Shown here piece by piece: positions 1 to 20,000 of a stretch of 20,000 bases of DNA. Both the position numbers and the translations under genes were made by a program. The stretch comes from an uncultured virus (IMG/VR IMGVR_UViG_3300029922_000048) (lineage: Duplodnaviria; Heunggongvirae; Uroviricota; Caudoviricetes). Within the stretch, counting starts at the first letter, position 1. Each line of letters starts with the position of its first letter. The DNA lies in the IMG/VR virus record IMGVR_UViG_3300029922_000048; one strand, 5' to 3'. Under the pieces are notes generated by a model that saw only the letters and a program-made list of their open reading frames with translations, had not been told where the DNA came from and ran no database searches.

Positions 1-2
1 GT

Positions 3-209
3 TACGCGACATTCCATACCCACCCTAGTTTTTCGTATCATCCGTCCCATACGGACCTTACTGAGTTATTCAAATCCTATCACATCAACTACATCTACAG
101 CATTCCTGAAAATTGTGTCGCTAAATACACCTGGCAAGGTGAAGTCTCACTAAAACAAGAAATAACCAGAGATATAAATAAATGGCTAAAATTAAACGAA
201 TCGCAGTAG
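3..209 (+). CDS. C-terminal part of a JAB/MPN+ (JAMM) metallo-isopeptidase, 5'-truncated by the window edge
   Basis: Not in the ORF track. Hand translation of frame +3 gives YATFHTHPSFSYHPSHTDLTELFKSYHINYIYSIPENCVAKYTWQGEVSLKQEITRDINKWLKLNESQ*. HTH-PSFSYHP-S-HT-D is an exact H-x-H-x7-S-x2-D JAMM motif. The TAG stop at 207-209 overlaps the next gene. Confidence 0.85.
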   Translation, partial: YATFHTHPSFSYHPSHTDLTELFKSYHINYIYSIPENCVAKYTWQGEVSLKQEITRDINKWLKLNESQ

Positions 210-778
210 CGGGTTGCGGCGGCATCGGGTCCCATCTCATTCCAATCCTCTATGACTTTGGGGTCGTCCACAAGCAGTACGACTTCATGGCCACCGCTAT
301 TGACATCTACGACGACGACCGGATCGAGCAAAACAATCTCCTGCACCAGAACTTCAATCTGAAGGACCTGGGTCAACCTAAGGCAGATGTGTTGGCCCGC
401 AAGTACTCGGTCAAGCCTATCGCGAGATTCATGGAGGAGAAGGACTTCAAGAAGTATGATGTTATATTTAGCTGTGTTGACAGTATGACATTCCGGAAGG
501 CCCTCTATGAGTACGGGTGGGCCAACCCGAAGCTTCATTGGATTGATGGTCGAGTCGAGTCACGTCGTGGATTTGTATTCAACTCCCGTGTGCCTCGATC
601 AGTCCTGGAGCAGCACATAGATGACTCGAAGGAGCGGACGGGATGCCTACGCGCTTTTGAGAAGGAGCAGAACATCTCCCATACGACGCCGGGGGTGGTG
701 GCGGGCATCATGGTCCAGTTATTCCTTAACCACCTGCGGGAACAACCTGTTACCCGAGAGAAAATCATCTTTCTGTGA
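182..778 (+). CDS. ThiF/MoeB/E1-family adenylyltransferase (ubiquitin-activating-enzyme-like)
   Basis: Rossmann motif IAVAGCGGIGS, then DDDRIEQNNLLHQNF, DLGQPKA, SCVDS..R and WIDG. A candidate thioester Cys sits in RTGC. No CxxC zinc motifs. Confidence 0.9.
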   Translation: MAKIKRIAVAGCGGIGSHLIPILYDFGVVHKQYDFMATAIDIYDDDRIEQNNLLHQNFNLKDLGQPKADVLARKYSVKPIARFMEEKDFKKYDVIFSCVDSMTFRKALYEYGWANPKLHWIDGRVESRRGFVFNSRVPRSVLEQHIDDSKERTGCLRAFEKEQNISHTTPGVVAGIMVQLFLNHLREQPVTREKIIFL

Positions 779-1074
779 AGTATAAGATAAAAACCGAAAT
801 TGAATGTCATCCCCACAATAAGAAAGCAATAGAACTTCACCTGGACAAGGTTGTCATACTGATTTGCAAAAAGATCGGGCTACACCCCGACGAATTTCCA
901 TGTTCGAGGGAACTCTACATGGCAGTCAAATCATCCGACAAACTGGACTCCCTGGTTGCATTGCTTCAAAAATATGATAGCTTGTTCGATGCAGCCGACG
1001 CCCTGGGAGTTACAGTTGCTCCCCGGTACGCCTGGCTCCATAACCTCAGTAAATCTACCCCGACTCAACACTAA
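775..1074 (+). CDS. hypothetical protein (99 aa)
   Basis: GTGA start/stop overlap with the E1 gene; fills the gap to the next gene; no recognisable motif. Confidence 0.7.
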   Translation: MKYKIKTEIECHPHNKKAIELHLDKVVILICKKIGLHPDEFPCSRELYMAVKSSDKLDSLVALLQKYDSLFDAADALGVTVAPRYAWLHNLSKSTPTQH

Positions 1075-1077
1075 ACT

Positions 1078-2190
1078 ATGCCCATAATTCCTCCCTCACG
1101 TCAGTTCGCCGGTTCCCAAGTGGATTCCAATGGCGAAGGTAAGTACATCAAGGACTCGATCCCGCAGCTGATCGTATCCACCAAGGTCAACACGGAAGGT
1201 GTCTTCACCCATTACCTGCCTAGCTACAAGCAGGACGCTACTGGCGCAGGCGTGTGGATGCACCAGTTCCAGATTCGAGGCAACTTTGGTACTGGAAACT
1301 TCAAGGAGAAGTACTACATCGCTCATGGAGCCAACGATCCGGTGGTTCACTTCGAGCGCAACTTCAAGTTCCGTTTCCCTGATCTCGCCAAGATAGGGGA
1401 AGAGATCAAGGAAGGCCGTAAGTTCCGCATCTATCCTCCCTACGGAAACATCTCGAAGCGTGTTGTCACCAACAACATCAATCGTAATGCTACCCAAGAA
1501 GGTATCATGGTGTTCGACGTACCGGCCTCCAATGCATTCAGTCAGATTCAGGACTACCACAACCGTCCCGGTTTCAACGGCGTACAGGCCCCGTTGGTCT
1601 GTGACCCCGATAATTGTGCACTCGTGTTCACGAAGTGCAAGAAGGACTCGGGTGGAGGTAATCCTTGGGTATTCCAGATTGATCTTAGCCCCGGCAGCGC
1701 CATTCAGCTCCCCGAAGCGCTCCGCGATTCCGATAATCTCCATAACCTGGACGATATCTTCATCGTCAAGACCAAGGAAGAGTTGATGGAGAAGCTTCGT
1801 ACGTTCTTCAACGGCGATGTCTTCGATCTGTGCATGCAGGGCTATCAGGGTCTGTTGGTCGGGTCGGTCCCCGGCTTCACCCCACCTACTGTTGCAGCAG
1901 CTCCTGTCTATGCGGCCCCAGTGGCCCCGGTGAGTGGCCTGGGAGCACCTGCGTTTAATCCTGCCAGCCTGGTGGTAACCAAGTCCCCGACGGCAGGTGG
2001 GGTGGCTCCCGCTCCTGCGGTGGCCCCTGTAGTGGCTCAGACTCCGGTGTACGCTGGAGTAGGTCAGCCTGCTGCCCCTCAGTCAGTACCGGTAGCCCCT
2101 GCCGAGCACATGGCCAACCCGATGGCGGGAACTGGTGCCCTCGACCTCGACGCAGCGATGAAGTTCTTGGGTAAGCCCAAGACTGCCTAG
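1078..2190 (+). CDS. hypothetical protein, possibly a phage ssDNA-binding protein with a Pro/Ala/Val-rich C-terminal tail
   Basis: A 370 aa ORF with biased codon usage: an aromatic-rich globular part of ~260 aa plus a low-complexity tail, directly upstream of the recombinase. The function is inferred from context only. Confidence 0.45.
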   Translation: MPIIPPSRQFAGSQVDSNGEGKYIKDSIPQLIVSTKVNTEGVFTHYLPSYKQDATGAGVWMHQFQIRGNFGTGNFKEKYYIAHGANDPVVHFERNFKFRFPDLAKIGEEIKEGRKFRIYPPYGNISKRVVTNNINRNATQEGIMVFDVPASNAFSQIQDYHNRPGFNGVQAPLVCDPDNCALVFTKCKKDSGGGNPWVFQIDLSPGSAIQLPEALRDSDNLHNLDDIFIVKTKEELMEKLRTFFNGDVFDLCMQGYQGLLVGSVPGFTPPTVAAAPVYAAPVAPVSGLGAPAFNPASLVVTKSPTAGGVAPAPAVAPVVAQTPVYAGVGQPAAPQSVPVAPAEHMANPMAGTGALDLDAAMKFLGKPKTA

Positions 2191-2197
2191 TAACCTT

Positions 2198-2230
2198 GAA
2201 GCCCTGGAGTTCAACCCTCCAGGGCTTCCA
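2198..2230 (+). promoter_or_regulatory. perfect 12-bp intergenic hairpin with a T-loop-like 7-nt loop
   Basis: GAAGCCCTGGAG-TTCAACC-CTCCAGGGCTTC-CA; no adjacent U-tract. Confidence 0.6.
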
Positions 2231-2244
2231 CCCCATTTAATCCT

Positions 2245-3489
2245 ATGAGCATGCTAGAACTGTTGGACTCCGTCAAAAAGGGTCACACAAAACATTTTAA
2301 AGACACAAACGTCAAATTTCAGTTAGCCCGTAAGTATCCACCCATCACGGGCTTGCTGGTTGACAACACCGGCCTGGAGTACGTCCTCGACAGACGATTC
2401 ATCGCCTGGGGACGTTTCTATCTGGCCTATGGTAAGCGGGGCAATTCCAAGACTACTCTTGGGTTTGACTTCATGAAGCTGACCATGAACCCTCCGCTCA
2501 ACCAGCAGAAGGGTGACGCGCTTTGGATTGAGGTTGAGCGAGCCGCAGACCTTGATTACGCTCGCAAGCAGGGCGTGGATGTAGACGGGGAGCACTTCGC
2601 TATGGAGCAGCCCGAAACCTTAGAGGAAGGTCTGACGCTCGCCAAGGAAGTCATCTTCAAATACGCCGCCAAGTACCCTGAGGGTGATGGTCCCCCTCTC
2701 TGTATCTTCTTCGATTCACTTGCTGGTGCTCAGACCCAGTATGAGTCAGAAACCATGGTGATCGGTGCGGCTAACATTCCTGGCGAAGCCGCCAAGAAGA
2801 TCGCGAACTTCTACGTCACGACCCGCCATATCCTCGCCAATGAGAAGATCATCTTCTTGGCCGCTAACCAGCTGAAGGATAAGATCGACAGCGGTGGTGG
2901 ATTTGGTGCTGAGAAGGGTGAAGCGATGCGTGGTGGCGAAGGACCTCGTTTCGAGTCCACCGGTCAGTGGAAGATGGTGCGTACCAAGGATTTGGTTGGT
3001 AAGGATGACTACGGAGCCGACCGCAAGTTTGGTTCCCGTCACACCATGACCGCCAAGCGTAACAAGGTAGGGCGTGAAGGTAACACTCAGGTATCAGAAT
3101 TCGATGTCTATATCAAGGGTGGTATCGACTGGTGGAGCCCTGAGGTTCGGCGTATTGGTGAGACGTACAAACACCTGATTAACAGGGATGGAGCCTGGTG
3201 TACGTGGCAGGTTGAGGGCACAACTTTCAAGACTGTCATGCCAAACGACGATGGTGTCCCGACCGAGATGGAACTGCCGATCCCAACCGATAAGCAGTTC
3301 CGTGACGCGGAGATGGCTCAGATGATTCGTGCCAGCACTGCCGCCAAGGAGTTGATCCGTAAGACCTATGAGATTCCCGATCTTCCCTCCGAGGAAGAGG
3401 TTAAGGAGATCGAGAAGGAAAACACCAAGAAACGTAAGGGTCGTAAGAAGCCCGAACCTGAAGACGATAACGCTATCAAAGCACTATGA
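2245..3489 (+). CDS. RecA/UvsX-like recombinase
   Basis: Variant Walker A YGKRGNSKTT, WIEVERA (catalytic Glu region), Walker B IFFDSLA, RecA-type ANQLKDKI...GG, and KRNKVG. Confidence 0.85.
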   Translation: MSMLELLDSVKKGHTKHFKDTNVKFQLARKYPPITGLLVDNTGLEYVLDRRFIAWGRFYLAYGKRGNSKTTLGFDFMKLTMNPPLNQQKGDALWIEVERAADLDYARKQGVDVDGEHFAMEQPETLEEGLTLAKEVIFKYAAKYPEGDGPPLCIFFDSLAGAQTQYESETMVIGAANIPGEAAKKIANFYVTTRHILANEKIIFLAANQLKDKIDSGGGFGAEKGEAMRGGEGPRFESTGQWKMVRTKDLVGKDDYGADRKFGSRHTMTAKRNKVGREGNTQVSEFDVYIKGGIDWWSPEVRRIGETYKHLINRDGAWCTWQVEGTTFKTVMPNDDGVPTEMELPIPTDKQFRDAEMAQMIRASTAAKELIRKTYEIPDLPSEEEVKEIEKENTKKRKGRKKPEPEDDNAIKAL

Positions 3490-3758
3490 TCGAAATTCCC
3501 CTAGACTATATATTGCTGGGAGGAATCCTGGTATTCATCCTTTGGTGCCTGGTCGGTTTGTGGGCGTTCGAGAACTTGGTTGTCGAGCGCATGGAAATAG
3601 TTCGTTGGAGTGGCGGATACACTTCTCGGTGGTGGTTCGCAGCCATGACGTTCATCTGTGGCCCTGTCGTGTGGTTGTATTTCCTGGGAGGCTTCCTGTG
3701 GTTCCTACTGGATGTCTTGCGCGGCAAGGTATTCCCATATCCGTGGAGGAAGCAATGA
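3486..3758 (+). CDS. small membrane protein (two TM helices)
   Basis: Two hydrophobic stretches; ATGA overlaps with both neighbouring genes. Confidence 0.7.
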   Translation: MIEIPLDYILLGGILVFILWCLVGLWAFENLVVERMEIVRWSGGYTSRWWFAAMTFICGPVVWLYFLGGFLWFLLDVLRGKVFPYPWRKQ

Positions 3759-4261
3759 ACAAGCTCTACTGCGCTGCTGACAATGGGGTCAGCGGTAGTT
3801 GGGCATTCATCCACCCAGACCGATTGGCCACGTTCTACAGGACACCGACGTTCAGTTTTCTGAACTATACCAAGGAAGTGCAGCACGTCAGCCGTCTGGA
3901 CACCAAGAAATTAAGAGAAATCCTCCAGACAGAATTGGGGGATAACCGCAATTTCATTCTTGGATTAGAGAGACCCATGCTCGACAATACCAAGTGGAAG
4001 GCGTCGCTCTCGGCAATCCGTTGCTACGAAGCCACCTTGATAGTATTGGAGGACATGATGATCCCCTACGATGTGGTGGATTCTAGGAAGTGGCAGAAGG
4101 AAATGCTCCCAGCTGGTATCGAAGGAAGACCGGCATTGAAACAGGCCAGTAAGGAAGTGGCTACACGCCTTTTTCCTCATTTGGCAAAACAGTTCAAGGA
4201 AGAAGGCGATTCAATTTTGCTCGCTGAATACTTGAGAAGACAAGATCAGAAATCATTATAA
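3755..4261 (+). CDS. RuvC-like Holliday junction resolvase
   Basis: The likely start is ATG 3755 (MNKLYCAADNGVSGSWAFI), not 3368. RuvC-fold acidic residues: D in ADNG, E in LGLERP, D in EGDSILLA; also the ..RKWQK motif of phage RuvC proteins. Confidence 0.8.
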   Translation: MNKLYCAADNGVSGSWAFIHPDRLATFYRTPTFSFLNYTKEVQHVSRLDTKKLREILQTELGDNRNFILGLERPMLDNTKWKASLSAIRCYEATLIVLEDMMIPYDVVDSRKWQKEMLPAGIEGRPALKQASKEVATRLFPHLAKQFKEEGDSILLAEYLRRQDQKSL

Positions 4262-5919
4262 TGAGTCCTGCTGTACAATCAATCGTCGGCAATAGCGGTT
4301 GGTACGTAATGTTAGCAATGGTGGGTACTGCTTTGGCTACGTCATGGCAGTACCTGAAGGGATGGTTCTCAAGGTTGAGATCACTGGTGGTCGTGAACGT
4401 CACCCTCGAAGGTTCCTACGCGGTGGCGGCTGTGTTGCACCATCTCCGTCAGAGCTATCGTCAAGGTAAATTGGGTGATAGGTTGTTTGTGGGGATTACT
4501 ACGTTGGTGAAGCCCCTCCAGAGAGTGCAGCGAGTGTGTTTCGAATCTCTCGATACGCCTTCGATGAAGTTCTTCTGGAAGGGTTGGTGCCCTGTCATGA
4601 TGGGCTACACTGGAGCAACCACTGGTTCGGGAGGATCGTCCCCGAGCCCTGGCAAAAGTACGCTGAGCTACATCCGTGGAACTCTCGACATCGAAAAGTT
4701 CATGGCTGTGGCCTTCGAGGGATTTAACGGATTGTCAGACGCTCACAACAAAGCCGATCATGAGCAATACTCAAAAACTCGCTTCTTCGTTAAGCACATC
4801 GTAGGTGATCCTCGTAGAAATGACAGGAACTCCACAGGTGGTGAAGTCGCCAACAAAGCACCGGGAAGTGGCAGTAACGATACCTATGGACCTGAGTTCA
4901 GGGCCTCCCATAAGCCAATCGGTTGGGACCTCAGTGAACTGTTCGCTAACCTACATCTTGACCCGTTTGACGGTCTGGTTTATCCCGACTACGTTAAGGA
5001 ACTGGTCGCTGAGGTAGAGCGGTGGAGAAACTCGCGTGATTGGTTTCAACTTCGTCGCATACCATGGCGTCGTGGTTGGCTTCTAAAGGGGAAGCCCGGC
5101 ACCGGTAAGTCGAGTCTCGTGAGAGCTATTGGACAGATGCTCGGTATGCCGATCTATGTGTTTGATATCGCTACACTCACCAATGCTGAGATGATGATGG
5201 CCTGGAAAGAGATGCTCGGTTATGGTCCCTGCTTCGCCCTCATCGAGGACATCGACGCAGTGTTTGAGGGTCGTAGGAGAATCAAGGAAGCAACTGCCGG
5301 TGAAGCCTTGATGACCTTTGATTGCTTGCTGAATTGCATCAGTGGTGTCGAACCCGCTGATGGTATATTCACTATCGTGACCACTAACCATCCTGAGAAG
5401 ATCGATCCCGCGTTAGGGGTATGTGAGAATGGCATCAGTTCTCGCCCCGGTCGTCTGGATCGTATTGTGGAACTCAAGGGGATGACCAGGGATTGCCGGG
5501 TCAAGCTCGCCAGTTTCATTTGCTCAGATTGTCCTGACGAGATTGATCGTTTGGTGAACCAGAGTAACGACTACACGGCAGCGCAGTTCCAGGAACTGTG
5601 TGGTCAGGTAGCGCTAAAGCGTTATTGGGAGGAAAAGACTAAAGTGGAAAATATTCCTCCTATCGATGTATCTGCAACATTCGTCGGGGACCATAAGTCC
5701 ATGCTGAAGAGAACTCCGAGGGAACATGTGAATAAACGGGGTCATTGGAGCCTGACAGACAAGGCTGAACCCATTGATTTCTTCATCAGAATATCGGCTC
5801 AAAAGGACATGGAGGCGGAACTACATCGAGTAAAAAAGATCAGAGACGATGCTCCTAAAACGATACTCAATCACGACCCGATGGAGGAGAAGCGGGTCAT
5901 AGGAAGCGTGGTGGGATAA
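4261..5919 (+). CDS. AAA+ ATPase, BCS1-like, with an N-terminal TM helix
   Basis: IPWRRGWLLKGKPGTGKSS (Walker A), LIEDID (Walker B), LLNCISG, TTNHPEKIDPAL and RPGRLD (Arg finger). Confidence 0.88.
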   Translation: MSPAVQSIVGNSGWYVMLAMVGTALATSWQYLKGWFSRLRSLVVVNVTLEGSYAVAAVLHHLRQSYRQGKLGDRLFVGITTLVKPLQRVQRVCFESLDTPSMKFFWKGWCPVMMGYTGATTGSGGSSPSPGKSTLSYIRGTLDIEKFMAVAFEGFNGLSDAHNKADHEQYSKTRFFVKHIVGDPRRNDRNSTGGEVANKAPGSGSNDTYGPEFRASHKPIGWDLSELFANLHLDPFDGLVYPDYVKELVAEVERWRNSRDWFQLRRIPWRRGWLLKGKPGTGKSSLVRAIGQMLGMPIYVFDIATLTNAEMMMAWKEMLGYGPCFALIEDIDAVFEGRRRIKEATAGEALMTFDCLLNCISGVEPADGIFTIVTTNHPEKIDPALGVCENGISSRPGRLDRIVELKGMTRDCRVKLASFICSDCPDEIDRLVNQSNDYTAAQFQELCGQVALKRYWEEKTKVENIPPIDVSATFVGDHKSMLKRTPREHVNKRGHWSLTDKAEPIDFFIRISAQKDMEAELHRVKKIRDDAPKTILNHDPMEEKRVIGSVVG

Positions 5920-5920
5920 T

Positions 5921-6370
5921 ATGCTACAGTCCAAACTTAACGTAGTGGGCAAGATCGCCAAGTATATGGGGGTCTCCAAGAAGTCCTTGATCGATAAGGT
6001 CGAGGGGCAGGGGGACCTGGAGCCTATACTCCGGTTCCCTGAAATCCCTACCCTGTCTCCGTACCTATTCGTCTGTACTGCCCTGATAACCCCTGGAGTC
6101 GAGATGTTCCTCGACTTCAGCAAGTTCATCAGGTCACCAGTCTACGAGGAATGGGAGAAGGGGTTAGGGCATTCTGGTGTAACAAACCAGGACCGCCTCA
6201 TCGTGGCGTGGCGGTGCAAGCACAACCAGATGGTACTGTATCGGGCCACCAACTACACAGGAGTCGGGGGGCTGTTTGTGCGGGATGAAGATTACTGTGG
6301 GAAGGGTTGGTGCTGCGAACCCATCGCGAATTGGCTCGTCAACCGTGTCCCGAAGTTCATGCCAGACTAA
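5921..6370 (+). CDS. hypothetical protein (149 aa)
   Basis: ATG 1 nt after the ATPase stop; ends just before the RNA-island promoter. Confidence 0.7.
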   Translation: MLQSKLNVVGKIAKYMGVSKKSLIDKVEGQGDLEPILRFPEIPTLSPYLFVCTALITPGVEMFLDFSKFIRSPVYEEWEKGLGHSGVTNQDRLIVAWRCKHNQMVLYRATNYTGVGGLFVRDEDYCGKGWCCEPIANWLVNRVPKFMPD

Positions 6371-6377
6371 ACCCCCC

Positions 6378-6406
6378 TTGGGGGGACCTGGAAAAGCTGG
6401 TATAAT
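6378..6406 (+). promoter_or_regulatory. sigma70-type promoter for the tmRNA/RNA island
   Basis: TTGGGG (6378-6383), 17 bp spacer, TATAAT (6401-6406) with an extended -10 TG at 6398-6399. A C(TTCG)G leader hairpin follows at 6424-6439. Confidence 0.7.
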
Positions 6407-6462
6407 ACATTACTGATATTTATCTGGCCTTCGGGCCAGTGTTTGTTAGTGTTAGTCAGACA

Positions 6463-6887
6463 GGGCCTGACAGGTTTCGACGGGAAATCGTTGAGGTTAA
6501 CTGCAAGCCGAGGAAGTCTGTTGTACTCGTTAAACCATGGGCAAAAAACAAACAACGTCACTGAAAACGTGACCCTTCGCAACGACGTACGTGTTGCTTC
6601 TCCTTCGGCTCCGGTCGAAGCGGAAGTGGCCCTCGCGTAATTGCGGAAGGTTCCAGCCCTCGCGGCTGGTGTGGTCAGGCAAGAGAGAAAGCTGTAACCT
6701 GACTGCATGTACATTGCAATTGCTACGCCAAAGGAATCCTAGTACCGGCGTTCAAGATACAAGGATAAGAGATCGATGAAGGGTTTTGCTGGTCCCATAT
6801 CGATCTTGTCGTACCAAAACTAGACAAGCTTGTAGACGTTAGCTAGATTATTTCTCGGACGCGGGGTTCAATTCCCCGCCAGGTCCA
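6463..6887 (+). ncRNA. ssrA: tmRNA
   Basis: 5' GGGCCTGACAGGTTTCGACGGG and 3' GGACGCGGGGTTCAATTCCCCGCCAGGTCCA. The acceptor stem GGGCCTG/CAGGTCC has a G3:U alanine identity pair and an A discriminator. An internal tag frame reads ...NVTLRNDVRVASPSAPVEAEVALA* (stop 6638-6640). Confidence 0.93.
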
Positions 6888-6895
6888 CTTTTTCC

Positions 6896-6924
6896 TTGCC
6901 AGCTCCATTATCTACTCATAAGAT
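6896..6924 (+). promoter_or_regulatory. sigma70-type promoter of the HNH gene (probably a leaderless transcript)
   Basis: TTGCCA (6896-6901), 17 bp spacer, TAAGAT (6919-6924); the predicted +1 falls at about the GTG start at 6931. Confidence 0.55.
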
Positions 6925-6930
6925 GATGGT

Positions 6931-7485
6931 GTGACTTGTATATGCGAAAATTGTAAAGAGCCTTTTGAAAAGAAAACATCTGAATTTAATAGAAGCAGCC
7001 GTCTTGGGCGTAAGCACTTCTGTAAGTTAAGTTGTTCAATATCATTTAGTAACTCGCACCCAAGTGAGTCACGCCGGGAATCTCAAAAACAGAATACTAA
7101 ACAATTAGTTCCAGGCAACCGAAAGGATTTGAACTCACCGTTTAAAACGCATTTTAAATCAGTTCAATACCGGATAAAGTATGCCGGAAAAACAGGAAAT
7201 GCTACTCTAGATGATCTTAGGAACCAGTGGGAATTGCAGGGCGGTTTGTGTCCGTTCACTAAGCTACCAATGTCTAATTATGACACGACTAAAAGCCGCA
7301 ACAAGTTTCCAGTAACACCGTACCGTGCTTCACTGGACAGAGCGGATTCCACAAAGGGATACGATGCTGACAACATTCAATTCATTTCTCTAATGGCAAA
7401 CTATGCGAAACACAGTTTTACATCTCAGGAGTTGATTGACTTTTGTCACGCAGTAGCGCAGGCTCATCCACGGAGCCATAGCTGA
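6931..7485 (+). CDS. free-standing HNH/His-Me-finger (homing-type) endonuclease with an N-terminal Cys4 zinc ribbon
   Basis: CENC...FCKLSC zinc ligands; QGGLCPFT...ASLDRADSTKGYDADNIQFISLMANYAK is the SLDR..GY..N..N HNH variant. Visibly more AT-rich than the flanking genes. Confidence 0.8.
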   Translation: MTCICENCKEPFEKKTSEFNRSSRLGRKHFCKLSCSISFSNSHPSESRRESQKQNTKQLVPGNRKDLNSPFKTHFKSVQYRIKYAGKTGNATLDDLRNQWELQGGLCPFTKLPMSNYDTTKSRNKFPVTPYRASLDRADSTKGYDADNIQFISLMANYAKHSFTSQELIDFCHAVAQAHPRSHS

Positions 7486-7547
7486 GTGGTAAGAGCACCC
7501 CGCTGTCTACGGGGAGATCATGGGTTCGATCCCCATTGGTTCCGCCA
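7472..7547 (+). tRNA. tRNA-Asp(GTC)
   Basis: Acceptor GGAGCCA/TGGTTCC, G discriminator and CCA; anticodon arm CCCCG-CT GTC TA-CGGGG; T arm ATGGG-TTCGATC-CCCAT. Confidence 0.93.
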
Positions 7548-7561
7548 TTTTTTTCACACAC

Positions 7562-7637
7562 GGCCCTATAGTGTAACGGTTCAGCACATCAGCTTTTCAA
7601 GCTGGGGGTCGGAGTTCAAGTCTCCGTGGGGCTACCA
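7562..7637 (+). tRNA. tRNA-Glu(TTC)
   Basis: Acceptor GGCCCTA/TGGGGCT followed by A-CCA; anticodon arm TCAGC-TT TTC AA-GCTGG; T arm CGGAG-TTCAAGT-CTCCG. Confidence 0.93.
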
Positions 7638-7654
7638 TTCACAATTCATGAATC

Positions 7655-7978
7655 ATGGAAATATCTCACATCAAACACTTTGTACGGGATAATAACCCGA
7701 TCAAGTTTCATCACTACTACAACGGTGTGTTCTACTACCACGTCGAAGACCTTGAGACCAAGATCGTCTACGAGGTACCGATCAGGCTCGAACCGAGTCT
7801 GATTCCCCCGACCCTTAATGCGGTCGATAAAGCGTTCTTCCACAAACGTCGTATCCAGCAGGCCATCGATGCTGGAACGCTCCGGAGGATCACTCCTACC
7901 CAGGAAGAGACCACTGCCGAGATCGTCGCATTGACAGCACACCTGCAGGACCTCGATCCCGCAACCAATCAAGTTTAA
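7655..7978 (+). CDS. hypothetical protein (107 aa) inside the RNA island
   Basis: An ATG-started ORF filling the gap between tRNA-Glu and the next structured RNA; codon usage resembles the other genes. Confidence 0.7.
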   Translation: MEISHIKHFVRDNNPIKFHHYYNGVFYYHVEDLETKIVYEVPIRLEPSLIPPTLNAVDKAFFHKRRIQQAIDAGTLRRITPTQEETTAEIVALTAHLQDLDPATNQV

Positions 7979-7979
7979 T

Positions 7980-8077
7980 GCTCAGTGGGCTGACCTCGTA
8001 GTATACGCCCCGTCTCTAGAGACGGTTGGGTCTCTGCGAGGTTGGGGCTAGGACGCCGTGCGTCCTCCCTGAGCGCC
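7980..8077 (+). ncRNA. tRNA-like structured RNA A (atypical)
   Basis: Terminal stem GCTCAG/CTGAGC followed by G-CC; a 5-bp/7-nt arm AGGAC-GCCGTGC-GTCCT in the T-arm position; central hairpin CCGTC-TCTAGA-GACGG; CTGACCTCGTAG can pair with CTGCGAGGTTGG. Confidence 0.5.
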
Positions 8078-8084
8078 TTTTTAT

Positions 8085-8185
8085 CCGAGGGTGGGCGAGC
8101 AGTGAAGCCACTTGGGAAACGGTACCGGTAACCCAAGCGCCGTGGGGCATTAACAACGCTGGTGCAACTTCAGCCCCGAGGACCA
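8085..8185 (+). tRNA. non-canonical tRNA-like RNA B with an enlarged anticodon loop
   Basis: Acceptor CCGAGGG/CCCGAGG (tandem G.A mismatch) followed by A-CCA; D stem GGC/GCC; CTTGGG-15 nt-CCCAAG arm; long variable region; T arm GCTGG-TGCAACT-TCAGC. Confidence 0.65.
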
Positions 8186-8343
8186 TTTCATTGTGCTGAC
8201 ACATGTCATCTACCTGGATCGAGCGAAGGAATCGTACTCACCAGGTCAGTACCAAGTAGGAAGTAGCATAATAATGCTTCCTACCGTAATAAGGGGTGGA
8301 CCTCCCAACACCTATAACGATTTCCAAGGGAGGCTTCGTTTTC

Positions 8344-8489
8344 GCAGGAGTGGTGAAATTGGTAGACACACAGGCTCCATGTCGCGATTTTAACAGCGTA
8401 ACCGCATCTCTCATACAGATGTTAAGCCGCAATGACGACTGAAGCCCGTGGATTTAAAATCCGTGCAGGTTCAAATCCTGCCTCCTGCA
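8344..8489 (+). tRNA. tRNA-Leu-type body with a 68-nt structured sequence in place of the anticodon loop (RNA C)
   Basis: Acceptor GCAGGAG/CTCCTGC with A73; D arm GTG-AAATTGGTAGA-CAC; anticodon stem CAGGC/GCCCG enclosing 8376-8443; variable arm GGAT-TTAAA-ATCC; T arm GCAGG-TTCAAAT-CCTGC. Confidence 0.85.
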
Positions 8490-8556
8490 CATCTTACGAC
8501 CCATCGGGAATCGCCTGACTGGACAGATCATCCAGCCTCCCCTAGGGTCATTTCTT

Positions 8557-8651
8557 CACGCCATAGTTTAGCTAGGATGTTCAACTTCGGTTGGATGGTC
8601 AAAACGCCGCCTCCTAGGGTGGAAAGGTAGGTTCGAGTCCTGCTGGTGTGT
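8557..8651 (+). tRNA. non-canonical tRNA E with a hairpin inserted in the D loop and a 6-nt anticodon loop
   Basis: Acceptor CACGCCA/TGGTGTG; D stem GTTT/AAAC enclosing 32 nt that include GTTCAAC-TTCG-GTTGGAT; anticodon arm CCGCC-TCCTAG-GGTGG; T arm GTAGG-TTCGAGT-CCTGC. Confidence 0.75.
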
Positions 8652-8664
8652 CTCTTTACAACTC

Positions 8665-8820
8665 CGTAGCTGCTCAGTAGGGTAGATCGTCGCCTAGGAT
8701 GCGTCCCCACTGAAGCTTTCACAGTACTGTGTGTTTCGCCTGTCCTTACTCTGGGTCGTTTCTCGATTTCCCGCCCCAGTGGTTTCCAGGTCTTTGGCAC
8801 AGTTGCTGGGCAGCTACGCC
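8665..8820 (+). ncRNA. unidentified ~155-nt structured RNA F
   Basis: 15-bp closing stem CGTAGCTGCTCAGTA/TGCTGGGCAGCTACG, whose two U:G pairs favour the + strand; inner helix CCACTG/CAGTGG. Confidence 0.6.
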
Positions 8821-8936
8821 CCTTTGCCGGTTAGTAAACCGGATGGTGGAATCGTGAGCCCGTGCATGCAGCGATAACGTTGAGGTTCATGCACACCTCG
8901 CGCCCTCTTGGTTGCTTAGTTGCCCAACTCGACCAA

Positions 8937-9020
8937 GCCCGCCCCTACTTTCTCTGGGGGCGGGCAAAACTTTACAACCTCCCCACCTTGATTCGAGGGT
9001 GGGGAGTGACCCTTTCTTTT
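8937..9020 (+). terminator. two GC-rich hairpins closing the RNA island (putative terminator or processing signal)
   Basis: GCCCGCCCCTA/TGGGGGCGGGC (8937-8965) and CTCCCCACCTT/AGGGTGGGGAG (8979-9006), followed by TTTCTTTT. Confidence 0.5.
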
Positions 9021-9027
9021 AACCCCT

Positions 9028-9768
9028 ATGCTCAACATCATCAAAAACCAGTTCAAAATCAATCCGGTTCGTCTCACCCGTCTCTTCACGTTCACATTCA
9101 GCTACATGTTCGCCTTCATGTTTTGGGCCTATGTCTACTCAGAGTTCCTTAGGATTGACCACACTGATCCATGGTATCAGCTTCCCTTCATATCTCTCTT
9201 GGCATCGGTTCTGATGTCCTATATCCCGATGGTATTCGGGGTGGTAGCACCCTGTGCGATCTTGGAGTCGGTGGTGGAGAATGGGTTGCGGCCCGGTATC
9301 CATCTATCCAGGAATTCGTGGTATAGTAGTATATTGGTAGGTGCCGAAAAGCCTGCCCGGACATTGTGTGGTCACTGCTGGCGTACACCGCCCCAGATGC
9401 TGCTCTCGCTGATGTTCTATCTGTTGTGCGCAATATTCATACCGGTGTGGTTCATCTTCAGGTTAGTGATCCTGATCCCCATCATTTTGGCCGGGTCATG
9501 GATTGTTAACCGAGTTATTGCAGATCGCCGCACTTTGTGGGAGGTATCGATAGACTGGCAAACCAACCCCGCCGAGGTGTTGACCGCTATCCCGCGTTAC
9601 ATCCCTAAGAAACCCTCCAGTAGTGAGCCCACCAAGTTCCAGATCGTGGTCGAGAACTTCTTCTCCAAGGTGGCGGAAGTCCTGGTCGCCACCAAGCAAC
9701 GTGCTTGCCCCCGCATTGACTGGAAATACGATTACGAAAAATTCGACTCCTCAAATGACCCTCGATAA
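9028..9768 (+). CDS. multi-pass membrane protein of unknown function
   Basis: About four hydrophobic segments; a CGHC motif. Confidence 0.75.
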   Translation: MLNIIKNQFKINPVRLTRLFTFTFSYMFAFMFWAYVYSEFLRIDHTDPWYQLPFISLLASVLMSYIPMVFGVVAPCAILESVVENGLRPGIHLSRNSWYSSILVGAEKPARTLCGHCWRTPPQMLLSLMFYLLCAIFIPVWFIFRLVILIPIILAGSWIVNRVIADRRTLWEVSIDWQTNPAEVLTAIPRYIPKKPSSSEPTKFQIVVENFFSKVAEVLVATKQRACPRIDWKYDYEKFDSSNDPR

Positions 9769-10963
9769 GATACTATCAATCAAGACCTTCGCGGAAGCTC
9801 AAGCATTGATCTCTCGGTGCAAAACTCCCCAGGGGTTGTTCCCGTGGATCATCACCAAGAAGTCCCTGCAGGAGAAGCAGGACCTCACCACCAAGGCCTT
9901 CAGGGCATTGTCAGTGTTGGTTCATCCCGACAAGAATCCAGCCGCCAAGGCCCGAGCCGAGATAGCATTCAAGGCCCTGGAAGGATTCAGGACTCAAGCA
10001 GACGAAATCTGCTCGGGGGTCAAGAAGAAGAACATCCACGACAATGGTGTGCTGGTTAACCCGGTGGTGTTCTCGACCAAGCACGGTACCTACACGGCGG
10101 TCCGGAGGATTGCTGAAGGTGCCACCTGTACGGTGTTTGAGGGAACCCTCCAGAGCAAGGGTCAGGTCTCCGGTCTGGAGGTCTTGATGCGTGTCCCGAA
10201 CTCCTATCGCGACAATGACCTGATGAAGCGGGAAGCTGTTGCGTTTGGGGTAATGCGCAATAAAGAGAAGGAGATGGGGAAGACTCCAGAGGGTAAAGAG
10301 GCTGCGAAACGGTTCATGGCACGCCTACCTGGATTCCTGGGCTCAGTCGAATTGGAGCAGCCGGGGGTCCCGGACAAGAAGGTGGTCAATACCTTCGTGA
10401 AACCTGGAAATCTTGATGAATGGTACACGCTGGTTCAAATTCACGACCAGTATCCGGACGGCCTCGATCCCAGGATCATGTGCTTCATCTGGAACCGCAT
10501 CCTTGAGGCTCTCACGTTCACCCACGCGGCCCGCATTGTCCATGGTGCCCTCACCCCCAACCACATCCTTGTACGCCCACGGGACCACGCAGGGCTCTTG
10601 ATTGACTGGACGGCATCCACAATGGTGGCATCTGGTGATCGAGTCCCCTACTTGGACTCCAAGTACTGTACGCTATTGCCTCCGGAGATCACCGGTACGG
10701 TCGGGTTAGCGAACCCAAGCTCCGACATCTATACATCAGCATGGTCAATGGTGTGGTTGCTAGGTGGAGAGCCTGTCGAGCAATCTATCCCGGCTCACGT
10801 ACCGGAACCATTCAGGCAAATTCTAAACCGGTGCCTGCAACCTAAAATCAGCTCCCGGTATCGCAATGTCAGTGAAGTTTATGAACACTTTCAGCAAGCT
10901 GCCCGTGGCCTTTGGGGGCCTCGGAAGTTTGTTGAGCTAACAATGCCTCGGGCTGTCGCCTAG
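9755..10963 (+). CDS. J-domain (HPD) plus degenerate Ser/Thr protein-kinase-fold fusion
   Basis: The likely start is ATG 9755 (MTLDKIL). J-domain AFRALSVLVHPDKNP...AEIAFKAL; kinase motifs IAEGATCTVFEG, VLMRVP, KRE, VHGALTPNHILV, LIDW, PPE, SDIY and RCLQP...SRY. Confidence 0.85.
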   Translation: MTLDKILSIKTFAEAQALISRCKTPQGLFPWIITKKSLQEKQDLTTKAFRALSVLVHPDKNPAAKARAEIAFKALEGFRTQADEICSGVKKKNIHDNGVLVNPVVFSTKHGTYTAVRRIAEGATCTVFEGTLQSKGQVSGLEVLMRVPNSYRDNDLMKREAVAFGVMRNKEKEMGKTPEGKEAAKRFMARLPGFLGSVELEQPGVPDKKVVNTFVKPGNLDEWYTLVQIHDQYPDGLDPRIMCFIWNRILEALTFTHAARIVHGALTPNHILVRPRDHAGLLIDWTASTMVASGDRVPYLDSKYCTLLPPEITGTVGLANPSSDIYTSAWSMVWLLGGEPVEQSIPAHVPEPFRQILNRCLQPKISSRYRNVSEVYEHFQQAARGLWGPRKFVELTMPRAVA

Positions 10964-10995
10964 GGCTATGAAACCAAAAACAAAAAGGAAACACC

Positions 10996-12060
10996 ATGGG
11001 CTCGACCCAATTTGATTCAACATCATACACAGCCGCAACTCGCAGTCTCAACGCCTCAGGCATGTCGTTCAAGCGCCAGGCTACCGCCGCCGCCACCGGG
11101 CAGCTCAACGCCTCGTCCATCGCGGACCCCCTCAACCCACGCAAGCTCAACCGAGCCATCCACTCGCAGGGTGCTCGTGAGTGCTGTAAGGTGCCGGGCG
11201 TCAATGATGTGCTGAGCATCGCGGCCTGGATCGACCTCACTGGTTCAATGGGACAGTTCCCGTACGAACTCCAGAAGGACCTCCCGACCATCATGCAGAC
11301 CCTGATTGATCAGGGCATCACCGAACACCCCAGTATCCTGGTCGGTGGCATGGATGACGAGATTGCTGTCCCACCGGACGCCTGTCTTCAGATCAGCCAG
11401 TTTGAGACCGGTTCCAAGGAACTTCTGGACGCCATCAACAACATCATCATCCCCTCCAACGGCGGCGGCAACCGGGGTGAAAGCTACCATCTCGCATTTT
11501 ACGCGATGGCACGCCACACCTACAGCCAGCTGTGGAGCGAGGACCAGCAGAAGGGCATTGTGTTCCTGATCTGCGACGAGGAACCGGTCATCGGTGACCG
11601 CGACCCGTCCCGGTTCGGTACGACGCCCGAGATTGCCAAAGAGTGCTTCGGCGATACTCTGGAGAGCGAGGTCCCGCTGCTCACGAGTCTCAAGGAGGTC
11701 GTTGAACGCAATCACGTGTTCATCATCCGCCCAGACCGTTCCAGCCAGCCCCAGATCACCAAGAAGTGGCAGAAGCTCCTCAAGGACGCCGGAGAAAACC
11801 CCGAGAACGTCATCGACGGCATCAAGACCACCGCCGAAGTGATCACCTACATGGTGCTCATGATTGGGCAGAAGCTTGGCCACGACGTGGACGACCTCGC
11901 CGACGTGCTTCGCACCAAGGGTGCCAGCATCGATGCAGTGACGCTCAGCGCCGTCAAGGCCATCGTTCCGGTTGGTGGTCCCTCTACCGCGATCCAGACG
12001 ACCGGCACCGCCTCAGGCGAACTTGCCACGACCGACACCGCCGGTCGCGCTCGTCGCTAA
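10996..12060 (+). CDS. von Willebrand factor A (vWA) domain protein
   Basis: MIDAS-type IDLTGSM, GGGNRGESY and FLICDE; RBS AAAGGA upstream. Confidence 0.85.
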   Translation: MGSTQFDSTSYTAATRSLNASGMSFKRQATAAATGQLNASSIADPLNPRKLNRAIHSQGARECCKVPGVNDVLSIAAWIDLTGSMGQFPYELQKDLPTIMQTLIDQGITEHPSILVGGMDDEIAVPPDACLQISQFETGSKELLDAINNIIIPSNGGGNRGESYHLAFYAMARHTYSQLWSEDQQKGIVFLICDEEPVIGDRDPSRFGTTPEIAKECFGDTLESEVPLLTSLKEVVERNHVFIIRPDRSSQPQITKKWQKLLKDAGENPENVIDGIKTTAEVITYMVLMIGQKLGHDVDDLADVLRTKGASIDAVTLSAVKAIVPVGGPSTAIQTTGTASGELATTDTAGRARR

Positions 12061-12123
12061 CACTTGAACTAATGGCTGGCGGCTCGTGCACCATCGTGTA
12101 GCCGCAACTCGTTAGCTCTACTT

Positions 12124-12158
12124 GGGGTCATCGGGAAACCGGTGGCCCCTCCCCTTTC
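12124..12158 (+). terminator. GNRA-capped hairpin (possible terminator or attenuator) between the vWA and PurA-like genes
   Basis: GGGGTCATCGG-GAAA-CCGGTGGCCCC followed by the pyrimidine run TCCCCTTTC. Confidence 0.5.
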
Positions 12159-12203
12159 ATGCATAGTACATTGCAACCCACACTCAAACAAAAGAAGACA
12201 TCA

Positions 12204-13526
12204 ATGATGAACCATCGAGCACACATCTTAGTCGGCCTCGGATTCGGGGACGAAGGGAAGGGTACCATGACAGACTGGTTCTGTCGGGAATCGAAGCCGA
12301 ATTTGGTCGTGCGTTACAATGGTGGAGCGCAATGCGGGCATAATGTCATTACTCCAGAAGGTAAGCATCATTGTTTCAGCCAGTACGGTTCCGGTACTCT
12401 AGCGGGCGTCGATACGCTCCTTTCTAAGTTCATGATGGTTAATATGTACAGCTTGGCCCACGAGGCAGCCTATTTGGCTCCCCTCTACCCCGACAAGAAT
12501 CCGGTCGATATGGTGATGATCGACGGGCGAGCCCCTATCCTGACCCCCTACCATGTGATGGCCAACCAGTTGAAGGAGTTCATGCGCGGCAATGCTCGCC
12601 ATGGCTCCTGTGGGAAGGGAATAGGCGAACTCGGGTACGACATGGTCCACCACCCCGACGAAGTCCTCCATGCAATGGACCTCAGGGATCAAGACAAGAC
12701 TCTCGATACCCTGCAGCGCATCCGTGCCAGGAAGACTCACGACCTCATCATGATGGGGATCGGGAATCTTCCCATGAACCACAAGCTGTCCCAGATATTC
12801 CGCAAGGAATTCGAAGAGCGAAAGGGTGTGGAGGACGCTGCAATCTTGCTCAAGATCGCTAATCGCTACAATATCCTGGAACCGGACCGGGTCAATGACC
12901 TGGTCCGTACCAGCGATGTCGTGATGGAAGGAGCCCAGGGGGTACTGCTGGATGAATGGAAGGGCTTCCACCCCCACACCACGTGGTCCAACATTACGGT
13001 CGAGAACGCCTACGCGATCCTGACTGAGGCGAGATGGTCGGGCGAGATCGAAACCACCGGCATTATCAGAGCCTACGCAACACGTCACGGGGCGGGACCC
13101 TTTCCCTCCCACCAAGACGGGATGCTCAAGATCAACCCACTTGAGCATAACCAACGCAACGACTTCCAGGGTTCCTTCCGAGTGGGGGACTTTGACTTCG
13201 TGCTGTTCGACTACGCTTGCCGTTGTATCCCACAGCTAACCAACATCGCGTTCACGCACGCCGATATGGTGGATAGACTGACGGGTGTCTGCTGGTCCTA
13301 TCAGTTCGACAATGGGAAGCAGCTCGACACTCTACAACTTAGCTCGGGTCATGATCTGTCCCACCAGACCACCCTGAACGACACACTCACGCGCGTGAAA
13401 GCCCTCCGGACCGCCCCACCTTCCGGTGGTCTCGATGGCTTGATCGATGCAGTAAAGACTTGCGCCAACAGACCTGTTGCCTACATTTCCTCAGGTCCTA
13501 CAGCGCATACAAAGCAGCGATGCTAA
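12204..13526 (+). CDS. divergent adenylosuccinate-synthetase (PurA)-family protein
   Basis: VGLGFGDEGKG, VRYNGGAQCGH, EGAQGVLLD, YATRHGAGPFP, THAD and YISSGP. The start is probably ATG 12204 or 12207. Confidence 0.88.
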   Translation: MMNHRAHILVGLGFGDEGKGTMTDWFCRESKPNLVVRYNGGAQCGHNVITPEGKHHCFSQYGSGTLAGVDTLLSKFMMVNMYSLAHEAAYLAPLYPDKNPVDMVMIDGRAPILTPYHVMANQLKEFMRGNARHGSCGKGIGELGYDMVHHPDEVLHAMDLRDQDKTLDTLQRIRARKTHDLIMMGIGNLPMNHKLSQIFRKEFEERKGVEDAAILLKIANRYNILEPDRVNDLVRTSDVVMEGAQGVLLDEWKGFHPHTTWSNITVENAYAILTEARWSGEIETTGIIRAYATRHGAGPFPSHQDGMLKINPLEHNQRNDFQGSFRVGDFDFVLFDYACRCIPQLTNIAFTHADMVDRLTGVCWSYQFDNGKQLDTLQLSSGHDLSHQTTLNDTLTRVKALRTAPPSGGLDGLIDAVKTCANRPVAYISSGPTAHTKQRC

Positions 13527-13610
13527 CTCGGCCAGGGGATGGAGTAGGTAAAAAGGGCCTGCCCCAAGACCCTCTGGCTAAACCCCACACCAAGATAGAA
13601 GCCGTAAACT

Positions 13611-14441
13611 ATGGAAACCGCACTAGCCGGTACCCCGTCAGTCCCCGTCAGCTCGACCGAATCCGTCAACAATGAGTATTTCCTGGAAAGACTCCAGCAT
13701 ACTCTTGAAGTCATTCGGTCAAACCCCCGCCTTCAGCGTGAGAAGGAATGGGTCGCGAAGGAATGCATCGAGCGAGATATTGCTCGTATATGCAGTCCTG
13801 GTATTCAGAATCATTTTTGCTTCATTGCAAAGGTGCTTGATGCGACTGATCCTGACCACCCGAAGTTAGAGTACGTTGAAAACCTCGCAACGTTCCAGGG
13901 ACTTTTGGGAGCCCTGGAAGACCCTGAGGTTGTTGGAACTTACGCTGGGCAGGATGCCAACGAGGTTACAGTCTTGATCGCTCCCCTACCTCAGAACTAC
14001 GTGGCGAGAGTCGCGTGGGTGCGCTTCCGGCACATCCCTGAGGCATTCAAGGCTGACGGAAGAGTTGTGTTGCGTGAAATCTCCAGCACGAGTGTTGGGG
14101 ATAATCATCTGCAGTGTATCCTGGCTTGCCGTGACATGGATATGCCGTGGACTGATATGCCGAACCGAAACATTTCCTTCCAGGAGATGCACAGGAACTA
14201 CCACTGCCTCACAATCAAAGTTAATAACGGTGATGGTACAATCAAGTCTTGGAATCCCGGCATGGACCCCGACATGGCTCCGTGCATGTCGATGCAGGAT
14301 ATGTTTGTTCGCGTGGGACACTTCAACCCGAAGCCCCAGGCCAACCAGCATTCCCAGCCTCACCATAAGGGAAAGAAGAATCGGAATCGCCCCGGTGGCG
14401 ATCCCAAAACGAACGGACTCGCAAAGATTCCGTTGAACTGA
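13611..14441 (+). CDS. hypothetical protein (276 aa) with a basic disordered C-terminus
   Basis: Long ORF with the same TAAACT-ATG start context as the gene at 1078. Confidence 0.75.
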   Translation: METALAGTPSVPVSSTESVNNEYFLERLQHTLEVIRSNPRLQREKEWVAKECIERDIARICSPGIQNHFCFIAKVLDATDPDHPKLEYVENLATFQGLLGALEDPEVVGTYAGQDANEVTVLIAPLPQNYVARVAWVRFRHIPEAFKADGRVVLREISSTSVGDNHLQCILACRDMDMPWTDMPNRNISFQEMHRNYHCLTIKVNNGDGTIKSWNPGMDPDMAPCMSMQDMFVRVGHFNPKPQANQHSQPHHKGKKNRNRPGGDPKTNGLAKIPLN

Positions 14442-14481
14442 CTCGGAAGTAAATAGGACTTCCGCGTTTCATTGCCCCCTA

Positions 14482-14793
14482 ATGACGAAAAGTCGTTTGT
14501 TAGTTGTGTTAGGATTGTTGGTCAGCGCCGGAGTGAGCCTCGTAGTTCACTCCAGCGCCGTACTGGGTACCTGGCTATTAATCGAGAACGTACTTATCTT
14601 GGTGTGCGCTCTCGTGTCGATGGGAAACGGTGTGGTTTCCCGCCAGGAGTTGGAATCCCAGTTGTCTGCGTTGTCGGCCCAGAATATTAATCTCTCGCGT
14701 GAAAGGGATCAGATCGGACAGGAGCTGGTAGAGGCTCAAAAGGGAAAGATTACGAGAGATGAAGGATCAGGGAAGCCCGTCCACGCCGGATGA
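14482..14793 (+). CDS. membrane protein (two TM helices) with a C-terminal coiled coil
   Basis: Two hydrophobic helices followed by the heptad-like ELESQLSALSAQNINLSRERDQIGQEL. Confidence 0.7.
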   Translation: MTKSRLLVVLGLLVSAGVSLVVHSSAVLGTWLLIENVLILVCALVSMGNGVVSRQELESQLSALSAQNINLSRERDQIGQELVEAQKGKITRDEGSGKPVHAG

Positions 14794-15274
14794 CAGTAAG
14801 CGTAACGTCAAGTACGTAAAAGCTGGGTTGGTGCTGACCGCCCTTGCAGTCGGAGCCATGCCAACTATCGTCGGAGGGGCCATCGCCATCAAGGTTGGTG
14901 GCCCACTCCTGAACGACATGTTGATGACGGCCTCCGGTAAGGTTCCGGCACCCACAAGCAGCAATGTCCCGAGGGAGAGATTGACACCAGGCTTTCTGCC
15001 ACGTTGTTACCACCAGTTGATCTACGGGATAGCCCCAGATTGGCGTAGTGAGAAGCGCGTGTGCAGTGAATGCCGAATACCCTACCAACAGGGTGTGCTG
15101 AAAAGCAAAGCTTGTTGGGAGCATATTCGCAAGACCGGCAGGGACGATTTTACCGCGCCGGTACTGGACAGTAGTGATCTACTCAGGACGATGGATGATC
15201 AGGAAGCAGTGGTCTTTCGAGAGTTCTGCAGAGCGCGGGGTAATCTGTGCGTTGAACAAATTCTCGCAGCATAG
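14759..15274 (+). CDS. hypothetical membrane-anchored protein with Cys/His residues (possible Zn finger)
   Basis: Hydrophobic N-terminal segment; CYH...CSEC; ends just before the terminator. Confidence 0.65.
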   Translation: MKDQGSPSTPDDSKRNVKYVKAGLVLTALAVGAMPTIVGGAIAIKVGGPLLNDMLMTASGKVPAPTSSNVPRERLTPGFLPRCYHQLIYGIAPDWRSEKRVCSECRIPYQQGVLKSKACWEHIRKTGRDDFTAPVLDSSDLLRTMDDQEAVVFREFCRARGNLCVEQILAA

Positions 15275-15276
15275 TT

Positions 15277-15315
15277 AAAAAAGGAGGGGAGGCATTTGCT
15301 GCTCCTCCTTTTTTT
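15277..15315. terminator. bidirectional rho-independent terminator between the convergent gene blocks
   Basis: AAAAAA-GGAGGGG...CTCCTCC-TTTTTTT between the + stop at 15274 and the - stop at 15318. Confidence 0.85.
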
Positions 15316-15317
15316 AG

Positions 15318-15782
15318 CTACCAGGACTGCAGGGAGTAGACCTTGTTGCCTACCCTGGCTGGGATGCCGGGGTAGATACGGTACAGGAGGGTATGGGTCG
15401 ATACTCCACCTGTGGTGGGACTAGAGGGAATCCCGAGTGCCTTCGCGGTCGCAATCGACATCTCGCCAATCTTGAGGCTGGGGCCTTGGTCACCCACTAC
15501 TGCATCGGTGTAGAGACCATTGGTGAGGTTCAGAACCTCGACCTTGCACCCCAGCACCATCGGCTTAACGCCTGCGAACAACTGCGGAGGTAGTACAATG
15601 TACTTATCCAGATCAGCATTTAGGTAGGGCTCATAGCTGGTCTGGGCCTGTTGGTCTGGGTCACCATGGGAGGAGCCTGTACCATCAGAGTCTATCATGG
15701 CCTCACCCCAAAGGAGGTAGCTTATATCACTACACAGCACTACCGGGGTTTCCTCGATGGTGTCGAAGAGAAGCATGCTCAT
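15318..15782 (-). CDS. glycoside hydrolase family 75 (chitosanase-like) protein, putative lysin
   Basis: MIDSDG, QTS..LNA..YIVLP and AVVGDQGPSLKIGEMSIATAKALG, the GH75 GD-x-GP...GE-x-S catalytic Asp/Glu pattern. Confidence 0.78.
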   Translation of the reverse strand: MSMLLFDTIEETPVVLCSDISYLLWGEAMIDSDGTGSSHGDPDQQAQTSYEPYLNADLDKYIVLPPQLFAGVKPMVLGCKVEVLNLTNGLYTDAVVGDQGPSLKIGEMSIATAKALGIPSSPTTGGVSTHTLLYRIYPGIPARVGNKVYSLQSW

Positions 15783-16255
15783 GGTTGATCGGGGAGATAT
15801 TGAGCCTTACGGTACTTTTCAAGGTACTGAAGGTCTTCAAGATGCTCTTCATCGATAGCCCACAGGAGATTCCCGTACGGGTCCTTCCATGGGGTAAGCC
15901 CCGCGTCAGGCAACAGTGTCTTGGCATACTGGGTCTTGAACCGTACAGGGTATTCAGAAATCAGAAGGTCATACTGGGCACGTTTGTTCTCAGTAATGAC
16001 ACCAAAGACGATGCCTTGGATTTTGCGGATATGACCCTGATCGTCCCAGCATAGAGTCGAGGTCAGCTTACGGGTGATCCACCCAACGTTATCGTGGTAG
16101 TTGATGAACCCGTTGCTATCCTGAGGATACTGTGGTGGTGTTGAAGAGTCCACTGCCGGGACCTCCGTGTGGACCGGGTCCGGAGAGACGGTGCCTGCGC
16201 ATCCTGCCAATGCGAGCGCTGCACCTAAGGTTAGTATCTGGATGGTTTTCCTCAC
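15779..16255 (-). CDS. lipoprotein, possibly a spanin-like lysis accessory
   Basis: Signal peptide with lipobox LAGC; 4-nt start/stop overlaps with both neighbouring genes. Confidence 0.72.
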   Translation of the reverse strand: MRKTIQILTLGAALALAGCAGTVSPDPVHTEVPAVDSSTPPQYPQDSNGFINYHDNVGWITRKLTSTLCWDDQGHIRKIQGIVFGVITENKRAQYDLLISEYPVRFKTQYAKTLLPDAGLTPWKDPYGNLLWAIDEEHLEDLQYLEKYRKAQYLPDQP

Positions 16256-16455
16256 AGGTCGTTCCTCGTAGAGTTTGAGTCTGCGTTGATTACGTCTGTA
16301 TTGGTCTGGTCGTCATCGTCAGCATCCTTCTTGGCAACATCGTTGTTGACCACGTCGGGCTGATTATTGGCAGCCGATCTTCCGGTGAGGTAGTTAAATA
16401 CACTCCCCACAGCGGCAATGAGCGGGCCGACAGCGCCAGTAATCCAGGTTGGCAC
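16252..16455 (-). CDS. small protein with an N-terminal TM helix and an acidic Asn/Asp tail
   Basis: Hydrophobic N-terminus; tightly packed between two lipoprotein genes. Confidence 0.6.
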   Translation of the reverse strand: MPTWITGAVGPLIAAVGSVFNYLTGRSAANNQPDVVNNDVAKKDADDDDQTNTDVINADSNSTRNDL

Positions 16456-16456
16456 G

Positions 16457-17056
16457 TTACTTGGTCGCCGGGCGCGAGTTGAGGGTTAGGGCCGGGGCTT
16501 TCAGGGTTGCGAGCAACGAAGCCGAGGGGGCCGGGGTCGTAACATAGCTGGCCGTGGCATCTTCAATCCCACCCGCAATGGCGTTCAGGAGGTCCGAGGC
16601 AGTCTTAGTGTCACCCGTAACTAGCTTGGGGTAGTAGGAGGCGTAGAGGGCACCAATCGTCGAGGCGAATCCTGCATAGGTGGCGTCCGCCTGGCTTCCA
16701 CCAAATCCCAATACTGTGGCCTGAAGCTGGGCAGGGGTCGGAAACGCTCCACCGGTCAGCGAGTAGATGGCACTGGCGGCCAGGTACATATCGTTCGCAT
16801 CACGTGTACGGGTACTGGCCTGCGTAACCGCAAAGTCCAGCGCTGCTCCCGTGGCTACGGCACTGCCGGTACGGATCAGCCCGAGGTTCGATTCGATAAA
16901 GTTGGTTACCGGCGTCGGAGGGGTTACTGAACCCGTTGAATTCGTAGCCGGAGGCGTAGGGGTTGGAGGATTAGGGGAGGTACCGCCACCTTGGCCGGAA
17001 CAGGCGCTGAGTGCCAGAACGGAGGCGACCGTGAGAGTATTAAGAAGGTTTTTCAT
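16457..17056 (-). CDS. lipoprotein with a Pro/Thr linker and a helical Ala-rich domain
   Basis: Signal peptide with lipobox LSAC, followed by a PNPPTPTPP linker. Confidence 0.75.
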   Translation of the reverse strand: MKNLLNTLTVASVLALSACSGQGGGTSPNPPTPTPPATNSTGSVTPPTPVTNFIESNLGLIRTGSAVATGAALDFAVTQASTRTRDANDMYLAASAIYSLTGGAFPTPAQLQATVLGFGGSQADATYAGFASTIGALYASYYPKLVTGDTKTASDLLNAIAGGIEDATASYVTTPAPSASLLATLKAPALTLNSRPATK

Positions 17057-17366
17057 TATTGAGTTTGAGTTTTAGGGTTGTGAGCTGTTCTTCAAGTCTT
17101 TTGTCGAACGTGCTCTTAGTTAGTATCGCTGCTACCCCCAAGATACCCGCGTTGAATGCGTTGTCAAGAAATTGGTAGGTCCAAACGTGATCGGTCATGA
17201 GCTTGAAGATGATGGTCCCGATGTCGAAGTGGTTACCCCCTAGGGTCTTTATAGCGTTCCAGGTATAACCCAATAAAAATCCCTTAGCAACCGTGGAGGC
17301 CAAATCAGTCTTGTTGATCGCCTCGATGGGGGCGAGGAATGCTTGGATACGGGTGGTGATGTTCAT
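17040..17366 (-). CDS. small membrane protein, holin-like
   Basis: 108 aa with hydrophobic segments and a charged C-terminus, upstream of the lipoproteins and hydrolase. The holin role is inferred from context. Confidence 0.5.
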   Translation of the reverse strand: MNITTRIQAFLAPIEAINKTDLASTVAKGFLLGYTWNAIKTLGGNHFDIGTIIFKLMTDHVWTYQFLDNAFNAGILGVAAILTKSTFDKRLEEQLTTLKLKLNNEKPS

Positions 17367-17387
17367 AGGGTTCTTGGCCCCGTCTTG

Positions 17388-17657
17388 TCAGGCGGGAGGA
17401 GCCATGAGGGCTGCCTGGACGGCGTTGAGCTTACCCTGCAGCAGGCTGATCGTCTGATTGGAATTGTCGATCAAGGTATTGTGGGCAGCTGCTTCCTGGG
17501 TAAGTTTCTCCACGTTGGCCCTCAGGGTAGCGTTTTCCTCAGTGAGGGCCGCATTTTGGGTGGTCAAGGAAGCAGAGCTGGCTTTCAGGACTTGGTACTG
17601 ATTAATGAAACCTTCGACGAAATCGATAGGAGGAACTGCAGGGGCATCGGTAGGCAT
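17388..17657 (-). CDS. coiled-coil protein
   Basis: Heptad pattern LKASSASLTTQNAALTEENATLRANVEKL. The start is either ATG 17657 or GTG 17693. Confidence 0.65.
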   Translation of the reverse strand: MPTDAPAVPPIDFVEGFINQYQVLKASSASLTTQNAALTEENATLRANVEKLTQEAAAHNTLIDNSNQTISLLQGKLNAVQAALMAPPA

Positions 17658-17705
17658 GGTGAGTAATAGGTAGGGGTTACTGACTTGCCTCACCTTAACC
17701 CCAGT

Positions 17706-18173
17706 TTAGCGGAAGAAGCAAGCTAATTTAGGATGGAATGCGTTGACCAACATCCCAGGCGATATCCGGAAGGCCGGGATACCTGGTAGGATGTGGACTC
17801 CAGACCGTCTCAGGACAGCAGTCGCCAGTTCTGAGCAGAACCAACGTAGGTGGTAATCGCTATCATGGCACTTGTGGGTCAAGAACCCCAGTACGCCCCT
17901 AATGTCGTATGGTTTACCGACTTGTTGCTCGACCCAATCGACTACTGTTTGACTAGTACGCCCACGGTAGATTGGGGTGGCGCGTGGAGGGACGTTGTTG
18001 AACCGAGTGACGCCGGTCTTGATGTCGGCTTCGTAGTAATCAGCCCCCAATGAGAACCCAATGTGTCCAAACCTGGATTTTGTCCAGGCGCACACAATCC
18101 ATGTGAATAACCGTGCAAGACCGCTATACGAGCCTGGTTGAAAGGCCCATATCTTTAATTCGACCGTCTTCAC
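17706..18173 (-). CDS. permuted papain-like NlpC/P60 enzyme (YiiX/YaeF-like)
   Basis: His precedes Cys: FGHIG...YEA...GKPYD...WFCSEL...ISPGML. Confidence 0.82.
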   Translation of the reverse strand: MKTVELKIWAFQPGSYSGLARLFTWIVCAWTKSRFGHIGFSLGADYYEADIKTGVTRFNNVPPRATPIYRGRTSQTVVDWVEQQVGKPYDIRGVLGFLTHKCHDSDYHLRWFCSELATAVLRRSGVHILPGIPAFRISPGMLVNAFHPKLACFFR

Positions 18174-18203
18174 GGGTGCTCTAGATGTTCTCGTCGATAC
18201 CCA

Positions 18204-18446
18204 TTACGACGACGGGGTTGGTGTCGGAATAACCGCCCAGGTGACAAACGCTTGCGAGCTTCCGTTAGGGAGAATGCGGAAGTTTAGACCCACCGCCTGG
18301 AATCCTGTGGGAGGAGTGATGTTGAGCCCGGCGATCAATGGGGTCAAGTAGGTCGAGACGAGAGTTGCAGTATCGGCGGCATCGGCGACGATGCGTGTAG
18401 GGGGCTGGGTTACGACTTGGGGGGGTGTTACGACTGTTGCGGGCAT
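18204..18446 (-). CDS. small Pro/Thr-rich hypothetical (possibly virion) protein
   Basis: Strong RBS context AAAGGAAAACACC-ATG. Confidence 0.7.
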   Translation of the reverse strand: MPATVVTPPQVVTQPPTRIVADAADTATLVSTYLTPLIAGLNITPPTGFQAVGLNFRILPNGSSQAFVTWAVIPTPTPSS

Positions 18447-18500
18447 GGTGTTTTCCTTTGGTTATGGTTCATGTTATCTCAGGCAAGAAAGCTCTGTCAA

Positions 18501-20000
18501 TTATTGATTTGCCAGAAGTGCAGCCCAATTGTAGGTGCTGTTATCAGTTGCAAGACCAGAGAATGCAATGGAACCTGCCGAGACTGTGGCCAACGGCGCG
18601 TATGTCCCCGGTGTTCCGCTGGATGTCTTGAGGGACATTACGATAACATCGCTAGTTGTAATAGCCGTGCTGGTTACTGAACCTACCCCTGATGCTAATG
18701 TAACTGTACCTGATCTGGCGTTGGAACCACCTTTGAGAGAAAATGTGGAACCAATAAACGAGACAGCTGTCAAGTTGCCTGAGCCATCAGACGTAATCTC
18801 CCCGCTATCTAACGAACTCGATCCGGCGATTTGTAGGTTGTGAACGAGATCGTCGTTGGGTACCGCACCAATAAGGACATTACCTCCGAAGGGTTGCAAG
18901 TATAGAGTTACATCGTTTGTAACACCCCATTGGGTAGCTTGAATTGATGCTGCCCACGTAGAGTTATCATTATTGAAGTATGGAGGGCCAACAGTACCCA
19001 AGTTAAATCCAACATTGTTACCGTCTGAAAGCCCGACCATGAACGGCCCTTGCACAGCATTCAACATCGTATTTTCGGATGTGCTTAACGATAAACAGGC
19101 AGCGTAAAGACTCCCCGCTGGGCCGATATTGACATTTCCTGTCGCTGAAAACGATGCAGCATTTATGTCCCCTAATCCATCTGAGGTAATAGCACCGCTG
19201 TCAAAATTCATTTCACTACCAGCGGCAAGATAATTAGCGTCATTGGTATACCCACTTACATTCAGAGGCCAGCCGGATGAAGCAGCGCCCGCTATAAGCC
19301 CACTAGCATCTCCAGTTAAGAACGTACCGTCTCCGGTAAAAGAGGTAGCGTGCAGATCACCCATGCCGTCCGAGTAGATTAACCCGCCATCGAAACCCAT
19401 TTCGTCAGGTAGATACTGCCATGTGGCATTGGTTCCATCCGATGTCAATACCTGCCCTGACAGACCATTCGAGGCCGTCATGTCCTGCAATCCACCTCTT
19501 AGGTAAAGAATGTCGTAGTTGTCTGCGAGAGGATGTCCACCACCATCTCCACCCCAATAAAGGACTCCGTAGGAATCTGCGATAGGGTGCCCACTACCAA
19601 GGCCGGGGTAGTTCAACAGTTGAGGTGTAACCGTAGGGTCGGTCATTACATTGCCATCACCGTAGTAGAGTCGTCCCGCAAAGTCAGCAATAGGAGTGCC
19701 CACTGTAGGGTATATGAGATATAACCCACTGTCGTTTACTGTTAAGTTCGACCCATCCCCGTAGTAAAGTTGAGAGTTGCTGTCAGATAGTTTGGATGTG
19801 CCGTTACCGTAGTAAAGGTTAGCTGCATTATCTGCGAGTGTTACACCAGTGCTGTAATACAGACGACCGGCTGTATCTGTCAGAAGTTGATCACCTGAAG
19901 GGTATTGAAGTTCTCCAGAACTATTGATAACCGTGATGTAACCCGCTTCACCATTTCCCCACTGCATGTTTCCAGAACCATCGGTGATGATAACACCACT
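18501..20000 (-). CDS. tail-fibre/receptor-binding-like repeat protein, 5'-truncated by the window edge
   Basis: The frame stays open upstream of 19967 to the window end (SGVIITDGSGN-MQW). Gly/Ser/Asp/Asn-rich, with GQVLTSDGT..W and two internal repeat types. Confidence 0.75.
   Translation of the reverse strand, partial: SGVIITDGSGNMQWGNGEAGYITVINSSGELQYPSGDQLLTDTAGRLYYSTGVTLADNAANLYYGNGTSKLSDSNSQLYYGDGSNLTVNDSGLYLIYPTVGTPIADFAGRLYYGDGNVMTDPTVTPQLLNYPGLGSGHPIADSYGVLYWGGDGGGHPLADNYDILYLRGGLQDMTASNGLSGQVLTSDGTNATWQYLPDEMGFDGGLIYSDGMGDLHATSFTGDGTFLTGDASGLIAGAASSGWPLNVSGYTNDANYLAAGSEMNFDSGAITSDGLGDINAASFSATGNVNIGPAGSLYAACLSLSTSENTMLNAVQGPFMVGLSDGNNVGFNLGTVGPPYFNNDNSTWAASIQATQWGVTNDVTLYLQPFGGNVLIGAVPNDDLVHNLQIAGSSSLDSGEITSDGSGNLTAVSFIGSTFSLKGGSNARSGTVTLASGVGSVTSTAITTSDVIVMSLKTSSGTPGTYAPLATVSAGSIAFSGLATDNSTYNWAALLANQ

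Follow-up and report, generated by a model that had tools for sequence, protein, structure and literature searches.

Why should a phage carry a kilobase without credible open reading frames, in which some of the elements have the body of a tRNA and no usable anticodon? The question is raised by positions 7980-9020 of the window, the whole stretch of 20,000 nucleotides of DNA analysed here. An earlier note, made from the sequence alone, had described this kilobase as an array of four tRNA-like RNAs (A, B, C and E) with remodelled anticodon arms, and had proposed that they might serve as scaffolds for small cargo RNAs, mislead or inhibit defences directed at tRNAs, or donate aminoacyl groups outside the ribosome. 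The window is the DNA of a novel phage from a peat metagenome. The phage, whose genome measures 78 kb or more, uses the standard genetic code and encodes a UvsX-like recombinase and PurZ. A tmRNA is present, and we take the host to be a bacterium on that account. Upstream of the kilobase lie the following features.

6463-6890, + strand: tmRNA-like gene (101.4 bits on Rfam RF00023, gathering score 47; the full model, 1-374, is covered)
6931-7485, + strand: open reading frame of 184 amino acids, HNH/endonuclease VII-like (PHROG 3322 endonuclease, 7e-19; PHROG 1035 endonuclease VII, 1e-13)
7472-7547, + strand: normal tRNA-Asp(GUC) with encoded CCA (ARAGORN 118.6; Rfam 61.5 bits)
7562-7637, + strand: normal tRNA-Glu(UUC) with encoded CCA (ARAGORN 116.0; Rfam 62.1 bits)
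7655-7978, + strand: open reading frame of 107 amino acids, between tRNA-Glu and element A

The tmRNA-like gene, for which ARAGORN makes no call, heads a cluster of RNA genes on the same strand, and the endonuclease-like frame of 184 amino acids is placed between it and tRNA-Asp. The array had been located downstream of normal tRNA-Asp and tRNA-Glu genes; these tRNAs are indeed normal, but they do not directly adjoin the array because the 107-residue frame intervenes. This frame belongs to no Pfam or PHROG family and has a single homologue (97% identity, on a contig of 929 bp) among 5.8 billion proteins. The absence of a credible reading frame from the kilobase holds: none of 100 amino acids or more is found in 7980-9020, and the nine small ones of 53-96 amino acids have no match to a PHROG family. 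Behind every element comes a spacer rich in U and C, as the earlier description of pyrimidine spacers had it. The proposed operon would run from the tmRNA through the homing-type endonuclease, tRNA-Asp, tRNA-Glu and the small reading frame to 7980-9020, and the non-coding kilobase would form the tail of this phage small-RNA operon, closed by two terminator-like hairpins. Its parts are as follows.

7980-8077, + strand: element A, a stable Y-shaped fold (MFE -50.6 kcal/mol, z -3.5, equalled by 0 of 200 shuffles)
8085-8185, + strand: element B, weakly cloverleaf-like (the MFE fold is a cloverleaf; z +0.28 and +0.82; ARAGORN 88.0)
8186-8343, + strand: spacer with three hairpins (fold z -1.86; a 10-bp hairpin at about 8256-8284)
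8344-8489, + strand: element C, a tRNA frame of the leucine type, class II (37.5 bits on the Rfam tRNA model, E 5.1e-6; ARAGORN -i 108.4)
8371-8448, + strand: extended arm of element C (MFE -19.7 kcal/mol, z -2.15, equalled by 6 of 200 shuffles)
8490-8556, + strand: spacer separating C from E, with one modest hairpin (z -1.13)
8557 to about 8652, + strand: element E, a tRNA frame of class I (29.7 bits on the Rfam tRNA model, gathering score 29; E 7.3e-4)
8653-8935, + strand: structured non-coding stretch F (fold z -0.45 and -1.78; no Rfam match)
8937-9020, + strand: two GC-rich hairpins with a U-rich tail (MFE -46.3 kcal/mol, z -6.46, equalled by 0 of 200 shuffles)

Two of the four elements that had been called tRNA-like are recognized as such by the Rfam tRNA model: C and E reach RF00005 (37.5 and 29.7 bits), and A and B go unreported even at E<=10. 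The tRNA body, said to be kept throughout, is kept in C and E, where the acceptor, D and T arms are intact, but not in A, which has no D arm, no T-loop motif and no match to any Rfam family at E<=10. Element A is a separate stable fold and not a tRNA. A closing stem of 6+2 bp surrounds a long hairpin and a hairpin of 7 bp and is followed by GCC and a U run. At the other end of the array, the terminal hairpins occupy 8937-8965 and 8979-9006, a terminator-like site is called at 8995-9014, and 8937-9020 is probably the end of the transcription unit. Element A and the terminal hairpins could be cis terminators, or processing or stability structures, of the upstream reading frame and the tRNA operon. 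Element A begins only 2 nt past the stop codon of the frame at 7655-7978 and has a U run behind it, and the hairpins at 8937-9006 are very stable with a U-rich tail after them, whereas the branched shape of A is unlike that of typical intrinsic terminators. For A and the terminal hairpins the chances of this explanation are about even; it leaves the tRNA-derived elements C and E unexplained.

Element C lies above the gathering score of RF00005 (37.5 against 29 bits). Its acceptor stem is paired at 7 of 7 positions, its T stem at 5 of 5 and its D stem at 3 of 3; it has a variable arm of 16 nt (8449-8464) and A73, and does not encode CCA. Outside the lesion, the sole mismatch is an A.C in the anticodon stem. 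Where the 7-nt anticodon loop belongs there is an insert of 68 nt (8376-8443), and a canonical anticodon loop (7 nt, U33, purine 37, 5-bp stem) is absent from the normal position. In the predicted fold, the insert is part of an extended, unbranched arm of about 24-25 bp with small internal loops, and the arm ends in a stem of 6 bp that closes a 7-nt loop, CUCAUAC (tip at 8404-8422). The tip has the form of a canonical anticodon-type stem-loop with CAU, located about 20 bp beyond the normal anticodon position. The inserts had been described as structured in themselves, and for the arm of C the z-score of -2.15 agrees with this; the whole element folds with a z-score of -2.79. The tmRNA model RF00023 has its only match at 6463-6890 and none in 7980-9020, and C has no pseudoknot and no reading frame. 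It is the only long element of the window to pass a strict tRNA-frame detector, which finds no long and no normal frame in 177 kb of shuffled DNA. A reading of the variable arm of C as the anticodon arm of a Leu(UAA) tRNA was rejected; only 0-1 nt would then remain ahead of the T arm, and in a long element of another virus (L059) an identical UGG...CCGU layout forms a normal variable arm.

Element E has no mismatch in any stem (acceptor 7/7; D 4/4, GUUU/AAAC; anticodon 5/5; T 5/5). Its T loop is UUCGAGU, its discriminator is U, CCA is not encoded, and its anticodon loop, UCCUAG at 8613-8618, has 6 nt; the loop sizes given earlier for B (15 nt), C (68 nt) and E (6 nt) stand. The variable pocket of the D loop contains a hairpin of about 22 nt (about 8576-8601) with a C(UUCG)G tip. 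The tetraloop that had been placed in an anticodon arm thus exists, as a hairpin at 8583-8594, but in the D loop of E. The fold of E (z -1.93) is no better than that of the working tRNAs, which counts against the preferred reading given below. Element E fails the strict frame detector because its D arm is irregular. Two other calls over this region were set aside: a class II tRNA-Ser(GGA), which scores poorly (100.7) and leaves the D stem unpaired, and an ARAGORN 'tRNA-Pro with a 69-nt intron' at 8488-8652, which borrows the T arm of E and pairs 6 of 7 acceptor positions against the 7 of 7 of E itself.

Elements C and E are tRNA-derived and retain all the parts on which tRNA-handling enzymes act, but in both the decoding end is unusable as encoded. 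The insert of C and the D-loop hairpin of E are located where the L-shape of a tRNA tolerates extra RNA. The best explanation, to which we give a rough probability of 0.45, is that C and E are processed, non-decoding tRNA-shaped RNAs. In its favour, removal of the inserts in silico brings the ARAGORN scores of C and E to 116.2 and 110.4, compared with 118.6 for tRNA-Asp and 116.0 for tRNA-Glu. They would be transcribed together with the real tRNAs, freed by RNase P and 3' trimming, tailed with CCA, and would persist as tRNA-shaped RNAs unable to decode. Leucyl-tRNA synthetase (LeuRS) needs no anticodon, and C may be charged by it. As candidate roles, the inserts may lure defences that cut tRNAs, tie up tRNA enzymes as a sink, or be small RNAs that the frame carries.

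Element B has an acceptor stem with tandem G.A pairs, a 15-nt loop on a 6-bp stem, and a T-like arm with the loop UGCAACU, followed by A73 and an encoded CCA. It has no Rfam tRNA match at E<=10 and is not more stable than its shuffles; in the ARAGORN -i check that had been proposed, C is accepted (108.4), while the score of B (88.0) appears only at the 80% threshold and is within the noise of the 99 calls made there. The spacer at 8186-8343 matches no Rfam family above chance (best E 2.8), and the inserts of the elements have no second copy elsewhere in the 20 kb. At about 8665-8705, in stretch F, there is by eye a likeness to a damaged tRNA 5' half, to which the tools lend no support.

Element B has the look of a worn tRNA remnant, as does the 5' part of F. 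A rival explanation is decay of a tRNA array: the lineage of this phage would formerly have had many tRNA genes at this place, with B, F, E and C as pseudogenes at different stages and the inserts as functionless recent accidents. The cloverleaf-like yet noise-like B and the 5' part of F, by eye a broken tRNA half, are in line with it, as are the two separate lesions in E and the lack of an encoded CCA in C and E, when tRNA-Asp and tRNA-Glu have one. The missing CCA and the degenerate look of the neighbours B and F, as expected in a decaying array, also count against C and E being processed, non-decoding RNAs. In contrast, beyond the lesions only one mismatch is present in C (the A.C of the anticodon stem) and none in the stems of E, and both inserts are at structurally tolerated positions and form helices. 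Phages seldom carry a kilobase of junk, although one with 78 kb or more of genome could do so.

The homologues that the earlier note had hoped to collect from related phage contigs were not found in the collections searched. A blastn search of 6400-9100 against 50,697 phage records matched at tRNA-Glu only, four neighbouring proteins scanned against IMG/VR yielded a single weak match, of 25 residues, and a scan with an 18-nt piece of the insert tip of C gave none. The flanking reading frames are orphans in protein searches, which returned the 97% homologue on the 929-bp contig and otherwise the query itself. The tblastn matches of two window proteins are to distant phages only (24-37% identity), for which reason the phage has no family placement. 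Scans with PurZ found relatives at 34-48% identity only, all with ordinary tRNA arrays; in these distant relatives PurZ has as many as 30 ordinary tRNAs beside it and long ones are absent, which favours decay and counts against the preferred reading. Contigs from four peat runs are identical to the window except for six substitutions (7704-7737) in one run, which fall inside the upstream reading frame and are uninformative on constraint. Among 24 peat-metagenome runs listed, no RNA run carries the sequence.

Long tRNA frames also occur in other viral contigs. Pattern scans covered 18 and 19 of 64 parts of the viral contigs, and all counts are lower bounds. At least 232 pattern matches were obtained, at least 175 of which are long tRNA-like genes with a paired outer acceptor stem; among the matches listed, the outer acceptor is paired in 90 of 116 leucine-type and 85 of 116 class I matches. 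In 230 viral loci the strict detector picks out at least 130 long elements as well as 116 normal tRNAs. At least 23 of these 230 loci have two or more long elements in tandem, again among the matches listed; L328, for instance, has three long genes, and L248 and L266 have a pair each. Altogether, tRNA frames with inserts of 30-80 nt number in the hundreds in viral contigs. In one family of 19 distinct viral sequences the frames are invariant and the centres unrelated. Insert helices covary in the long elements, one insert module strongly. The hairpin-CAGCAA module (model R1: a covarying hairpin of 6-9 bp, N2-4 and CAGCAA) has about 40 nt and is inserted 5' of the anticodon loop; the phage tRNA frames that hold it are intact in other respects and frequently stand in tandem. 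When one viral long element was compared with cultured phages by blastn, only 33 nt of its T arm matched.

Element C falls within this broad class of phage genes, in which the acceptor, D and T arms are intact and the stretch from the D arm to the T arm is 30-80 nucleotides longer than normal. Its layout, with one unbranched extended arm and a short variable arm, is found in 7 of 78 other leucine-type elements among the matches listed. A cmsearch of the whole window with model R1, filters off, gave eight matches with E-values of 3.6-8.2, none inside 7980-9020; that the insert of C is unmatched by this covarying module (best E 3.6) is a further point against the preferred reading. On that reading, C and E would be local cases of a large mixed phage population that combines a tRNA frame with an insert. 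Decay does not predict such a recurring layout, with hundreds of viral frames, perfect acceptors, tandem arrays and covarying inserts, and the explanation by decay appears doubtful.

C, and perhaps E, could instead be intron-containing pre-tRNAs that a phage or host pathway splices into decoding tRNAs. In favour of this, ARAGORN -i accepts an intron of 63 nt in C (108.4). Of 192 deletion variants of C, 151 are called tRNA, but the best of these (116.2) have the anticodons CCA, CGA or UGA and none has a leucine anticodon in a 7-nt loop, so that excision gives at best a Trp or Ser anticodon on a Leu-type body. Deleting the D-loop hairpin of E (ARAGORN 110.4) cannot mend its loop, which still has 6 nt. 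Group I introns usually have 200 nt or more, far above the 68 nt of this insert, and Rfam matches no group I intron, self-cleaving ribozyme or other ribozyme family in 7900-9100 at E<=10. No 3-4-3 bulge-helix-bulge is seen in the predicted fold of C, by-eye inspection being a weak test, and bacteria, the hosts implied by the tmRNA, are not known to have the splicing endonuclease. The viral population bears on this explanation in two ways. Several leucine-type elements (L059, L069, L076, L062 and L070) keep an intact UAA or AAG anticodon loop immediately next to the insert, an arrangement more in keeping with removable introns than with cargo, but among the matches listed a canonical anticodon stem-loop is present in only 9 of 79 leucine-type viral elements. 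Lak megaphage tRNAs with 'enigmatic introns' (PMC6784885) are a precedent, and splicing of C and E nevertheless seems improbable.

Several known systems resemble the array in part. The tmRNA, one of which lies 1.5 kb upstream, also has a tRNA-like acceptor/T domain with the anticodon arm replaced by a long irregular helix, but in C the D arm is complete and a variable arm of class II is kept. The hairpin-CAGCAA module is not carried by C or E. Mimics of the YrlA type, among the bacterial Y RNAs, combine a tRNA-like module with a Ro-binding stem and are encoded next to an Rsr (TROVE) gene; there is no Rfam match to them in 7900-9100, and a Pfam scan finds no TROVE-domain protein among the 24 reading frames covered. 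RNAC and RNAD of phage T4 are described as small stable RNAs with no known role, inside a phage tRNA cluster with which they are co-transcribed (PMC3014915, PMC9697503); they have no sequence similarity to the array, the only phage-record match to 6400-9100 being at tRNA-Glu. Group I introns, such as that of tRNA-Leu(UAA), are also anticodon-loop inserts of leucine-type tRNAs in bacteria and phages (PMC3984707), but the 68-nt insert of C has no group I core or Rfam match. Theta (HDV-like) ribozymes are small structured RNAs beside phage tRNAs, thought to aid their maturation; they are located just 3' of the tRNA and not inside it (PMC10879173), and the array has no HDV-type Rfam match.

The closest likeness is to the Lak megaphages, whose 'enigmatic introns' (Devoto et al. 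2019, PMC6784885) are the only earlier report of short phage tRNA introns found in the literature. There, too, phage tRNA genes are over-long, an insert is predicted at the anticodon loop and no known splicing mechanism applies; one insert possibly encodes a tRNA-like piece, and the insert of C ends in an anticodon-like stem-loop. The Lak phages are described as gut phages of about 540 kb with an alternative code, unlike this peat phage with its standard code, and there is no sequence relation. The D-loop hairpin and the 6-nt loop of E have no counterpart in that paper.

The preferred reading of C and E as processed, non-decoding tRNA-shaped RNAs can be carried further, to a proposal that is tentative and on balance unlikely: that they function as part of a widespread class of phage RNAs, essentially undescribed so far, with the tRNA frame as a stable chassis. 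RNase P cleavage, 3' trimming, CCA addition and, in leucine-type frames, anticodon-independent charging would be its handles, and the insert would be exchangeable and non-decoding. The earlier idea of scaffolds gains indirect support from the viral frames with inserts and from families with an invariant frame and an unrelated centre. The CAU look-alike on the stalk of about 25 bp in C could be a bait or block for host enzymes whose targets are anticodon loops or tRNA ends, among them defence nucleases or modification enzymes. The viral scans suggest that hundreds of long tRNA frames are overlooked by standard annotation; ARAGORN misses them in its default mode.

Under any of these readings, the 'enigmatic introns' of the Lak phages, long an oddity, become testable, with many sequences, a covarying module and predictions for tRNA sequencing at hand. 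The usual explanations of tRNA genes in phages are codon usage or the need to replace tRNAs that host defences have cut. If phages encode non-decoding tRNA frames, this would be a second use of the tRNA shape, as a self-processing stable carrier or decoy. Tandem arrays of such frames, if the chassis proposal is true, would be a phage toolkit for counter-defence or host takeover, unlike ordinary phage tRNAs.

Of the four tRNA-like elements named in the earlier note (A, B, C and E), two, C and E, are genuine derivatives of tRNA genes: their frames are undamaged and their decoding ends disabled. A and B do not qualify as such. All four lie in a stretch for which the absence of a credible ORF had been claimed, correctly: 7980–9020 holds no ORF of at least 100 aa, and its 9 small ORFs are all without a PHROG match. 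The features are as follows.

6463–6890 (+): tmRNA, full-length match of 428 nt (Rfam 101.4 bits)
6931–7485 (+): HNH/endonuclease VII-like ORF, between the tmRNA and tRNA-Asp
7980–8077: A, very stable three-way fold (z −3.5; 0 of 200 shuffles as stable)
8085–8185: B, folds as a cloverleaf and ends in A73-CCA
8344–8489: C, Rfam tRNA match (37.5 bits, E 5.1e-6)
8557–8651: E, Rfam tRNA match (29.7 bits, gathering score 29, E 7.3e-4)
End of the 7980–9020 stretch: two strong hairpins and a U-rich tail (z −6.46)
12159–13526 (+): PurZ-type adenylosuccinate synthetase (PHROG 1211, 2.7e-74)

The window is phage-like and without a close relative. PHROG (20 ORFs) and Pfam (24 ORFs) assignments include a UvsX/RecA-like recombinase, a Holliday-junction resolvase, an AAA ATPase, an HNH/endonuclease VII-like protein and a kinase, and the PurZ-type gene hints at a 2-aminoadenine (Z) genome. 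A blastn search against 50,697 phage records matched at tRNA-Glu only, and in IMG/VR scans and protein searches the neighbourhood is orphan DNA. Scans for PurZ gave relatives only at 34–48% identity (L002, L003, L004, L005, L007), which carry up to 30 ordinary tRNAs directly downstream of PurZ and no long tRNA-like genes. The window sequence is present in 24 peat-metagenome runs. The contigs from 4 peat runs match it exactly outside a patch in the 107-aa ORF (7655–7978) that intervenes between tRNA-Glu and A and has one homologue, at 97% identity, among 5.8 billion proteins. There, one run has six substitutions in 34 nt (7704–7737) with the remaining 744 nt of its contig identical, which looks like a small recombination patch.

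The tmRNA, not called by ARAGORN, heads a same-strand cluster of small-RNA genes. The HNH-like ORF overlaps the first 14 nt of tRNA-Asp, and its placement resembles that of homing endonucleases in tRNA arrays, which typically house them (PMC8421152). In the whole window, ARAGORN in default mode calls tRNA-Asp and tRNA-Glu only, and Rfam at its gathering threshold adds to these two a third tRNA match, the 146-nt element C. A perfect 12-bp hairpin with a T-loop-like loop (2160–2228, +), directly after the ORF at 1078–2190, is called "tRNA-Pyl" (89.1) by ARAGORN under lowered thresholds and is probably a terminator.

A permissive Infernal/Rfam scan of 7900–9100 gave two tRNA matches, C and E, and five others at chance level (E 0.097–6.4), so that half of the proposed set of four stands, but A and B are missed by the tRNA model. 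A has neither a D arm nor a T-loop motif. The stability of B is not above that of shuffles (z +0.28 and +0.82), and its ARAGORN score of 88 puts it among 99 comparable calls in the window.

C has a leucine-type (class II) frame, with an acceptor stem paired at 7/7, U8, a leucine-type D arm, a 16-nt variable arm, a T arm with a 5-bp stem and the loop UUCAAAU, and A73; the CCA is not encoded. The anticodon stem (CAGGC/GCCCG) has one A.C mismatch, and counted between its strands there are 68 nt in place of a 7-nt anticodon loop, as had been reported. This insert forms an unbranched helical extension of ~24 bp, interrupted by small internal loops, which has a 6-bp stem and the 7-nt loop CUCAUAC at its tip (z −2.79 for the whole element, −2.15 for the arm). 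When the insert was deleted in silico in 192 variants, ARAGORN called 151 of them tRNA. The top score of 116.2 is near those of the window's two working tRNAs (118.6 and 116.0), indicating that the frame is undamaged. A canonical loop with a leucine anticodon results from none of the 192 deletions; the highest-scoring ones carry CCA, CGA or UGA. The variable arm can also be redrawn (8449–8464) as a 5-bp stem with the loop UUUAAAA, which would be a textbook tRNA-Leu(UAA) anticodon loop. This is treated as a coincidence, though an unexplained one, because no connector to the T arm would be left and because a viral relative of the class has an ordinary variable arm with the same UGG...CCGU layout.

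E has a class I frame, with an acceptor stem paired at 7/7, U8-A9, the D stem GUUU/AAAC, a 4-nt variable loop, the T loop UUCGAGU and a discriminator U. Its anticodon loop is indeed of 6 nt, read as UCCUAG on a 5-bp stem. The C(UUCG)G hairpin that the earlier note had placed in an insert exists, but its site is the D loop of E, 3' of an AGG usable as G18-G19. E therefore has two lesions, the 6-nt loop and the D-loop hairpin. With ~22 nt (8576–8601) removed in silico, ARAGORN scores it at 110.4 and flags the 6-nt loop. With a z of −1.93, its fold comes close to the range of the window's two real tRNAs (−0.63 and −1.42).

Long tRNA-like genes are found well beyond this locus. A normal gene has ~40 nt between D loop and T loop; viral contigs were scanned for a leucine-type D loop followed by a T loop 82–108 nt later, and for a common class I D arm with a 55–85-nt gap. 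Each scan gave at least 115 loci, with estimates for the whole collection of ~430 leucine-type and ~410 class I matches, samples pre-selected by the search patterns that do not measure overall frequency among phage tRNAs. Among the 116 leucine-type matches listed, the outer acceptor stem is paired in 90 (85 at 7/7, 5 at 6/7); two of these are pairs of adjacent normal tRNAs and the rest single genes of 130–157 nt. A 20-locus sample scored 31–47 bits with the Rfam tRNA model and had no Rfam match to ribozyme families. Outer stems are paired in 85 of the 116 class I matches listed, 83 of them containing no normal tRNA. Among 72 distinct class I elements there are eight tRNA-Tyr genes, whose intron position is the usual eukaryote-type one and some of which lie on contigs labelled giant-virus genomes.

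The leucine pattern also matched 120 loci of bacterial and archaeal genomes, and in 44 of these the outer stems pair. Half of the 44 (22) consist of a normal tRNA-Leu with a partial 5' copy beside it. In several Flavobacteriia (L123, L124, L136, L147, L158, L174, L182, L208 and others) such a copy comprises the acceptor strand and the D arm, is placed ~55 nt upstream of a complete tRNA-Leu(CAA) and resembles a scar left by duplication. The remaining 22 are long tRNA-like genes, several cyanobacteria being examples of their carriers. Related leucine-type genes of 133–136 nt occur in Trichormus, Nostoc and a Prochloron-like cyanobacterium (L133, L194, L221, L161), so the layout is present in cellular genomes too.

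A strict frame detector requiring an acceptor stem at 7/7, a T stem at 5/5, a T-loop motif, U8, and a D stem with A14 and GG in its loop found 130 long elements (95–170 nt) and 116 normal tRNAs in the 230 viral loci listed (177 kb), and none of either in shuffled copies; within the window only C passes as a long element. At 23 loci at least two long elements stand in tandem, up to three in a row and 6–8 nt apart. A leucine-type family of 19 distinct sequences from 23 loci (L010, L011, L018, L032, L053, L060, L065, L067, L071, L078, L096, L109, L112, L113, L122 and others) has identical acceptor (AGUCAGG), D and T arms. Its AU-rich centres of 77–97 nt are wholly unrelated, no member has a canonical anticodon loop, and the helix closing the centre shows compensatory changes between two members. 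A second family keeps a 95-nt centre with covarying pairs, and in one member the shared frame encloses another centre. A canonical anticodon stem-loop of any kind is held by 9 of 79 distinct leucine-type elements (shuffles: mean 2.9, maximum 7), with a leucine anticodon in three of the nine (shuffles: mean 0.4). In several elements the insert directly adjoins an intact UAA or AAG loop, from which the class probably mixes removable and permanent inserts. The layout of C, one unbranched extended arm with a short variable arm, is common to 7 of 78 other leucine-type elements.

An insert module is shared by many different long tRNA genes of viral contigs (L247–L357), often in tandem arrays. It occupies a site 5' to the anticodon loop and comprises an A-rich linker, a covarying 6–9-bp hairpin, 2–4 nt and CAGCAA (e.g. 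L328:95-369 (−), L248:292-540 (+), L266:172-412 (+)). CAGCAA occurs in 46 of 127 distinct long elements (ACAGCAA in 36), in 43 of the 46 with a 5–9-bp hairpin 2–5 nt upstream. Over 35 distinct rows, the share of paired cells is 93.8%, compared with 62.4% for shuffles and 32–45% with partners slid, the rows having been picked by hairpin detection, which inflates the percentage and not the number of pair types. All seven pairs show double changes, and 0 of 500 shuffles reached the observed score. No description of the module was found in the literature searched. At L069 a long leucine-type gene carrying the module is immediately preceded, on its upstream side, by a ROOL RNA (1-382, +; Rfam 256.8 bits, truncated by the end of the locus). 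Of 100 leucine-type loci, a covariance model built on the module recovers just 1, and it has no significant match in the window, where the best has an E of 3.6 and none is within 7980–9020. C is therefore outside this family and belongs only to the broad class of insert-bearing tRNA frames.

In the full-text literature searched, one report of such long phage tRNA genes was found; it states that tRNAs of Lak megaphages "contain enigmatic introns" and that phage-tRNA introns were previously unreported (PMC6784885). Theta ribozymes adjoin phage tRNAs and do not lie within them (PMC10879173), and RNAC and RNAD are small RNAs of the T4 tRNA region with unknown role (PMC3014915 and PMC9697503).

Decay of the array, leaving C and E as pseudogenes, is judged the less likely alternative: the frames are still intact, the inserts occupy positions that tolerate them, and the same design is met many times over, with tandem arrays and covariation. 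That the inserts are spliced introns is more doubtful still. On the same evidence that speaks against decay, the reading tentatively favoured, at a probability of roughly 45%, is that C and E are processed, non-decoding tRNA-shaped RNAs. Such RNAs may serve the phage as decoys, scaffolds or aminoacyl donors, which are the candidate roles.

What the first reader, a model, noticed from the sequence alone, without database searches (positions are those of the whole stretch)
8344..8489. Near-canonical tRNA-Leu body carrying a 68-nt structured insert in place of the anticodon loop
Seen: Leu-type acceptor, A73, D loop AAATTGGTAGA, long variable arm and T arm. Positions 8376-8443 fold as nested helices GTCG/CGAC, TTAAC/GTTAA and CATCT-CTCATAC-AGATG. 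The insert is too short for a group I intron. I found no canonical bulge-helix-bulge at 37/38 and no Leu anticodon restored by a simple excision there. Established: bacterial LeuRS generally does not read the anticodon, so this RNA could still be leucylated. Inference: a chargeable non-decoding tRNA, a natural scaffold/cargo RNA, or a new short intron type.
Basis: partly seen in the sequence, partly recalled or inferred. Interest (0 to 1): 0.75.

Follow-up and report, generated by a model that had tools for sequence, protein, structure and literature searches.

The report
Anticodon-less leucine-tRNA-framed phage RNA
An uncultured phage carries a gene for an RNA with the intact body of a leucine tRNA, but its codon-reading loop is replaced by a long hairpin ending in a look-alike anticodon loop; it resembles the unexplained stable RNA1 of phage T5 and is probably a non-decoding tRNA mimic, not a tRNA awaiting splicing.

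Summary
The feature is real. A tRNA-Leu body at 8344-8489 keeps every published bacterial LeuRS identity element, and 68 nt (8376-8443) replace its 7-nt anticodon loop. It lies in a phage tRNA/tmRNA cluster with other odd RNAs.

No single cut restores a loop with U33; a cut at 35/36 gives Leu(CAG) with rare C33. It is not a group I intron, has no bulge-helix-bulge at its junctions, and lacks the embedded T arm of Lak-phage introns.

The layout matches phage T5 RNA1, annotated as a tRNA-like stable RNA of unknown function. T5 RNA1 covaries as a hairpin while its would-be splice junction drifts. Pattern scans found 82 non-redundant phage RNAs on this Leu frame. This scan reported the class before on other DNA.

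New here: the insert's tip is a canonical CAU anticodon stem-loop, seen in none of the 82. Against: I found no homologue of the insert, have no expression data, and the insert folds no better than shuffles.

Best reading: an unspliced, probably chargeable, non-decoding tRNA mimic (0.5). Rivals: tolerated pseudogene (0.3), spliced intron (0.13).

The parts
8344..8350 (+). acceptor stem 5' strand (G1-G7; C2-G71 pair)
   Evidence: pairs 7 of 7 with 8482-8488
8351..8370 (+). U8, G9, Leu-type D arm (3-bp stem, A14, A15, G18, G19, A20a) and A26
   Evidence: sequence; identity elements as listed in PMC9976931
8371..8375 (+). anticodon stem 5' strand (27-31)
   Evidence: pairs 4 of 5 with 8444-8448
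8376..8443 (+). 68-nt insert in place of the 7-nt anticodon loop; predicted as an irregular extension of the anticodon helix (24 pairs in the whole arm)
   Evidence: no Rfam family; no homologue
8405..8421 (+). tip hairpin shaped like an anticodon stem-loop: 5 Watson-Crick pairs, 7-nt loop with C32 U33, anticodon CAU, purine 37
   Evidence: 50 of 20000 insert shuffles give any such hairpin, 0 with CAU (post hoc); 14 of 17 identical to a tRNA-Ile(GAU) arm, reached by 31 of 1000 shuffles
8396..8430 (+). alternative strict bulge-helix-bulge fold (central helix 8399-8402/8421-8424, bulges 8403-8405 and 8425-8427); probably chance
   Evidence: 18 of 1500 shuffles and 9 of 588 window tiles have one; 4.4 kcal/mol above the favoured fold; key pair probability 0.003; its cut leaves a 46-nt loop and no second motif
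8444..8448 (+). anticodon stem 3' strand (39-43)
8449..8464 (+). long variable arm (U44, stem-loop, G47, U48) whose sequence mimics a Leu(UAA) anticodon arm
   Evidence: 8448-8464 is 15 of 17 identical to Leu(UAA/CAA) anticodon arms; an intact tRNA-Leu(UAA) in L427 has nearly the same sequence as its true variable arm
8465..8481 (+). T arm, 5 of 5 pairs, canonical T loop (U54 U55 C56 A58)
8482..8489 (+). acceptor 3' strand and discriminator A73; followed by CAT, so CCA must be added

Best explanation
The gene makes an unspliced, tRNA-Leu-framed stable RNA of about 146 nt, of the same architectural class as phage T5 RNA1. Shown: the sequence anatomy, the intact LeuRS determinants, the absence of a U33-restoring cut, and the existence of the class. 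Inferred: it is transcribed with the tRNA/tmRNA cluster, trimmed like a tRNA, given CCA by the host and leucylated by host LeuRS. It cannot decode because the arm is about 24 bp long. It most likely arose from a tRNA-Leu(UAA) gene whose loop was replaced by a hairpin that includes a captured anticodon arm of another tRNA. The role I think most likely is tRNA mimicry in the phage-host fight over translation: a stable carrier that presents anticodon-like loops (CAU at the tip) as bait for host anticodon nucleases or other tRNA-binding factors. That role is pure inference, about 0.15 on its own.
For: Body scores above the Rfam cut-off. Its few defects sit in the decoding arm: A28.C42 (3 of 78 long-arm Leu tRNAs have such a mismatch) and C33 (20 of 628 tRNAs). 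The acceptor, D/T core and A73 are intact and the anticodon arm is dispensable for leucylation. T5 RNA1 has the same order of parts and is annotated 'tRNA-like stable RNA with unknown functions'; 487 of 50,697 phage records hold it. In 13 of those copies the loop stays 47-48 nt, 6 of 14 arm pairs change on both sides (covariation 0.368 against 0.137 shuffled, 0 of 500), and the 3' junction comes in three types (1, 3 and 9 copies), which argues for structure kept without splicing. The class is large: 100 distinct single-body elements, 82 non-redundant, from 281 viral loci, with A73 in 65 of 82. The same cluster holds two more tRNA-framed RNAs without a 7-nt loop. T4 RnaC, a tRNA-like RNA with a long arm, was validated by Northern blot as a late RNA (PMC9697503).
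Against: No homologue of this insert was found, so conservation and covariation cannot be tested for this copy. The three nearest related contigs lack it. The insert folds no better than shuffles. CCA is not encoded, while tRNA-Asp and tRNA-Glu in the same window encode it. The anticodon-like tip is found in none of 82 class members (the 1 hit is a T-loop), so it may be a chance or passenger feature; the test was post hoc. The T5 RNA1 insert is not homologous to this one, its covariation was counted on related sequences with a structure derived from the same alignment, and 'stable RNA' rests on a GenBank note.
Confidence: 0.5

Rival explanations
1. Tolerated pseudogene or insertion scar: a tRNA-Leu(UAA) gene took up a hairpin containing a piece of another tRNA, lost decoding and is starting to decay; the anticodon-like tip is a leftover with no role.
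For: Singleton in all searches; insert fold not significant; stem mismatch, C33 and no CCA; neighbours 8084-8185 and 8557-8651 are also aberrant. A related phage contig has a plain tRNA-Leu(UAA) at a similar distance upstream of the same kinase-phrog2971-purA/Z module (L124; about 41% protein identity, so weak synteny).
Against: All acceptor, D-stem and T-stem pairs and the tertiary-contact bases are intact, and the insert continues the anticodon helix in register. The same layout is under structural selection in T5-like phages.
Confidence: 0.3
2. Protein-spliced short intron: 8380-8440 (61 nt) is removed to give tRNA-Leu(CAG), by an unknown phage or host endonuclease and ligase, as proposed for the enigmatic Lak-phage tRNA introns.
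For: The cut after 35 gives a Leu anticodon on a Leu body; the in-silico product scores 114.8 in ARAGORN, near the 25th percentile (115.05) of 78 long-arm Leu tRNAs. A37 is no objection: 4 of 5 phage CAG tRNAs have it. CTG is common in window genes (87 of 351 Leu codons in 12 ORFs). 8 of 16 comparable elements restore a Leu, Ser or Tyr loop with U33 (3 of the 8 came from a scan biased towards such ends), so a spliceable subclass may exist. 2 of 4 carriers of such elements encode Rnl2-type ligase matches.
Against: No register gives U33; the 8 registers give three anticodons (Gln, Leu, Met), so one Leu hit is weak. Restorable elements cut at 31/32 to 35/36 with U33 kept. The variable arm points to a UAA rather than a CAG ancestor. 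All 4 Lak intron types keep Y32-U33 and carry an embedded T-arm-like hairpin, which this insert lacks. No splice motif at the junctions. No RtcB, RNA ligase or splicing endonuclease among 25 of 63 window ORFs scanned, but the rest of the genome is not available.
Confidence: 0.13
3. Archaeal-type stepwise splicing starting at the internal bulge-helix-bulge, which would release the CAU hairpin (8405-8426).
For: A strict all-Watson-Crick 3/4/4 motif exists; 18 of 1500 shuffles reach the 2/4/2 form and 0 of 1500 the 3/4/4 form matched after the fact.
Against: 9 of 588 ordinary 68-nt tiles of the window have one; the conformer is 4.4 kcal/mol above the favoured fold; after the cut a 46-nt loop remains with no second strict or relaxed motif. 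The phage carries a tmRNA, which points to a bacterial host, where this endonuclease is not known (own knowledge).
Confidence: 0.03
4. Assembly chimera joining a tRNA-Leu to unrelated sequence.
For: No second contig covers the element; the one identical contig found (L001) starts further downstream.
Against: Both ends pair with each other across the insert (acceptor, anticodon stem, inner helices), and the layout recurs in many phages.
Confidence: 0.04

Closest known systems
Phage T5 RNA1 (AY543070 30501-30644, misc_RNA rna1, 'tRNA-like stable RNA with unknown functions')
   Same: Leu-type D loop, 5-bp anticodon stem, long insert in place of the loop, long variable arm, T arm, no encoded CCA, about 144 nt, inside a phage tRNA cluster with other stable RNAs.
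   Different: Insert 47-48 nt with an invariant 8-nt tip loop, against 68 nt with a CAU anticodon-like tip; no sequence homology; T5 RNA1 has an imperfect acceptor end; it is conserved in 487 records while this copy is a singleton.
Phage T4 RnaC and RnaD (species 1 and 2 stable RNAs, NC_000866)
   Same: Stable RNAs of unknown function in a phage tRNA cluster; RnaC folds with a T arm and long hairpin arms and is expressed late (PMC9697503).
   Different: RnaC has no recognisable D arm or Leu identity set in the predicted fold; no homology.
Lak megaphage tRNA 'introns' (PMC6784885; bioRxiv 10.1101/356790)
   Same: Short non-group-I inserts in the anticodon loop of phage tRNA genes, one of which contains a possible tRNA.
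   Different: Lak inserts are 79-114 nt, keep Y32-U33 and the anticodon, carry a T-arm-like hairpin, occur in Tyr, Phe, Gly and Thr tRNAs and have insert-free alleles; this one has C33, no embedded T arm and no known empty allele.
Canonical bacterial long-arm tRNA-Leu (for example L427 and L124 tRNA-Leu(UAA))
   Same: All body features; L427 has nearly the same variable arm.
   Different: 7-nt loop with U33 replaced by 68 nt; anticodon-stem mismatch.
Archaeal bulge-helix-bulge tRNA introns and group I tRNA introns
   Same: Interruption of the anticodon loop.
   Different: No motif at the junctions; far too short for a group I core and no Rfam intron match.

Membership tests
Canonical decoding tRNA-Leu | cloverleaf body with acceptor, D, T and long variable arms | tested here: met
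Canonical decoding tRNA-Leu | 7-nt anticodon loop with U33 on a 5-bp stem | tested here: not met
   68-nt loop, C33, 4 of 5 pairs
Bacterial LeuRS substrate | A73, U8:A14, A15-U48, G18G19, A20a, G18:U55, G19-C56, U54:A58 | tested here: met
   all bases present against the lists
Bacterial LeuRS substrate | mature CCA end and actual leucylation | not testable with these tools
   CCA not encoded; needs an assay
T5 RNA1-like tRNA-framed stable RNA | Leu frame with anticodon stem and variable arm kept, loop replaced by a long folded insert, in a phage tRNA cluster | tested here: met
T5 RNA1-like tRNA-framed stable RNA | insert homologous to the T5 RNA1 insert (47-48 nt, invariant tip loop) | tested here: not met
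   different length and tip; no significant phage match for the insert
T5 RNA1-like tRNA-framed stable RNA | insert conserved with covariation across relatives | tested here: inconclusive
   no relatives with the element found
T5 RNA1-like tRNA-framed stable RNA | accumulates as a stable unspliced RNA | not testable with these tools
   needs RNA data
Group I intron in tRNA | catalytic core detectable by covariance model; roughly 200 nt or more (length recalled) | tested here: not met
   61-nt excess; no intron family even at E 10
Archaeal BHB tRNA intron | bulge-helix-bulge at the exon-intron junctions whose cut restores a 7-nt loop | tested here: not met
   only an internal motif; its cut leaves 46 nt and no second motif
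Archaeal BHB tRNA intron | splicing endonuclease available | not testable with these tools
   whole genome not held; none among 25 window ORFs
Lak-type phage tRNA intron | exons restore a canonical loop with Y32-U33 | tested here: not met
   0 of 8 registers give U33; Lak examples
Lak-type phage tRNA intron | insert carries a nested tRNA-like body or T arm | tested here: not met
   no Rfam tRNA match in 8370-8450; only an anticodon-like hairpin
YrlA-type Y RNA | match to RF02553 and a neighbouring Ro60 gene | tested here: not met
   no YrlA match in the window; no TROVE hit among 25 ORFs

The most novel reading that the evidence does not exclude
A selected phage decoy RNA: a chargeable tRNA-Leu frame used as a stable carrier that displays foreign anticodon stem-loops (CAU at the tip of a 24-bp arm, UAA-like in the variable arm) to soak up host anticodon nucleases or tRNA-modifying enzymes. 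It would be one module of a widespread family with swappable cargo that includes the long-unexplained stable RNAs of T5.
Probability: 0.12. Interest if true: 0.78.

Novelty: new variant of a known kind. Interest (0 to 1): 0.47.

Why it matters
Phage T5 and T4 carry tRNA-like stable RNAs whose function is still listed as unknown. The same leucine frame turns up on dozens of unrelated phage RNAs that ARAGORN misses or miscalls. Leucine is a natural frame for cargo because LeuRS ignores the anticodon arm. Host defences attack tRNA anticodon loops and phage tRNAs counter them (PMC7824862, PMC11464382), so a carrier with an anticodon-like tip gives a concrete decoy hypothesis that can be tested in laboratory E. 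coli with T5 RNA1 as the model. If this copy is only a pseudogene, its value is as a warning that such genes should not be annotated as intron-containing tRNAs.

Tried and rejected
Homologue searches that found none: exact 20-mer in viral contigs, 0; kinase-anchored viral scan, 0 relatives; metagenome scan on the next ORF, 3 loci, none with a tRNA; Leu frame plus CTCATA pattern, 22 viral and 9 genome stretches, none with an anticodon-like hairpin in a single Leu body; blastn against phage records, only short body or chance matches; 80 loci related through the phrog_2971 gene, none with a homologue; whole records G001-G003.

Sequencing runs: none was listed and no RNA holder was listed; this is no evidence either way.

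'Arm shift' idea (native UAA anticodon arm pushed into the variable slot, true variable arm deleted): suggested by 15 of 17 identity, against at most 13 in 127 long-arm tRNAs and 14 in 82 class members. I dropped it as unnecessary because the only viral-contig match of that pattern is an intact tRNA-Leu(UAA) with such a sequence as its true variable arm; joining the D arm straight to that arm scores 92.8, below ARAGORN's threshold.

Antisense target: no complement of 10 nt or more elsewhere in the window. Target-site duplication or repeats at the insert: none. Nested tRNA: no Rfam match. A recalled likeness of the tip to an elongator tRNA-Met arm was not confirmed: 0 of 258 loci matched the pattern and the best of 40 CAU arms matched 11 of 17. 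RtcB: 0 of 5 records. Neighbouring ORFs 7655-7978 and 5921-6370 gave no RNA-processing lead. CTAG-tipped hairpins as kissing loops: 4 sites in about 1 kb (5 with one in a D loop, 6 in all at 8016-8697), not clearly above chance for non-coding DNA, not pursued.

Literature: searches listed no paper describing this RNA class or T5 RNA1's function; the library lacks most subscription journals and old papers.

Full report
1. Setting. The window is a piece of a large bacteriophage genome. It holds a UvsX-like recombinase, a Holliday junction resolvase, an AAA ATPase, an endonuclease, a kinase and a PurA/PurZ-like synthetase (25 of 63 ORFs scanned). Rfam finds a tmRNA at 6463-6890, tRNA-Asp, tRNA-Glu, the element at 8344-8489 and a second odd tRNA at 8557-8651. 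No whole genome is held.

2. Observation. The tRNA body is real: 37.5 bits, E 8.5e-05. The acceptor pairs 7 of 7, the D and T arms are canonical, the anticodon stem pairs 4 of 5, the variable arm has standard Leu geometry, A73 is present and CCA is not encoded. The loop is 68 nt. With the cloverleaf enforced, the insert continues the anticodon helix through 8381-8384/8436-8439, 8387-8389/8431-8433, 8396-8398/8428-8430 and 8404-8409/8417-8422. The insert's stability is not above chance: z -0.46 alone and z -1.45 in frame, with 44 of 500 shuffles as good.

3. Could it be spliced? Of 8 possible single cuts none gives U33. They give CUG (Gln), CAG (Leu, cut after 35) or CAU (Met). The Leu product scores 114.8 in ARAGORN, near the 25th percentile of 78 long-arm Leu tRNAs from my loci; 3 of those 78 have a stem mismatch. 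C33 occurs in 20 of 628 tRNAs, while A37 occurs in 4 of 5 CAG tRNAs and is no objection. So splicing is possible but gives a doubly unusual tRNA. There is no Rfam intron match. The only canonical bulge-helix-bulge lies inside the insert: 18 of 1500 shuffles and 9 of 588 window tiles have one, it is 4.4 kcal/mol above the favoured fold, and its cut leaves a 46-nt loop with no second motif. Lak-phage introns (PMC6784885, passages and supplementary Table S6 part 4 seen; preprint passages) keep Y32-U33 and carry a T-arm-like hairpin; this insert has neither.

4. A class. A pattern for a Leu D loop 80-110 nt before a T loop gave 118 viral stretches from 11 of 64 parts of the collection, about 710 estimated. 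Two narrower scans gave 43 (complete) and 120 (27 of 64 parts). From these 281 overlapping loci I kept single bodies with a 7 of 7 acceptor and dropped tandem tRNAs: 100 distinct elements, 82 non-redundant, A73 in 65 of 82, CCA encoded in 7 of 82. The D and T motifs were imposed by the patterns. By a loose rule 16 of 82 keep an anticodon stem and a variable arm; 8 of these 16 restore a Leu, Ser or Tyr loop with U33, and 3 of the 8 came from the scan biased towards such ends. Four such inserts that I folded carry T-loop hairpins. The window element is not of this restorable kind. It is annotated as a tRNA-like stable RNA of unknown function, has the same order of parts and is held by 487 of 50,697 phage records. 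I aligned 13 of the 487 (T5 and 12 picked from the spread list). The loop stays 47-48 nt, the tip loop is nearly invariant, the 3' junction comes in three types, and 6 of 14 arm pairs change on both sides (covariation 0.368 against 0.137; 0 of 500 shuffles; relatedness not controlled). That is the pattern of an RNA used unspliced. T4 RnaC is a similar tRNA-like RNA with long arms, validated by Northern blot (PMC9697503 passages) and still of unknown function (PMC12685909 passages).

5. What is special here. The tip 8405-8421 is a canonical anticodon stem-loop with CAU. 50 of 20000 insert shuffles give any such hairpin and none has CAU; only 4 such hairpins occur in 40 kb of both strands, two of them T arms. 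Its best match among 603 anticodon arms is a tRNA-Ile(GAU) arm at 14 of 17, reached by 31 of 1000 shuffles. These tests were post hoc. None of the 82 class members has a true anticodon-like tip, and targeted scans found no relative with one. The variable arm matches Leu(UAA/CAA) anticodon arms at 15 of 17. I first read this as a displaced native anticodon arm.

6. Mechanism. Shown: anatomy, LeuRS determinants, no U33-restoring cut, a large class. From the literature: bacterial LeuRS needs A73 and the D/T core, not the anticodon arm (PMC2377443 abstract and outline; PMC9976931 passages); that arm does matter for editing. Inferred: transcription with the cluster (weak promoter-like sites at 6896 and 7665 and a terminator-like site at 8995; 6 of each found against 2.2 and 2.8 in shuffles), tRNA-like processing, CCA addition, leucylation and no decoding. 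Most likely role, by inference only: a tRNA mimic or decoy in the conflict over host tRNA-cutting defences (PMC7824862 and PMC11464382 passages).

7. Against this reading. The copy is a singleton. The nearest related contigs (41-47% protein identity) lack it; L124 has a plain tRNA-Leu(UAA) upstream of the same gene module. I have no expression data, the fold is not significant, and neighbouring RNAs are also aberrant. A tolerated pseudogene is therefore a strong rival (0.3), ahead of a spliced intron (0.13), BHB splicing (0.03) and an assembly artefact (0.04).

8. Novelty. The kind is known from GenBank notes on T5 and T4 and from earlier notes of this scan on other genomes. My searches listed no paper that describes the class; the library lacks most subscription and older papers, where the T5 RNAs were probably first described. 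PMC7609411 (passages) has no occurrence of 'phage'. PMC6125680 was seen as passages. The supplement of the bioRxiv Lak preprint was closed, but the journal version's table was read. I rate this a new variant of a known but barely studied kind, interest 0.47.

Noticed in passing
window 8557-8651 +: Second odd tRNA (Rfam 29.7 bits): a hairpin inserted in the D loop and a 6-nt anticodon loop containing CUA; no encoded CCA.
   Followed up: partly
window 8084-8185 +: Long-arm tRNA-like RNA ending in CCA, with a 6-bp anticodon stem, a 15-nt loop with a palindromic centre and a G55-type T loop; not called by Rfam; fold not significant (z 0.5).
   Followed up: partly
window 7980-8074 + and 8665-8818 +: Two further long folds (z -3.2 and -1.6) that start with nearly the same 11 bases and have CUAG-containing hairpin tips; no Rfam family.
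   Followed up: partly
window 6463-6890 +: Phage tmRNA (101 bits) with a long possible tag frame of about 30 residues ending in ALA.
   Followed up: no
window 6931-7485 +: Endonuclease gene (PHROG 3322/1035) between tmRNA and tRNA-Asp, placed like the homing endonucleases in T4 and T5 tRNA clusters.
   Followed up: no
window 5921-6370 +: ORF with a feature-based lead to SMI1/KNR4 (SUKH) immunity-type proteins, score 0.93 but under 170 shared features.
   Followed up: partly
window 9623-13526 +: DnaJ-kinase, phrog_2971 and PurA/PurZ-like genes form a module conserved in order in L123, L124 and L125.
   Followed up: partly
L124 7098-7214 +: YrlA-like Y RNA match (35.9 bits, below the cut-off of 69) next to tRNA-Leu(UAA), with its 5' part repeated at about 7510-7600; no Ro60 hit among 4 nearby ORFs scanned.
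   Followed up: partly
L020, L101, L117, L226, L248, L253, L255, L331, L355, L379: Phage long-arm tRNA genes with 52-78-nt loops that restore a Leu or Tyr anticodon with U33 by one cut between 31/32 and 35/36; several inserts contain T-loop hairpins; L020 and L101 share an insert motif. Candidates for a spliced subclass.
   Followed up: partly
L427 1454-1541 +: Intact tRNA-Leu(UAA) whose variable arm is a near copy of its own anticodon arm, suggesting origin of the arm by duplication.
   Followed up: partly
G001:C1:149000-172000 - (L300, L301): Related 208-kb phage with a tRNA array in which many T loops have G at position 55 and D loops lack GG, plus short-arm tRNA-Leu with AAG and CAG anticodons.
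   Followed up: no
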